32,000 nucleotides of DNA from the NCBI GenBank assembly GCA_051388875.1, contig JBMFFR010000001.1, positions 58,876 through 90,875 of the forward strand, read 5' to 3'. This DNA comes from Candidatus Brocadiia bacterium JP1. Its GTDB lineage: Bacteria > Planctomycetota > Brocadiia > Brocadiales > Bathyanammoxibiaceae. Below, piece by piece: positions 1-32,000 of the stretch. Both the position numbers and the translations under genes were made by a program. The notes beneath the pieces are model-generated. The model was given only the letters and a program-made list of their open reading frames with translations. It was not told the origin of the DNA and did no database searches. Within the stretch, counting starts at the first letter, position 1, and every line of letters begins with the position of its first letter.

Positions 1-965
1 GGTACGCTAATCGTCTTTTTGGGGACATAAGCGGGGCCACTATCCGAAAGATATTTGTTAAATGCCTCCTGTATGTCAAAACAATAACCCTTTTTATATA
101 GCGTTTCTGCCATGTGCATCCTGCCAGGGGGGCTGTTGCCAGCCAGGTCTAAAACCTCCTGGGCCTCTAAATGTACACCGAGGACTTCCAGCTTCTCCAG
201 TACGGCCGAGACCCTCTCCACCCTGTCCCTCTTCATCTCTTCCAACTTGTTCAATAGATTACTTTCTTCAATGTCTATGAAGAGACCTAGAATGTGTATC
301 TCGTTTGGATGTAAATAACCCGAAAGTTCTATCCCAGGTATAACGTATATGCCGCTAATTTCACCAAATTTTTGGGCAATCCTTATACCGTCTATGCTAT
401 CATGGTCGGTTATGGCAATTGCCTTAAGCCCAACGTTAGCGGCCTCTCTCACTATCTCTTCTGGGGTAAAGGTGCCATCAGAGCAGATTGTGTGTACGTG
501 TAGGTCAGCCTCTCCGCTACCTTCCAAAAGTTGTTCTCTATCCTCGCCTTTCATCTCTTTTTTACAAAAACTTGAATAAATCTTATCCAAAACACCATTA
601 ACGAAGGTGCCGGAGTTAGCAGTACTGTATTTTTTGGCCAGTTCTATCGCTTCATTTATAGAAACCTTGGGTGGAATATCCTCCTTGTATAAAAGTTCAT
701 ATATGGACAATCTCAATATGCAGCGGTCAACGGTAGCCATCCTGGGGAGTTCCCAATGCTCGGCGACCGCTGTAATCTTTTTATCAATTTGGGCCTTTGC
801 TCCGTAAGAGCCTTCAATCAGTTGTGTGGCATACTGGGATACCTCTGTGTCTTCTGCACTTTCTATGCAAAAGTTCAGGGCATCTTCAAGGGCCTCTTCT
901 CCGCGAATCTCTAACTGGTAAAGGGCCTGAAGGGCTAACTCCCTCGCCCTGGTACGTTTTCTCAT
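1..965 (-). CDS. nusB: NusB antitermination factor fused to a C-terminal PHP-family (TrpH/YciV-like) phosphoesterase domain; the 3' end runs off the window
   Basis: This ORF is missing from the supplied track because it has no stop inside the window. My hand translation of the minus strand from the ATG at 965..963 stays open to position 1. It reads [24 protein letters not shown]...[25 protein letters not shown]...[11 protein letters not shown], which is the NusB pattern. It continues without a stop into ...[43 protein letters not shown]...IPGIELS...[15 protein letters not shown], which carries the PHP HxH and TDHD metal motifs. The start overlaps the ribH stop as ATGA. Confidence 0.8.
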
Positions 966-1465
966 CTGGCTTTAACTGATTTTTGGCCTTTAACCCTCTC
1001 AAGGAGGTTGGCCATCTCTATCGCACTCATTGCTGCCTCGGCACCGCGATTTCCGCTCCTTGTGCCAGCGCGGTCTATCGCATGCTCCAATGTCTCTGCC
1101 GTGATTACACCAAAGATCGTGGGTACCTCTGTCTCAAGGGTTACCTGGGCGATACCCTTTGTAACCTCGCCGGCTACATACTCAAAGTGGGGCGTCTGTC
1201 CCCTCAGTACGGCCCCGAGACATATTACGCTATTATAACGCCCTGTCTTTGCCATAACCTTAGCTACTAAAGGTATCTCAAAGGAACCTGGCACCCAATA
1301 CACATCTATATCCTCTGGCTTAACTCCATGCCTGATAAGACAGTCCTGTGCACCCTCCAGCAGTTTCCTGGAAATAAACTCGTTAAATCTACTTACCACT
1401 ATACCAAATGCCTTACCAGTGGCAATTAAACCGCCCTGATATGTCTCACCCATGTGTTGTTCCAT
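962..1465 (-). CDS. ribH: 6,7-dimethyl-8-ribityllumazine synthase
   Basis: The 167-aa ORF contains [52 protein letters not shown] and GNRGAEAA, which are typical RibH blocks. It sits in the classic ribH-nusB order, and its stop overlaps the nusB start. The start could instead be Met5. Confidence 0.9.
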
Positions 1466-1605
1466 TTTTTGTTTTAAGGTGAATAGATTAAATTTTGGTT
1501 TAAAATCACATGCTGGGCTAAAATACCAGAAAGGTAATCCCGTTTCAAGATATTTCAGTCCCTTGTAAATTTTCTATATTGCAATATTATAGCACAAAAA
1601 GTGCC

Positions 1606-2946
1606 ATGACTACTGAACAATTGAAAGAAGAAGGCGAAGAAAAGAGGCTCTCTCTCGGAGAACACCTGGAGGAACTGCGCCTCAGGGTAATTATCTGCAT
1701 CATCGCCCTTGTTATATGTTTCATAATCTCCTGGTTCTTTAAATCCCAAATCCTCTGGATAGCCAAAAGGCCCCACAGCCTTACTATGGAATCCCTCGGT
1801 CTATCGGCTACCCTTAAGGTGCTAAGCTATCAGGAAGGGTTCTTTGCCTATCTAAAGTTGTGTCTTATAAGCGCCTTATTCCTTTCTTACCCAATGGCCC
1901 TGTATCAGGCATGGAAGTTTGTAAGCGTTGGACTCTACGGGCACGAGCGACGTTACATTAAAATGTTCCTGCCCTTTTCCATGGGGGCCTTTGTGTTGGG
2001 TGGACTCTTCGGGTACTTTATCCTTATCCCTCTAGCACTCCAATTCTTGATCCGCATCCTGGGGCCTGACATAGAACCCATCATCACCATTAGTCAGTAC
2101 ATATCTCTTGTTTTTCTCCTAACGCTGGCCTTGGGATTAGTCTTTCAGTTGCCCCTGCTTATGTTATTACTTAACAGGATTGGGTTTATTAAAGCAGATG
2201 ACTACGTCAGGTGGAGAAAGTTTGCCATTCTGGGTGCATTTATACTTGCTGCCCTTATTACGCCTACTGCCGACCCCTTTACCCAGACCGGTACTGCCCT
2301 GCCCATAATGGCCCTTTACGAGGTGGGAATCCTGCTGGCAAGGCCTACCCGTAAGGGGTTTCTTTACGCAGGGGGCCTTGCAGGAGCAATTTTATTACTG
2401 ATTTTGGGTGCCTACGCCTACCTCACCCTCCCGCCCGTCGGTGAGGTGCAGAAGACTATGGGTGTGGTGGAAGCCTTACCAAAGGTTAAGCACGATACGA
2501 CCCCCGTAAAGCTTTACAAGGGCACCACTTTGCTCACAGCAAAGAGCTCCAGCGCTAAACTAGCCTTAAGGGGTGGCGGATATATTTACAAAGGCGAGGG
2601 CGCTACGCTATATATCAATGAATCCTCTAAGGTTGTATTTCTGGGGCAACAAAGTGTAGAAGTAGTGGAAGGAGAGCTCTTTGTTGCACTTCAGGAAGGT
2701 AAAGGCCCCTTTGCTATAAATACCACCTCCTGCACAATAAGCTTTGAGGGTGGAGAGATAAATATAAAGGTGCTTGCGAACACCACTACAATTACATGTG
2801 TAAAGGGCAGGGCGGTTGTAACAATTGGGGAAGAGAAGAAAGAGGTCCTGGGAGGTCGTCAACTCAAGGTAAGCCCCGGGGGAGAGCCAGTAGAGGTGGA
2901 AAAAGTGATAGAGTGGGTGAAAAGAGTGGAAAAGGGTGTAAATTAG
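1606..2946 (+). CDS. tatC: Sec-independent (Tat) translocase subunit TatC with an extra C-terminal TM segment and a FecR-like beta-rich domain
   Basis: The N-terminal ~255 aa show the TatC signature (LGEHLEELRLRVI) and six hydrophobic segments. This is followed by FLYAGGLAGAILLLILGAYAYLTL, a seventh TM segment. About 165 aa then follow the FecR-domain-like pattern (LYKGTTLLTAKSSSAKLAL...VVEGELFVAL...FAINTTSCTISFEGGEINI...VKGRAVVT). The track ORF opens with TTG at 1579, and I prefer the ATG at 1606 (MTTEQLKEE). Confidence 0.8.
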   Translation: MTTEQLKEEGEEKRLSLGEHLEELRLRVIICIIALVICFIISWFFKSQILWIAKRPHSLTMESLGLSATLKVLSYQEGFFAYLKLCLISALFLSYPMALYQAWKFVSVGLYGHERRYIKMFLPFSMGAFVLGGLFGYFILIPLALQFLIRILGPDIEPIITISQYISLVFLLTLALGLVFQLPLLMLLLNRIGFIKADDYVRWRKFAILGAFILAALITPTADPFTQTGTALPIMALYEVGILLARPTRKGFLYAGGLAGAILLLILGAYAYLTLPPVGEVQKTMGVVEALPKVKHDTTPVKLYKGTTLLTAKSSSAKLALRGGGYIYKGEGATLYINESSKVVFLGQQSVEVVEGELFVALQEGKGPFAINTTSCTISFEGGEINIKVLANTTTITCVKGRAVVTIGEEKKEVLGGRQLKVSPGGEPVEVEKVIEWVKRVEKGVN

Positions 2947-3080
2947 TTGAGGACATCTAATCTAATTTGTCAATCATACATAGAGATAAGGGAACGCCTT
3001 GCGGCACTAGAGGCAAGACTCCCTGCACTTCAGAAGTCTTAACCCTCTAACAGCACATTTACCATTTAGTCAGGTCGTGT

Positions 3081-4034
3081 CTATTCCCTCTGCAACCTCT
3101 TTTCCAAAAATATATCCTTTCGCTGTATGAATAAAGTTATTTCAGTGGTCCTTCCCCGTGCTTCAGATACTTTAACGAACTCATCCAGCGTGTTCACTTT
3201 TTGTCCGTTTATTGCCAAAATGAGGTCCCCTACTAGCAACCCTGCCCTTTCGGAAGGGCAACCAGGGTAAATTTGTATCACCCTTGCCCCCTGCTCACCC
3301 TGAGAAACCACAAGTCCAGTAAAAAGGCTTAGAGGAGGTGGGCTTTGGGGCTTTTCCTCTGCCGTTCTGTTTATATCTTTGTCTTTCTTATAAGCCTCGT
3401 TTACGATGTCGGGCGTCTTGTCCTTTAATACTTCTTCCAGTTTGGGAATTGGTCTTCCAGATAATTCAGTCGCACTAAGAAGCGAGGTCACATATTCAAT
3501 CGGCACTGCAAAATTGATACTTTGCCCTTTCTCAATAAACATAGTAGCAATACCTATACACAGACCCGAAATATTTATTACTGGACTCCCGCTAGACCCA
3601 GGAGAAATAGGCGCACTTATTTGCAGGATTTTAGTTTTCTTATCTTCCGAAACTCTAATAGCGGATATAATTCCCTCTGTAACAGTATTTTGAAGTCCTA
3701 GCGGACTGCCAATAACAACTATCTTCTCCCCAATAGATACTTTATCTGAACTACCTAAAGGTATTATTGGAAGATTGTTAGTTTTTATCTTTAAAATGGC
3801 AATATCATTGATACTGTCCCTCTTTAAGACATTAGCCCAATAGTAGGTCCCATCAGGAAAGGTTACAAAAGGAGTCAAGCCTGGTTGGAGGACATGATTA
3901 TTGGTAACGATTATCCCATTTGGGTCAATCACAAATCCGGTTCCTTGCCCACCCTTTTGGAAATAAGAATCGTAAATAGAAATTGAAACTACTGAGTTCC
4001 AATACATTGAGGCTATATCTTGAGTAGATAACAC
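3081..4034 (-). CDS. Trypsin-like (S1C/HtrA-like) serine protease with a C-terminal PDZ domain and no evident signal peptide
   Basis: The catalytic triad contexts are TNNHVL (His), NDIAILKI (Asp) and PGSSGSPVI (Ser). The PDZ-like C-terminus reads GARVIQIYPGCPSERAGLLVGDLILAINGQKV. The ORF opens with GTG at 4034, and the in-frame upstream sequence has no ATG before a stop. The N-terminus is not hydrophobic. Confidence 0.8.
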   Translation of the reverse strand: MLSTQDIASMYWNSVVSISIYDSYFQKGGQGTGFVIDPNGIIVTNNHVLQPGLTPFVTFPDGTYYWANVLKRDSINDIAILKIKTNNLPIIPLGSSDKVSIGEKIVVIGSPLGLQNTVTEGIISAIRVSEDKKTKILQISAPISPGSSGSPVINISGLCIGIATMFIEKGQSINFAVPIEYVTSLLSATELSGRPIPKLEEVLKDKTPDIVNEAYKKDKDINRTAEEKPQSPPPLSLFTGLVVSQGEQGARVIQIYPGCPSERAGLLVGDLILAINGQKVNTLDEFVKVSEARGRTTEITLFIQRKDIFLEKRLQRE

Positions 4035-4067
4035 TCCAGTTTTAGTTTCTTGGCGAGATGGCAGATT

Positions 4068-4319
4068 TTATGCATATTCAGGTGGCTTTGGTGTGGTAGG
4101 AATTTGTGAACGAGCAATAGTCTTTCCAATATTTTCTTGACGTGCTACGGACTCTACCCAAAACCATAAAATCAGTAGCCCTATTGGCAGCGCAAATCTG
4201 ATTCTTCCAACTTTTTTTACTTGTAAAACCTGTGTTTTTATGATGGCATCTGCAATACTTCGTTTTGCATTTAAAAGGGAAGGTATAGTTGCTAAAGTAT
4301 AAAAAGGTATCAAAAACAT
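4068..4319 (-). pseudogene. Detached C-terminal part of the RDD domain of the upstream J-domain protein (1-nt frame change or sequencing indel)
   Basis: The 83-aa ORF ([34 protein letters not shown]...) supplies the distal part of an RDD-type membrane domain that begins in ORF 4310..5860. On the coding strand the junction reads tta cga tat tta tgt ttt tga. One extra T in the T5 run (A5 at 4312..4316 on the plus strand) would give a continuous ...[15 protein letters not shown]... reading frame. Confidence 0.55.
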
Positions 4320-5860
4320 AAATATCGTAAAAGGGCCCTCTTTTTCGTTAGTGGTGCTTCTGGAAGTGTAAAAACTTTAATACCTATGAATCTTTCCCCA
4401 ATGGTCTGTCGGCCGTGTGATTGCAGATACATGAAGTAGATAAAGTACAGTGGGAAAATTAGAAGATATCCTAGGAATACTAATAAGCTAGGATAAATTA
4501 CAATATATACATACCACAAAAGAGCTTCCATACCGCAGGTCAAAATTGAAAAATCTATAATGTAAGCAAAAACCCTTAACCAAATGCCAGCTCTAGGCGT
4601 GTCACTAGAGGTTGAAGGCCCCCCTTGTTTAGATTTCCCACTCATGCCCGACGCGGGCGGTTCTTGGTTTTGATGCCTCCATTGGTCATCCCAACTCCGC
4701 TCAGTTCTACTGTGAGATTCCTTTTTTGTTTTATCTTGGCAGTGTTGACATAATTTTCCCTCTCCTTCTGTTTCTTTTCCGCAAGATGGGCAAATTCTAG
4801 CGCTACGCCTAGAGTGCTTTCTAAGTTCATTAGCACACAACGCCATTAATTCTGGAAGTATAACCGCATTGTCTTTTGACATTGGTACTCTTGTAAATTC
4901 ACGCTGTCCTTTACCTATTACGTTTTTGTATAATATGATGTAGCCTTCCTGAATATCAGAACCATCGTATTGATTCCATGCAAGAAACTCTGGATCTCTA
5001 AACCATCTTTCCTTCCAAAATCCGGTTTTTGATAGTGTTATTCCCGCAATTGATACAGAGCTTTCAATCTCTGATATTACACGATAAAATTTTTTTACTA
5101 TGATTGGTTCAATGAGAGATTTAGACAAAAAAATCAATTTACCAAACAATTCCGTCTTTTCTTTATTTCCTGCTAGAAAAAGCCCAGAGCTAAAAGTAAC
5201 CAATATCATGTCTGAGTCCGTCTTTATGGAAAAACTGTAGCTCTGGTCTATAAGAATTATTGAAGTTCGTTCTGAATCATAAGAAATGGACACAATGTCT
5301 TTATAAAAAAGTTTTTCCCCATCATATTCAACATACACCTCTGAAAAAGTAATCGCCTTATTTTTAGAAATTTGGAGTGTAATAAAATCTTTTTTATCTG
5401 TGAAAGGATAGTCAAAGACTTCACTACAAGAAGGGCATGTAACTTGCAAGGCCAGTCCTTCAGGGACTTTAAGCTTTTGCTCACAGCTAGGGCAAGTGAT
5501 AATTACTTTCTCCGGCTCTTGTTCAACATCAGGTTCTTCTTCCTCTTCTTCCTCTTCAGTGCTTCGTGTTTCCCAATAATCGTTAGTCTGATATTTACCT
5601 CTTTCTTCCGTCTCTTTCTCTAGCTCCTTTAAGTAGGCATCGTACTGCCTTCGTTTCTCCGGGTCGCTTAAAATTTGGTACGCTTCATTTATCAACTTAA
5701 CTTTTTCCTGAGCCTCTTGCTTCAGTCGGGATAAGTAGGAGGGTATCCTGTCGGGATGGTATTCTTTGGCTAGACGCCGAAACGAAACAGAAATTTCTTG
5801 CTGAGTTGCCGATTCGGCAACTTCTAAGATTTCATAATAATGCGGATTATCAAAACGCAT
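4310..5860 (-). CDS. J-domain protein with poly-Glu linker, two zinc-ribbon motifs, an uncharacterised central domain and a C-terminal RDD-family membrane domain
   Basis: The N-terminal J domain reads YYEILEV...[12 protein letters not shown]...[18 protein letters not shown] and includes the HPD motif. It is followed by an EEEEEEEE tract and then by [10 protein letters not shown]...CPSCSEVF and [19 protein letters not shown]. The C-terminal hydrophobic region ([14 protein letters not shown]...[14 protein letters not shown]) resembles an RDD domain. Confidence 0.75.
5534..5557 (-). repeat. Trinucleotide run (ttc/ctc x8 on the plus strand) encoding the Glu8 tract of the J-domain protein
   Basis: The plus strand reads ttcttcttcctcttcttcctcttc, which contains a duplicated 9-nt unit ttcttcctc. 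It translates as EEEEEEEE on the minus strand. Confidence 0.8.
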
Positions 5861-5880
5861 TTTTAAACAAGTAAATTCAA

Positions 5881-6195
5881 TTATCTGGGTTTAATTCTTA
5901 TTGGGATTTCTTCACCCGTATGTGGGTCTTCTATATAGCCACGATAACCTCCACGATAATCAGGTCTTAGCCTTATATCACCTCGGTGGAAGTCGTAACG
6001 ATGCTTTATTTCTCCCTTATATCCTCCTAAATAATCGGGCCTCAACCTAATGTCATAACTATCCCGCAAAAGGTCGTAAGGGTTTTCTATCTCTCCCCTA
6101 TAGCCTCCCAGGTAATTCGGCCTTAGTCTCACATCATAGCCGTCCAGTTCACCACTATAGCCTCCAAAGTAATCCTGCCTAAGTTTTATATCTTG
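5881..6195 (-). repeat. Four to five degenerate in-frame tandem repeats (19-27 aa period) within the lipoprotein gene
   Basis: The protein-level units are [48 protein letters not shown] and [16 protein letters not shown], followed by a terminal IPIRIKPR. The matching DNA recurs as ggccttagtctcac / ggcctcaacctaat / ggtcttagccttat. Confidence 0.75.
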
Positions 6196-6347
6196 ACTAC
6201 CTAAGATTCCGAGGTAATTATGGGAAAGTAGTGTACCAGGAGGACTAATAGTGCCCGGAGAAACATAACCAGAGCTAGAATAATAAGGGGCAGGAGAAGA
6301 ATAAACACAACCTGATAGAGAAAATAGGAATATTAAAACTACCCCAT
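5881..6347 (-). CDS. Putative lipoprotein with degenerate tandem D[IV]RLRPxY[LR]GGYxGE[IL] repeats; 5' end unresolved because the ATG is out of frame by one base
   Basis: The track starts this ORF at GTG 6132. My translation shows the frame is open upstream to 6348 and encodes ...[31 protein letters not shown]...[30 protein letters not shown].... That is a hydrophobic signal segment ending in a lipobox-like LSGC. The only nearby ATG (6347..6345) follows a ggagag RBS-like element and reads ATG GGG TAG. One extra G would give [14 protein letters not shown] in frame. Confidence 0.5.
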
Positions 6348-6426
6348 CTCAAATCTCTCCCTTGCTGCTTTTAATTAAATACTGGCCAGTGTTCTACGTC
6401 AAGCTAATTTTGTGAAATAGATGACC

Positions 6427-8202
6427 TTAGTCTTCCAGCGTAGAAAGGTCGCCCTCTGGCAATCCCATCTCTCTGGCTTTTAGCAGGCGTCGCATGATTT
6501 TGCCACTGCGGGTCTTAGGGATGCTTTCCATGAATTGTATCTCTCGCGGATAGGCGTGGGCAGAGAGGCGATGTCTGATAAATTCCTTTATCTCGTCCTC
6601 TAATTCTCTGGAGGGTTCGTAACCATATCTCAGTACAATAAAGGCCTTTATAATCTGCCCCCTCTCCGGGTCTGGCTTACCGATGACGCCTGCCTCGGCT
6701 ATTGCCCTGTGTTCTACTAATGCACTTTCTACCTCAAAAGGCCCAACCCTGTGCCCTGCTGTCATTATCACGTCATCGGCCCGTCCTATGAACCAGAAGT
6801 AGCCGTCTTTATCCATATAGGCATTATCCCCTGTGGTGTACCAACCCGGGATGCTGAAGTACTCTTTGTATCGCTTTTCATCACCCCAGAGTGCCCGCAT
6901 CATGGAAGGCCAACCCGGCTTCAAGGCCAATATGCCACTATTCCCAGGGGGGAGTTTATTGCCTTTATAATCAATAATGGCTGCTTCTGTACCGGGGAAG
7001 GGTTTGCCCATGGAGCCGGGCCTTACTGGCATACAGGGATAGTTAGCTATCATTATGGAGCCAGTCTCTGTTTGCCACCAGGTATCGTGTATGCACAGGT
7101 CAAACACCTCCATCCCCCAGCGAATTACCTCTGGGTTGAGCGGCTCCCCCACACTCAATATATGGCGGAGACTCTTAAGGTTATACTTTTTGACTACGTC
7201 CGGACCTGCCTTCATGAGCATTCTCAGGGCCGTAGGGGCGGTGTACCATACCGTTACCCCATAACGTTCTATGGTAGAATACCACTGCTCGGCATCAAAT
7301 CGCCCTTCAAGTACTACCTGTGAACAACCGTTTAGCCACGGTGCCCAGAGGCCGTAAACTGTGCCTGTAACCCAGCCGGGGTCAGCCGTACACCAGTAAA
7401 CATCTTCCTCCTGTAAATCTAAGACCCATTTGGCAGTAATGTGGTGTGAAATCATATCATGATGTACATGAACTACCCCTTTAGGCTTGCCGGTAGTCCC
7501 AGAGGTGTAAAGGATATAGAGGGGGTCGTCTAGTTCCATGTCCTCCACCTCAAGCTTCTTTGAAGCTTTTTGCACTTCACTTTCAAAGCTTACCTCACCC
7601 TTCCATAGCTCGTCTTTGGTCCCTATTATTATCACGTGTTTTAAATCTGGCAGCTCATCCCAAACGTGATGTATACGCTCCCTAAGGGAAGTGTGGGTGA
7701 TTAGTGCCTTCGCGCCACTATCCAGAAGGCGGTCACGTAGGGCCTCCGGCCCAAAGGCTGAAAACATCGGGCCTGCTACTGCCCCAATCTTTGCTATCGC
7801 AATAATACTTGTATAGAGTTCAGGTATCCTGGGGAGAAAGACAAAGACCCTGTCGCCACGTCTCACACCTAGGCTCAATAACATATTGGCGATACGGTTA
7901 GCCTCAACATGCAACTCTGCAAAGGTACATTTAGAGCTTGTACTTACCCTCGCTAGCCCTGCCGCCCCTTCCCAGTAAAGAGCTACCTTGTTTTTTCTCC
8001 AGGACTCTACATGCCGGTCAATGGCACTGAGTGCGATATTGACCTTTTCGGTAGTAACTTTCTGTGAGCTATGCTTTTTCCCCACTGAGGCAGGTAACCC
8101 TAACTCTTCAGTTACATGCTCCCATCGGAACCCTTTATAGCTTTTTTTGTAGTCTGAGAGATTAGGTTTAAATGGGCTTCTCTTATGTATCTCTTTTTCC
8201 AT
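6427..8202 (-). CDS. acsA: AMP-forming acetyl-CoA synthetase (short AcsA type)
   Basis: The 591-aa ORF carries the adenylate-forming motifs YTSGTTGKPKGV, YWCTADPGWVTG, TGDNAYMDKDGYFWFIGRADD and PKTRSGKIMRR. The end-to-end block pattern (AIDRHVESWRKNKVALYW ... GDLSTLED) matches what I recall of Bacillus-type AcsA. Confidence 0.85.
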   Translation of the reverse strand: MEKEIHKRSPFKPNLSDYKKSYKGFRWEHVTEELGLPASVGKKHSSQKVTTEKVNIALSAIDRHVESWRKNKVALYWEGAAGLARVSTSSKCTFAELHVEANRIANMLLSLGVRRGDRVFVFLPRIPELYTSIIAIAKIGAVAGPMFSAFGPEALRDRLLDSGAKALITHTSLRERIHHVWDELPDLKHVIIIGTKDELWKGEVSFESEVQKASKKLEVEDMELDDPLYILYTSGTTGKPKGVVHVHHDMISHHITAKWVLDLQEEDVYWCTADPGWVTGTVYGLWAPWLNGCSQVVLEGRFDAEQWYSTIERYGVTVWYTAPTALRMLMKAGPDVVKKYNLKSLRHILSVGEPLNPEVIRWGMEVFDLCIHDTWWQTETGSIMIANYPCMPVRPGSMGKPFPGTEAAIIDYKGNKLPPGNSGILALKPGWPSMMRALWGDEKRYKEYFSIPGWYTTGDNAYMDKDGYFWFIGRADDVIMTAGHRVGPFEVESALVEHRAIAEAGVIGKPDPERGQIIKAFIVLRYGYEPSRELEDEIKEFIRHRLSAHAYPREIQFMESIPKTRSGKIMRRLLKAREMGLPEGDLSTLED

Positions 8203-8310
8203 ATTGACCGGTTAAATTAATTGTTAGATATAAGCTAAATAAATGAACAGGGACATCTGAAAGAGAAAGCGCTCTTATTTCTGTGTCATTAAGGGTTTTC
8301 TGTTCGGCTT

Positions 8311-9174
8311 TTAGCCCTTTGACATATACTTCCCAATTATTAGCCCCAATTCTTTTTTTCTTTCCTCTGGGATGGCCTCTTGCCTTGTTACAATAGCCTC
8401 TTTGAGGGCCGTGGAACAAGGGCAGCTACGCTCTTTGGGTAGTTCGGTTAAGGCCACCTTGATAATCTTTTTGGCGTTTTCCACATTCTTTCTGAGGTTT
8501 GCCATAACTAATTCCGCAGTGACCACTTCCTCTGTCAGATGCCAGCAATCGTAATCCGTAGATAGGGCAAGTGTGGCGTAACATATCTCTGCCTCCCTGG
8601 CTAGCTTTGCCTCCTGGAGGTTTGTCATACCAATTATTGATGCGTTTAACTGGCGGTAAAGCAGTGATTCGGCCCTGGTAGAGAATTGAGGACCTTCAAT
8701 ACAGATATACGTACCCCCTTTATGAACCCTTACCCCAAGATGTTTAGTGGCCCTGTGGAGAGCCTCTGCCACATTAGCACAGACCGGGTCAGCCATGCTT
8801 ACGTGCGCCACTAGCCCATTGCCGAAGAAGCTGTCCTGACGGGCCTTAGTGCGGTCTAAGAATTGGTCAGGGATGACAATATCCAGTGGCCTTATCTCTT
8901 CCCTCATGCTTCCTACTGCGCTAACTGCGATAATTTGTTCTACCCCCAGGTTTTTCATCCCGTAGATATTGGCCCTGAAAGGGAGTTGGCTGGGCAGTAT
9001 GGTATGCCCGGTACCATGTCTGGGGAGGAATACCACCTCCCTTCCCGATAGCTTGCCGACGGTGAAGGCATCGGATGGTTTCCCGAAGGGAGTATCTACT
9101 TCTATCTTCTGGACGTCCTTAATCCCCTCTATATCGTAAAGTCCACTGCCACCAATGATGCCTATTTTGCTCAT
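8311..9174 (-). CDS. mtnP: S-methyl-5'-thioadenosine phosphorylase
   Basis: The 287-aa ORF contains IGIIGGSGLYD, TPFGKPSD, VFLPRHGTGH, GMTNLQEAKLAREAEICYA and the rest of the typical MTAP/PNP-family layout. Confidence 0.85.
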   Translation of the reverse strand: MSKIGIIGGSGLYDIEGIKDVQKIEVDTPFGKPSDAFTVGKLSGREVVFLPRHGTGHTILPSQLPFRANIYGMKNLGVEQIIAVSAVGSMREEIRPLDIVIPDQFLDRTKARQDSFFGNGLVAHVSMADPVCANVAEALHRATKHLGVRVHKGGTYICIEGPQFSTRAESLLYRQLNASIIGMTNLQEAKLAREAEICYATLALSTDYDCWHLTEEVVTAELVMANLRKNVENAKKIIKVALTELPKERSCPCSTALKEAIVTRQEAIPEERKKELGLIIGKYMSKG

Positions 9175-9217
9175 GAATTGTTTCCTGTTTGTAGGAGTTG
9201 GGTTTTAAAGAGCCTAC

Positions 9218-9246
9218 TTTATATGTTATTTCCCTGTCAAAATCAA
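9218..9246 (-). promoter_or_regulatory. Candidate sigma70-type promoter for mtnP
   Basis: The minus strand reads TTGATT (9246..9241), a 17-nt spacer, then TATAAA (9223..9218). This lies about 45 nt upstream of the mtnP ATG. An agga element sits 9 nt before the ATG. Confidence 0.4.
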
Positions 9247-9544
9247 CAGCTAATCCAGAACTTGGTAGGAAAGGCCCAATACGATATTACAGTAAGGTCC
9301 GCCTTTAATGAATTGTCATGTAGAAGCTTGAGGATGATAGATTAGATATCTGTGGCATCACCCTCTGCCTCTTGTTGGAGAGGTCTTTTTATGGGAATCT
9401 TAGGACACCCCATTTGTAGTTTATTAGAGACCTCTGATGTGTATGTTCAGCCGTTTTCAAGGGGGGAAATAAAAAAGAAAGAAACATCAATTGGCAAAGG
9501 GTAGGAGAAAATTTGGAAATTCTAATAAGCAGATGTAGACGTGA

Positions 9545-10648
9545 CTATTGGGCTATAAGGGACGCAGTTATGTTATTTGTCTCGTCACTCTCCCCGACAA
9601 CGCTTGTAGAGTCTACAAATCCTATCAGGTATGTACCCTTCTTTTTTGTCCAGACGGATAACGTGGTGGAACTACCAGCAGCAAGCCCACTTATCTCAAA
9701 AATTTTTATGGAAGTATCATCCCCGCTTAATACTGCGTCACTTGAGAGATATACTCTCGCATAAAAAGTGCTTGAAATACCTTTTGTTCCAATATTGCTA
9801 ACTTTTAATTTGCCTTTTGTATTGTTACTGTTTTTCGTTGCCTCAATCCACTCACCAGTGAGGTCAGGAAGGGTGTTACATACCGATGCCCCTGCACAGT
9901 CCTGGTCGTTACAGTCCACAAACCCGTCGCAATCGTTGTCCTTGAAGTCATTGCAGACTTCTATAGCACCGGGATAAATGGCTGCATCGGTATCGTTGCA
10001 ATCAACAGGATTGCCACAGGCAGAGGAAGTGAAATATCCGTCCAAATCGGCATCAACGCAGATGGTTGACCCGTATATGGCCATTAAACCATTAATATCA
10101 TCAGTTGTTAAGGTTCTCCTTTTGGTTGCAGAGCTTAGGGATGGTTGCATAACCGCAGGAGAATTAGAGTGGTCAAGCCCCAGGACGTGCCCTAACTCGT
10201 GTAAGGCAACACTTTCCACATCATACGAGCCGCTGGGGATGTTGTCCCCCGTTGCCCATTGATACCTGTCGTTTATTACAATATCTGCCTCAAGTATGCT
10301 CCCTTTGCTAATCCACCTGGTTGTCGTCGCAAGTGCAAAATCGTCATTACGTTGCTCCCATCTAATTTGGTTAATACCGTTGTAGCTAGGTGCAGCACTA
10401 TCTGAGTTTCCACCACAGGCAAATGTAAATTTTGCGCCGGCGTTATTCCATGTAGTCATTGCATTGAGTACTGCGTTTAGTGCGTCAGCAGTATCGGATG
10501 TGTTATCCCAAACAAGGACGGACTCTCCCATCGGGTCAGGCTGGTAGTTCCAGTCACTCCCGCTGAGGGTGTAAGCCAGTAACGTAGAGCTGCAAAAAAT
10601 TAACGATAAAAAGGGCGCGCAAACCGTTAGAATGGTTTTAGTTTTCAT
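9545..10648 (-). CDS. Secreted matrixin-like zinc metalloprotease with a Cys/Asp-rich repeat region and a C-terminal CARDB-like domain
   Basis: The N-terminus looks like a signal peptide (MKTKTILTVCAPFLSLIFCSSTLLA). The metzincin motif HELGHVLGLDHS is followed by a Met-turn (AVMQP). The Cys/Asp-rich region reads CVDADLDGY...CNDTDAAIYPGAIEVCNDFKDNDCDGFVDCNDQDC. The C-terminus (LKVSNIGTKG...GTYLIGFVDSTSVVGESDETNN) follows the CARDB pattern. Confidence 0.75.
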   Translation of the reverse strand: MKTKTILTVCAPFLSLIFCSSTLLAYTLSGSDWNYQPDPMGESVLVWDNTSDTADALNAVLNAMTTWNNAGAKFTFACGGNSDSAAPSYNGINQIRWEQRNDDFALATTTRWISKGSILEADIVINDRYQWATGDNIPSGSYDVESVALHELGHVLGLDHSNSPAVMQPSLSSATKRRTLTTDDINGLMAIYGSTICVDADLDGYFTSSACGNPVDCNDTDAAIYPGAIEVCNDFKDNDCDGFVDCNDQDCAGASVCNTLPDLTGEWIEATKNSNNTKGKLKVSNIGTKGISSTFYARVYLSSDAVLSGDDTSIKIFEISGLAAGSSTTLSVWTKKKGTYLIGFVDSTSVVGESDETNNITASLIAQ

Positions 10649-10678
10649 AATTTTGTCCCTTAAAGCTAAATACTGAAA

Positions 10679-11173
10679 TTAGTTGCGGATAATTTCTTCA
10701 ATAAAACTGTCTACGGAAACACCTTTTCCCACAACCTTTTCATCGCTTATCGTAAACTTCCCCTGATACATACCCACCACCTTGAAGTAGGATAGAGCGC
10801 TCTTCTTTAGGAATAGGATTACATCTTCCTTCTCATTGAAAGCCACATCATTAGAGCCGACCTGGGTTATGTCACCCACTGTACCTCCGGGGGTTTTTAT
10901 AGTAACGACCTTTCCCTCTACACCTTGGTTCTTTATCCACCTGGACACCTTTACCTCCACGAAGGTCCATATGAAAGTCCTATCCTCGTTCCACTCGCTC
11001 CTAACTGTTAGCACCTTAGCCCTTACTACTGCGTCTGCACTTTGTTTCAATTCTGACAGTTCCGCTTTTCTCATGAGGGCAAAGACTTCTTGTCTGGTAG
11101 GAAGACAGATTGTGGCAATGCCCAAGAAAATACTCACTATCCCAACCCAATTGAAATAAGTACTGACGCCCAT
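10679..11173 (-). CDS. Hypothetical membrane-anchored protein, probably co-transcribed with the metalloprotease
   Basis: I prefer the ATG at 11173 over the track start at 11212 because aaggagg lies 7 nt upstream of it. The N-terminal TM segment reads FNWVGIVSIFLGIATICL, and the rest is beta-rich with no motif I recognise. A 30-nt gap separates it from the downstream protease gene. Confidence 0.6.
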   Translation of the reverse strand: MGVSTYFNWVGIVSIFLGIATICLPTRQEVFALMRKAELSELKQSADAVVRAKVLTVRSEWNEDRTFIWTFVEVKVSRWIKNQGVEGKVVTIKTPGGTVGDITQVGSNDVAFNEKEDVILFLKKSALSYFKVVGMYQGKFTISDEKVVGKGVSVDSFIEEIIRN

Positions 11174-11679
11174 TTTTCTGCCTCCTTTGGAATGCCTGGT
11201 TTTTTCAGCCACATTAGTATCCTAATGTGGTATCTTTTCTAGATTAGTAGGGAGCAATTGAGATACCAACCACTCTCAATATTTTCCCCGTTCCGTTTAT
11301 TAGAAGTTATGTGGTTAAAGGAGTGAGGCTTACGAGATAAGAGAAGATCTATTCAGGTAAGATATGTGGAAAAGAGGATAGTAATCCTTTATGGAATTTT
11401 TCAGATAATTAATGAATCTACACTATGGAATTAATTCAATAGTACTAAGTTCTTATAACCGGCAGGCGAAGGTGGAGGGGGAACGGTGGGTGTATATAGG
11501 CTTTTTATTCCAATAACCCTCAAAATTACATTCATTCATTAATCTTTAGAGCGCCATGGACCATTTTATATGGCATGTAGGAGTAAGACAGGCTTCAGTG
11601 AAAAAAAGTCTTATACTTTTTTAATAAATTTAATGTTATAATTATGTCAATAAAGAAACAAAGTTTTATATAATTTTAA

Positions 11680-11708
11680 TTGACTTCTTTATAATAACTT
11701 CGTAAAAT
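11680..11708 (+). promoter_or_regulatory. Candidate sigma70-type promoter
   Basis: The sequence reads TTGACT (11680..11685), a 17-nt spacer, then TAAAAT (11703..11708). It sits in an AT-rich 570-bp intergenic region, about 75 nt upstream of ORF 11782. Confidence 0.5.
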
Positions 11709-11781
11709 ATTTGTTCTATTCATTATTGAGAAAAACACTAGAGCGTATTGCTTAAGATAAGGTGTTGAAAGGACATGTAAG

Positions 11782-13011
11782 TTGACAGGTGTATCTGCTT
11801 ATATACAAAATAGAGCCTTATATACAAATGCCGTAACTCATATTAAGAGAAGGACGACTTACGCCAATAAGAAGGTGACCAGAGAAGAGATGGGTCGTCT
11901 GGTGGAGAAGGCCTCAGAATGTTTAAGGGATAATGAGACCTACCGCTGGAATGCTGATATAAATGGTGTAATAGTCCAGTTACAAACTAACTCCTTACAT
12001 CAGTATGACTTCTGGGTAGAGAACTGGTTTCCATCTCCCTTTGATGAAACTCCAGATGCGGTAATATATTCGGTGTTGGGCGTCCCTGGAAGGGATTCCG
12101 AGGCCCACTTCTGCAAGGCTACTAAGACCATAGTTTTCTTTAACACAGACTACTACGGACAATGTAAGAGTTGGGCCTTGGGGCTTGCCGACTGTGTACT
12201 GAGAAATAAGGGCATTCATTCCATTCATGGCTCATGTGTGGACATGCAAGGGGTGGGCATCCTAATGATTGCTCCCACTGGAACTGGCAAGAGTACACAT
12301 TCCTATAAACTCCTAGATCTGCCCGAAAGTAATGTACATTCAGATGACTGGGTTTACGTTGATTACGCTGAAGAGAATGGGAAGGTGATGGATGCAAGGG
12401 CTGCCATCTCGGAAAGGAATTTCTACCTGAGAACTGATATAGCAAAAGAAATCCCTCGCCTGAGAGAGTTGTTTAAACGTTGTAAGACAGAGAACGTGAT
12501 AACCCGCAGGGAAGACTGTGAGCGTACATCTTCTATGGACAATGCCAAAATGGGAAAATTTAGATGCGGCTTTGACGAAGGGGATGACTGTTGTCTCTGG
12601 TGTTTCCCTAATAGCCGGGCAATGCTAGACCCCACCTGGGTAGTAGGCAGGGATAGATTTGTTAAGGTAACCAACATAAGGCATGTAATATTTCTCACCA
12701 GGGATGATGCCATGCCGCAGACGAAGAAACTGGATGAGGATGAGACTGTCAAGATTCTTAAGGAAGGGCGGTTTATGGTACTTCCAGGGGCAGGTCCCAG
12801 GTCTGAATGGGGTAAGATGAGAAACGAACCATGGTTTAATCCCTATTTACTGGACCCTGATGACGAGTTTCAGGAAAACTCTTTCAGGAAGCTCTGTCAA
12901 GTCGCGGATTCTTACATGGTAAACACAGCCAAGGGTTCTGTTGAGGAGAATCAGGAGATTATCCGCAGTATCGCCCTTAGCAAGGAGCTTTGTATCCCAC
13001 AACCATGCTAG
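11782..13011 (+). CDS. HPr-kinase / PEP-carboxykinase-like P-loop protein with a Cys-rich insert; function unknown
   Basis: The segment IHGSCVDMQGVGILMIAPTGTGKSTHSYKLL...HSDDWVYV resembles the HprK C-terminal / PEPCK kinase-1a P-loop followed by its acidic motif. A Cys cluster reads CERTSS...FRCGFDEGDDCCLWCF. The start is uncertain, either TTG at 11782 or ATG at 11890 (Met37). Confidence 0.55.
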   Translation: MTGVSAYIQNRALYTNAVTHIKRRTTYANKKVTREEMGRLVEKASECLRDNETYRWNADINGVIVQLQTNSLHQYDFWVENWFPSPFDETPDAVIYSVLGVPGRDSEAHFCKATKTIVFFNTDYYGQCKSWALGLADCVLRNKGIHSIHGSCVDMQGVGILMIAPTGTGKSTHSYKLLDLPESNVHSDDWVYVDYAEENGKVMDARAAISERNFYLRTDIAKEIPRLRELFKRCKTENVITRREDCERTSSMDNAKMGKFRCGFDEGDDCCLWCFPNSRAMLDPTWVVGRDRFVKVTNIRHVIFLTRDDAMPQTKKLDEDETVKILKEGRFMVLPGAGPRSEWGKMRNEPWFNPYLLDPDDEFQENSFRKLCQVADSYMVNTAKGSVEENQEIIRSIALSKELCIPQPC

Positions 13012-13829
13012 GGGACGCAAGGCTCATTAATTACTACGAAGTTTTACAGGTTCATGAAGGGGCTGACCCGGAGGAAATAAAGCGTTCCTTCAGAAAGCTG
13101 GTAAAAGAATACCATCCTGACCAGAATGGTAATCAGCCCTGGGCAGCAGATAAAGTCAAGTTGCTTATACAAGCCTACAAGACTTTGAGTGATAACTCTT
13201 GTAGGAAGCTTTACGATAAATTGCTTAATTTAAGGAGAAATGGTGTAAGTGTGACTCTAGGAAGGTATCAAAACAACATCCATACACAAGTCAGGAATGT
13301 GCTGTTGGACCTCCTTGATGGTAAAGGTGGTATCGCCCTTGAGAGTTACGAGAAACTGAGACAAACCGTACAGGGCTTCCACCTCCTGAATTACTTTACG
13401 TTTAAGGATTACATTGACTGCGTCTTCTTGCTTGCTGAGGAATATGAAAGGCAGAAGAAGTATACAATCGCTTTAGAATTCTACGAAGAGGCTTATGACC
13501 AGCTCTTGGAGAAATCCAGGAGGCAATACCTCTTTGATGAGATTAAAGACAGGATACAAAGGATATACTGCCGAGTATTGGCAAGACGTGCAGAACCAAA
13601 GGAGGCTATTCTTTACTATGAAAAGGCTTTGGAGTTAGACCTTGGTCGGGCGGAAAGGGCCTTTGTACACAAAAAGATAGCCGAATGCCATTTTAAACAA
13701 GGAGATCTTTATTCAGCATCGGGACATCTTAACCTCGCACTTTCCTTGAAGCCTAATCTAAGGGGAGTTCATAGACTCCTTGCCTGGCTTAACCGAACCC
13801 CTCAGCGCAGCAATAGAGTGGTTAAGTGA
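13005..13829 (+). CDS. J-domain protein with C-terminal TPR-like repeats
   Basis: The J domain reads YYEVLQVHEGADPEEIKRSFRKLVKEYHPDQN...QAYKTLSD. The TPR-like helices read AILYYEKALELDLGRAERAFVHKKIAECHFKQGDLYSASGHLNLALSLKPN. The ATG at 13005 overlaps the upstream stop (13009..13011), and the track start at 12990 is a TTG. Confidence 0.75.
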   Translation: MLGDARLINYYEVLQVHEGADPEEIKRSFRKLVKEYHPDQNGNQPWAADKVKLLIQAYKTLSDNSCRKLYDKLLNLRRNGVSVTLGRYQNNIHTQVRNVLLDLLDGKGGIALESYEKLRQTVQGFHLLNYFTFKDYIDCVFLLAEEYERQKKYTIALEFYEEAYDQLLEKSRRQYLFDEIKDRIQRIYCRVLARRAEPKEAILYYEKALELDLGRAERAFVHKKIAECHFKQGDLYSASGHLNLALSLKPNLRGVHRLLAWLNRTPQRSNRVVK

Positions 13830-14725
13830 AGATTAATCACGGTGTCCTACATGAAAGCCATCTCCCTATACCACTTCTCAAAAGGGGGAAGGTCAGAGAT
13901 ATATATGAGCTAGGGCAAGACCTGCTCATTATTGCCAGCGATAGGATATCCGTATTTGATGTCGTACTTCCCACCCCTATCCCCTGTAAGGGAAAGATAC
14001 TCACTGCCCTTTCGGAGTTCTGGTTTAGGAAATTAGAATCACTTGCCCCTTCCCACCTGATCACTACTGATGTTAAGGAGATGGGTAGAGAGGTACAGTC
14101 CTTTGATGACATAATTCATGGGCGTTCAATGCTGGTCAAGAAAGCAGAGCCTATTCCGGTAGAGTGTGTAGTTAGGGGGTATCTCTCGGGTTCGGCCTGG
14201 AAAGAGTACGAGGCTACTGGAAGATGCCAGGACGTCCAGCTTCCACCTGGTCTTAACGAGTCTGACAAACTTCCAGAACCAATATTCACCCCGGCCACCA
14301 AGGCTGCCTTTGGCCACGACGAGAACATCCCTTACAGTAAAGTAGAAGAAATGGTCGGTAAAAAACTCGCTAAAGAGCTTAAAGAAAGGAGCATTAAGCT
14401 CTTTCTTGAGGCTAGTAGTTACGCCTTGGGAAAAGGAATCATCATCGCGGATGCCAAACTGGAATGGGGAATAGCAGACAAGGAGCTTATAGTTATTGAT
14501 GAGGTCTTTACCCCAGATAGTTCCCGTTTTTGGCCACTGGAAGATTATAAACCGGGTAAGCCCCAGGCCTCTTTTGATAAACAATATGTGCGGGACTTTG
14601 TGGAACAGATAGGTTGGGATAAAAATCCCCCTGCCCCTTTCCTGCCCAAAGAAGTTGTACACAAGACCACGGAAAAGTATCTAGAGGCTTACCGCAGGCT
14701 AACGGGTAAAGACCTGTCACTTTAG
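13826..14725 (+). CDS. purC: Phosphoribosylaminoimidazole-succinocarboxamide (SAICAR) synthase
   Basis: The 299-aa ORF contains RGKVRDIYE, ASDRISVFD, VRGYLSGSAW, FTPATKA and IIADAKLEWG, the layout of the long PurC type. Its GTG start overlaps the upstream stop as GTGA. Confidence 0.85.
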   Translation: MKINHGVLHESHLPIPLLKRGKVRDIYELGQDLLIIASDRISVFDVVLPTPIPCKGKILTALSEFWFRKLESLAPSHLITTDVKEMGREVQSFDDIIHGRSMLVKKAEPIPVECVVRGYLSGSAWKEYEATGRCQDVQLPPGLNESDKLPEPIFTPATKAAFGHDENIPYSKVEEMVGKKLAKELKERSIKLFLEASSYALGKGIIIADAKLEWGIADKELIVIDEVFTPDSSRFWPLEDYKPGKPQASFDKQYVRDFVEQIGWDKNPPAPFLPKEVVHKTTEKYLEAYRRLTGKDLSL

Positions 14726-14734
14726 TACCTTTCT

Positions 14735-15901
14735 ATGGGTTGCCCCCATGCTGTCCTAAAGAAGTTAGAATCTCTCAATACAACCCTGATAACCACGTCG
14801 GGACTGCCCGCTGAAGAAATAACGATAGTGCTAGAAAGAGCAGGGAAACTTTTACACAAAAGTTACATGATAAAGGGGGTGCAGTCCTTAGTAAAAAACA
14901 TAATAAAAAGCAAAGGGGATAGGAACCTACTCCTGAATCATCTGGTTCATCTTAATCTTGTTTATCACCTACTAGAAGTCAAGAACAAGGCGGTGGGGGT
15001 AGAGAGAAAGGTAAGGCCAGACAGTAATAAACGCGTAGATATAATGGTCTTCGGGGAAAAAGATCTTTATATAGAGATAAAGAATGTAAATGAACCAGAG
15101 CTAGTGATCTTGAAGGATGATTTTGCGGATAAGATTCGCCTGCCGCTTAGCAGAATAAATTACCCTTATTTTATTCATTTCAGATTCTTTAGACCTCAAA
15201 TGCCGAAGCTTTCCCAGGAAAACTTCCAGCCACTGGTGGAGAGGATAAAGGAGGAACTGGAAAAAGAAGGTGGACAGGGCTGGATAGCTTACCCTTCACA
15301 GAAGTCTGCCTCGCTGAGTTTTTCACTGGAGAAATCCCCACTTCCCTTTTGTAGCCTGGGACGCTATGGGTTTGGAGAGAGATGGCCCTACTGCCTCTAT
15401 TCTGAAGAATACCTGGAGAACCTGTTGGAGAAGGAAACAAAGGCCTCGGTAAAATCCATTCAGGACGACATGACCAGGACCGTGCACGAGCGTAATATTA
15501 GAAGATATAAATTTCTAAAGGATAACAGTGACTCTCTCGTAGAATTGGAATTGAAGCATAGTGTACTCAGGGGCATCAAAGACTCTGAGCTAAAATTCCC
15601 TACACCTTCAGCGCAAGCCTTAAACGTTATAGCCCTCCATTTTAGCGGACAGCAACCGCCAACCATGGCTGATATAGTAGCAGATGACCTTGTACGATGG
15701 TACTACTCATCAGAAGAAGGCAGAAACAGAGACAAATTGTGGGAGTATTACGAGCTTTGGGCAGAAGAAGAGAGATTTCACAGACTAGGAAAAATAGACG
15801 CCTTCGTGAGCCTATCAGGCAAGGGGATAAAAGGGCCTTACTCGTGGAAGATTATTTATGCCAGGTGGGGTAAAAAAGAATTAGAAGAAATTCTGCCCTG
15901 A
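14735..15901 (+). CDS. Hypothetical protein with a possible PD-(D/E)xK nuclease-like core
   Basis: The 388-aa ORF has coding-like composition. Its only recognisable element is RVDIMVFGEKDLYIEIKNV, a D-x11-E-x-K pattern within alternating hydrophobic strands. Confidence 0.5.
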   Translation: MGCPHAVLKKLESLNTTLITTSGLPAEEITIVLERAGKLLHKSYMIKGVQSLVKNIIKSKGDRNLLLNHLVHLNLVYHLLEVKNKAVGVERKVRPDSNKRVDIMVFGEKDLYIEIKNVNEPELVILKDDFADKIRLPLSRINYPYFIHFRFFRPQMPKLSQENFQPLVERIKEELEKEGGQGWIAYPSQKSASLSFSLEKSPLPFCSLGRYGFGERWPYCLYSEEYLENLLEKETKASVKSIQDDMTRTVHERNIRRYKFLKDNSDSLVELELKHSVLRGIKDSELKFPTPSAQALNVIALHFSGQQPPTMADIVADDLVRWYYSSEEGRNRDKLWEYYELWAEEERFHRLGKIDAFVSLSGKGIKGPYSWKIIYARWGKKELEEILP

Positions 15902-15920
15902 CCCAGAGTACTGTTCACTG

Positions 15921-16565
15921 CTAGCGGTGCCTGCTTACCCCTACTTTCTGACAATACCTTTCTACTGGGCAAATACTACACCTGGGGGATATTGGAGTAC
16001 ATATATTCTGTCCGTGTATAACCAGAAGTTCGTTAATGATGTTCCAGTAGTGCGTGGGGAGTTTCTCTCTTAGGGCAAATTCGGTCTCTCTTGGATTTCT
16101 AGTGCTGATATAACCCAAGCGGTTTATAACCCTATGGACGTGAGTATCCACACAGATGCCAGGTTTACTGAACCCCATTGTTACCACCAGATTGGCCGTC
16201 TTCCTGCCCACCCCGTTTAGCTTGAGCAGTTCTTCAAGAGTATCAGGCACCCTGCCCCGATACTCTTTTAGGAGCACCCGGGAGATCTCCTTAATCCGAT
16301 GGGCCTTCGTTCTATAAAAGCCCACAGGGTAAATAGCTTTCTCTATATCTGATGCAGATAGAGAGGCCATTTCTCCTGGGCTTTCTGCTAACTTAAATAG
16401 CCTCGCAGAGGCCTCGGCAGTAACTGGGTCTTTGGTTCGTAGGCTGAGGAGGCAGGATATCAACACCTTAAAGGGGTCTCTACTAGCGGCTACTACACTT
16501 ACAGCAGGTCTAGTGTATTTCTTATTCTCCTGCTCTAAGATAGTAAGCACTTGTGAAATATCCAT
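15921..16565 (-). CDS. nth: Endonuclease III (DNA glycosylase/AP lyase)
   Basis: The ORF contains LLSLRTKD, the helix-hairpin-helix segment LNGVGRKTANLV, DTHVHRV and the C-terminal 4Fe-4S ligand pattern CTPISPRCSICPVERYC. Confidence 0.9.
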   Translation of the reverse strand: MDISQVLTILEQENKKYTRPAVSVVAASRDPFKVLISCLLSLRTKDPVTAEASARLFKLAESPGEMASLSASDIEKAIYPVGFYRTKAHRIKEISRVLLKEYRGRVPDTLEELLKLNGVGRKTANLVVTMGFSKPGICVDTHVHRVINRLGYISTRNPRETEFALREKLPTHYWNIINELLVIHGQNICTPISPRCSICPVERYCQKVGVSRHR

Positions 16566-16635
16566 GGACTCAGGTTCTCAGAGGGCTTGCGGAAAAGAAA
16601 AAGACCTAATTTAAGATGGGGGAAGGTTGAGAGAG

Positions 16636-16662
16636 CCCACCTCTTCTTAAAGAAGAGGTGGG
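16636..16662. repeat. Near-perfect 27-nt palindrome (13-nt arms) forming a strong hairpin
   Basis: The sequence cccacctcttctt a aagaagaggtggg has exactly reverse-complementary arms. It overlaps the stop of small ORF 16647..16850 and lies about 70 nt upstream of the nth start. Neither strand has a flanking U-tract. Confidence 0.6.
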
Positions 16663-16850
16663 TTGGGAAGGCCATTACAGGCGTCTTCTTTTAGGTCTTT
16701 ATCCAATTCGAACTCAATCTCTTTCCGAGGCTCCAAGACCAGTTTCTTATAGCGTTCTTTTATTAACGCTAGTCTTTCTAGTTTTCGCTTATTGGCCCAC
16801 TCTTCTATTTTAGGCTTAACTATCATCTTACCTACCTCAACGACGAGCAT
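16647..16850 (-). CDS. Small Lys/Glu-rich hypothetical protein (67 aa)
   Basis: The ORF reads MLVVEVGKMIVKPKIEEWANKRKLERLALIKERYKKLVLEPRKEIEFELDKDLKED..., a charged helical composition. An aaagga element sits about 10 nt upstream of the ATG. I recognise no homology. Confidence 0.35.
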   Translation of the reverse strand: MLVVEVGKMIVKPKIEEWANKRKLERLALIKERYKKLVLEPRKEIEFELDKDLKEDACNGLPNPPLL

Positions 16851-17737
16851 TTTTTTTATCCTTTTGATTAAACCCTAGAGATTCTGAAATCCTTAAAAGG
16901 CGAGTAAGACGAAAAAAATTATAACTTCCTCTGTAGAGCTGTCAAGGTCAAGGAGAGAGGAAATTTTTTTGTTAAAAACAATCCGTGAAGTAGTCATCTC
17001 CTTTACTCTCCTTTCCCTTAACATATCCAATGTACATGGCGATAATAATCGGCACCGCGTAACTTGGCAAGGGCAAAATAGCAAGCTCCGGGAAATTCGC
17101 AGAACTCTCCACCAGATGGGAGAGAAGTCCACCTTCACCCTACCTATGCCTGAGGCCAGATTTGTGGTGCTGGAGGCAGCTCCGGCCCGGGCGGAAGTCT
17201 CATTTGAAATTTGAAGTTTTCGCCCAAATCGAATTTACACCGAAAACCGGCACACCAATAACAAGACCACTGGGGGCTGTTGGCTAAGTGCCAAAATGTC
17301 ACCATGAACTTGTTTCATGGTCTCTTAATATATTGGTTTTATTAGATGCTGAAATAAATTAAGTATGACATCCCATATCGGTTTACAGGTTAGGCAACAA
17401 CCCACGCTTTGACGTAACTTCGTTTCGCTCAAGATTGACAGCCAGAGTTAAAGTTGCGTTTTTCAATGCGCTCAATTTATTTAAAGAAACAGGAGTCACC
17501 CAAGTAGCTTACCCTTATAGCAAGTCCACCAAAGTCCGCCAAAGGCGGGTTTGCCGATGGCATTACAGGGCGATACAGATTTGCATATTCAGCACCTTCG
17601 CCATAAACCAGCGACTAACTTAGTGTGGGTTTTTAACCCCCACGCCCCCTTTGCTAATGGAGGGAATTCTTTATAAATGTTTATCTTTAAATAACTTTAA
17701 CACATCCTGGCTTTTAAAGTTCCTAATGGAAATTGTG

Positions 17738-17766
17738 TTGACAATTCACGGTATAGTGGGTAAAAT
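17738..17766 (+). promoter_or_regulatory. Near-consensus sigma70-type promoter for the acpS-led operon
   Basis: The sequence reads TTGACA (17738..17743), a 17-nt spacer, then TAAAAT (17761..17766). It ends 30 nt upstream of the acpS GTG, with gaagga/gagggg purine-rich sequence in between. Confidence 0.6.
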
Positions 17767-17795
17767 TTTTCACTTATTGGGAAGGATTGTGAGGG

Positions 17796-18179
17796 GTGTA
17801 TATAGGAATTGACTTGGTGGAGGTGAAGAGGATAGAAGTCCTTTTCAGTCGGAATGAATCTTTTTTGAGGAGGATTTACACCCCGAGGGAAGTAGAGTAT
17901 TGTCAGGAGAAGAAGAATAAGTTTCAGCACCTGGCGGCCAGGTTTGCCACAAAAGAGGCGGTTATTAAGGCATTAGGAGGGGGTGCAAACTGGAAGGATA
18001 TAGAACTCCTTAATGACCCCACGGGTCGTCCATATCTCCAACTCTATGGGAGGGCAAAAAAGCGGGCGGATTCAAAGGGAATTGAGAAATACGAGGTCTC
18101 TGTTACCCACACCCAGGATTATGCTATTGCCCAGGTGCTACTAATGCCAAAATTAGTTGATAAGGGTCTATCCTCTTGA
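17796..18179 (+). CDS. acpS: Holo-[acyl-carrier-protein] synthase (4'-phosphopantetheinyl transferase)
   Basis: The 127-aa ORF contains IGIDLVEVKRIE, LAARFATKEAVIKALG and VSVTHTQDYAIAQVLL, the typical AcpS blocks. The start codon is GTG. Confidence 0.85.
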   Translation: MYIGIDLVEVKRIEVLFSRNESFLRRIYTPREVEYCQEKKNKFQHLAARFATKEAVIKALGGGANWKDIELLNDPTGRPYLQLYGRAKKRADSKGIEKYEVSVTHTQDYAIAQVLLMPKLVDKGLSS

Positions 18180-18284
18180 TTAGGAGTTTTGTCAAAGGCT
18201 TAACTTAAACGCAGTTAGAAAGGTGACAACTTAGATACTATTTTTAAGATATTTTAGGAATTCCTTATTCTTAAGAGAGAGAAG

Positions 18285-19760
18285 ATGAAAAAAAGAAAGC
18301 TCGTTCTCATAAACCCTCACCCAATAGGAAACATTGGAGAAGAAAACGTTTCAGTGCTTAACCAGATGCCGGTAAACCTAGGTTATCTCATAACCCTTAC
18401 CCCGGAGCACTGGGAGGTGGATGTTGTAGATGAGACTACCGAGCTTGCACTGGATGAGAACAATCAATTGATTTTCAAGGAGGCAGACCTTGTTGGTATA
18501 ACCTCCGTAAGCTACCAGGCACCAAGGGCATACGCTATTGCCCGCGCATGCAGGGAGAAAGGTATACCTGTGGTAATGGGGGGAGTACACGCTACCATAT
18601 ATCCCAATGAGGTTGCGCAGCATGTGGATTGCGTGGTAACAAAGGAGGCTATATCCGTATGGAGTAGACTTATATCTGACTTTGAAAAGGGAAAGCTTCA
18701 AAAACGTTACGACGGTGGACTAACACCCCTGGAAAATCTTAACGGATTATACCCTGCCAGAGACCTTCTTAAGAAAAAATACAAGTATCGCTACTCCGGT
18801 ATAATTACTACGGCAGGGTGCCCTTTCAGTTGCGAGTTCTGTTCGGTACCGCAGTTCCAGGGCCAAAAGTACAGGGAAAGGCCTATAGGAGATGTCCTGG
18901 ATGAGTTCGGGGCTATAAAGGGACAGTACAGGGGCCTGGTGCTTACGGATGAAAATTTCTACGGCCATAGCAAGAAGTCTAACGAGCGGGTCAGAGACCT
19001 ATTTAAGGGGATGGTAGACAGGAAGATATATCAAAACTGGTTTGGCTTTACCTCCCTCAATATTTACAAAGACAGCGAGACCCTTGACTACATGGTCAAG
19101 AGCGGTTGTGTGGGGGTGCTCATAGGTATAGAATCCTTGAATAAAGACACCCTCTATTCTATGAACAAGAATGTAAACTTGAGGATTACCATTGATAGAT
19201 ATTATGAGGCAGTGGAAAGCATCCGTAAACATGGCATAGCTGTCTGGGGCACACTCATATTTGGCAACGATGAGGATACCCCTGAGACCTTTGATGACGT
19301 AGCAGATTTTATACTGGGCTCTCAGATAGATATTACGACCTGTGGTATACTCTGCCCCTTCATCAATACACCCCTTTATAAGCGGCTAGAACAGGAAAAT
19401 AGGCTCTTCCGTACCAGCTTCCCTGAAGATTGGGTTTATTACACTTCCCACCACCTTGTTTATGTCCTTAAGAAACTATCCCTTCAGGAACTAATTGATG
19501 GGCTTGAGAGGTTTTACCAAAGGCTCTACTCTACGGAGGCAATAAGGAAGAGGTTCCAGAATTCCAGGGATGTGCTGAAGAACGACAATTCTTCCCTATT
19601 TGCTTTGAAGGTCAACTGGGACTGGCGAAATGTCTTCAAACACCTGCTAGAGAACCTCAAGAATCTGCAGGCCTCGGGGATCTATGATGTGGCCCTGGAA
19701 CGCGTAGGTAAAAAAGAAAAGTATGAAGAACCTACCCGACTAATAACGACAAAGATATAA
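18285..19760 (+). CDS. B12-binding-domain radical SAM enzyme (class B type)
   Basis: The N-terminal Rossmann-like region is B12-binding-like (LVLINPH...DLVGITSVSYQAPRAYAIARACREKGIPVVMGGVHAT). It is followed by the CxxxCxxC cluster motif in TTAGCPFSCEFCSV. Confidence 0.8.
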   Translation: MKKRKLVLINPHPIGNIGEENVSVLNQMPVNLGYLITLTPEHWEVDVVDETTELALDENNQLIFKEADLVGITSVSYQAPRAYAIARACREKGIPVVMGGVHATIYPNEVAQHVDCVVTKEAISVWSRLISDFEKGKLQKRYDGGLTPLENLNGLYPARDLLKKKYKYRYSGIITTAGCPFSCEFCSVPQFQGQKYRERPIGDVLDEFGAIKGQYRGLVLTDENFYGHSKKSNERVRDLFKGMVDRKIYQNWFGFTSLNIYKDSETLDYMVKSGCVGVLIGIESLNKDTLYSMNKNVNLRITIDRYYEAVESIRKHGIAVWGTLIFGNDEDTPETFDDVADFILGSQIDITTCGILCPFINTPLYKRLEQENRLFRTSFPEDWVYYTSHHLVYVLKKLSLQELIDGLERFYQRLYSTEAIRKRFQNSRDVLKNDNSSLFALKVNWDWRNVFKHLLENLKNLQASGIYDVALERVGKKEKYEEPTRLITTKI

Positions 19761-19770
19761 AGGGATTGCT

Positions 19771-21003
19771 ATGCGTAGAGTAGTGGTGACAGGGATAGGT
19801 CTGGTGACTGCCCTAGGGGCTAATGTAAGGGAATCCTGGAAGACAATGCTGGCAGGTAAAAATGGCATCTCGGAGATAACCACCTTTGACACTTCAAGAT
19901 ACAAGGTACACAAGGCCTGTGAGGTGAGGAAGTTAAATTCTAATGGGCACATTATCACAAAAAAGTCTTACACTGTGTACGAGTGTCTGCTGGCAGCGGC
20001 AAGGGAGGCCTTTGAAGATAGCGGCCTGGATGACTATAAGCCCTTAAATAGGGAACGAGCAGGCGTATCCGTGGGTACGCTGGCTGGGGAGTTGTCCCTC
20101 TTTGAAGAGCGTATCAGAAATCACCATAATCAAAAGGCAGATGGATTTGACCTGGAGGTTGCCCATAGCTATCCACCCGTAACGCTTTCCACAAAACTGG
20201 CAGAGGAGTTCCACCTGGAAGGCCCCAGCGTTATCCTTATAAACGCCTGCTCCTCTGGCAATCATGCCATTTGTTGGGCCTTTGATGCTATACAAGAAGG
20301 CAGGGTGGATGCAGTGGTAGTGGGGGGTAGCGATGTAGTACCTCAAACAGAGTTTACACATTTCCATAACCTGAAGGCTTTGGCCCCTGAGAGGTGCCAG
20401 CCTTTTGATAAGAATCGTCAGGGACTGGTGATAGGGGCAGGTGCAGGGGTGTTAATACTGGAAGACCTGGAACTTGCCCATAAAAGGGATAGTAAGATAT
20501 ATGCAGAGGTGAAAGGCTACGGCCTTAGTAGCGATGGTTATCATATGACGGCCCCCCATCCCACCGGGGAGGGGGCAGTCAGGGCCATGGAATTGGCCCT
20601 CGCCTCAGCTCAGGTATCCCCCGGGGATATTAACTACATAAGCGCTCATGGTACAGGCACACCCCTTAATGACAAGATGGAAACCATGGCACTGAAGACC
20701 ATCTTTAGGGAAAGGGCCCATACCATACCTTGTAGCTCCGTAAAGTCTATGATAGGCCATACAATGGGGGCAGCCAGTGCTATTGAATCCATAGTATGCT
20801 GTCTAGTCTTGAATGAAGGAATTGCTCCCCCCACCATTAATTACGAGACCCAAGACCCGGAGTGCAACATTGATTGCGTGCCGAACGAAGCCAGAGAATG
20901 TAAGGCGGACTACGCCTTAAATAATTCCTTCGCCTTCGGGGGCAACAATGTTGGCATTATTTTTGGCAAAGACCACTCAGCTAGTAGGAAAAAGGTTTTC
21001 TAA
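19771..21003 (+). CDS. Beta-ketoacyl-ACP synthase II-like ketosynthase (catalytically complete)
   Basis: The ORF contains VVVTGIGLVTALG, the active-site Cys in NACSSGNHAI, the His residues in YHMTAPHP and SAHGTGTPLND, then KSMIGHTMGAAS and NSFAFGGNN. Confidence 0.85.
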   Translation: MRRVVVTGIGLVTALGANVRESWKTMLAGKNGISEITTFDTSRYKVHKACEVRKLNSNGHIITKKSYTVYECLLAAAREAFEDSGLDDYKPLNRERAGVSVGTLAGELSLFEERIRNHHNQKADGFDLEVAHSYPPVTLSTKLAEEFHLEGPSVILINACSSGNHAICWAFDAIQEGRVDAVVVGGSDVVPQTEFTHFHNLKALAPERCQPFDKNRQGLVIGAGAGVLILEDLELAHKRDSKIYAEVKGYGLSSDGYHMTAPHPTGEGAVRAMELALASAQVSPGDINYISAHGTGTPLNDKMETMALKTIFRERAHTIPCSSVKSMIGHTMGAASAIESIVCCLVLNEGIAPPTINYETQDPECNIDCVPNEARECKADYALNNSFAFGGNNVGIIFGKDHSASRKKVF

Positions 21004-21005
21004 AA

Positions 21006-22277
21006 ATGTCTTACCCCAGTCAGGGATGCCCCACTAATAACAAAAAGAGGGTAGCAATAACAGGTATTGGTGTTGTCTCACCGCTGGGTTCAGGCCATAG
21101 AGAATTCTGGTCAAACCTTATCCAGGGCCGTTCCGGAATAGCACCTATAACCTCTTTTGACGTCTCTCCTTACCCTTGCAAGTTAGCCGCAGAGGTCAGG
21201 GACTTTAATGCAGCTGATTACTTGGGCGACAAAGGCCTTAAATATCTCACTAAGGGTACAAAGTTACTGGCCTCCGCTATAAAGTTGGCCATGGAAGACG
21301 CCCAACTTAATGAAAACCTCCCTGAATATTCAGGAATTATAATAGGCTCCGCACTGGGCAATTACTCTCAGACCACTGATTATACTTATGACATCTTCAA
21401 CATCGGACCCGAAAAGCTACTTCCCATGGCCAGTTTCGATGTGGCCCTCAACTCCTCCATCAATTTTGCCTCTGTCTTCTTCAAACTAAAAGGCCCTTCC
21501 AGAACCATTTCCTCTGGCTTCACGTCCAGCTTAGATGCCATAGGTAATGCCTTTAACTTTATAAGAAATAATAGGGAGACATTGTTAATAACGGGTGGGG
21601 TGGAACAGATATCACTGGATAGCTATCTTATATTCTTTTTGCAAGGACTTCTCTCTGGCTCCAACAACTCTGGGGCTGAACTCTGCCGGCCCTTTGATAG
21701 GTGTAGGAATGGTTTTATACTCGGTGAGGGCAGCTATGTGTTTATACTGGAAGAACTTGAGTCCGCCCTAAAACGTGGGGCAAAAATATATGCCGAGATA
21801 ATAGGCTCTGGCACTACTTTTATGGGCAGTAGCAGATTTGATGCCGGGGAAAAGGTTAAGAAGATTCAGAAGGCCATGGAGCTTGCATTGGAGGATGCAG
21901 CCATTTCAAAAGAATCTTTAGGCCTTATCTTTGCTAACGGGAATTCCAGCAAACAAATGGACATACTAGAGGCTAAGGCGATAAAGGGCTTTATGGCAGA
22001 TACCTCAGAAAAGATTTTGGTAACCTCGGCAAAACCGCTTCTAGGGGAGTGCTACGGGGCCTCCGGTGCTATGCAGGCGGTTTGCTGTGTTTTATCCATG
22101 AGCAATTCCCTTGTCCCTCCCATCGTAAACCTGGAAGAACCTGACTCTGAATGTAGTCTTAACTTCGTTGTAAAGAAAGCACTACCAAGAGACATTCAGT
22201 TTGCTATGGTAAACTCTATAGACCCCGAAGGTAATTGCTCCTGTTTGGTACTTGAAAAGGTTAACGATAAAAGGTAA
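21006..22277 (+). CDS. Ketosynthase-fold partner lacking the catalytic Cys/His residues (chain-length-factor-like KS-beta)
   Basis: The fold blocks are present (VAITGIGVVSPLG, PFDRCRNGFILGEGSYVFILEE). The position of the active-site Cys reads SSGFTSSLDAIG with no Cys. The HxTAP position reads TTFMGSS, and the AHGTGT position reads ANGNSSKQMD. The ORF starts 2 nt after the upstream stop. Confidence 0.75.
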   Translation: MSYPSQGCPTNNKKRVAITGIGVVSPLGSGHREFWSNLIQGRSGIAPITSFDVSPYPCKLAAEVRDFNAADYLGDKGLKYLTKGTKLLASAIKLAMEDAQLNENLPEYSGIIIGSALGNYSQTTDYTYDIFNIGPEKLLPMASFDVALNSSINFASVFFKLKGPSRTISSGFTSSLDAIGNAFNFIRNNRETLLITGGVEQISLDSYLIFFLQGLLSGSNNSGAELCRPFDRCRNGFILGEGSYVFILEELESALKRGAKIYAEIIGSGTTFMGSSRFDAGEKVKKIQKAMELALEDAAISKESLGLIFANGNSSKQMDILEAKAIKGFMADTSEKILVTSAKPLLGECYGASGAMQAVCCVLSMSNSLVPPIVNLEEPDSECSLNFVVKKALPRDIQFAMVNSIDPEGNCSCLVLEKVNDKR

Positions 22278-22419
22278 TTTGTCGTTACTCCGGGGTTGCC
22301 TGAAGTGAGTCCTTCTATTTGCCACTATTAAGCTTAAATTCTTAATTATTTTTAAAGATGGGCATAAATCGTAGTGCCTATCAAAATGGGTTTGATAAAC
22401 CAAACACCTGCAAGTAAAG

Positions 22420-24426
22420 ATGGTGAGCCTTTTTGACCCTATAAATATCGGCCCGATGAGGCTTGACAACCGTCTGGTTATGACGGCTATGGATGTGGGC
22501 TTCTCCACGGACGGATTTGCTAACGACCGCTTCATAGACTTTTATGCTGAGAGGGCAAAATGGGGTGTAGGCCTGATAATAATCGGGGGTTGCTATCCGC
22601 ATGAAAGCGGTAAGGCGTGGAAAAGCATACTTGCGCTTGATGACGACCGCTACATCCCAAGCTTAAGAAAATTTACAGAAACTATGCATAAACTAGGGGC
22701 CAAGACTGCTCCGCAACTTTTGCACGGTGGGCGCTATGCCTCCAGCCTCTTTACAAAGAGCCAACCTGTTTCAGCCTCTAGCGTCCCTTCCCGCCTGGCC
22801 AGAGACGTTCCGAGACCCCTTACCGTCTCCGAGATAAAGGAGATGGTATCCCACTACGCTAGGGCCGCCTTGAGGGCCAAAGAGGCAGGCTTTGATGCAG
22901 TAGAAATACATGGTGGCATGGGCTACCTGATAAACCAGTTTCTATCCCCTATCACTAACCATAGAGAGGATGAATATGGTGGGGACCTGCAGGGCAGGCT
23001 AAGGTTTGCCCGAGAGGTACTTCAAGCCACAAAGGAACTAGTCGGGAAGGATTTCCCAATTATCTTCAGACTTTCAGGGGATGAGCTCATGCAAGGGGGA
23101 AACAAGATCAATGAGAACATCTTGATTGCCGGAGAGCTGGCAAGCTCAGGGGTGGACGCCTTCCACATCTCACCGGGTTGGCACGAGAGCAAGACCCCCA
23201 TAATGGTTATGGCTATCCCAAGGATGGCCTACACATTCCTGGCGGCCTCTATCAAAGAAAAGGTTAACTTGCCTGTTATAGCGGCTGTCAGAATAAACGA
23301 CCTCTACGATGCAGAAGAACTCCTCAGAGATGGGCAAGCAGACCTCGTAGCTTTGGGGCGTCCACTTATTGCAGACCCGGAGTTGCCCAAAAAATATAGA
23401 GAGGGCAGACGGGAGGACATTAGAACCTGTATTGCCTGCAATCAGGGATGCTTTGACGAACTACTTAACATGAGGCCTGTATCGTGTTTATATAATGCAC
23501 AGGTAGGATACGAAAAGGAATACGTCATCAGGGAAGCCTCTGCGAAGAAGAAGGTCATGGTGATAGGAGGCGGCCCGGGGGGGATGGAGGCCGCAAGGGT
23601 TGCCGCCCTGAGGGGACACGAGGTAACCCTTTACGAAAAGGAACACCAACTGGGGGGACAGCTCCACTACGCCTGGAAACCCCCAGGTAGAGAAGAGTTT
23701 CAGCATGTTATAGGTTACCTTGAGAGACAGCTAGCCAAATTAAGGGTAAAAGTAGCCCTGGGGGTAAAGGTAGATTTGGGGCTAATAGAAAAGGAACGCC
23801 CAGAGGTTATTATCCTTTCAACAGGTTCCACTCCTATAATTCCTCCCATTCCAGGAATAAAAGGCAAAAACGTAGTATTAGCTAGAGATGTTTTGGAGAA
23901 GAAGCTGTCCATAGGTAATCCCGTAGCCGTTATAGGAGGAGGGTCTGTGGGATGCGAGGTTGCCCTTTACGTAACCAAACTAGGCAGCATGAACCCAGAG
24001 GTGGCATTGTTCCTGTTGAGGAATCAGATTATTGATCTTCCCAATGCCCTGTTGAGGAGCCACCATGGACACCGCAAGGTCACGGTGCTTGAGATGAAGA
24101 GGAAGGTAGGAAGTGGCTTCGGTCTTTCCACTCGTTGGGTCATACTCAAGGAGATGGAGGAGGCAGGTATAGAGGAACTCACTGGTGTTAAGGTAAACAG
24201 GATACAGGAAGGGCCTCCCAGTGGCGTCTTCTACGAGAAAGAGGGGAAGGAGACATTTCTTCCTGCCGAGACCGTAATACTGGCAACGGGCTATGTCCCC
24301 AATAATTCCCTTTATCAGCAACTTGATGGTCTGGTGCCAGAGGTTTATAGTATAGGAGATTGTGTGAAGGTAAGAACAGCAATGGAGGCTATTCACGAAG
24401 GCTTTAGGGTTTCGCTGAATATATAG
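22420..24426 (+). CDS. 2,4-dienoyl-CoA reductase (FadH)-like / Old-Yellow-Enzyme-family enoate reductase with Fe-S and FAD/NAD(P) domains
   Basis: The 668-aa ORF begins with an OYE TIM-barrel region (LFDPINIGPMRLDNRLVMTAM, HGGMGYLINQFLSP...REDEYGG). The Cys motif reads CIACNQGCFDELLNMRPVSC. Two dinucleotide-binding motifs follow, VIGGGPGGMEAA and VIGGGSVGCEVA. Confidence 0.8.
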   Translation: MVSLFDPINIGPMRLDNRLVMTAMDVGFSTDGFANDRFIDFYAERAKWGVGLIIIGGCYPHESGKAWKSILALDDDRYIPSLRKFTETMHKLGAKTAPQLLHGGRYASSLFTKSQPVSASSVPSRLARDVPRPLTVSEIKEMVSHYARAALRAKEAGFDAVEIHGGMGYLINQFLSPITNHREDEYGGDLQGRLRFAREVLQATKELVGKDFPIIFRLSGDELMQGGNKINENILIAGELASSGVDAFHISPGWHESKTPIMVMAIPRMAYTFLAASIKEKVNLPVIAAVRINDLYDAEELLRDGQADLVALGRPLIADPELPKKYREGRREDIRTCIACNQGCFDELLNMRPVSCLYNAQVGYEKEYVIREASAKKKVMVIGGGPGGMEAARVAALRGHEVTLYEKEHQLGGQLHYAWKPPGREEFQHVIGYLERQLAKLRVKVALGVKVDLGLIEKERPEVIILSTGSTPIIPPIPGIKGKNVVLARDVLEKKLSIGNPVAVIGGGSVGCEVALYVTKLGSMNPEVALFLLRNQIIDLPNALLRSHHGHRKVTVLEMKRKVGSGFGLSTRWVILKEMEEAGIEELTGVKVNRIQEGPPSGVFYEKEGKETFLPAETVILATGYVPNNSLYQQLDGLVPEVYSIGDCVKVRTAMEAIHEGFRVSLNI

Positions 24427-24440
24427 AAACGGAGAATCTT

Positions 24441-25184
24441 ATGTCATTAAAAGGTAAAGTGGCAATTGTTACTGGAGGGACGCGGGGTATAGGAAGGGCC
24501 ATAGCACTGGAACTCGCCCGAAGTGGCATAGATGTAGCCTTCAGCTTCCTTAAGAGTGCAGATAAGGCTAAAGAACTGGAAGGGGAACTAAGTAAGCTGG
24601 GTGTAAAGGCACTATCCATACAAAGCAACGTAGCAGACTTCAATCAGTCAAAGGAGATGGTCAACGCAGCCTTAAAGCACTTCGGAAAGATAGATATACT
24701 CGTAAACAATGCAGGCGTTACGCATGATAATCTAATGATGAGGATGAGCGAGCAGCAGTGGAAAGAGGTAATAGATACCAACCTGAATGGTGCTTTTAAT
24801 TGCACAAGGGCTGCCGTATTTCCCATGATGAAGCAGAAGGGTGGGGCCGTCATAAATCTAACCTCGGTAAGTGGAATCATAGGGATGATGGGCCAAGCCA
24901 ATTACGCAGCATCTAAGGCAGGCCTTATCGGGTTTACCAAGTCACTTGCTAAGGAACTGGCAAGGTTTAATATAACGGTTAATGCTGTGGCGCCTGGGTT
25001 TATAGATACGGAGATGACACAGGTACTGGATAAGAAGTATATGGAGGAGGCCCTTAAGCTAATCCCTTTAGGGCGTGTAGGTAAAGCAGAAGAAGTAGCC
25101 AAGGCCGTTCTGTTTCTGGTCTCGCCAGAGGCTAGTTACATAACCGGCCATGTGCTGAATGTGGATGGTGGTTTAGCTATGTAA
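24441..25184 (+). CDS. fabG: 3-oxoacyl-ACP reductase (SDR family)
   Basis: The ORF contains TGGTRGIGRAIA, NNAG, the YAASKAG catalytic motif, and NAVAPGFIDTEMT. A ggaga element sits 6 nt before the ATG. Confidence 0.85.
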   Translation: MSLKGKVAIVTGGTRGIGRAIALELARSGIDVAFSFLKSADKAKELEGELSKLGVKALSIQSNVADFNQSKEMVNAALKHFGKIDILVNNAGVTHDNLMMRMSEQQWKEVIDTNLNGAFNCTRAAVFPMMKQKGGAVINLTSVSGIIGMMGQANYAASKAGLIGFTKSLAKELARFNITVNAVAPGFIDTEMTQVLDKKYMEEALKLIPLGRVGKAEEVAKAVLFLVSPEASYITGHVLNVDGGLAM

Positions 25185-25248
25185 AACGTTAAATTTTTAA
25201 TCAAAAATTGCAAATTTTGAACAAAAAACTGAAAATTAGGATAAAAAA

Positions 25249-25602
25249 ATGCTCTTTCTTGTAAAAGTTGAGATAGAAAAACTTCCGCAAATACCTACCA
25301 GAAGTTTTTTTGAGTTGCTAATAAAGGAATGGGAGTACTACGAGAGGATGAAGAAGAGGGGTAAGGTCTTGGCCGGTGGGAAGTTAGCGGGCAGGCGGGG
25401 TGCTGCCGCTATCTTCAATGCAGATTCCAGTGAGGAGATAGAGGCGATTGTAACTAAACTCCCCCTCTTTCCCTTCTTTACCAAGATAGAGATAACCCCA
25501 TTGGTACCCCAGGAACAGGCCCTTCAGGATGCAAGGAGGATGTACCAGCTGGTGAAAGACACAGACCTTATGCTCTTCCCAACAGGTGCTGAACGTGGTT
25601 AG
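25249..25602 (+). CDS. Muconolactone delta-isomerase-like small protein (ferredoxin-like fold family)
   Basis: The 117-aa ORF reads MLFLVKVEIEKLP...RGKVLAGGKLAGRRGAAAIFNADSSEEIEAIVTKLPLFPFFTKIEITPL. This parallels the MLFxVKM...LPLFPYM pattern I recall for muconolactone isomerase. Confidence 0.55.
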   Translation: MLFLVKVEIEKLPQIPTRSFFELLIKEWEYYERMKKRGKVLAGGKLAGRRGAAAIFNADSSEEIEAIVTKLPLFPFFTKIEITPLVPQEQALQDARRMYQLVKDTDLMLFPTGAERG

Positions 25603-25774
25603 GAAAGTATGTACCGAGGGGGTCGCCACTTTTGCAAAGGTGGTTGACCATGCAGGGCAAGCTCTGCTTCTTTATAACCTGTTCACAACACATAGGTTAA
25701 GATTATGCTAGATAGAAATCATTAAAAGCTGTTGCTTTGTTCTCTCCGGATAGCTTGAACAGTTTGAAACTAAC

Positions 25775-27337
25775 ATGAAAGCACCGACCTCCTACGCCAT
25801 TTTAAGTGAACTCACCTCCACCAAGGAACTTACAATTGCAGAGGTTAGACCTCACTGTGATTCATTGACCGCCTTTCAGCGACTTCTAAGTTACTATGGA
25901 ACCCGAGCCCCTCACTTCTTTTTGGATAGTGCCCTCCGGGCTTCCAGTCTATCCAGGTACTCTTTGCTAGGATTCCAGCCTTTTTTGATCCTTAAGAGTA
26001 AGGGGAACAGAATTACCGTAATTGATACCAGTGGGGTACAGGAGAAGAAAGGTAACCCCTTTGAGGTATTGCGCTTTTATTTGCAGGCCTTCAGGGGTGA
26101 GGATGCAGGGGCTATCTCACCCGCTTTAGACCTATCAAAAGGCCTTACCGCCTTGCCCTCTTCCATGATTGACCTGCCGGGTATCTGCTGGGCAGGTGGA
26201 GTCGTAGGTTACTTGAGTTACGACCTCTGTCATTTCCTGGAGCGGCTTCCCAAGAACACACTGGACGACTTGGGATTTCCAGATATGTGTTTTGGATTTT
26301 ATACTAAGTTTGTTGTGTATGACCATAAAGAGGACCGGTGCTTTATAGTGGGGAGGGATTTGGAAGAAGATATACGAGAGCTCGTTAGCTTACTTTCCAC
26401 CCAAAACAAGGGAAGAAAAGGCTCCATCAAAGGGCTTAGAACAGCCAAAGATGAAGTGGCACGATTCATCGTGCCCAATAAATCTGGTTTTATAAATCCA
26501 ACTCCTGCTGAAAAGGGATATAAACTCAGGTGCAATTTCACTAAAAGAGAATACATTGAGGCCATCAGGCGGGCCAAAGAGTATATTGCCAGAGGGGATA
26601 TATATCAGGTTAATCTTTCTCAAAGATTTCAGGCGGACACACGTCTAACTCCGCATGCTCTCTACCTACGCTTAAGGGCAATTAATCCCGCCCCATTTTC
26701 TGCCTATCTACAATTTGGGGATAATGTCATAATCAGTGCTTCCCCAGAGAGGTTTCTAAAAGTTAAGGAGGGGCGCGTACAGACCTACCCCGTTAAGGGT
26801 ACAAGGCCCAGGGGTAAAGACCCAGCCTCTGATGAAAGACTCATGGTCGAACTACTCTCCAGCGCCAAAGATAGTGCAGAACTAACCATGATTGTGGACC
26901 TTGAGAGGAATGACCTGGGAAAGGTCTCTAAATATGGCTCAGTAAAGGTAGTGGATAAAAAGAGGTTAGAGTCTCATCCTACCGTTTTCCACCTTGTGGC
27001 CACCGTAGAGAGTGAACTCTACCCCCAGTACGACCTGGTAGACCTATTGAAGGCTACCTTTCCAGGGGGGTCGGTTACTGGTGCCCCCAAGATAAGGGCA
27101 ATGGAAGTCATTGACGAGCTTGAACCCACCTCCAGAAGTGTTTACACCGGGGCCATTGGGTATATCGGCTTTGATGGCTCTATGGACCTTGCCATGGCCA
27201 TCAGGACCTTCCTGGTGAAAGGCTCCACGGCCTTCTTTCAGGCGGGGGGTGGGATTGTAGCAGATTCTCAGCCCGGAGAAGAGTATCAAGAGACGCTTTT
27301 TAAGTCTAGGGCGCTTATGGAAGCCCTCTGCGAATAA
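25775..27337 (+). CDS. pabB: Aminodeoxychorismate synthase component I (chorismate-binding enzyme)
   Basis: The ORF contains SPERFL, KGTRPRG, AELTMIVDLERNDLGKV, PGGSVTGAPKIRAMEVIDELE and RSVYTGAIGYIGFDGSMDLAMAIRT. The PabB call rather than TrpE rests on the adjacent ADC-lyase-like gene. Confidence 0.8.
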   Translation: MKAPTSYAILSELTSTKELTIAEVRPHCDSLTAFQRLLSYYGTRAPHFFLDSALRASSLSRYSLLGFQPFLILKSKGNRITVIDTSGVQEKKGNPFEVLRFYLQAFRGEDAGAISPALDLSKGLTALPSSMIDLPGICWAGGVVGYLSYDLCHFLERLPKNTLDDLGFPDMCFGFYTKFVVYDHKEDRCFIVGRDLEEDIRELVSLLSTQNKGRKGSIKGLRTAKDEVARFIVPNKSGFINPTPAEKGYKLRCNFTKREYIEAIRRAKEYIARGDIYQVNLSQRFQADTRLTPHALYLRLRAINPAPFSAYLQFGDNVIISASPERFLKVKEGRVQTYPVKGTRPRGKDPASDERLMVELLSSAKDSAELTMIVDLERNDLGKVSKYGSVKVVDKKRLESHPTVFHLVATVESELYPQYDLVDLLKATFPGGSVTGAPKIRAMEVIDELEPTSRSVYTGAIGYIGFDGSMDLAMAIRTFLVKGSTAFFQAGGGIVADSQPGEEYQETLFKSRALMEALCE

Positions 27338-27356
27338 CTAAGTAAAAGGTGTAGAG

Positions 27357-28283
27357 ATGATTACAGAGGCTCGCATCCATCCCGGCAAAAGGGGTGCCCC
27401 TTCATATGTCTTTCTAAATGGCGATATGGTGCTGGAGGATGAGGCTCTGGTATCTATTCGGGATAGGGGTTTTCTCTACGGGGACGGAATTTTTGAAACC
27501 TTGCGTTCCTATGACGGCAAGCCCTTTCTTCTCAGAGAGCATCTCCAGCGATTGGATTCTTCCGCGCAAGCCCTGGAGATACCCCTCACTTATAGCCCTC
27601 AGGAGTTACGCAAGGCTGTTGAAAGCCTTCTGGTGCTTAACAAGGTAGCAGACGCAATCATACGAATCACGCTCACCCGCGGCGAGAGCCCCCACTATGG
27701 ACTCCAACCCCCAAAGAAGCACACACCAACCCTTATCATACAGTGTCACCCCTTTCAGCCTCACCCTGAAGAATATTACAAAAACGGCTTGAATCTTATA
27801 ATTTCTACCTATCTTCGTAGTGTTTCATGTCCTATATTCAGGCATAAGACTGCTAACTTCCTCACGGCGGTAATGGCCAAGCAGGAGGCTACTAGAAAGG
27901 GCGCCCACGATGCCCTTTTCCTTAACACAAATGGTCACGTCTGCGAGGCTACCACGAGTAATATCTTCCTGGTAGAATCTGGAAAGGTAATCACCCCCTC
28001 CTTAGAGGCTAATATCCTCCCTGGAATAACCAGGGAAAAGGTCTTAGAGCTATGCAAGCAAGAGGGCATCCCTGCCTCAGAGGAGCTATTTGATAAAGAA
28101 AGGCTATGTGGGGCGGAGGAAGTTTTTTTGACCAACTCTCTGGCAGAAATAGTGCCAGTCTCCCAAATTGAGGACAAACCGATAAGTAAGCCAGTGCCTG
28201 GAAAGCTAACATGTTGTGTTACAGAAACTTACAAAAAGTTAGTGGAAGTCGGCTCAAGCGTTAATAAGCCGATTTCTTTCTGA
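27357..28283 (+). CDS. pabC: Aminodeoxychorismate lyase / class IV aminotransferase-fold protein
   Basis: The ORF contains RGFLYGDGIFETLR, IRITLTRG, the KTANFL context, EATTSNIF and LPGITR, which are class IV PLP-enzyme blocks. It lies immediately downstream of pabB. Confidence 0.75.
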   Translation: MITEARIHPGKRGAPSYVFLNGDMVLEDEALVSIRDRGFLYGDGIFETLRSYDGKPFLLREHLQRLDSSAQALEIPLTYSPQELRKAVESLLVLNKVADAIIRITLTRGESPHYGLQPPKKHTPTLIIQCHPFQPHPEEYYKNGLNLIISTYLRSVSCPIFRHKTANFLTAVMAKQEATRKGAHDALFLNTNGHVCEATTSNIFLVESGKVITPSLEANILPGITREKVLELCKQEGIPASEELFDKERLCGAEEVFLTNSLAEIVPVSQIEDKPISKPVPGKLTCCVTETYKKLVEVGSSVNKPISF

Positions 28284-28429
28284 ACTTTGAGCAAAATTGG
28301 GACACCTTGACGTCTCGTAACTAAATTCTCAGGGACTTATTGTCATTGCTAGTCCGCAATAATCCTTCTTGACTTTACTGAATAATATAAGAAAATCATG
28401 AAATAAAAGGAATTGTCTTGGAGAAATTT

Positions 28430-29311
28430 ATGGATAGAGATAAGCCTATTGTCAATAATGAGTTACCTCTAATTGTACCTCACATTTCAGGTGAAAAATT
28501 AAAACGCACAAGAAGTCTAAAGCGTGCAAATGATTTAAATGGCAAGACCTGGTTACAATACTCTATAAGCGTCTGGAACGATATTAAAAAAACTAGCGAA
28601 GAGATTAAGCTTAAACATCCTGCGATGTTTCCCTCCCCGCTTGCTGAAAGGCTCATACAGGTATATACAACTAACCAACAAAAAAATATCTTAGACCCAT
28701 TTGTCGGTGTGGGATCAACCCTTTTGGCAGCAAAGAACCTTGGTAAACACGGAGTAGGATTTGATATTTCAAAGGAGTATGTTGAAATTGCACAAAATAG
28801 ACTCAACCAGGGACACTTTGCTGAAAAGGGCGAATATAAATTATACTGTGAAGATGCTAGAAACTTGTTTAATCATGTTAGAAGAGGTACGATAGACTTG
28901 TGTATCACCTCCCCTCCATATTGGAATATCCTTTCACAAAAAAGAACCGCAGACTCTAAAGAAATCCGTGATTATGCTGAAAAGGGCAGCAATCTAGGAA
29001 TCATCCAGGATTATAAGGCCTTTTTACAAGAATTGAGGGCTATCTTTGCAAAGGTCAAGACTGTTTTAAAACCATTTGCCCGCTGTTGTGTCATAGTGAT
29101 GGACATAAGAAAAGGGCCAAAATTTTATCCTTTTCATATGGATATAACTCGTTTTATGACAGAAGACTTAGGATTTATCTTAGAGGACATTATAATTTGG
29201 GATAGAAGGTCGGAGTATAACAATCTAAGACCTTTAGGTTATCCTTCAGTTTTTCGTATTAATAAAATACATGAATTTATTCTTATATTCCAAAAGCTAA
29301 AAGAACATTAA
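28430..29311 (+). CDS. DNA methyltransferase of the N4/N6 (PF01555-like) type with an SPPY catalytic motif; motif I precedes motif IV
   Basis: The segment HPAMFPSPLAERLI...ILDPFVGVGSTLLAAKNLGKHGVGFDISKEYVEIAQNRL carries the AdoMet-binding FxGxG region. It is followed about 70 aa later by GTIDLCITSPPYW and AFLQELRAIFAKVKTVLKP. I prefer the ATG at 28430, which has ggaga 5-6 nt upstream, over the track TTG at 28418. Confidence 0.8.
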   Translation: MDRDKPIVNNELPLIVPHISGEKLKRTRSLKRANDLNGKTWLQYSISVWNDIKKTSEEIKLKHPAMFPSPLAERLIQVYTTNQQKNILDPFVGVGSTLLAAKNLGKHGVGFDISKEYVEIAQNRLNQGHFAEKGEYKLYCEDARNLFNHVRRGTIDLCITSPPYWNILSQKRTADSKEIRDYAEKGSNLGIIQDYKAFLQELRAIFAKVKTVLKPFARCCVIVMDIRKGPKFYPFHMDITRFMTEDLGFILEDIIIWDRRSEYNNLRPLGYPSVFRINKIHEFILIFQKLKEH

Positions 29312-29316
29312 AAACT

Positions 29317-30270
29317 ATGCTCATTACAAAAAACCAGGATTATATGGATGAGGATGTAGCATATTTATTAGGGCTTATTCTTGTGAGGGGCACACTTACA
29401 GAAGACAAAGACATAAAAAGATTAGCTATAGAATTTCCTTACAAGTCATTGGAGGCTAAAGGAATAAGCACTTCCTACAACCAAAAATCAGCGTTGCAAT
29501 TATCAGCCAATTCTATTAGAGACCGAATAAATGAGCTGCTAGGCGTTGATTTGAAGGTAGAGAATATGAGTGGTTCAGTAGTCCTTTCCGCAGTCTTTAC
29601 AAAAAATACTCTGGCGTGGAGAAATTTAAAGTTACTTTTAGGAGATAAGAGTAGTTACTCCGAATTTGAACTTAATCCGATTTTCTATGAGTTCGAAATA
29701 AGTATTAAAAAGGAATTGGTTAGGGGTATAGCAGATGCCACAGGATTTATAAGGCCTTCTAACGAATATTATGGCAGACATAGAATTTATCTAGAAATAA
29801 ACAATGCTAATTGGTATTTACCTATTCAAATATGTAAGCTGTTACAAGAGATGGGTGTAGGTGTGCAGTTAATACAATGGGGTCATCCTAACATGAGGGA
29901 GCCCGGCAAGACAGACGTGGATGCCGAAAAGTCTTCGTGGGCAAGGGAACACCAAATTAAGATATTTGCGGAAGAGTTTGAATCGGTAGGTTTTTACTCC
30001 CCACACAAACAAAAGATATTGGAAGAATTTGCTGAGTATAATAAAAATATGTTCAAGAAAAAGCATGAAGAGTGTAACCCTTTAGAAAAAGGGATAAGAG
30101 AGCCTAAGCCTAAACATCCTTGTGAAAACCACCTGAAGATACCTACCGAAATAAGAGGAAGGCATTTTGATGGGTACTGGCAAATATGTCAGGGATTAGG
30201 TTGCATGCAGGGTAAACCAAGTCAGCAGATAAGCTTTGACTTTATGGATGTATTAGAAAGCGATGTATAG
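29317..30270 (+). CDS. Protein with two degenerate LAGLIDADG-like motifs and a C-terminal Cys/His-rich tail; possible DNA-recognition or nuclease subunit
   Basis: Motif 1 is [15 protein letters not shown] (res ~13-27). Motif 2 is [14 protein letters not shown] (res ~132-145), about 120 aa later. Each is followed by a beta-like segment and an hxxhxxLLxxxGh helix ([15 protein letters not shown]; [15 protein letters not shown]), as in double-motif LAGLIDADG folds. The usual catalytic acidic residue before the final Gly is R in motif 1 and T in motif 2. The tail reads HEECNPLEK...HPCENH...WQICQGLGC. The ORF starts 5 nt after the methyltransferase stop. Confidence 0.45.
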
Positions 30271-30757
30271 TAAAGAATCACAGATGTATCCTCCCGTGAG
30301 ATACTGGTTAACCTCTTTATTAAAAGAGAAGCACAAGAAAAAAAAAGTAATTGTAGAAGATACTTCTAAAATTACATTAAGACGATTTATAGAAGATACT
30401 AGCCTCCAGAGGGCCTTTCCCCAATATATTGCTTATGACATAAAACTAGATGTAACAGGCTTTATAATTGATTCTGAAGCTAGTGCAGAGTTAGTATTTG
30501 TTGAGTGCAAGTTGGCCCCACTTACTCTTAGAGATTTGTGTCAGTTAATAGGATATAGCCTCGTTGCACGACCTAGTTATGCTTTTTTATTGTCTCCTGC
30601 TGGGATAAGCGATGCATTAAAATTTCTGATACAAATTCATGGAAGGTATGACATCCTTAGATATAATAAAGATAAGTTTATAAGGATTTCACAATGGGAT
30701 CCATCACGTTGCGAAATAATTCCATCAACTACCCTACCCCCAGGCATGCATGTTTAG
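30263..30757 (+). CDS. Small protein with a PD-(D/E)xK-like nuclease motif
   Basis: The 164-aa ORF contains [27 protein letters not shown], an Asp followed by ExK at the end of a hydrophobic strand. Its ATG at 30263 overlaps the upstream TAG (30268..30270) by 8 nt. An alternative ATG lies at 30284. Confidence 0.5.
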
Positions 30758-30891
30758 CTTTGTTGTATAGGAAACTTTGTTAAGTTGACCTGTTATTCGC
30801 CTGGAAAGCACTCCTCTCTTTTTCTTCATAGACACTATGCTCACAATTACTGTCTTTTTGTTTAAGGTGAATGAACGGACTTTATTCCCCC

Positions 30892-32000
30892 TTACCACCC
30901 CCTTTCCTCTGAGTAGGTACCGAAGGGGATGGAGGGTTCTTCTATTACAGGTCTAGTGGGAGTGGTTTCTTCTGCGGAGGGTTCTTGTTTTTCTAAAAAC
31001 TGGAGGCGGAACAACTTAGAATACAGGTTTCCTCCGGAGAGGAGTTCTTCGTGGGTGCCTTTCTCCACGATTCGCCCCCCGTCCAGGACAACTATCAGGT
31101 CTGCGTGTAGTATGGTAGAGAGACGATGGGCAATGACGAAGGTGGTACGGTTTTCTACTAAGCAGTAAATGGCCTCCTGGATGAGCCTTTCGGTCTCTGC
31201 ATCTACGGAGCTAGTGGCCTCATCCAGTATAAGAATCCTCGGGTCAGCCAGTATTGCCCTAGCTATGGCAAGTCGCTGTCGCTGTCCGCCGGAGAGTTTC
31301 ACCCCTCTTTCTCCAACCACGGTGTCATACCCCTGGGGTAGGGATAGGATAAAGTTATGAGCCCCCGCCATCTCGGCTGCCCTGATTATTTCCTCCTCTG
31401 TGGCCTCTGGTTTTCCATAGGTAATGTTGTTTCTAACAGTATCGTTAAAAAGGAAGGCTTCTTGTAGCACCATAGCCATCTGTCGCCTCAGGGACTGGGA
31501 TTTCACCTGCCTGAGGTCTTGCCCATCTATCAGGATTGAGCCTTCGGTAGGATCGTAAAATCTTGGCAGTAAATAGGTTAGGGTTGTTTTACCAGCCCCA
31601 CTGGGGCCTACCAATGCCACCATTTGCCCGGGCTCTACCTCCAGGTTGATGTCCTCAAGCACTTTAACCCCGTTGGGGTAGCTGAAGTGTACTCTCTTAA
31701 ATTCTACATAACCTTGCAAGTAGGGCAATTCAATTGCCTTGGAGTCATCATGTAAGGACGGTTTGGTGTCAAGCACTTCAAAGACCCTCTCTGTGGAGGC
31801 AAGCGCCCTCTGGACAGTATTATAAAACCTTGTTATGCCGCTTATGGGTTCGTAGCTCATCCTGAGGTAAGGGAAGAAGATGACGAAGGTGCCTGCGCTC
31901 AATTCCCCTTTTAGCACTTTGTAGCCACCAAAACAGAGTACCACTACCGCCCCGGTCTCCACGAAGAGCTCCACTATGGGCTTATAGGTGGTGAATATTC
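30892..32000 (-). CDS. ABC exporter, fused permease/ATPase (MsbA-like); the N-terminus lies beyond the window end
   Basis: The ORF contains Walker A GPSGAGKTT, the signature LSGGQRQR, Walker B ILILDEATS and the H-loop AHRL. The frame stays open upstream of the track start (31974, a GTG) through position 32000 (...IFTTYKPIVELFVETG...). An unusual ~35-aa acidic/Pro-rich C-terminal tail is present. Confidence 0.85.
   Translation of the reverse strand, partial: IFTTYKPIVELFVETGAVVVLCFGGYKVLKGELSAGTFVIFFPYLRMSYEPISGITRFYNTVQRALASTERVFEVLDTKPSLHDDSKAIELPYLQGYVEFKRVHFSYPNGVKVLEDINLEVEPGQMVALVGPSGAGKTTLTYLLPRFYDPTEGSILIDGQDLRQVKSQSLRRQMAMVLQEAFLFNDTVRNNITYGKPEATEEEIIRAAEMAGAHNFILSLPQGYDTVVGERGVKLSGGQRQRLAIARAILADPRILILDEATSSVDAETERLIQEAIYCLVENRTTFVIAHRLSTILHADLIVVLDGGRIVEKGTHEELLSGGNLYSKLFRLQFLEKQEPSAEETTPTRPVIEEPSIPFGTYSEERGW

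Follow-up and report, generated by a model that had tools for sequence, protein, structure and literature searches.

We identified a seven-gene plus-strand locus, in the 32,000-nucleotide stretch of DNA analyzed here (the window), that corresponds to the Kuste2802-2805 cluster with three further genes. On balance, we favor the reading that it encodes a self-contained, ACP-dependent, highly reducing type II PKS/FAS module that works with a second cluster, Cluster I, toward a ladderane or a ladderane precursor. The source organism is a member of the anammox class Brocadiia and lies near Ca. Hypogeohydataceae/Tripitaka, and homologues of the window genes come from Brocadiales, Hypogeohydataceae, and Tripitaka. 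Kuste2802-2805 has been proposed as a candidate cluster for ladderane synthesis (Rattray et al. 2009, PMC2649909; Javidpour et al. 2016, PMC4790861). The core of the cluster is thus already a candidate in the literature, and what is new here is the extended operon form.

Layout and control elements of the operon

The first-pass annotation had described seven plus-strand genes, from acpS to a MIase-like gene. All seven open reading frames are present, and Pfam and NCBIfam searches back every assignment (Table 1).

Table 1. Features of the window locus
Feature	Position	Strand	Remarks
Sigma-70-type promoter, TTGACA-17 nt-TAAAAT	17738..17766	+	ends 30 nt before acpS start codon
acpS, holo-ACP synthase (4'-phosphopantetheinyl transferase)	17796..18179	+	127 aa, GTG start
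Class B (cobalamin-binding) radical SAM (rSAM), Kuste2803 type	18285..19760	+	491 aa
Active ketosynthase (KS), Kuste2804 type, paralogue of amxFabF2	19771..21003	+	410 aa
KS-mut, catalytically disabled chain-length-factor (CLF)-like KS partner, Kuste2805 type	21006..22277	+	423 aa
OYE, FadH/enoate-reductase-type flavin and iron-sulfur oxidoreductase	22420..24426	+	668 aa
FabG-type 3-oxoacyl-ACP reductase	24441..25184	+	247 aa
Muconolactone-isomerase (MIase)-fold protein	25249..25602	+	117 aa
Terminator-like hairpin (25652-25667) and T-rich tail	25652..25677	+	50 nt past MIase stop codon

The promoter proposed upstream of acpS fits the sigma-70 consensus at 11 of 12 positions. When the sequences upstream of acpS in nine related genomes are aligned, the TTGACA of the −35 element is invariant, as are the first two bases (TA), the fourth base (A), and the last T of the −10 element. 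Since these bases are conserved while the flanking sequence is unalignable among the nine genomes, the promoter is more than a chance match. The gaps between the genes are, in order, 105, 10, 2, 142, 14, and 64 nt; three are no longer than 14 nt, including the 2 nt within the KS pair, much as had been described. Downstream of the MIase-like gene, the hairpin (GCAGGGCAAGCTCTGC) is followed by TTCTTTATAA, and the terminator call reflects only its match to the consensus. A pabB-like gene comes next, at 25775, with its own promoter-like site (25682-25709), and pabB was not found adjoining the operon in any related locus. From the conserved promoter, the short gaps, and the terminator-like hairpin, we read the locus as a single promoter-to-terminator operon.

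As the first-pass annotation had stated, there is no ACP, dehydratase, or acyltransferase gene in or beside the operon. The same holds for tRNA and Rfam RNA, and FabD, FabH, FabZ, and FabI are absent from the Pfam assignments of the operon.

Conservation of the core and of the extended form

Every anammox genus recovered retains the acpS-B12 rSAM-KS-KSmut core in synteny. We found this order in Kuenenia (L035, L055, and L089/L090), Brocadia, Jettenia, and Scalindua, as well as in Anammoxibacter, Loosdrechtia, Subterrananammoxibius, and Wunengus. The Kuste2802-2805 cluster, whose host is likewise an anammox member of Brocadiia, has acpS, a B12-rSAM gene, a FabF-like KS, and a noncanonical KS in the same order as the window. 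The Kuenenia orthologues are 70% (rSAM), 57% (KS), and 51% (KS-mut) identical to the window proteins, and Kuste2805 shares Phe163, Asn298, Lys328, and Glu333 with KS-mut (Rattray Table 2, PMC2649909). However, the window operon continues with OYE, FabG, and MIase-like genes, while the Kuenenia locus is without these three. As far as the cited papers show, none of the three is in the 34-gene list of ladderane candidates. Expression of Kuste2802-2805 in E. coli yielded no new fatty acid (PMC4790861).

Among the 45 anammox loci whose downstream sequence spans 8 kb or more, with gene calls based on tblastn, the commonest long form was acpS-rSAM-KS-KSmut-OYE-ECH-FabG-MIase (18 loci, three without detectable acpS). 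The crotonase (ECH, by Pfam) stands between OYE and FabG in this form. Most long-form anammox operons have a crotonase, but the window operon has none; the window clade has lost it.

Properties of the encoded enzymes

AcpS matched Pfam ACPS (75 bits) and exceeded the TIGR00516 acpS cutoff (94 versus 59.8 bits), and its gene lies immediately 5' of the rSAM gene in nearly all anammox loci. Kuste2802 is the sole acpS listed for K. stuttgartiensis (PMC2649909 Table 1). Given this single copy in Kuenenia, AcpS is probably the housekeeping PPTase.

The claim of a class B radical SAM enzyme was borne out by B12-binding, Radical_SAM, and DUF4070 domains (Pfam) and by a C179-x3-C183-x2-C186 motif that is invariant in the orthologues. 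Such orthologues (66 to 87% identity) were present in each anammox genus recovered, and the anammox sequences form a single clade in a neighbor-joining tree drawn without support values. The protein reached no NCBIfam cutoff (TIGR04072, 80.5 versus 360), and we found no close solved structure.

KS has both ketoacyl-synt domains (N and C) by Pfam and keeps Cys160, His293, Lys325, and His330, which are conserved in 75 of 77 compared KS sequences, the other two being incomplete there. KS-mut is without the catalytic triad (Cys to Phe, His to Asn, and His to Glu), and the window shares Phe/Asn/Lys/Glu at the corresponding positions with 57 anammox loci. The partner is therefore Cys-less, as had been claimed. 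The view that this is not ordinary fatty acid synthesis also agrees with our searches, as KS (418.9) and KS-mut (310.9) both fall under the FabF equivalog cutoff of 493.75 and their nearest PDB entries are subunits of 9s5h. For KS, the top match was 9s5h_B (423 bits, 49.5% identity), compared to about 294 bits for canonical FabF; for KS-mut, it was 9s5h_C (281 bits, 37.7% identity).

PDB entry 9s5h carries only a generic molecule name. We infer from its residues that it is the anammox amxFabF2/amxFabFmut heterodimer, because chain C has the Val/Asn/Tyr/Gly/Glu residues published for Kuste3606. The amxFabF2/amxFabFmut pair (Kuste3605/3606, taken as 9s5h/9s5i) has been reported as a functional KS/CLF-like heterodimer (bioRxiv 10.64898/2026.05.19.726425). 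Like the window pair, it places an active KS beside a triad-less partner, and amxFabFmut and KS-mut share the His-to-Asn and His-to-Glu changes. However, the two pairs are paralogous, not orthologous. The Cys site is Phe in the window KS-mut, Val in 9s5h chain C, and Glu in L080, and published amxFabFmut sequences have Val or Thr there (bioRxiv 10.64898/2026.05.19.726425). The neighbors also differ, being acpS, OYE, FabG, and MIase in the window and ACP, FabZ, and PDH around amxFabF2/amxFabFmut. By analogy with this paralogue, the window KS and KS-mut may form a KS/CLF-like heterodimer.

OYE has the FadH architecture that had been attributed to it, with Oxidored_FMN (residues 3 to 331) and Pyr_redox_2 (377 to 661) domains by Pfam, a C337-x2-C-x3-C-x11-C cluster motif, and two GxGxxG motifs. 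The OYE-like FMN, [4Fe-4S] motif, and FAD/NAD(P)H parts are those of E. coli-type FadH, clostridial enoate reductases, and BaiCD, but OYE has a biosynthetic, not a catabolic, genomic context. It reached no NCBIfam equivalog cutoff (best, the mycofactocin OYE-2 model, 522 versus 793). Scalindua, Jettenia, Brocadia, and K. stuttgartiensis have orthologues with 57 to 60% identity, the level at which OYE is retained in all genera; in K. stuttgartiensis, the gene remains beside ECH, at another locus. FabG exceeded the TIGR01830 cutoff (332 versus 297.75 bits) and has TGxxxGxG and YxxxK motifs. Synteny of its gene extends across the window clade, Scalindua, and Jettenia and to the non-anammox superclusters (49 to 58% identity).

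The MIase-like protein passed Pfam MIase (54 versus 26.7 bits) but not the equivalog TIGR03221 (39 versus 130.6). Its AF2 model (pLDDT, 91.5) has a 25-residue C-terminal helix extension, and the best Foldseek matches were ClcF and MIase (TM, 0.84 to 0.87; rmsd, 1.4 to 1.7 Å). It thus shares the ferredoxin-like MIase fold of muconolactone delta-isomerase and ClcF, yet at 23 to 27% identity, and there are no beta-ketoadipate pathway genes near its gene. Glu27 is near-invariant in the family and probably corresponds to Glu27 of ClcF, for which the title of PDB 3zo7 indicates that an E27A mutant was used for a substrate complex. Neither the MIase gene nor the operon FabG copy turned up at the Brocadia or Kuenenia locus, and no MIase homologue found carried either genus name. 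Since these loci belong to ladderane makers, neither gene can be essential for the ladder.

Among known systems, the operon also resembles highly reducing type II PKS (ishigamide Iga11/Iga12, aryl-polyene ApeO/ApeC, and cispentacin AmcF/AmcG), in which a discrete KS with a CLF-like partner, KR, and DH act on a free-standing ACP. The KS scores here (276 bits to the ishigamide ketosynthase 6kxd_A; 243 bits to NF058662 AmcF, cutoff of 325) fell short of those obtained with the anammox pair. No B12-rSAM, FadH-type reductase, or MIase-fold protein is known from such systems.

Putative partner cluster, proposed pathway, and competing readings

Cluster I, the second candidate cluster, has the order amxACP-amxFabZ-FabF2-FabFmut-PDH-rSAM. 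In L008, it and the window-type cluster are convergent neighbors, and in L069, L073, and L082, both are joined in one contiguous supercluster. The shorter contig of L070 holds only the rSAM-KS-KSmut-ECH-FabG part. L080, from a lineage related to that of the window, has a canonical Cluster I.

In the pathway that we propose, AcpS would prime carrier proteins, and the KS (Cys-His-His), paired with its Phe/Asn/Glu partner as in the crystallized paralogue, would condense malonyl-ACP onto a special acyl-ACP. FabG would reduce the 3-keto group. Dehydration would fall to the operon crotonase in most anammox lineages; as the window operon has none, its dehydratase would have to come in trans, e.g., amxFabZ. 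The FadH-type enzyme would reduce the resulting enoyl or dienoyl thioester, the MIase-fold protein could move the double bond through a 1,3-proton transfer, and the B12-rSAM enzyme would functionalize the tethered chain at an unactivated carbon, either transferring a methyl group or forming a C-C bond. Together with Cluster I, encoded at a separate genomic site, the module would yield a lipid specific to anammox bacteria, most plausibly a ladderane chain or precursor.

Homologous modules also occur outside anammox bacteria, in Blastocatellia, in "delta proteobacterium"/Thermodesulfobacteriota MAGs (GC, 0.68 to 0.70), and in a further genome (GC, 0.65), with identities of 54 to 56% (rSAM), 45 to 53% (KS), 49 to 58% (FabG), and 50% (MIase). 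Related rSAM-KS-KSmut(-ECH-FabG) modules are found in non-anammox Planctomycetota. This implies that the pathway type is not exclusive to anammox bacteria. The anammox and ladderane idea of the first-pass annotation was supported: taxonomy, synteny, and the gene order and active-site residues of Kuste2802-2805 agree with it, although its ladderane-specific side is weakened by modules in genomes not known as ladderane makers.

These modules also lend some weight to a possible, if rather unlikely, alternative, namely that the operon makes a non-ladderane specialized lipid, such as mid-chain methyl-branched or alkylated fatty acids, with the B12-rSAM enzyme as a C-methyltransferase and the KS/CLF pair setting chain length. 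Most characterized class B rSAM enzymes are methyltransferases, so a methyl-branched product fits as well as a cyclized one, and 10-methylhexadecanoic acid occurs in anammox bacteria and in some sulfate reducers. The weak NCBIfam matches of the rSAM protein are also mostly methyltransferases (PhpK, HpnR, and the Mcr glutamine and tryptophan C-methyltransferases). However, all are far under cutoff, BchE (a cyclase) and AprD4 (a dehydratase) score about as high, and the module is physically linked to the PDH-rSAM cluster.

We think it improbable that the locus comprises two unrelated neighbors, the acpS-rSAM-KS-KSmut cluster and a CoA-dependent beta-oxidation set of a 2,4-dienoyl-CoA reductase, a 3-hydroxyacyl dehydrogenase-like SDR, and an isomerase. 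Beta-oxidation is the classical setting of FadH-type reductases and crotonases, and OYE and ECH sit away from the core locus in Kuenenia and Brocadia. The widest gap lies between KS-mut and OYE, and Javidpour et al. called the four genes "a complete cluster" (PMC4790861). However, the KS-mut and OYE genes of Scalindua and Jettenia directly adjoin or share 4 nt, and a scan of the window showed no terminator-like site between its own two genes on the plus strand. Despite their deep divergence, Scalindua, Jettenia, and the window clade all retain the long-form order; in non-anammox superclusters, ECH-FabG, joined in L082 by a MIase homologue (50% identity), comes right after KS-mut; and the SDR passes the ACP-dependent FabG equivalog.

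An aryl-polyene-like or polyene pigment pathway of the highly reducing type II PKS kind, which would make an outer-membrane lipid unrelated to the anammoxosome, seems very unlikely. The KS/CLF-type pair with a ketoreductase and the ishigamide match would suit it, as would FabZ genes of the partner cluster that match ApeI/ApeP-like Pfam families and MacB/FtsX-type exporter genes at the end of L082. Yet the KS proteins score nearest to anammox FabF2/FabFmut rather than polyene ketosynthases, and the window has no aryl-starter ligase, methyltransferase, glycosyltransferase, thioesterase, or LolA-like gene. Neither a fully reducing enzyme (OYE) nor an rSAM is known from aryl-polyene clusters. Ordinary type II fatty acid synthesis (housekeeping FabF/FabB, FabG, and AcpS with passenger genes) deserves almost no credence: the probable housekeeping role of AcpS, the FabG equivalog match, and passage of the broad "subfamily" model NF005589 by KS (405 versus 387) would fit, but it is already contradicted by the FabF scores, the KS-mut residues, the fact that no canonical FabF is as close to either KS protein as the subunits of the anammox-specific heterodimer are, the separate canonical fab cluster of Kuenenia (Kustd1386-1389), and an operon without FabD, FabH, FabZ, FabI, or ACP.

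Returning to the two-module ladderane reading, the operon adds three enzymes that were left out of earlier reconstitution attempts and is thereby useful for designing such experiments.

The Kuste2802-2805 correspondence and the operon in the window

Four gene clusters of Kuenenia stuttgartiensis were proposed for ladderane synthesis by Rattray et al. 2009 (PMC2649909), one of which is Kuste2802-2805. Its members are the sole acpS of that genome (Kuste2802), a B12-binding radical SAM enzyme (Kuste2803), a FabF (Kuste2804), and a noncanonical "FabB" with Phe163, Asn298, Lys328, and Glu333 in E. coli FabB numbering (Kuste2805; PMC2649909, Table 2). Using an alignment of homologues of the window radical SAM enzyme (rSAM), we scanned species-representative genomes and recovered 79 loci, which was followed by tblastn with the window proteins. 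The order acpS-rSAM-KS-KSmut, with "KSmut" denoting the Cys-less partner of the ketosynthase (KS), was found in the window and in Brocadia, Kuenenia (L035 and L089/L090), Jettenia, Scalindua, Anammoxibacter, Loosdrechtia, Subterrananammoxibius, and Wunengus, i.e., in all anammox genera recovered. The KSmut pattern F/N/K/E, identical to the Kuste2805 residues, was present in the window and at 57 anammox loci, and the KS residues Cys/His/Lys/His were kept in 75 of the 77 KS sequences compared, the other two being incomplete at those columns. The window rSAM fell inside a single anammox clade in a neighbor-joining tree that carries no bootstrap values. The first-pass annotation had guessed at a ladderane-type cluster, and this was correct, since gene order and KSmut residues both match Kuste2802-2805. 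The core of the finding is thus already in the literature as a candidate cluster. Kuenenia contigs hold exactly the four cluster genes followed by unrelated ones, whereas the window has three more, encoding a FadH-type reductase (OYE), FabG, and a MIase-like protein. Expression of Kuste2802-2805 in E. coli, where it was termed "a complete cluster," gave no new fatty acid (Javidpour et al. 2016; PMC4790861), and a ladderane product of this type of cluster is without an experimental link in any organism (PMC4790861; Dietl et al. 2023).

A contig binned as "uncultured Thermodesulfobacteriota" (L047) also carried acpS-rSAM-KS, at Scalindua-level identity (rSAM, 71%; acpS, 53%). It is probably a mis-binned Scalindua contig and not a genuine non-anammox occurrence.

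All seven proteins are represented in public protein data, on an NCBI contig of 460,909 bp. The nearest homologues of the window proteins came from MAGs labeled Ca. Hypogeohydataceae, Ca. Tripitaka, Brocadiales, and "Planctomycetes RIFCSP..." (identity of 86 to 87% for the rSAM and 92 to 94% for the MIase-like protein). These aquifer lineages are reported to belong to the class Brocadiia and to carry the core anammox genes (bioRxiv 10.1101/2023.04.27.538623, 2023). No hydrazine synthase gene lies within the window, so we infer from these relatives that the host is an anammox (Brocadiia) bacterium.

All seven plus-strand open reading frames of the earlier annotation were recovered at the positions it had assigned, with intergenic gaps of 105, 10, 2, 142, 14, and 64 nt in gene order. 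In acpS upstream regions aligned from nine related genomes, the -35 hexamer was invariant in all nine, and the -10 region was invariant at its first two positions (TA), its fourth (A), and its final T. Because these positions stand out amid flanks that could not be aligned, the footprint suggests that a true promoter likely lies ahead of acpS. The genes that follow the operon are pabB-like and pabC-like with a separate promoter-like site, and pabB was found alongside the operon in none of the related genomes. No gene for an ACP, dehydratase, acyltransferase, tRNA, or Rfam RNA was found in or beside the operon; domain, RNA, and small-ORF scans verified the previously noted absence of the first three from the operon, and the 1.2 kb upstream of acpS, when scanned for Rfam families, tRNAs, and small ORFs, contained no ACP or RNA gene. 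We are highly confident both that the locus corresponds to Kuste2802-2805 and that the seven genes form an operon.

Features of the window operon and of fused or partial clusters in non-anammox genomes
Feature	Source	Coordinates	Strand	Description
Promoter-like site	Window	17738-17766	+	TTGACA-17-TAAAAT; 11/12 consensus positions match
acpS	Window	17796-18179	+	127 aa; Pfam ACPS; TIGR00516 94 bits (cutoff 59.8)
B12-radical SAM	Window	18285-19760	+	491 aa; B12-binding, Radical_SAM, and DUF4070 domains; C179-x3-C183-x2-C186
KS	Window	19771-21003	+	410 aa; ketoacyl-synt N and C domains
KSmut	Window	21006-22277	+	423 aa; ketoacyl-synt N and C domains, triad lost
OYE/FadH-like	Window	22420-24426	+	668 aa; OYE-type FMN domain, C337-x2-C-x3-C-x11-C, FAD/NAD(P)H domain
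FabG	Window	24441-25184	+	247 aa; TIGR01830 332.2 bits (cutoff 297.75)
MIase-like	Window	25249-25602	+	117 aa; Pfam MIase 54 bits (cutoff 26.7)
Terminator-like hairpin and T-rich tail	Window	25652-25667 (hairpin)	+	50 nt past last gene
Fused cluster	L073	1-17200		KS-TetR-ACP-FabZ-KS-KSmut-PDH-rSAM-rSAM-rSAM-KS-KSmut(Phe)-ECH-FabG-rSAM
Fused cluster	L069	1-16600		As L073: ACP-FabZ-KS-KSmut-PDH-rSAM-rSAM, then rSAM-KS-KSmut-ECH-FabG
Second part only	L070	1-8800		Short contig; rSAM-KS-KSmut-ECH-FabG
Fused cluster	L082	3900-19000		ACP-FabZ-KS-KS-rSAM-rSAM-rSAM-KS-KSmut-MIase-ECH-FabG-ACP-FabH-AcpS-KS, then unannotated gene and MacB/FtsX genes

Several other features of the window were recorded. 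The 1.2 kb between nth and acpS (16566-17795) has no convincing ORF and no Rfam match and is unconserved in relatives. Within it, a minus-strand 12/12 sigma-70 consensus (TTGACA-16-TATAAT, 16945-16918) lies upstream of a 67-aa ORF (16850-16647). A low-GC island at 28418-30757 (0.36 to 0.39 versus ~0.45 elsewhere) encodes an N6/N4 DNA methylase followed by 317- and 164-aa ORFs without a Pfam match, and may be a restriction-modification or otherwise acquired module. The gene at 1579-2946 encodes a TatC protein (Pfam residues 28-242) with a FecR-like domain appended at its C terminus (residues 317-411), an architecture that is unusual for TatC.

Family assignments of the operon proteins

The operon had been read from its sequence as a KS with a Cys-less partner, a class B radical SAM enzyme, a large flavin/Fe-S reductase, a ketoreductase, and a small isomerase-like protein, a set distinct from ordinary fatty acid synthesis. 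The family tests agreed with each of these readings, and catalytic motifs were intact in all operon enzymes except the disabled KS partner. The active-site pattern was CHKH in the KS and FNKE in its partner. Neither protein reached the FabF equivalog TIGR03150 (cutoff, 493.75), with scores of 418.9 for the KS and 310.9 for KSmut.

The best PDB matches of the pair fell on two chains of a single entry. The KS matched 9s5h_B with 423 bits and 49.5% identity (193 bits versus chain C), and KSmut matched 9s5h_C with 281 bits and 37.7% identity (220 bits versus chain B); canonical FabF gave ~294 bits for the KS and ~247 bits for KSmut. Since the chain C residues Val/Asn/Tyr/Gly/Glu are those published for Kuste3606, we take 9s5h to be the amxFabF2/amxFabFmut heterodimer (Kuste3605/3606). 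That pair belongs to Cluster I, the second anammox candidate cluster (ACP-FabZ-KS-KSmut-PDH-rSAM), and is a functional KS/chain-length-factor-like complex (bioRxiv 10.64898/2026.05.19.726425). Judged by these matches, the window pair is a paralogue of amxFabF2/amxFabFmut. A lineage related to the window (L080) carries a canonical Cluster I at a separate locus.

The window rSAM has the domains of a class B enzyme, with 34 bits for the N-terminal B12-binding domain (PF02310; cutoff, 32.1) and 67 bits for PF04055, and its CxxxCxxC cysteines (C179/C183/C186) were invariant in 16 orthologues. It reached no curated family cutoff and has no close solved structure. Assignment to TIGR04072 (rSAM_ladder_B12) was rejected at 80.5 bits against a cutoff of 360; the Kuenenia orthologue (71.6) and the anammox paralogue types P0112 and P0105 (82 to 91) also scored far below this cutoff. 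A third anammox paralogue group (P0105 and P0110) was set aside, being without lipid gene context. Members with 52 to 54% identity to the window enzyme occur at L083 (2391-4516) and L084 (9602-11443), at both of which a divergently oriented gene for a 64- to 65-aa DUF1858/ScdA_N protein precedes the rSAM in a conserved pairing.

The reductase has the FadH/enoate reductase architecture, including the Cx2Cx3Cx11C motif, and fell below the cutoff of every specific equivalog compared (mycofactocin OYE-2, BaiCD, and bilirubin reductase). FabG is of the ACP type (3-oxoacyl-ACP reductase, TIGR01830) and carries TGxxxGxG at residue 11 and YxxxK at residue 155. The predicted structure of the MIase-like protein (pLDDT, 91.5) confidently shows a MIase fold, with TM scores of 0.84 to 0.87 to ClcF and MIase and a near-invariant Glu27. 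It falls outside the muconolactone delta-isomerase equivalog (TIGR03221, 39 bits versus a cutoff of 130.6), so that the assignment extends to fold and Pfam family.

The long form of the operon and its relatives outside anammox bacteria

The three downstream genes (OYE, FabG, and MIase) lie outside the published cluster and are new relative to the literature examined, in which our search found no relevant paper tying ladderanes to dienoyl-CoA reductase, muconolactone isomerase, enoyl-CoA hydratase, or old yellow enzyme. We compared the 45 anammox loci with at least 8 kb downstream of the rSAM. The order rSAM-KS-KSmut-OYE-ECH-FabG-MIase, in which ECH is a 266- to 270-aa crotonase (Pfam ECH_1), was present at 18 of these, with a detectable acpS in front at 15; the eight-gene form occurs in Scalindua and Jettenia. 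Three loci, in addition to the window, had the seven-gene form without ECH, and no ECH homologue was found anywhere in the window. The core stood alone at 14 loci (12 with acpS and 2 without a detectable one) in Brocadia, Kuenenia, Loosdrechtia, and a few others, and the remaining 10/45 had intermediate gene sets. In Scalindua and Jettenia, the KSmut and OYE genes are either immediately adjacent or share 4 nt.

The FadH-type reductase was conserved in every anammox genus examined, with orthologues of 57 to 60% identity in Brocadia, K. stuttgartiensis, Jettenia, and Scalindua. The K. stuttgartiensis copies of OYE and ECH are neighbors at another site in the genome (L085, 10001-12978), with a gene for a plsY-like acyltransferase (G3P_acyltransf) ~4 kb downstream of the pair. 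As far as published descriptions show, neither OYE nor ECH is among the 34 genes listed as ladderane candidates. B. pituitae has ECH directly after KSmut and OYE at another locus. The MIase-like protein had just 73 detectable homologues, none labeled Brocadia or Kuenenia. The simplest reading of this distribution is an ancestral eight-gene operon that broke up in Brocadiaceae and from which ECH disappeared in the clade of the window. Taken together, the system is the known candidate cluster in an extended, slightly reduced (ECH-less) variant and not a new kind of system.

The next-best rSAM relatives (54 to 56% identity) came from clearly non-anammox genomes: a Blastocatellia MAG (L068), two "delta proteobacterium" MAGs and one Thermodesulfobacteriota MAG with a GC content of 0.68 to 0.70 (L069, L073, and L070), and assembly GCA_037446155.1 with a GC content of 0.65 (L082). 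The superclusters of L069, L073, and L082 are both anammox candidate clusters fused into one. Compared to L069 and L073, L082 lacks PDH and additionally has MIase, a second ACP, FabH, AcpS, and MacB/FtsX. In the neighbor-joining tree, which has no support values, the rSAM copies of the non-anammox genomes were each placed with a different anammox paralogue type. The two candidate clusters are also physically linked in an anammox-clade genome (L008, MAG CSMAG_693), where Cluster I PDH (Amino_oxidase) and rSAM genes lie convergently at 17240-21140, ~1.2 kb beyond MIase. Cluster I was described as "encountered exclusively" in ladderane producers (Dietl et al. 2023); that statement is tempered here and, where homologous gene architecture is concerned, no longer holds.

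Unaccompanied by the other genes, KS-KSmut-B12 rSAM recurred as a minimal triad on a metagenomic contig whose rSAM is labeled Planctomycetota (L087, 7676-11431) and in Blastocatellia (L068, 7469-13803), where DUF374 and second rSAM genes come next. This triad appears to be an uncharacterized functional unit by itself.

A proposed lipid module and its significance

From motifs, architecture, and fold, we propose a dedicated elongation/modification module. KS and KSmut would condense the chain as a KS/CLF-like heterodimer, FabG would reduce the 3-keto group, and a dehydratase would remove water, this being ECH in other lineages and an enzyme acting in trans for the window operon. The FadH-type enzyme could then reduce an enoyl or dienoyl thioester, a double bond may be moved by the MIase-fold protein, and the B12-rSAM would functionalize an unactivated carbon through either methylation or C-C bond formation, with carrier proteins presumably shared with Cluster I. 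We hold this module to be the probable function of the operon, with moderate confidence. A direct role in ladderane formation is a tentative proposal, for which our confidence is low. More doubtful is a broader scheme, in which a single ancient rSAM-dependent lipid pathway would be split between the window operon and Cluster I, the FadH-type reductase and crotonase would be components absent from the 2016 reconstitution, and the MIase and additional FabG genes would have joined in particular lineages. The gene set of that reconstitution included neither a FadH-type reductase nor a crotonase.

The main rival is that the product is a methyl-branched or other non-ladderane lipid. It is favored by the presence of the module in non-anammox genomes and by the fact that methyltransferases are prevalent in the class B rSAM family; we judge this rival unlikely. 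That a biosynthetic unit and a beta-oxidation unit became adjacent by chance is improbable, given the deep synteny, the overlapping genes, and the same order in the non-anammox superclusters. An aryl-polyene cluster is a very poor fit, as the window encodes no ACPs, ApeI/ApeP dehydratases, aryl-CoA ligase, thioesterase, or LolA/MMPL export genes. Housekeeping FASII can be dismissed almost entirely, both KS proteins having missed the FabF equivalog cutoff.

Ladderane biosynthesis has been an open question since 2002, with no enzyme tied to it and one large heterologous attempt that failed. The published four-gene cluster is the front end of a longer operon in most anammox lineages, one that adds a full reductive loop (ketoreductase, crotonase, and FadH-type ene-reductase) and an isomerase-fold protein, and several genomes link this module physically to the other candidate cluster. 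Under the broader and more doubtful scheme, complete fused versions in Thermodesulfobacteriota/"delta" MAGs and L082, together with a reduced KS-KSmut-rSAM-rSAM form in Blastocatellia, would leave two alternatives. Either some non-anammox bacteria also make rSAM-cyclized (ladderane-like) lipids, or the step that forms the ladder resides in the few features specific to anammox bacteria, and only the FadH-type reductase among these is shared by all anammox genera. The value of the finding is this comparative picture of a conserved promoter-to-terminator operon, a reductive loop, a universal FadH-type reductase, and fusion with Cluster I outside anammox. It provides a concrete extended gene set for reconstitution and points to non-anammox organisms whose lipids merit examination.

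Follow-up and report, generated by a model that had tools for sequence, protein, structure and literature searches.

The window, that is, the whole stretch of 32,000 nucleotides analysed here, contains between positions 28284 and 30891 a compositional island with 36.5% GC, as against 45.4% in the rest of the window. This value is lower than that of all 514 non-overlapping windows of the same size (minimum 38.3%; z = -3.5), with GC falling to about 35% from 28284 onward. The same deviation is found at third codon positions, where GC3 reaches 0.32, 0.36 and 0.28 in the three island genes (for a methyltransferase, or MTase, and for two proteins here called P2 and P3) in comparison with 0.50-0.56 in the flanking genes. 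A preliminary description of this DNA had claimed a sharp drop in composition, three packed plus-strand genes with a 5-nt gap and then an 8-nt overlap, and a location between pabC and an ABC exporter, and all of it was borne out. The open reading frames run at 28418-29311, 29317-30270 and 30263-30757, reproducing both junctions exactly, so that the start of the P3 gene overlaps the stop of the P2 gene by 8 nt. Upstream lie genes for a Chorismate_bind/Anth_synt_I_N protein (pabB-like) and a class IV aminotransferase (pabC-like), and downstream a convergent ABC_tran ATPase gene. The features of the island are the following:

28284..28429, plus strand, 5′ intergenic leader of the island (from sequence reading)
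28430..29311, plus strand, predicted DNA methyltransferase (MTase, M), 293 aa (from PF01555 and PADLOC MTase_II)
29317..30270, plus strand, P2, predicted degenerate LAGLIDADG scaffold, 317 aa, 36.6 kDa, pI 6.1 (from an AF2 model, Foldseek and homologue alignment)
30263..30757, plus strand, P3, predicted small PD-(D/E)XK nuclease, 164 aa, 19.0 kDa, pI 9.1 (from an AF2 model, Foldseek and invariant residues)
30758..30891, no strand assigned, 3′ intergenic spacer from the island to the convergent ABC-transporter gene (from sequence reading)

Within the leader we find a GGAG ribosome-binding site at 28420-28423, together with a weak sigma-70-like site (TTGACT-16-GAAAAT, 28369-28396); such matches are no commoner than in shuffled sequences, and the site is only a lead to a candidate promoter. 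No terminator-like hairpin was detected in the 3′ spacer, and a search of the island edges for flanking direct or inverted repeats, att sites and terminators gave nothing convincing. Introns or inteins, as well as flanking repeats, were looked for at the island with no result. The deviant GC and GC3 clearly point to a horizontal acquisition of the island.

The first gene can be read as 297 aa from a TTG at 28418 or as 293 aa from an ATG at 28430, the second being the more likely start because the GGAG lies 6 nt upstream of it. Its product, already proposed to be a DNA methyltransferase, matches PF01555 at 4.2e-34 and PADLOC MTase_II at 2.7e-50, and is colinear with the PADLOC model PDLC03363. 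The closest relative in the PDB is TTHA0409 (2zie, 1.5e-24), with which the two halves of the protein align in swapped order. In this line, motif I (DPFVGVGST, residue 93) stands ahead of motif IV (TSPPYW, residue 164, invariant in 80 of 84 members of the MTase family), an arrangement that departs from the beta-class order IV-...-TRD-X-I. The enzyme is assigned to the N4/N6 amino-MTases, and the motif order and the swapped alignment both mark it as a circularly permuted relative of the beta class that PF01555 still detects. The AdoMet-binding and catalytic motifs are intact. By the SPPY-versus-DPPY rule, the SPPY of motif IV suggests that the enzyme is probably an N4-cytosine methyltransferase.

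Neither of the two downstream products is recognised by current resources. Searches with P2 and P3, as single sequences and as profiles, against PDB sequences, Pfam, NCBIfam, PADLOC and PHROGs returned nothing significant, in agreement with the initial impression that neither resembles a restriction enzyme that can be named. P2 has no match in Pfam or NCBIfam at E <= 1, LAGLIDADG models included, and the sole hint from sequence and profile searches is a sub-threshold alignment of its N-terminus to the LAGLIDADG motif of I-HjeMI. The failure of the restriction-enzyme models of PADLOC and NCBIfam to detect either protein is what one would expect of a new family, yet it does not speak positively for one.

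Structure prediction was more informative. The AF2 model of P2 (pLDDT 92.6, pTM 0.90) has a double-LAGLIDADG topology, and Foldseek comparison with the PDB gave 64 matches at E <= 1e-3, the top 50 being all LAGLIDADG proteins; the best of them is PI-PfuI (3.7e-6), and structures of WhiA are also among the matches. The LAGLIDADG-like helices are recognisable as two segments of 12 and 10 residues (letters not shown), with glycines conserved at positions 3 and 9. The canonical catalytic positions are, however, occupied by the non-acidic R24 and T142. Across 84 standalone homologues the first position is R in 81 and the second is A, G, T, S or C, acidic in none; in the fused family described below the first position is R, K or H, and an acidic residue is absent from both positions in the 84 standalone and 22 fused homologues alike. 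A double LAGLIDADG layout with both catalytic acids substituted, as originally claimed, is thus upheld by the predicted fold and by this census. In addition to the scaffold, P2 has a conserved insert in its second domain (WGHPNxRxP...WAREHQIK) and a C-terminal Cys/His cluster (C253, H267, H283, C291, C296) located in a tail with little regular secondary structure in the model. A cluster of polar residues (E133, D140, R156, H190, N192, R194, E211, H212, K231) is invariant and could represent a second, non-canonical active site.

P3 is modelled with higher confidence (pLDDT 96.5, pTM 0.91) as an alpha-beta-beta-beta-alpha-beta core, in which E5, D63, E81-x-K83 and Q94-xxx-Y98 are invariant or nearly so. 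A core fold of this type with D...(D/E)xK on strands 2 and 3 is what defines membership in the PD-(D/E)XK superfamily, and P3 conforms to it; the QxxxY motif that follows is found in RecB/Cas4-type members. The top Foldseek matches are AF1548, PaqCI, NucS, MspJI, BstEII, EcoT38I, BsaWI and BamHI, with probabilities of 0.97-0.99 but marginal E-values of 1e-3 to 1e-2. Fold and invariant residues agree with the early view of a minimal 164-aa protein with a D...ExK motif, and P3 is predicted to be a minimal PD-(D/E)XK nuclease with a full catalytic set. Its best structural neighbours include the detachable cleavage domains of modular enzymes (PaqCI, MspJI).

The P2 family comprises 423 cluster representatives at 50% identity, distributed over many bacterial and archaeal phyla, plasmids and phages; in viral_contigs, no relatives were picked up by the standalone P2 profile. 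Conservation of the three genes as a unit had been advanced as a check, and the full trio is present in 65 of the 67 loci with room for it, in many bacterial and archaeal phyla. The MTase gene is upstream of P2 in 71 of 72 loci and P3 downstream in 78 of 79, with tight or overlapping junctions and unrelated flanks. Moreover, the three genes co-evolve (Mantel r of 0.88 for M-P2, 0.90 for P2-P3 and 0.83 for M-P3). Every genome examined has the module at a different insertion site, even where the closest relatives (74-75% identity) are concerned. A homologue with 74% identity suggests that the window probably stems from a Brocadiales-like organism. One relative is found in an element with integrase, Rep and ParA, adjoining an Mrr_N protein, and one phage copy adjoins GmrSD.

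LAGLIDADG proteins are typically homing enzymes, and an island acquired horizontally, with relatives in mobile elements, would also suit a selfish homing or mobility cassette, or some other system of DNA processing, with the LAGLIDADG-derived protein directing insertion of the element to a long specific site. Against this idea stand the insertion sites just described, variable even between close relatives, and the lack of flanking repeats, introns or inteins. Furthermore, the link to a co-evolving MTase is near-obligate and MTase types are swapped around the P2-P3 pair, a signature of restriction-modification that is not expected for homing, so that we regard a homing cassette as extremely improbable. 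P2 does share the fold and the pseudo-two-fold architecture of monomeric double-motif LAGLIDADG enzymes such as I-DmoI, PI-PfuI, PI-SceI and I-AniI. In contrast to LAGLIDADG homing endonucleases, the P2 family lacks the metal-binding acid at position 8 of both motifs, its gene sits outside introns and inteins with no conserved target site, and the protein has the extra insert, the Cys/His tail and the obligate linkage to an MTase and a PD-(D/E)XK protein.

The exchange of MTases around P2 and P3 is illustrated by three architectures in all, the island type and two others. A fusion of EcoRI-like m6A and C5 MTases accompanies the pair in a 6.5-kb plasmid of L. plantarum and in two phages, and a fusion of D12-Dam and N4/N6 MTases does so in Alkaliflexus, where a separate XRE-type HTH gene is found upstream. 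While the partner changes, the P2-P3 pair keeps an overlap of 8-10 nt. In the window there is one MTase gene only, whereas two MTase domains or genes occur in most of the other architectures.

A more direct connection is provided by natural P2-P3 fusion proteins of 539-557 aa, of which there are at least 22 cluster representatives. With hhalign, the P3 profile falls on residues 405-554 of one of them (P0215) with a probability of 99.8%, and the catalytic residues of P3 are invariant in the fusions. Among 370 metagenomic relatives of these proteins, an MTase is present in 58 of the 59 loci with room. The fused systems also carry a coupled second protein with the P3 fold in 68 of 69 loci, in which the catalytic residues are systematically replaced. 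Because of these fusions and of the pairing with three MTase architectures, P2 and P3 are best seen as parts of one effector. The suggestion of a two-protein effector with split roles holds in this respect; the assignment of recognition to P2 and of cleavage to P3 is one that we infer.

The fusions also bear on the idea that a small Type IIP enzyme, of a size like that of PvuII, is already complete with P3 by itself, P2 being an accessory such as a WhiA-like controller of the operon or a stabilising chaperone. Restriction enzymes of about 160 aa exist, PvuII itself having 157 aa, and the position of P2 ahead of P3 is one often taken by controller genes relative to R genes. WhiA, moreover, is a degenerate LAGLIDADG protein that acts as a regulator (PMC3384342). 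A regulator would nevertheless not be expected to share a polypeptide with its target, as P2 and P3 do in at least 22 representatives and 370 metagenomic relatives. In the retrieved loci, all of them found through P2, no P3 turned up without P2, and P2 is conserved as strongly as P3 (co-evolution r = 0.90). The structural neighbours of P3, in turn, include cleavage domains devoid of specificity. A classical XRE HTH gene is already part of the Alkaliflexus variant, and therefore P2 is not needed there as a controller. Altogether, a self-sufficient P3 is very unlikely, and P2 as a controller protein was discarded on the grounds of the fusions and of the separate HTH gene.

Two-subunit restriction enzymes provide the closest precedent for P2 and P3 as a joint effector. 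BtsI, BsrDI and BspD6I/BstNBI are heterodimeric Type IIS/IIT enzymes, class III of Chan, Stoddard & Xu 2011. In BtsI, BsrDI and BspD6I the small PD-(D/E)XK subunit is inactive alone (PMC4081073, PMC3017599, PMC1950550). As in the island, the genes for their large and small subunits adjoin the MTase gene or genes, and P2 and P3 (36.6 and 19.0 kDa) are close in size to the subunits of BtsI (38 and 18.6 kDa). Relatives of the system in the window bring along two MTase activities, whether in a fusion or separately, a pattern typical of asymmetric sites and of BtsI-type enzymes. BspD6I, with a nuclease domain on the large subunit and a homologous small subunit, resembles the fused systems with their P3 paralogue.

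Identity with BtsI/BsrDI was a candidate in view of the 495-bp ORF of the small subunit and of the near-identical sizes of both subunits, and was rejected on residue fingerprints, motif content and fold. Unlike the large subunit of BtsI, P2 has no PD-X13-18-E-X12-QR site: the residues P57, D58, E72, Q85 and R86 of BtsIB correspond in position to Q57-K58, N72 and S85-G86 in P2. The top structural matches of P2 do not include BsmI (9ezd), which is related to BtsI, and for P3 it gives only a weak partial match. The gene order also differs, and the system in the window has one MTase rather than one per strand. Analogy to BtsI, BsrDI and BspD6I, and not homology, is the best reading of P2-P3.

The precedent leads to a version in which both subunits are catalytic, P2 recognising the site and nicking one strand through its polar cluster and P3 cutting the other. 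Large-plus-small subunit enzymes that work in this manner are known (PMC4081073, PMC3017599, PMC1950550), with masses that P2 and P3 mirror. In this regard, many acidic, His and Lys residues outside the LAGLIDADG motifs of P2 are invariant, in the fused family too, and the fused systems keep catalytic residues in only one of their two P3-fold proteins, so that cutting of both strands would be accounted for by another active site located elsewhere. In P2, however, no nuclease fold beyond LAGLIDADG was detected, and the canonical site of the latter is abolished in every member; the BtsIB fingerprint (P57-D58, E72, Q85-R86) is missing, and the conserved cluster matches no known nuclease motif. 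A catalytic P2 is consequently considered unlikely.

As the probable explanation of the island we favour instead a Type II restriction-modification module that came by horizontal transfer and belongs to an uncharacterised family. In it the MTase would protect, P2 would target and P3 would cleave. P2 and P3 would most likely constitute a two-part restriction enzyme made of a dead LAGLIDADG scaffold and a separate small nuclease. Three features of a Type II system are present at the locus: an MTase with intact motifs, an adjacent predicted nuclease with intact catalytic residues, and co-inheritance as a mobile unit. Since two-subunit enzymes with a large recognition and a small cleavage component are known (BtsI, BsrDI, BspD6I), a new family of Type II restriction-modification is a better label than the non-canonical restriction-modification or defence module first proposed, of which the restriction-modification part is supported. 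The three genes would be read as one operon with translational coupling, and P2 and P3 would accordingly be made together. The MTase would protect host DNA, probably by N4-cytosine methylation, and P2 and P3 would jointly form the restriction endonuclease. In such an enzyme P2 would be a double-LAGLIDADG scaffold, devoid of catalysis and ending in a zinc-type tail, that serves for sequence targeting and as a docking platform, and P3 would contribute the active site with no recognition domain of its own. As implied by the second P3-fold protein of the fused systems, P3 folds probably work as a pair, which would be a homodimer in the version of the window. Incoming unmethylated DNA with the target would then be cut. 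The analysis shows the folds, motifs and conservation, the co-occurrence and co-evolution of the genes, the fusions and the modular exchange of MTases; that P2 binds DNA, that P3 cleaves it, the stoichiometry, the methylated base, the target and a defence phenotype are all features that we infer. Pooling k-mer under-representation from 84 host loci (657 kb, with no matched control) brought out no more than the palindrome avoidance that is general among prokaryotes (GATC, GGCC, CTAG, GGWCC and others).

The comparison with WhiA adds a note of caution about the role proposed for P2. The degenerate LAGLIDADG domain of WhiA has Arg and Gly at the catalytic positions and may not bind DNA at all (PMC3384342). 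Similarly to WhiA/DUF199, P2 has lost catalysis and carries an Arg at the first position (R24, as in T. maritima WhiA). The acidic overall character of P2 (pI 6.1), which sets it apart from typical DNA-binding LAGLIDADG enzymes, counts against a DNA-binding role. For these two reasons, recognition of DNA by the saddle of P2 is not assured. In other respects the two proteins part ways: WhiA has a C-terminal HTH and works together with RNA polymerase and WhiB in transcription, whereas P2 has a Cys/His tail with no match to an HTH model, is linked to a nuclease by fusion or coupling, and forms part of a mobile MTase-linked module.

Several modular enzymes parallel the preferred division of labour between P2 and P3. 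In the Type IIS/IIM enzymes FokI, PaqCI and MspJI a PD-(D/E)XK module also stands apart from the recognition module, and the cleavage domains need pairing; recognition there is by winged-helix, SRA-like or other folds, unlike in P2-P3, and both modules are always in one chain. The nearest design is found in engineered chimeras in which inactive I-SceI is joined to the FokI cleavage domain or to PvuII (PMC2685105, PMC3258161), the natural P2-P3 fusion having likewise a dead LAGLIDADG targeting module and a PD-(D/E)XK cleavage module. The chimeras are laboratory constructs directed to the 18-bp site of I-SceI, whereas the natural fusions belong to an ancient, diverse family that comes with cognate MTases. 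The preliminary description knew of no such arrangement, and our literature search likewise found no paper with a LAGLIDADG-fold component of a natural restriction-modification system.

A more far-reaching reading, which we hold as tentative and on balance doubtful, is that P2 represents a natural and evolvable DNA-targeting module derived from an inactivated meganuclease, reaching longer or asymmetric sites through a variable beta-saddle and recruiting separate effectors. On that reading the effectors would be P3, in trans or in cis, and elsewhere domains of about 170 or 700-1000 aa. The extra domains of P2-containing proteins of 464-467 aa and 991-1299 aa had no match in Pfam, NCBIfam, PADLOC or PDB sequences. 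Were a meganuclease origin true, it would define a new class of restriction enzymes with meganuclease-like recognition, possibly rare-cutting, offer a ready-made scaffold for engineering specificity, and close the long-noted gap of LAGLIDADG as a homing fold lacking restriction-enzyme relatives.

Restriction enzymes and homing endonucleases share the HNH, GIY-YIG and PD-(D/E)XK folds. For LAGLIDADG, the relatives listed in a review are regulators and maturases only, with no restriction enzymes (PMC3384342). The P2 family would place this scaffold inside restriction-modification, as a dead targeting subunit and not as a nuclease. Given that Pfam, NCBIfam, PADLOC and PHROGs are blind to it, the family is missed by the current annotation of defence and restriction-modification systems. 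In practical terms, P2-P3 may offer new and possibly long or asymmetric specificities together with a small, docking-dependent cleavage module. The family is directly testable through the cultured host Alkaliflexus imshenetskii DSM 15055 and through small Lactiplantibacillus plasmids. In its split and fused natural versions, the family would display the design that engineers made by hand when combining inactive I-SceI with FokI or PvuII.

The AT-rich block at window 28284-30891 encodes a trio of proteins that, judged by sequence and structural models, would be a new family of Type II restriction-modification systems whose endonuclease has two parts, distinguished by a predicted catalytically dead LAGLIDADG scaffold as its large subunit. 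The family is widespread, unannotated and readily testable. The trio and its surroundings are as follows:

Upstream of the island: pabB-like gene (Chorismate_bind)
Upstream of the island: pabC-like gene (class IV aminotransferase)
28418/28430-29311, plus strand: methyltransferase ORF, gene 1 of the trio
29317-30270, plus strand: P2 ORF, gene 2 of the trio
30263-30757, plus strand: P3 ORF, gene 3 of the trio
Downstream of the island, strand opposite to the trio: ABC-transporter ATPase gene

The ATG at 28430 is the likelier methyltransferase start because a GGAG is located 6 nt 5′ of it. These ORF coordinates reproduce exactly the layout of the preliminary description, which had three plus-strand genes with a 5-nt gap between the first two and an 8-nt overlap between the second and the third, and the flanking domain matches agree with its placement of the block between pabC-like and convergent ABC-transporter genes. 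The sharp drop in GC that it had reported was also recovered: the island has 36.5% GC versus 45.4% in the remaining window, below all 514 same-size windows from the rest of the 32 kb (z = -3.5), and the GC3 of the trio genes is 0.28-0.36, with neighbouring genes at about 0.50-0.56. The island edges showed neither flanking repeats nor att-like sites. Altogether, the original observation was confirmed in full, and its interpretation as a whole is supported by the results described here.

Gene 1, taken from the outset for a DNA methyltransferase, matches PF01555 at 4e-34 and PADLOC MTase_II at 3e-50, and by these profile matches it is a DNA amino-methyltransferase. In the alignment with its closest solved relative, TTHA0409 (2zie), the two halves come in swapped order, and therefore motif I (DPFVGVGST) is found before motif IV (TSPPYW). 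The latter motif is kept in 80/84 members of the methyltransferase family and, following the SPPY-versus-DPPY rule, the usual guide to the target base of amino-methyltransferases, suggests N4-cytosine as the probable target.

Neither partner had resembled a restriction enzyme that could be named, and indeed both P2 and P3 lacked any match in Pfam, NCBIfam, PADLOC, PHROGs or PDB sequences. The double LAGLIDADG layout proposed for P2 (317 aa) is borne out by a confident AlphaFold2 model built from 84 homologues (pLDDT 92.6, pTM 0.90); a Foldseek comparison of it with the PDB gave LAGLIDADG proteins at each of the first 50 ranks, including PI-PfuI, PI-SceI, I-DmoI, I-AniI, the bI3 maturase and WhiA. 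Both LAGLIDADG-like helices are recognisable, and the substitution of the two catalytic acidic positions, originally read in the window protein, extends to the whole family: the metal-binding residue, second to last in each motif, is replaced by R24 in motif 1 (R in 81/84 homologues) and by T142 in motif 2 (A/G/T/S/C in 84/84), and no member has an acidic residue there. Other residues form an invariant polar set (D140, R156, H190, N192, R194, E211, H212, K231), and a C-terminal Cys/His cluster (C253/H267/H283/C291/C296) looks like a zinc site. In the β-strands, conserved hydrophobic positions alternate with variable ones, a pattern compatible with a variable DNA-reading face, and the acidic pI of 6.1 is unusual for a DNA-binding LAGLIDADG protein. 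Regarding P3 (164 aa), the reading of its D...ExK motif as PD-(D/E)XK-like is reinforced by a model with a pLDDT of 96.5 and an α-β-β-β-α-β core. Its best Foldseek matches are the PD-(D/E)XK nucleases AF1548, PaqCI, NucS, MspJI, BstEII, EcoT38I, BsaWI and BamHI, with probabilities of 0.97-0.99 for the top ones and marginal E-values, and the residues E5, D63, E81-x-K83 and Q94-xxx-Y98 show no or almost no variation.

Searching for relatives of P2, of about 300-320 aa and none of them annotated, gave 245 in a word-indexed protein database and, when done exhaustively, 423 cluster representatives; they occur in Brocadiales, Bathyarchaeia, Caldarchaeum, Asgard archaea, Chloroflexota, Planctomycetota, Poribacteria, Bacteroidota and other hosts. 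Among 85 loci, counting only those with room for the neighbour, a homologous methyltransferase lies immediately upstream of P2 in 71/72 and a P3 homologue immediately downstream in 78/79, mostly with junctions that overlap or are separated by a few bases. The full trio is present in 65/67, so that the check for its conservation as a unit in other genomes came out positive, and the pairwise identity matrices are strongly correlated (Mantel r of 0.88 for methyltransferase-P2, 0.90 for P2-P3 and 0.83 for methyltransferase-P3; p = 0.001). Exceptions include a Terriglobia MAG (L040:3476-5347) without the methyltransferase, where P2 sits between two P3 copies, the upstream one with its catalytic residues replaced (E81 to K, K83 to R, Q94 to P), which may be a decaying or solitary system. 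In two archaeal MAGs (L060:4921-5427, L072:2109-2609) P3 is on the opposite strand, convergent with P2; a frameshift splits P3 at L015:4959-5452, and no P3 was found at locus L074.

The flanks of the trio differ across all genomes examined, including the closest relatives (74-75% identity, one of them from a Brocadiales MAG), which adjoin a TauE-family gene, not pabC. Another relative belongs to an element carrying an integrase, Rep, ParA and an Mrr_N protein (L089:10889-11821), and in phage PV036447 a GmrSD Type IV enzyme lies directly 3′ of the module (L087:4202-6295); this is defence-island-like clustering. The P2-P3 pair, keeping its overlap of a few bases, was also found with quite different methyltransferases. 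Two Heliusvirales phages, one of them the phage with the GmrSD gene, and a Lactiplantibacillus plantarum plasmid of 6.5 kb combine it with a 700-aa fusion of EcoRI-like m6A and C5-cytosine domains. Some Bacteroidota, Alkaliflexus imshenetskii among them, have instead a 613-aa fusion that joins a D12/Dam-like domain to one of the window type. The downstream ORFs of these variant loci are true P3 homologues (hhalign probability 99.8-99.9%). In A. imshenetskii DSM 15055 an XRE-type HTH gene, likely a controller protein, precedes the fused D12 and N4/N6 methyltransferase (L043:1481-1795), and an extra 124-aa ORF of no recognised family lies between methyltransferase and P2 (L043:3630-4004). Keeping the nuclease partner while the methyltransferase type changes is classic restriction-modification behaviour. 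That the cassette serves homing or mobility instead is the least probable reading we considered, given the variable insertion sites and a methyltransferase linkage that is obligate yet exchangeable.

The proposal of a two-protein effector found strong support in natural P2-P3 fusions, with 22 cluster representatives of 539-557 aa in the exhaustive profile search and 370 relatives in a metagenome scan. Their layout comprises a P2 body with an extra CxxC...CxxC insert, a lysine-rich linker and a complete P3 (the P3 profile aligns to residues 405-554 of the fused protein P0215 with 99.8% probability), with the E/D/ExK/QxxxY catalytic residues invariant and the LAGLIDADG catalytic positions still non-acidic. 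In 80 retrieved loci (L091-L170), a methyltransferase is present in 58/59 with room, the window-type one being convergent and placed ~500 nt 3′ of the fused gene, where a D12-like enzyme often accompanies it. Moreover, in 68/69 loci with room the fused gene is directly followed by a translationally coupled gene for a second P3-fold protein of ~165 aa (for example L093:3902-4399 and L095:5635-6141). This protein has systematic substitutions in its catalytic columns (E5 to K, E81 to N, K83 to S/E/T and Q94 to E), retains D63 and Y98, and so looks like a pseudo-nuclease conserved as a partner; this suggests that P3 folds function in pairs. The fusions and these coupled loci show, at the level of gene architecture, that P2 and P3 would work as a single machine. 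A scheme where P3 is the complete enzyme and P2 a regulator is very improbable, as fusions exist and a separate HTH controller gene is present. The P2 domain also occurs C-terminally in very large proteins (P0226, P0230, P0231, P0234, P0267; 991-1299 aa) and N-terminally in proteins of 464-467 aa (P0331, P0341), the partner regions being without a match in Pfam, NCBIfam, PADLOC or PDB sequences. P2 may therefore serve more widely as a targeting module, combined with different effectors.

With folds, motifs, conservation, linkage, co-evolution and fusion established, we infer the DNA binder, cutter, stoichiometry, methylated base, target and phenotype of a Type II restriction-modification system. 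The methyltransferase would mark host DNA, P2 as a dead LAGLIDADG scaffold would target the complex and dock P3, and P3, with the sole recognisable active site, would do the cutting, probably in dimeric form; as the P2 stop overlaps the P3 start, synthesis of the two would be coupled. K-mer under-representation pooled over 84 host loci (657 kb) showed only palindrome avoidance general to prokaryotes and gave no pointer to the target.

The nearest functional analogues would be the heterodimeric Type IIS/IIT enzymes BtsI, BsrDI and BspD6I/BstNBI, in which recognition of an asymmetric site and nicking of one strand fall to the large subunit and cutting of the other strand to a small PD-(D/E)XK subunit inactive alone, and two methyltransferases, separate or fused, protect one strand each (PMC4081073, PMC3017599, PMC1950550). 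The window system has one methyltransferase and most of its relatives have two. Sizes are close (38 and 18.6 kDa in BtsI, 36.6 and 19.0 kDa for P2 and P3), and both small-subunit ORFs measure 495 bp. However, P2 lacks the BtsIB fingerprint (P57-D58, E72, Q85-R86) and a PD-(D/E)XK-type site, the D65/E78/K80 spacing of BtsIA differs from D63/E81/K83 in P3, and BsmI, a solved BtsI relative, is outside the top structural matches of P2. Membership in the BtsI family, compared by published residues, was rejected on these fingerprints, spacing and structural matches, which leave an analogy. A second, non-canonical active site in P2, with one strand cut per subunit as in BtsI, would fit both the invariant polar residues and the fact that fused systems have one active P3 fold each, and is unlikely, if clearly the strongest of the alternatives.

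P2 as a dead scaffold has the fold of LAGLIDADG homing endonucleases without their defining catalytic residues, and is not matched by their sequence models. Thermotoga maritima WhiA, with Arg and Gly at the catalytic positions (PMC3384342), is similarly degenerate but has an HTH domain, absent from P2. The fused P2-P3 proteins are a natural counterpart of engineered chimeras joining inactive I-SceI to FokI or PvuII (PMC2685105, PMC3258161). In line with the early impression of an undescribed arrangement, full-text literature searches gave no account of a restriction-modification or anti-phage system that has a LAGLIDADG-fold component.

Elsewhere in the window, a second compositional outlier encodes a DnaJ and RDD domain protein (4310-5860, minus strand; GC 0.386, GC3 0.335 versus ~0.5 in neighbours). 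Two ORFs without Pfam matches at 10679-13011, of 177 aa (minus) and 409 aa (plus), border a low-GC intergenic region (11213-11781; 36% GC in the 1-kb window 11001-12000). Finally, Matrixin (Peptidase_M10), MopE-type metal-binding and CARDB domains are combined in one protein (9545-10648, minus strand), an unusual secreted-protease architecture.

What the first reader, a model, noticed from the sequence alone, without database searches (positions are those of the whole stretch)
29317..30270. Double LAGLIDADG-like protein with both catalytic acids replaced, encoded next to a methyltransferase
The motifs [10 protein letters not shown] and [10 protein letters not shown] are spaced about 120 aa apart. 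Each is followed by a strand and an LLxxxG[VI] helix, which matches the pseudo-dimeric LAGLIDADG layout. The acidic residue that normally coordinates the metal is Arg in the first motif and Thr in the second.

Degenerate LAGLIDADG scaffolds are known as DNA binders, for example WhiA-type regulators and maturases. To my knowledge the recognised restriction-endonuclease folds are PD-(D/E)xK, HNH, GIY-YIG, PLD and half-pipe, and LAGLIDADG is not among them. An additional 110-aa tail carries a Cys/His cluster (HEEC...HPCENH...CQGLGC) that could bind zinc.

This protein may therefore be a specificity subunit for the adjacent small nuclease.
Basis: inference. Interest (0 to 1): 0.7.

Follow-up and report, generated by a model that had tools for sequence, protein, structure and literature searches.

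The report
Dead LAGLIDADG subunit of restriction system
A protein with the fold of a homing endonuclease, but without its catalytic residues, is always encoded between a DNA methylase and a small intact nuclease; this points to a restriction enzyme built on a scaffold not previously linked to restriction systems.

Summary
ORF 29317-30270 encodes a 317-aa protein. [quoted passage not shown] All top PDB and viral structure matches are LAGLIDADG proteins: intein homing endonucleases, I-DmoI, WhiA and maturases.

The two metal-binding acid positions are R/K and a small residue, never D/E, in the 170+ of 188 relatives aligned there. No Pfam, NCBIfam, PADLOC, PHROGs or PDB sequence model detects the family.

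The gene belongs to a rare but widespread, low-GC, three-gene cassette in bacteria and archaea. The order is an N4/N6 DNA methyltransferase (TSPPY), this protein, then a 164-aa protein with a complete E..D..ExK..QxxxY PD-(D/E)xK nuclease signature and fold. The three genes co-evolve (r 0.82-0.89). In about 22 lineages the LAGLIDADG-like protein and the nuclease are fused into one chain.

The best reading is a two-component Type II restriction enzyme, with a dead LAGLIDADG scaffold for targeting or assembly and a small catalytic subunit. The partnership is shown by genomics. DNA binding, zinc binding and cleavage are inferred. A universally conserved His/Glu cluster leaves open a second, novel active site. 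I found no published precedent for a LAGLIDADG-fold component in a restriction-modification system.

The parts
28418..29311 (+). DNA methyltransferase gene (297 aa from a TTG start; the ATG at 28430 is a likely alternative start). It has HPAMFP (residue 67), DPFVGVG (motif I, residue 93) and SPPY (motif IV, residue 165).
   Evidence: Pfam N6_N4_Mtase E 4e-34. PADLOC MTase_II E 3e-50. Homologs sit directly upstream of BIG in nearly all loci, at E 1e-56 to 1e-112. TSPPY is present in 72/72. The S-P-P-Y form suggests N4-cytosine methylation; this is an inference from established motif knowledge.
29317..30270 (+). 'BIG': a 317-aa double LAGLIDADG-fold protein without catalytic acids. This is the finding.
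   Evidence: ORF. AF2 pLDDT 91.5 and pTM 0.88. Foldseek PDB and BFVD hits are all LAGLIDADG proteins. At least 245 clusters at 90% identity and 428 representatives at 50% identity.
29350..29637 (+). N-terminal LAGLIDADG domain (residues 12-107): alpha1, beta1, beta2, alpha2, beta3, beta4, alpha3.
   Evidence: DSSP elements H12-24, E25-30, E33-41, H56-75, E79-84, E87-94, H99-107.
29356..29391 (+). Motif 1, [12 protein letters not shown] (residues 14-25). R24 occupies the catalytic-acid position.
29698..30051 (+). C-terminal LAGLIDADG domain (residues 128-245), with an insertion between beta3' and beta4'.
   Evidence: DSSP elements H128-142, E143-151, E154-161, H168-178, E185-187, E212-217, H229-245.
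29713..29745 (+). Motif 2, [11 protein letters not shown] (residues 133-143). D140 is the structural first Asp of 'DxDG'. T142 occupies the catalytic-acid position.
29878..29955 (+). WGHPNxREP...WAREHQ insertion (residues 188-213). H190, P191, N192, E211 and H212 are conserved at 95% or more in every architectural class.
   Evidence: Function is untested: a zinc staple, the SMALL-docking surface, or a new active site.
30052..30228 (+). Basic Cys/His tail (residues 246-304). C253, H267, E270, H283, C291 and C296 are conserved. It is mostly coil but confidently modelled.
   Evidence: pLDDT 83-97. C173, C253 and C291 are lost together, becoming D/W/N, in most fused forms. Mean net charge of the tail is +6.0.
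30263..30757 (+). 'SMALL': a 164-aa PD-(D/E)xK nuclease. Its start overlaps the BIG stop by 8 nt.
   Evidence: AF2 pLDDT 95.9. Top fold matches are AF1548, MspJI, AspBHI, NucS, EcoT38I, BsaWI and BamHI. The E5-Y9-D63-E81-K83-Q94-Y98 signature is intact in 102 of about 111 copies.
30449..30556 (+). Catalytic core of SMALL: D63 (30449-30451), E81-C-K83 (30503-30511), Q94-L-I-G-Y98 (30542-30556).
28284..30891 (.). Low-GC island holding the three-gene cassette, between housekeeping genes.
   Evidence: Cassette GC is 0.365, against 0.48 upstream and 0.51 downstream. The flanks are a PabB-like chorismate-binding enzyme, a class IV aminotransferase and an ABC transporter. The same cassette sits in unrelated contexts in other genomes.

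Best explanation
The 317-aa protein (BIG) is a domesticated, catalytically dead, monomeric double-LAGLIDADG scaffold. It forms the large subunit of a two-component Type II restriction endonuclease.

The 164-aa PD-(D/E)xK protein (SMALL), which is translationally coupled to BIG, supplies DNA cleavage. The upstream TSPPY methyltransferase protects host DNA.

BIG is proposed to recruit or position SMALL on unmethylated target DNA. Its second LAGLIDADG domain and its basic Cys/His tail would be stapled together by one or two zinc ions and would provide the docking and DNA-contact surface.

What is shown:
- the fold of BIG
- the loss of its canonical acids
- the nuclease signature and fold of SMALL
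- the obligate three-gene association, its co-evolution and the natural fusions

What is inferred:
- physical complex formation
- DNA binding by BIG
- zinc binding
- that SMALL is the only catalytic centre
- that the system restricts DNA at all
For: Fold of BIG:
- All 50 listed PDB hits are LAGLIDADG proteins, E 1e-6 to 1.6e-4.
- 117 viral hits at E<=1e-3, best 1e-8, are all LAGLIDADG or intein DOD endonucleases.

Loss of the canonical active site:
- Position 24 is R/K and position 142 is a small residue in nearly all 188 relatives, and no aligned sequence has D/E at either.
- R24 aligns with the I-DmoI catalytic Asp.
- WhiA, a proven non-nuclease, likewise has Arg and Gly at these positions (PMC3384342).

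SMALL is a nuclease:
- E..D..ExK..QxxxY is invariant.
- The model has pLDDT 95.9 and an alpha-beta-beta-beta-alpha-beta core.
- The top structural matches are PD-(D/E)xK cleavage modules such as MspJI, AspBHI, AF1548 and NucS.

Partnership:
- The order MTase, BIG, SMALL on one strand holds in essentially all of 80 species loci and 4 metagenome loci.
- The BIG-SMALL junction overlaps or lies within 15 nt in 67/72 loci.
- Distance-matrix correlations are 0.82-0.89, against a maximum of 0.09 for shuffles.
- About 22 representatives are BIG-SMALL single-chain fusions; the SMALL HMM scores E 1e-13 to 1e-35 in their C-terminal parts.

Restriction-modification character:
- The cassette is a low-GC island among housekeeping genes.
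- Its distribution is patchy, 126 of about 185,579 species, yet spans many bacterial and archaeal phyla.
- In the two MTase-less loci (L043, L082) BIG has lost its N-terminal domain while SMALL is intact. This fits SMALL being harmless without full-length BIG.

Precedent: Type IIT enzymes such as BspD6I, BtsI and BsrDI use a large recognition subunit plus a small non-specific catalytic subunit (PMC4081073).
Against: - No experiment or complex model shows that BIG binds DNA or SMALL.
- The window protein is slightly acidic (net -1 to -4). Family-wide, the N-domain beta1-beta2 saddle is neutral (mean -0.5), unlike I-CreI or I-DmoI. Positive charge sits mainly in the tail.
- WhiA shows that a degenerate LAGLIDADG domain may give up DNA binding altogether.
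- A 157-aa enzyme, R.PvuII, is a complete restriction endonuclease (my own knowledge), so SMALL could be self-sufficient.
- H190, N192, E211, H212, K231, E270 and H283 are conserved at 95% or more across all architectures. That is stronger conservation than a pure adaptor needs and would also fit a catalytic metal site.
- In fused systems, which have two MTases and so probably an asymmetric site, the second SMALL copy is catalytically dead. It is then unclear where the second strand cut comes from.
- The window system has a single MTase, which usually implies a symmetric site, whereas BIG is an asymmetric monomer.
Confidence: 0.6

Rival explanations
1. BIG is itself a nuclease or nickase with a new metal site built from the conserved His/Glu/Asn/Lys cluster (H190, N192, E211, H212, K231, E270, H283) in the beta3'-beta4' insertion and the tail. 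The enzyme would be Type IIT-like, with two different catalytic centres: BIG cuts one strand and SMALL cuts the other.
For: - These polar residues are conserved at 95% or more in the standard, fused, long and divergent classes, even where the Cys3 site is lost.
- They stay conserved although the accompanying second MTase changes (gamma-class, D12, or none), so they are unlikely to be specificity determinants.
- Fused systems carry two MTases, the hallmark of an asymmetric site, but only one active PD-(D/E)xK plus a dead paralog. That leaves a need for a second catalytic centre (Type IIT description in PMC4081073).
- By analogy with I-CreI topology (my recollection, not tested), the beta3-beta4 turn lies near the central bases and the former active site.
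Against: - The residue set matches no known nuclease motif, and no profile or fold hit points to a nuclease site other than LAGLIDADG.
- Four His plus Cys296 are equally well explained as a structural zinc staple that fixes a coil-rich tail.
- H212 and N192/E211 are replaced in some members, such as P0271 and P0208.
Confidence: 0.15
2. SMALL is a complete, self-sufficient small Type IIP restriction endonuclease. BIG is an accessory factor: a WhiA-like or controller-like regulator of expression, or a chaperone or inhibitor that times nuclease activity after the cassette enters a new host.
For: - WhiA is a LAGLIDADG-derived transcription factor with the same Arg substitution.
- Controller genes commonly precede and overlap restriction genes, and R.PvuII is only 157 aa (both my own knowledge).
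- SMALL is on average basic, +3.3.
- The single MTase fits a homodimeric nuclease acting on a palindrome.
Against: - Covalent BIG-SMALL fusions in about 22 lineages are hard to reconcile with a transcriptional timer.
- BIG has no HTH or other known regulator domain.
- Fused systems carry their own wHTH/MarR genes.
- SMALL's closest structural relatives are non-specific cleavage modules attached to separate recognition domains, such as MspJI and AspBHI.
- SMALL survives intact in MTase-less loci where BIG is truncated.
- 317 aa and about 35 near-invariant residues are excessive for a controller.
Confidence: 0.12
3. The cassette is not a classical restriction system. BIG would be a relic or variant homing or mobility function (the cassette as a selfish element that targets its own insertion site), or part of a methylation-linked DNA repair or other defence pathway.
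For: - LAGLIDADG ancestry comes from mobile elements.
- The cassette is clearly mobile.
- Related architectures attach BIG to large unknown proteins next to a helicase (L088) or to AAA ATPases (L093), and a rearranged MTase-less form recurs in two phyla.
Against: - No intron, intein or target-site context was found, and no flanking repeats.
- The catalytic acids needed for homing are absent.
- The strict MTase linkage and co-evolution are the signature of restriction-modification.
Confidence: 0.08

Closest known systems
WhiA / DUF199 (e.g. PDB 3hyi, 8dy7)
   Same: Both are bacterial, monomeric, double LAGLIDADG folds with the catalytic acids lost. Arg sits at the motif-1 acid position and a small residue at the motif-2 position (PMC3384342; fold hits). 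Both are domesticated host-side uses of a homing-endonuclease scaffold with an added C-terminal module.
   Different: WhiA carries a C-terminal HTH domain, is a conserved Gram-positive regulator, and sits in a housekeeping operon. BIG has a Cys/His tail instead and no WhiA_N Pfam match (1 of 50 members at E 0.15). It is patchily distributed on a mobile methylase-nuclease cassette.
Monomeric and intein-type LAGLIDADG (DOD) homing endonucleases (I-DmoI, PI-SceI, PI-PfuI, TliVMA, I-AniI)
   Same: These are the best structural matches: PDB E 1e-6 to 1e-4 and BFVD E 1e-8. The motif helices align in register, and the helix preceding beta3 has the characteristic ..LLxxLGV.. ending.
   Different: BIG has no metal-binding Asp/Glu in either motif. 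It has no intron, intein or free-standing homing context. It has an insertion and tail with conserved His/Cys. No Pfam LAGLIDADG model reaches threshold.
Heterodimeric Type IIS/IIT restriction enzymes with a large recognition subunit and a small catalytic subunit (R.BspD6I/BstNBI 604+186 aa, BtsI, BsrDI)
   Same: The proposed division of labour is the same: a large subunit directs a roughly 160-190-aa PD-(D/E)xK subunit that lacks specificity of its own (PMC4081073). The genes are adjacent. Some variants of the present family have two MTases, as Type IIT systems do.
   Different: In those enzymes the large subunit is itself a PD-(D/E)xK nickase. Here the large subunit has a LAGLIDADG fold and no recognisable active site. 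There is no sequence similarity. The window's cassette has a single MTase.
Engineered chimeras of inactive I-SceI with PvuII, FokI or MutH (PMC3258161, PMC2685105, PMC3627573)
   Same: The concept is the same: a catalytically dead LAGLIDADG protein acts as the targeting module for a PD-(D/E)xK cleavage module. The natural BIG-SMALL fusions have the same domain order as these constructs.
   Different: Those are laboratory constructs that recognise 18-bp sites. The natural family is paired with an ordinary-sized MTase, so it presumably recognises a short site. Whether BIG supplies the specificity is unproven.
BslI (alpha2beta2, zinc-containing; M + R-alpha + R-beta genes)
   Same: BslI is a three-gene system with an N4-cytosine MTase, two different restriction subunits that are inactive alone, and structural zinc (PMC4081073; details of the 2000 and 2003 papers are from my memory).
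   Different: M.BslI is much larger, and its zinc sites are Cys4 motifs. I could not obtain the BslI sequences or the paper, so homology is untested. PADLOC restriction-enzyme models did not hit BIG or SMALL.
MspJI/AspBHI-type enzymes (recognition domain + PD-(D/E)xK cleavage domain)
   Same: SMALL's best structural matches include their C-terminal cleavage domains. Both have a modular recognition-plus-cleavage architecture.
   Different: Those are methylation-dependent Type IV enzymes with SRA-like readers and no cognate MTase. Here a cognate MTase is obligatory and the partner domain has a LAGLIDADG fold.

Membership tests
LAGLIDADG homing endonuclease | [quoted passage not shown] | tested here: met
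   AF2 secondary-structure order. Foldseek top hits are exclusively LAGLIDADG proteins in PDB and BFVD.
LAGLIDADG homing endonuclease | LAGLIDADG-type motif at the C-terminal end of the first helix of each domain | tested here: met
   [10 protein letters not shown] and [10 protein letters not shown] are conserved family-wide. They align in register with I-HjeMI and I-AniI and with I-DmoI.
LAGLIDADG homing endonuclease | Acidic metal-binding residue at the penultimate position of each motif | tested here: not met
   Position 24 is R/K (162/188) and position 142 is A/T/G/S/C (178/188). Neither is D or E in any aligned sequence.
LAGLIDADG homing endonuclease | Encoded in an intron or intein, or as a free-standing homing gene | tested here: not met
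   BIG is always the middle gene of an MTase-BIG-nuclease operon.
LAGLIDADG homing endonuclease | Significant match to the curated sequence models (LAGLIDADG_1/2/3, Hom_end) | tested here: not met
   The window protein has zero Pfam hits. Among 50 members only 2 hit LAGLIDADG_3 (E 0.055) and 2 hit Hom_end (E 0.086).
WhiA/DUF199 | Degenerate double LAGLIDADG domain lacking catalytic acids | tested here: met
WhiA/DUF199 | C-terminal helix-turn-helix DNA-binding domain | tested here: not met
   The C-terminus is a coil-rich Cys/His tail with no HTH family hit.
WhiA/DUF199 | Match to the WhiA_N / WhiA models | tested here: not met
   1 of 50 members at E 0.15. No NCBIfam hit.
Type II restriction-modification system | Cognate DNA methyltransferase encoded next to the nuclease gene(s) | tested here: met
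   N6_N4_Mtase E 4e-34. A homologous MTase is adjacent in nearly all loci and co-evolves with the other two genes.
Type II restriction-modification system | Nuclease with an intact catalytic motif of a known restriction-enzyme fold | tested here: met
   SMALL has D63...E81-x-K83, plus E5 and QxxxY, and a PD-(D/E)xK fold.
Type II restriction-modification system | Mobile, patchy distribution with atypical composition | tested here: met
   126 of about 185,579 species across many phyla. Cassette GC is 0.365 against 0.48-0.51 in the flanks. The flanks differ between genomes.
Type II restriction-modification system | Sequence-specific cleavage blocked by the cognate methylation | not testable with these tools
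   This needs biochemistry. A k-mer avoidance survey of 537 kb of host flanks was uninformative.
Type IIT (large recognition subunit + small catalytic subunit) | Two different subunits that act together | tested here: inconclusive
   Synteny, translational coupling, co-evolution and natural fusions imply joint action. No physical evidence.
Type IIT (large recognition subunit + small catalytic subunit) | Two different catalytic sites, one per strand | tested here: inconclusive
   SMALL's site is intact and BIG's canonical site is absent. A conserved His/Glu cluster in BIG has unknown function.
Type IIT (large recognition subunit + small catalytic subunit) | Two MTase activities for an asymmetric site | tested here: not met
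   The window has one 297-aa MTase. This feature is met only in the variants: D12+N6_N4 fusion MTases and two convergent MTases in fused systems.
PD-(D/E)xK nuclease superfamily (for the 164-aa partner) | alpha-beta-beta-beta-alpha-beta core with D at the start of beta2 and (D/E)xK at the end of beta3 | tested here: met
   One search gives the strands (64-71 and 74-82). Searches give the invariant residues. One search gives fold matches with probability up to 0.99, although the best E is only 2e-3.

The most novel reading that the evidence does not exclude
The LAGLIDADG scaffold has been re-armed. The strictly conserved His/Asn/Glu/Lys cluster in the beta3'-beta4' insertion and the tail would form a new metal-dependent active site, making BIG a strand-specific nuclease that works with the PD-(D/E)xK subunit. 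That would be the first restriction endonuclease built on the LAGLIDADG fold, with a catalytic centre unrelated to the canonical one. LAGLIDADG would no longer be the one major homing-endonuclease fold without a restriction-enzyme counterpart.
Probability: 0.15. Interest if true: 0.88.

Novelty: new variant of a known kind. Interest (0 to 1): 0.72.

Why it matters
Homing endonucleases and restriction enzymes are known to share the HNH, GIY-YIG and PD-(D/E)xK catalytic folds. LAGLIDADG has been the exception. It is known only from homing enzymes, maturases and the WhiA regulator, and the standard Type II review does not mention it.

This family, with at least 428 representatives at 50% identity in bacteria and archaea including Asgard lineages, would add a LAGLIDADG-derived component to restriction-modification. 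It would be a second, independent domestication of the fold.

It would also be a natural counterpart of the engineered 'dead meganuclease + restriction nuclease' chimeras. It therefore offers a compact, evolved solution for coupling a LAGLIDADG platform to a generic cleavage module, which could be useful for nuclease engineering.

The architectural series offers ready-made natural experiments on how multi-subunit restriction enzymes are assembled and disarmed:
- split and fused forms
- one or two MTases
- active and dead nuclease paralogs
- N-terminally truncated, MTase-less forms

Practically, current defence-system and restriction-modification annotation tools (PADLOC, Pfam, NCBIfam) miss both non-MTase genes. 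These systems are presumably scored today as orphan methyltransferases.

Tried and rejected
Sequence-family searches:
- The 317-aa protein against Pfam, NCBIfam, PADLOC, PHROGs and PDB sequences gave no hits.
- The family profile against PDB gave only sub-threshold I-HjeMI and I-AniI matches.
- A per-member Pfam scan gave only faint LAGLIDADG echoes.
- So the LAGLIDADG assignment rests on fold and motif register, not on sequence statistics.
- HH-suite against I-CreI gave nothing. Against I-DmoI it gave 37% probability over 34 columns.

Structure resources:
I therefore could not test whether the conserved His, Cys and Glu residues cluster, or where they lie relative to the DNA-binding saddle.

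Recognition site: pooled k-mer under-representation in 537 kb of host flanks showed only the generic palindrome avoidance (CTAG, GATC, GGCC, GGGCCC). GGACC at O/E 0.70 cannot be interpreted without controls.

Island boundaries and regulation:
- No flanking direct or inverted repeats of note were found.
- Promoter-like sites were fewer than in shuffles.
- No tRNA or Rfam element is present in the window.

Hypotheses rejected:
- 'A homing endonuclease gene invaded a restriction-modification operon'. The synteny is near-absolute, the genes co-evolve, the catalytic acids are missing, and fusions to the nuclease exist.
- 'D11/D13 form a replacement active site'. These residues are not conserved in the fused subfamily, and they sit at the distal, N-terminal end of helix 1.

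BslI identity could not be tested because the paper is not held. PADLOC restriction-enzyme models did not hit.

The profile of the 164-aa protein against PDB sequences gave nothing relevant.
Full report
**Observation.** I call the protein BIG.
- [10 protein letters not shown] occupies residues 16-25 and [10 protein letters not shown] occupies residues 134-143, 118 residues apart.
- BIG belongs to a well-populated family that every source calls 'hypothetical'. There are 245 clusters at 90% identity in the word-indexed search and 428 representatives at 50% identity in the exhaustive HMMER search.
- In a 50-sequence alignment the motifs read [15 protein letters not shown] and EFxRGIADxxG. Y16, G19, G25, G137 and D140 are invariant.

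**Fold.**
- AlphaFold2 on that alignment gives a confident model (pLDDT 91.5, pTM 0.88). The element order is H12-24, E25-30, E33-41, H56-75, E79-84, E87-94, H99-107, then H128-142, E143-151, E154-161, H168-178, E185-187, E212-217, H229-245. [quoted passage not shown]
- Foldseek against the PDB returns 62 hits at E<=1e-3. All 50 listed hits are LAGLIDADG proteins: the TliVMA, PI-PfuI and PI-SceI intein endonuclease domains, I-DmoI, WhiA, the bI3 maturase, I-AniI and E-DreI.
- Foldseek against viral models returns 117 such hits, the best at E 1e-8. All are intein DOD domains or free-standing LAGLIDADG endonucleases.
- Sequence methods barely see the relationship. There are no hits in Pfam, NCBIfam, PADLOC, PHROGs or PDB. 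The profile gives only sub-threshold I-HjeMI and I-AniI matches, aligned on motif 1. Two of 50 members touch LAGLIDADG_3 or Hom_end at E about 0.06-0.09.

**Catalytic positions.**
- In canonical enzymes the penultimate motif residue binds the metal (PMC3384342). In BIG these positions are R24 and T142.
- Across 188 full-length domains, position 24 is R (152) or K (10). Position 142 is A, T, G, S or C (178). Neither is ever Asp or Glu.
- D140 corresponds to the first, structural Asp of the 'DxDG' ending.
- T. maritima WhiA has Arg and Gly at the same two positions and does not cut DNA.

**The neighbours.**
- Upstream, at 28418-29311, lies an N6_N4-type DNA methyltransferase (Pfam E 4e-34; PADLOC MTase_II E 3e-50). 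Motif I (DPFVGVG) precedes motif IV (SPPY).
- Downstream, overlapping BIG by 8 nt, is a 164-aa ORF (30263-30757) that I call SMALL. It has no family hit.
- In 29 diverse homologs, including fused forms, SMALL has invariant E5, Y9, D63, E81, K83, Q94, Y98 and P104. That is the E..D..ExK..QxxxY signature of RecB/Cas4-like PD-(D/E)xK nucleases (the assignment of the motif to that subgroup is from my own knowledge).
- Its AF2 model (pLDDT 95.9) has the alpha-beta-beta-beta-alpha-beta core. D63 opens beta2 and E81/K83 close beta3.
- Its top structural matches are AF1548, AspBHI, MspJI, NucS, EcoT38I, BsaWI, Cap4 and BamHI, all of the PD-(D/E)xK fold. The E-values are modest (2e-3 to 0.1), with probabilities up to 0.99.

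**A conserved mobile cassette.**
- Four homologs looked up in long contigs, and 80 loci from species-representative genomes, show the same order on one strand: homologous MTase (E 1e-56 to 1e-112), BIG, SMALL. This holds wherever the contig extends far enough.
- There are 126 relatives among about 185,579 species.
- Carriers include Bathyarchaeia, Nitrososphaerales, Caldarchaeum, Asgard archaea, Chloroflexi, Planctomycetes, Poribacteria, Zixibacteria, Ignavibacteria and Bacteroidetes, among them the cultured Alkaliflexus imshenetskii.
- Flanking genes differ completely between genomes.
- In the window the cassette has GC 0.365, against 0.48-0.51 for its flanks. It sits between a PabB-like gene, a class IV aminotransferase and an ABC transporter.
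- Over 72 complete cassettes, pairwise distance matrices correlate at r = 0.885 (BIG-SMALL), 0.859 (BIG-MTase) and 0.815 (SMALL-MTase). Label shuffles reach at most 0.09.
- The BIG-SMALL junction overlaps or lies within 15 nt in 67 of 72 cassettes, and all 72 MTases carry TSPPY.

**Fusions and variants.**
- About 22 representatives of 539-557 aa are single-chain BIG-SMALL fusions. The SMALL profile scores E 1e-13 to 1e-35 over residues of about 395-540. This is classical Rosetta-stone evidence that the two proteins work together.
- The fused genes have a reproducible context in three independent loci. Each is followed by a second SMALL paralog whose catalytic residues are replaced (for example D-N-E-E), and by two convergent MTases: the family MTase plus a gamma-class or Dam-class adenine MTase.
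- In Bacteroidetes and Ignavibacteria the MTase is a 610-aa fusion of a Dam-class domain and the family domain.
- Two MTase activities indicate an asymmetric target (PMC4081073), which suits an asymmetric monomeric scaffold. The window's variant has only one MTase.
- All second SMALL copies are catalytically dead, whereas 102 of about 111 copies overall keep the full signature.
- Two MTase-less loci from different phyla (L043, L082) share an insertion of a 341-389-aa ORF plus a dead SMALL. The insertion removed the MTase and BIG's N-terminal domain but left SMALL intact. This is consistent with SMALL being harmless without full-length BIG.
- Other forms attach BIG to the C-terminus of 991-1299-aa proteins, next to the family MTase, a PD..ExK-like ORF and a large helicase.

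**Conserved residues outside the motifs.**
- Across all classes the most conserved positions are G137, D140, W188, H190, P191, N192, E211, H212, K231, E270, H283 and C296.
- C173, C253 and C291 are CCC in about 90% of standard forms. In most fused forms they are replaced together by D/W/N, and those fused forms carry a Cys4 ribbon inserted in the N-domain. This is strong evidence that the three Cys form one site, most simply a zinc site tying the tail to helix alpha2'.
- H190, H212, H267 and H283 remain His in most members of every class.
- They may form a second zinc staple that fixes the coil-rich but confidently modelled tail (pLDDT 83-97), a docking surface for SMALL, or a new catalytic site. 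I could not decide between these because model coordinates are not exposed.
- Family-wide, BIG is basic (mean +7.6), but the charge lies in the tail (+6.0) and the C-domain (+2.9). The N-domain beta1-beta2 hairpin is neutral. If BIG binds DNA, it probably does not simply copy the homing-endonuclease saddle.

**Mechanism.**
- I consider the most likely reading (0.6) to be a two-component Type II restriction enzyme.
  - BIG is a catalytically dead LAGLIDADG scaffold that positions the SMALL nuclease on unmethylated sites.
  - SMALL is a generic PD-(D/E)xK cleavage module.
  - The TSPPY MTase, probably N4-cytosine, protects the host.
- The closest functional precedents are the large-plus-small Type IIT enzymes such as BspD6I, BtsI and BsrDI, and the engineered fusions of inactive I-SceI with PvuII, FokI or MutH.
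- The rivals are:
  - BIG carries a new active site (0.15).
  - SMALL is self-sufficient and BIG is a regulator or chaperone (0.12).
  - The cassette has a non-restriction role (0.08).

**Novelty.**
- Searches of the held literature found no report of a LAGLIDADG-fold component in a restriction-modification system.
- The 2014 Type II review lists the PD-D/EXK, HNH, GIY-YIG and half-pipe classes and has zero occurrences of 'LAGLIDADG'.
- Homology to BslI, the one known zinc-containing M+R-alpha+R-beta enzyme, could not be tested.
- I classify the finding as a new variant of a known kind: a restriction-modification system with an unprecedented subunit fold.

Noticed in passing
L089 2857-3354; L090 6635-7141; L092 2327-2815; L043 4476-4961; L082 4401-4952; L084 3613-3915: Wherever a second copy of the small nuclease gene occurs, its catalytic residues are replaced (D-N-E-E, D-K-R-P, D-D-E-V, D-K-R-C at positions 63/81/83/94), while the primary copy is intact. 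This resembles active/inactive nuclease-domain pairs such as XPF-ERCC1 or Mus81-Eme1, and suggests that SMALL works as a dimer.
   Followed up: partly
L043 3297-6347 and L082 2681-6238: A rearranged, MTase-less architecture is shared by a Terriglobia and a Pirellulales genome. A homologous 341-389-aa ORF of unknown function plus a dead SMALL copy is inserted at the MTase/BIG junction. L082 keeps a 194-aa MTase remnant. BIG lacks its N-terminal LAGLIDADG domain, and the downstream SMALL is intact. This could be decay or a derived system.
   Followed up: partly
L047 2792-4633 (also L044, L045, L048, L052, L055, L058, L059, L067, L072, L074): In Bacteroidetes and Ignavibacteria cassettes the MTase is a ~610-aa fusion of a Dam-class (D12, LDPPY) adenine MTase and the family TSPPY MTase. 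An extra 124-aa ORF with no family hit (L047 4630-5004) lies between the MTase and BIG.
   Followed up: partly
L088 1211-10186 (protein P0166; also P0165, P0171, P0174, P0208): Proteins of 991-1299 aa carry the BIG domain at their extreme C-terminus, after about 700-1000 residues with no Pfam match. In L088 the gene is followed by the family MTase, a 217-aa ORF with a PD..ExK-like SPDGF...LLVELK motif, a 312-aa ORF and an 1853-aa DEAD/RecQ/RNase_T helicase.
   Followed up: partly
L077 2847-5544: A Thermoanaerobacterales locus has the MTase and BIG but no SMALL. A convergent 303-aa HNH_2 protein (PF13391, E 3e-10) lies immediately downstream. It may be a nuclease swap or an unrelated neighbouring Type IV-like enzyme.
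   Followed up: no
Proteins P0157, P0159, P0176, P0183, P0191, P0219 (fused forms), residues about 40-75: Fused BIG-SMALL proteins carry a CPxC...CxxC zinc-ribbon-like insertion in the N-terminal LAGLIDADG domain. Most of them have lost the C173/C253/C291 trio, as if one metal site was exchanged for another.
   Followed up: partly
Proteins P0225, P0226, P0195; L093/L094: Divergent relatives (363-446 aa) have an expanded N-terminal region and a shortened WGHPNLGRGLREHQ loop. P0226 sits next to an AAA_22 ATPase with no MTase visible on the short contigs, so the domain may also be used outside restriction-modification cassettes.
   Followed up: no
Protein P0188 (353 aa): This is a chimera of the N-terminal ~135 residues of the family MTase (E 1e-36) joined to the C-terminal two-thirds of BIG. 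It is probably a deletion derivative or an assembly artefact.
   Followed up: no
window 28418-28432: The MTase ORF is called from TTG at 28418, but an ATG four codons downstream (28430, MDRDKP...) is a plausible true start. A TTGACT-16-GAAAAT promoter-like site lies at 28369-28396, though such sites are fewer here than in shuffled sequence.
   Followed up: partly
window 28418-29311: The MTase matches the beta-class Pfam model in two separate stretches. Motif I (residue 93) comes before motif IV (residue 165), so the motif order is circularly permuted relative to that model. It also hits RNA guanine-N2 MTase-like families (UPF0020, TIGR01177) weakly.
   Followed up: no
window 1579-2946 and 4310-5860: Two unusual domain combinations occur elsewhere in the window: a TatC translocase fused to a FecR-like domain (455 aa), and a DnaJ J-domain protein with a C-terminal RDD membrane domain (516 aa).
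   Followed up: no
window 4001-6000 and 11001-12000: Two further low-GC patches (0.36-0.39, against a window mean of 0.45) may be other horizontally acquired segments. The 409-aa ORF at 11782-13011 has no Pfam hit.
   Followed up: no
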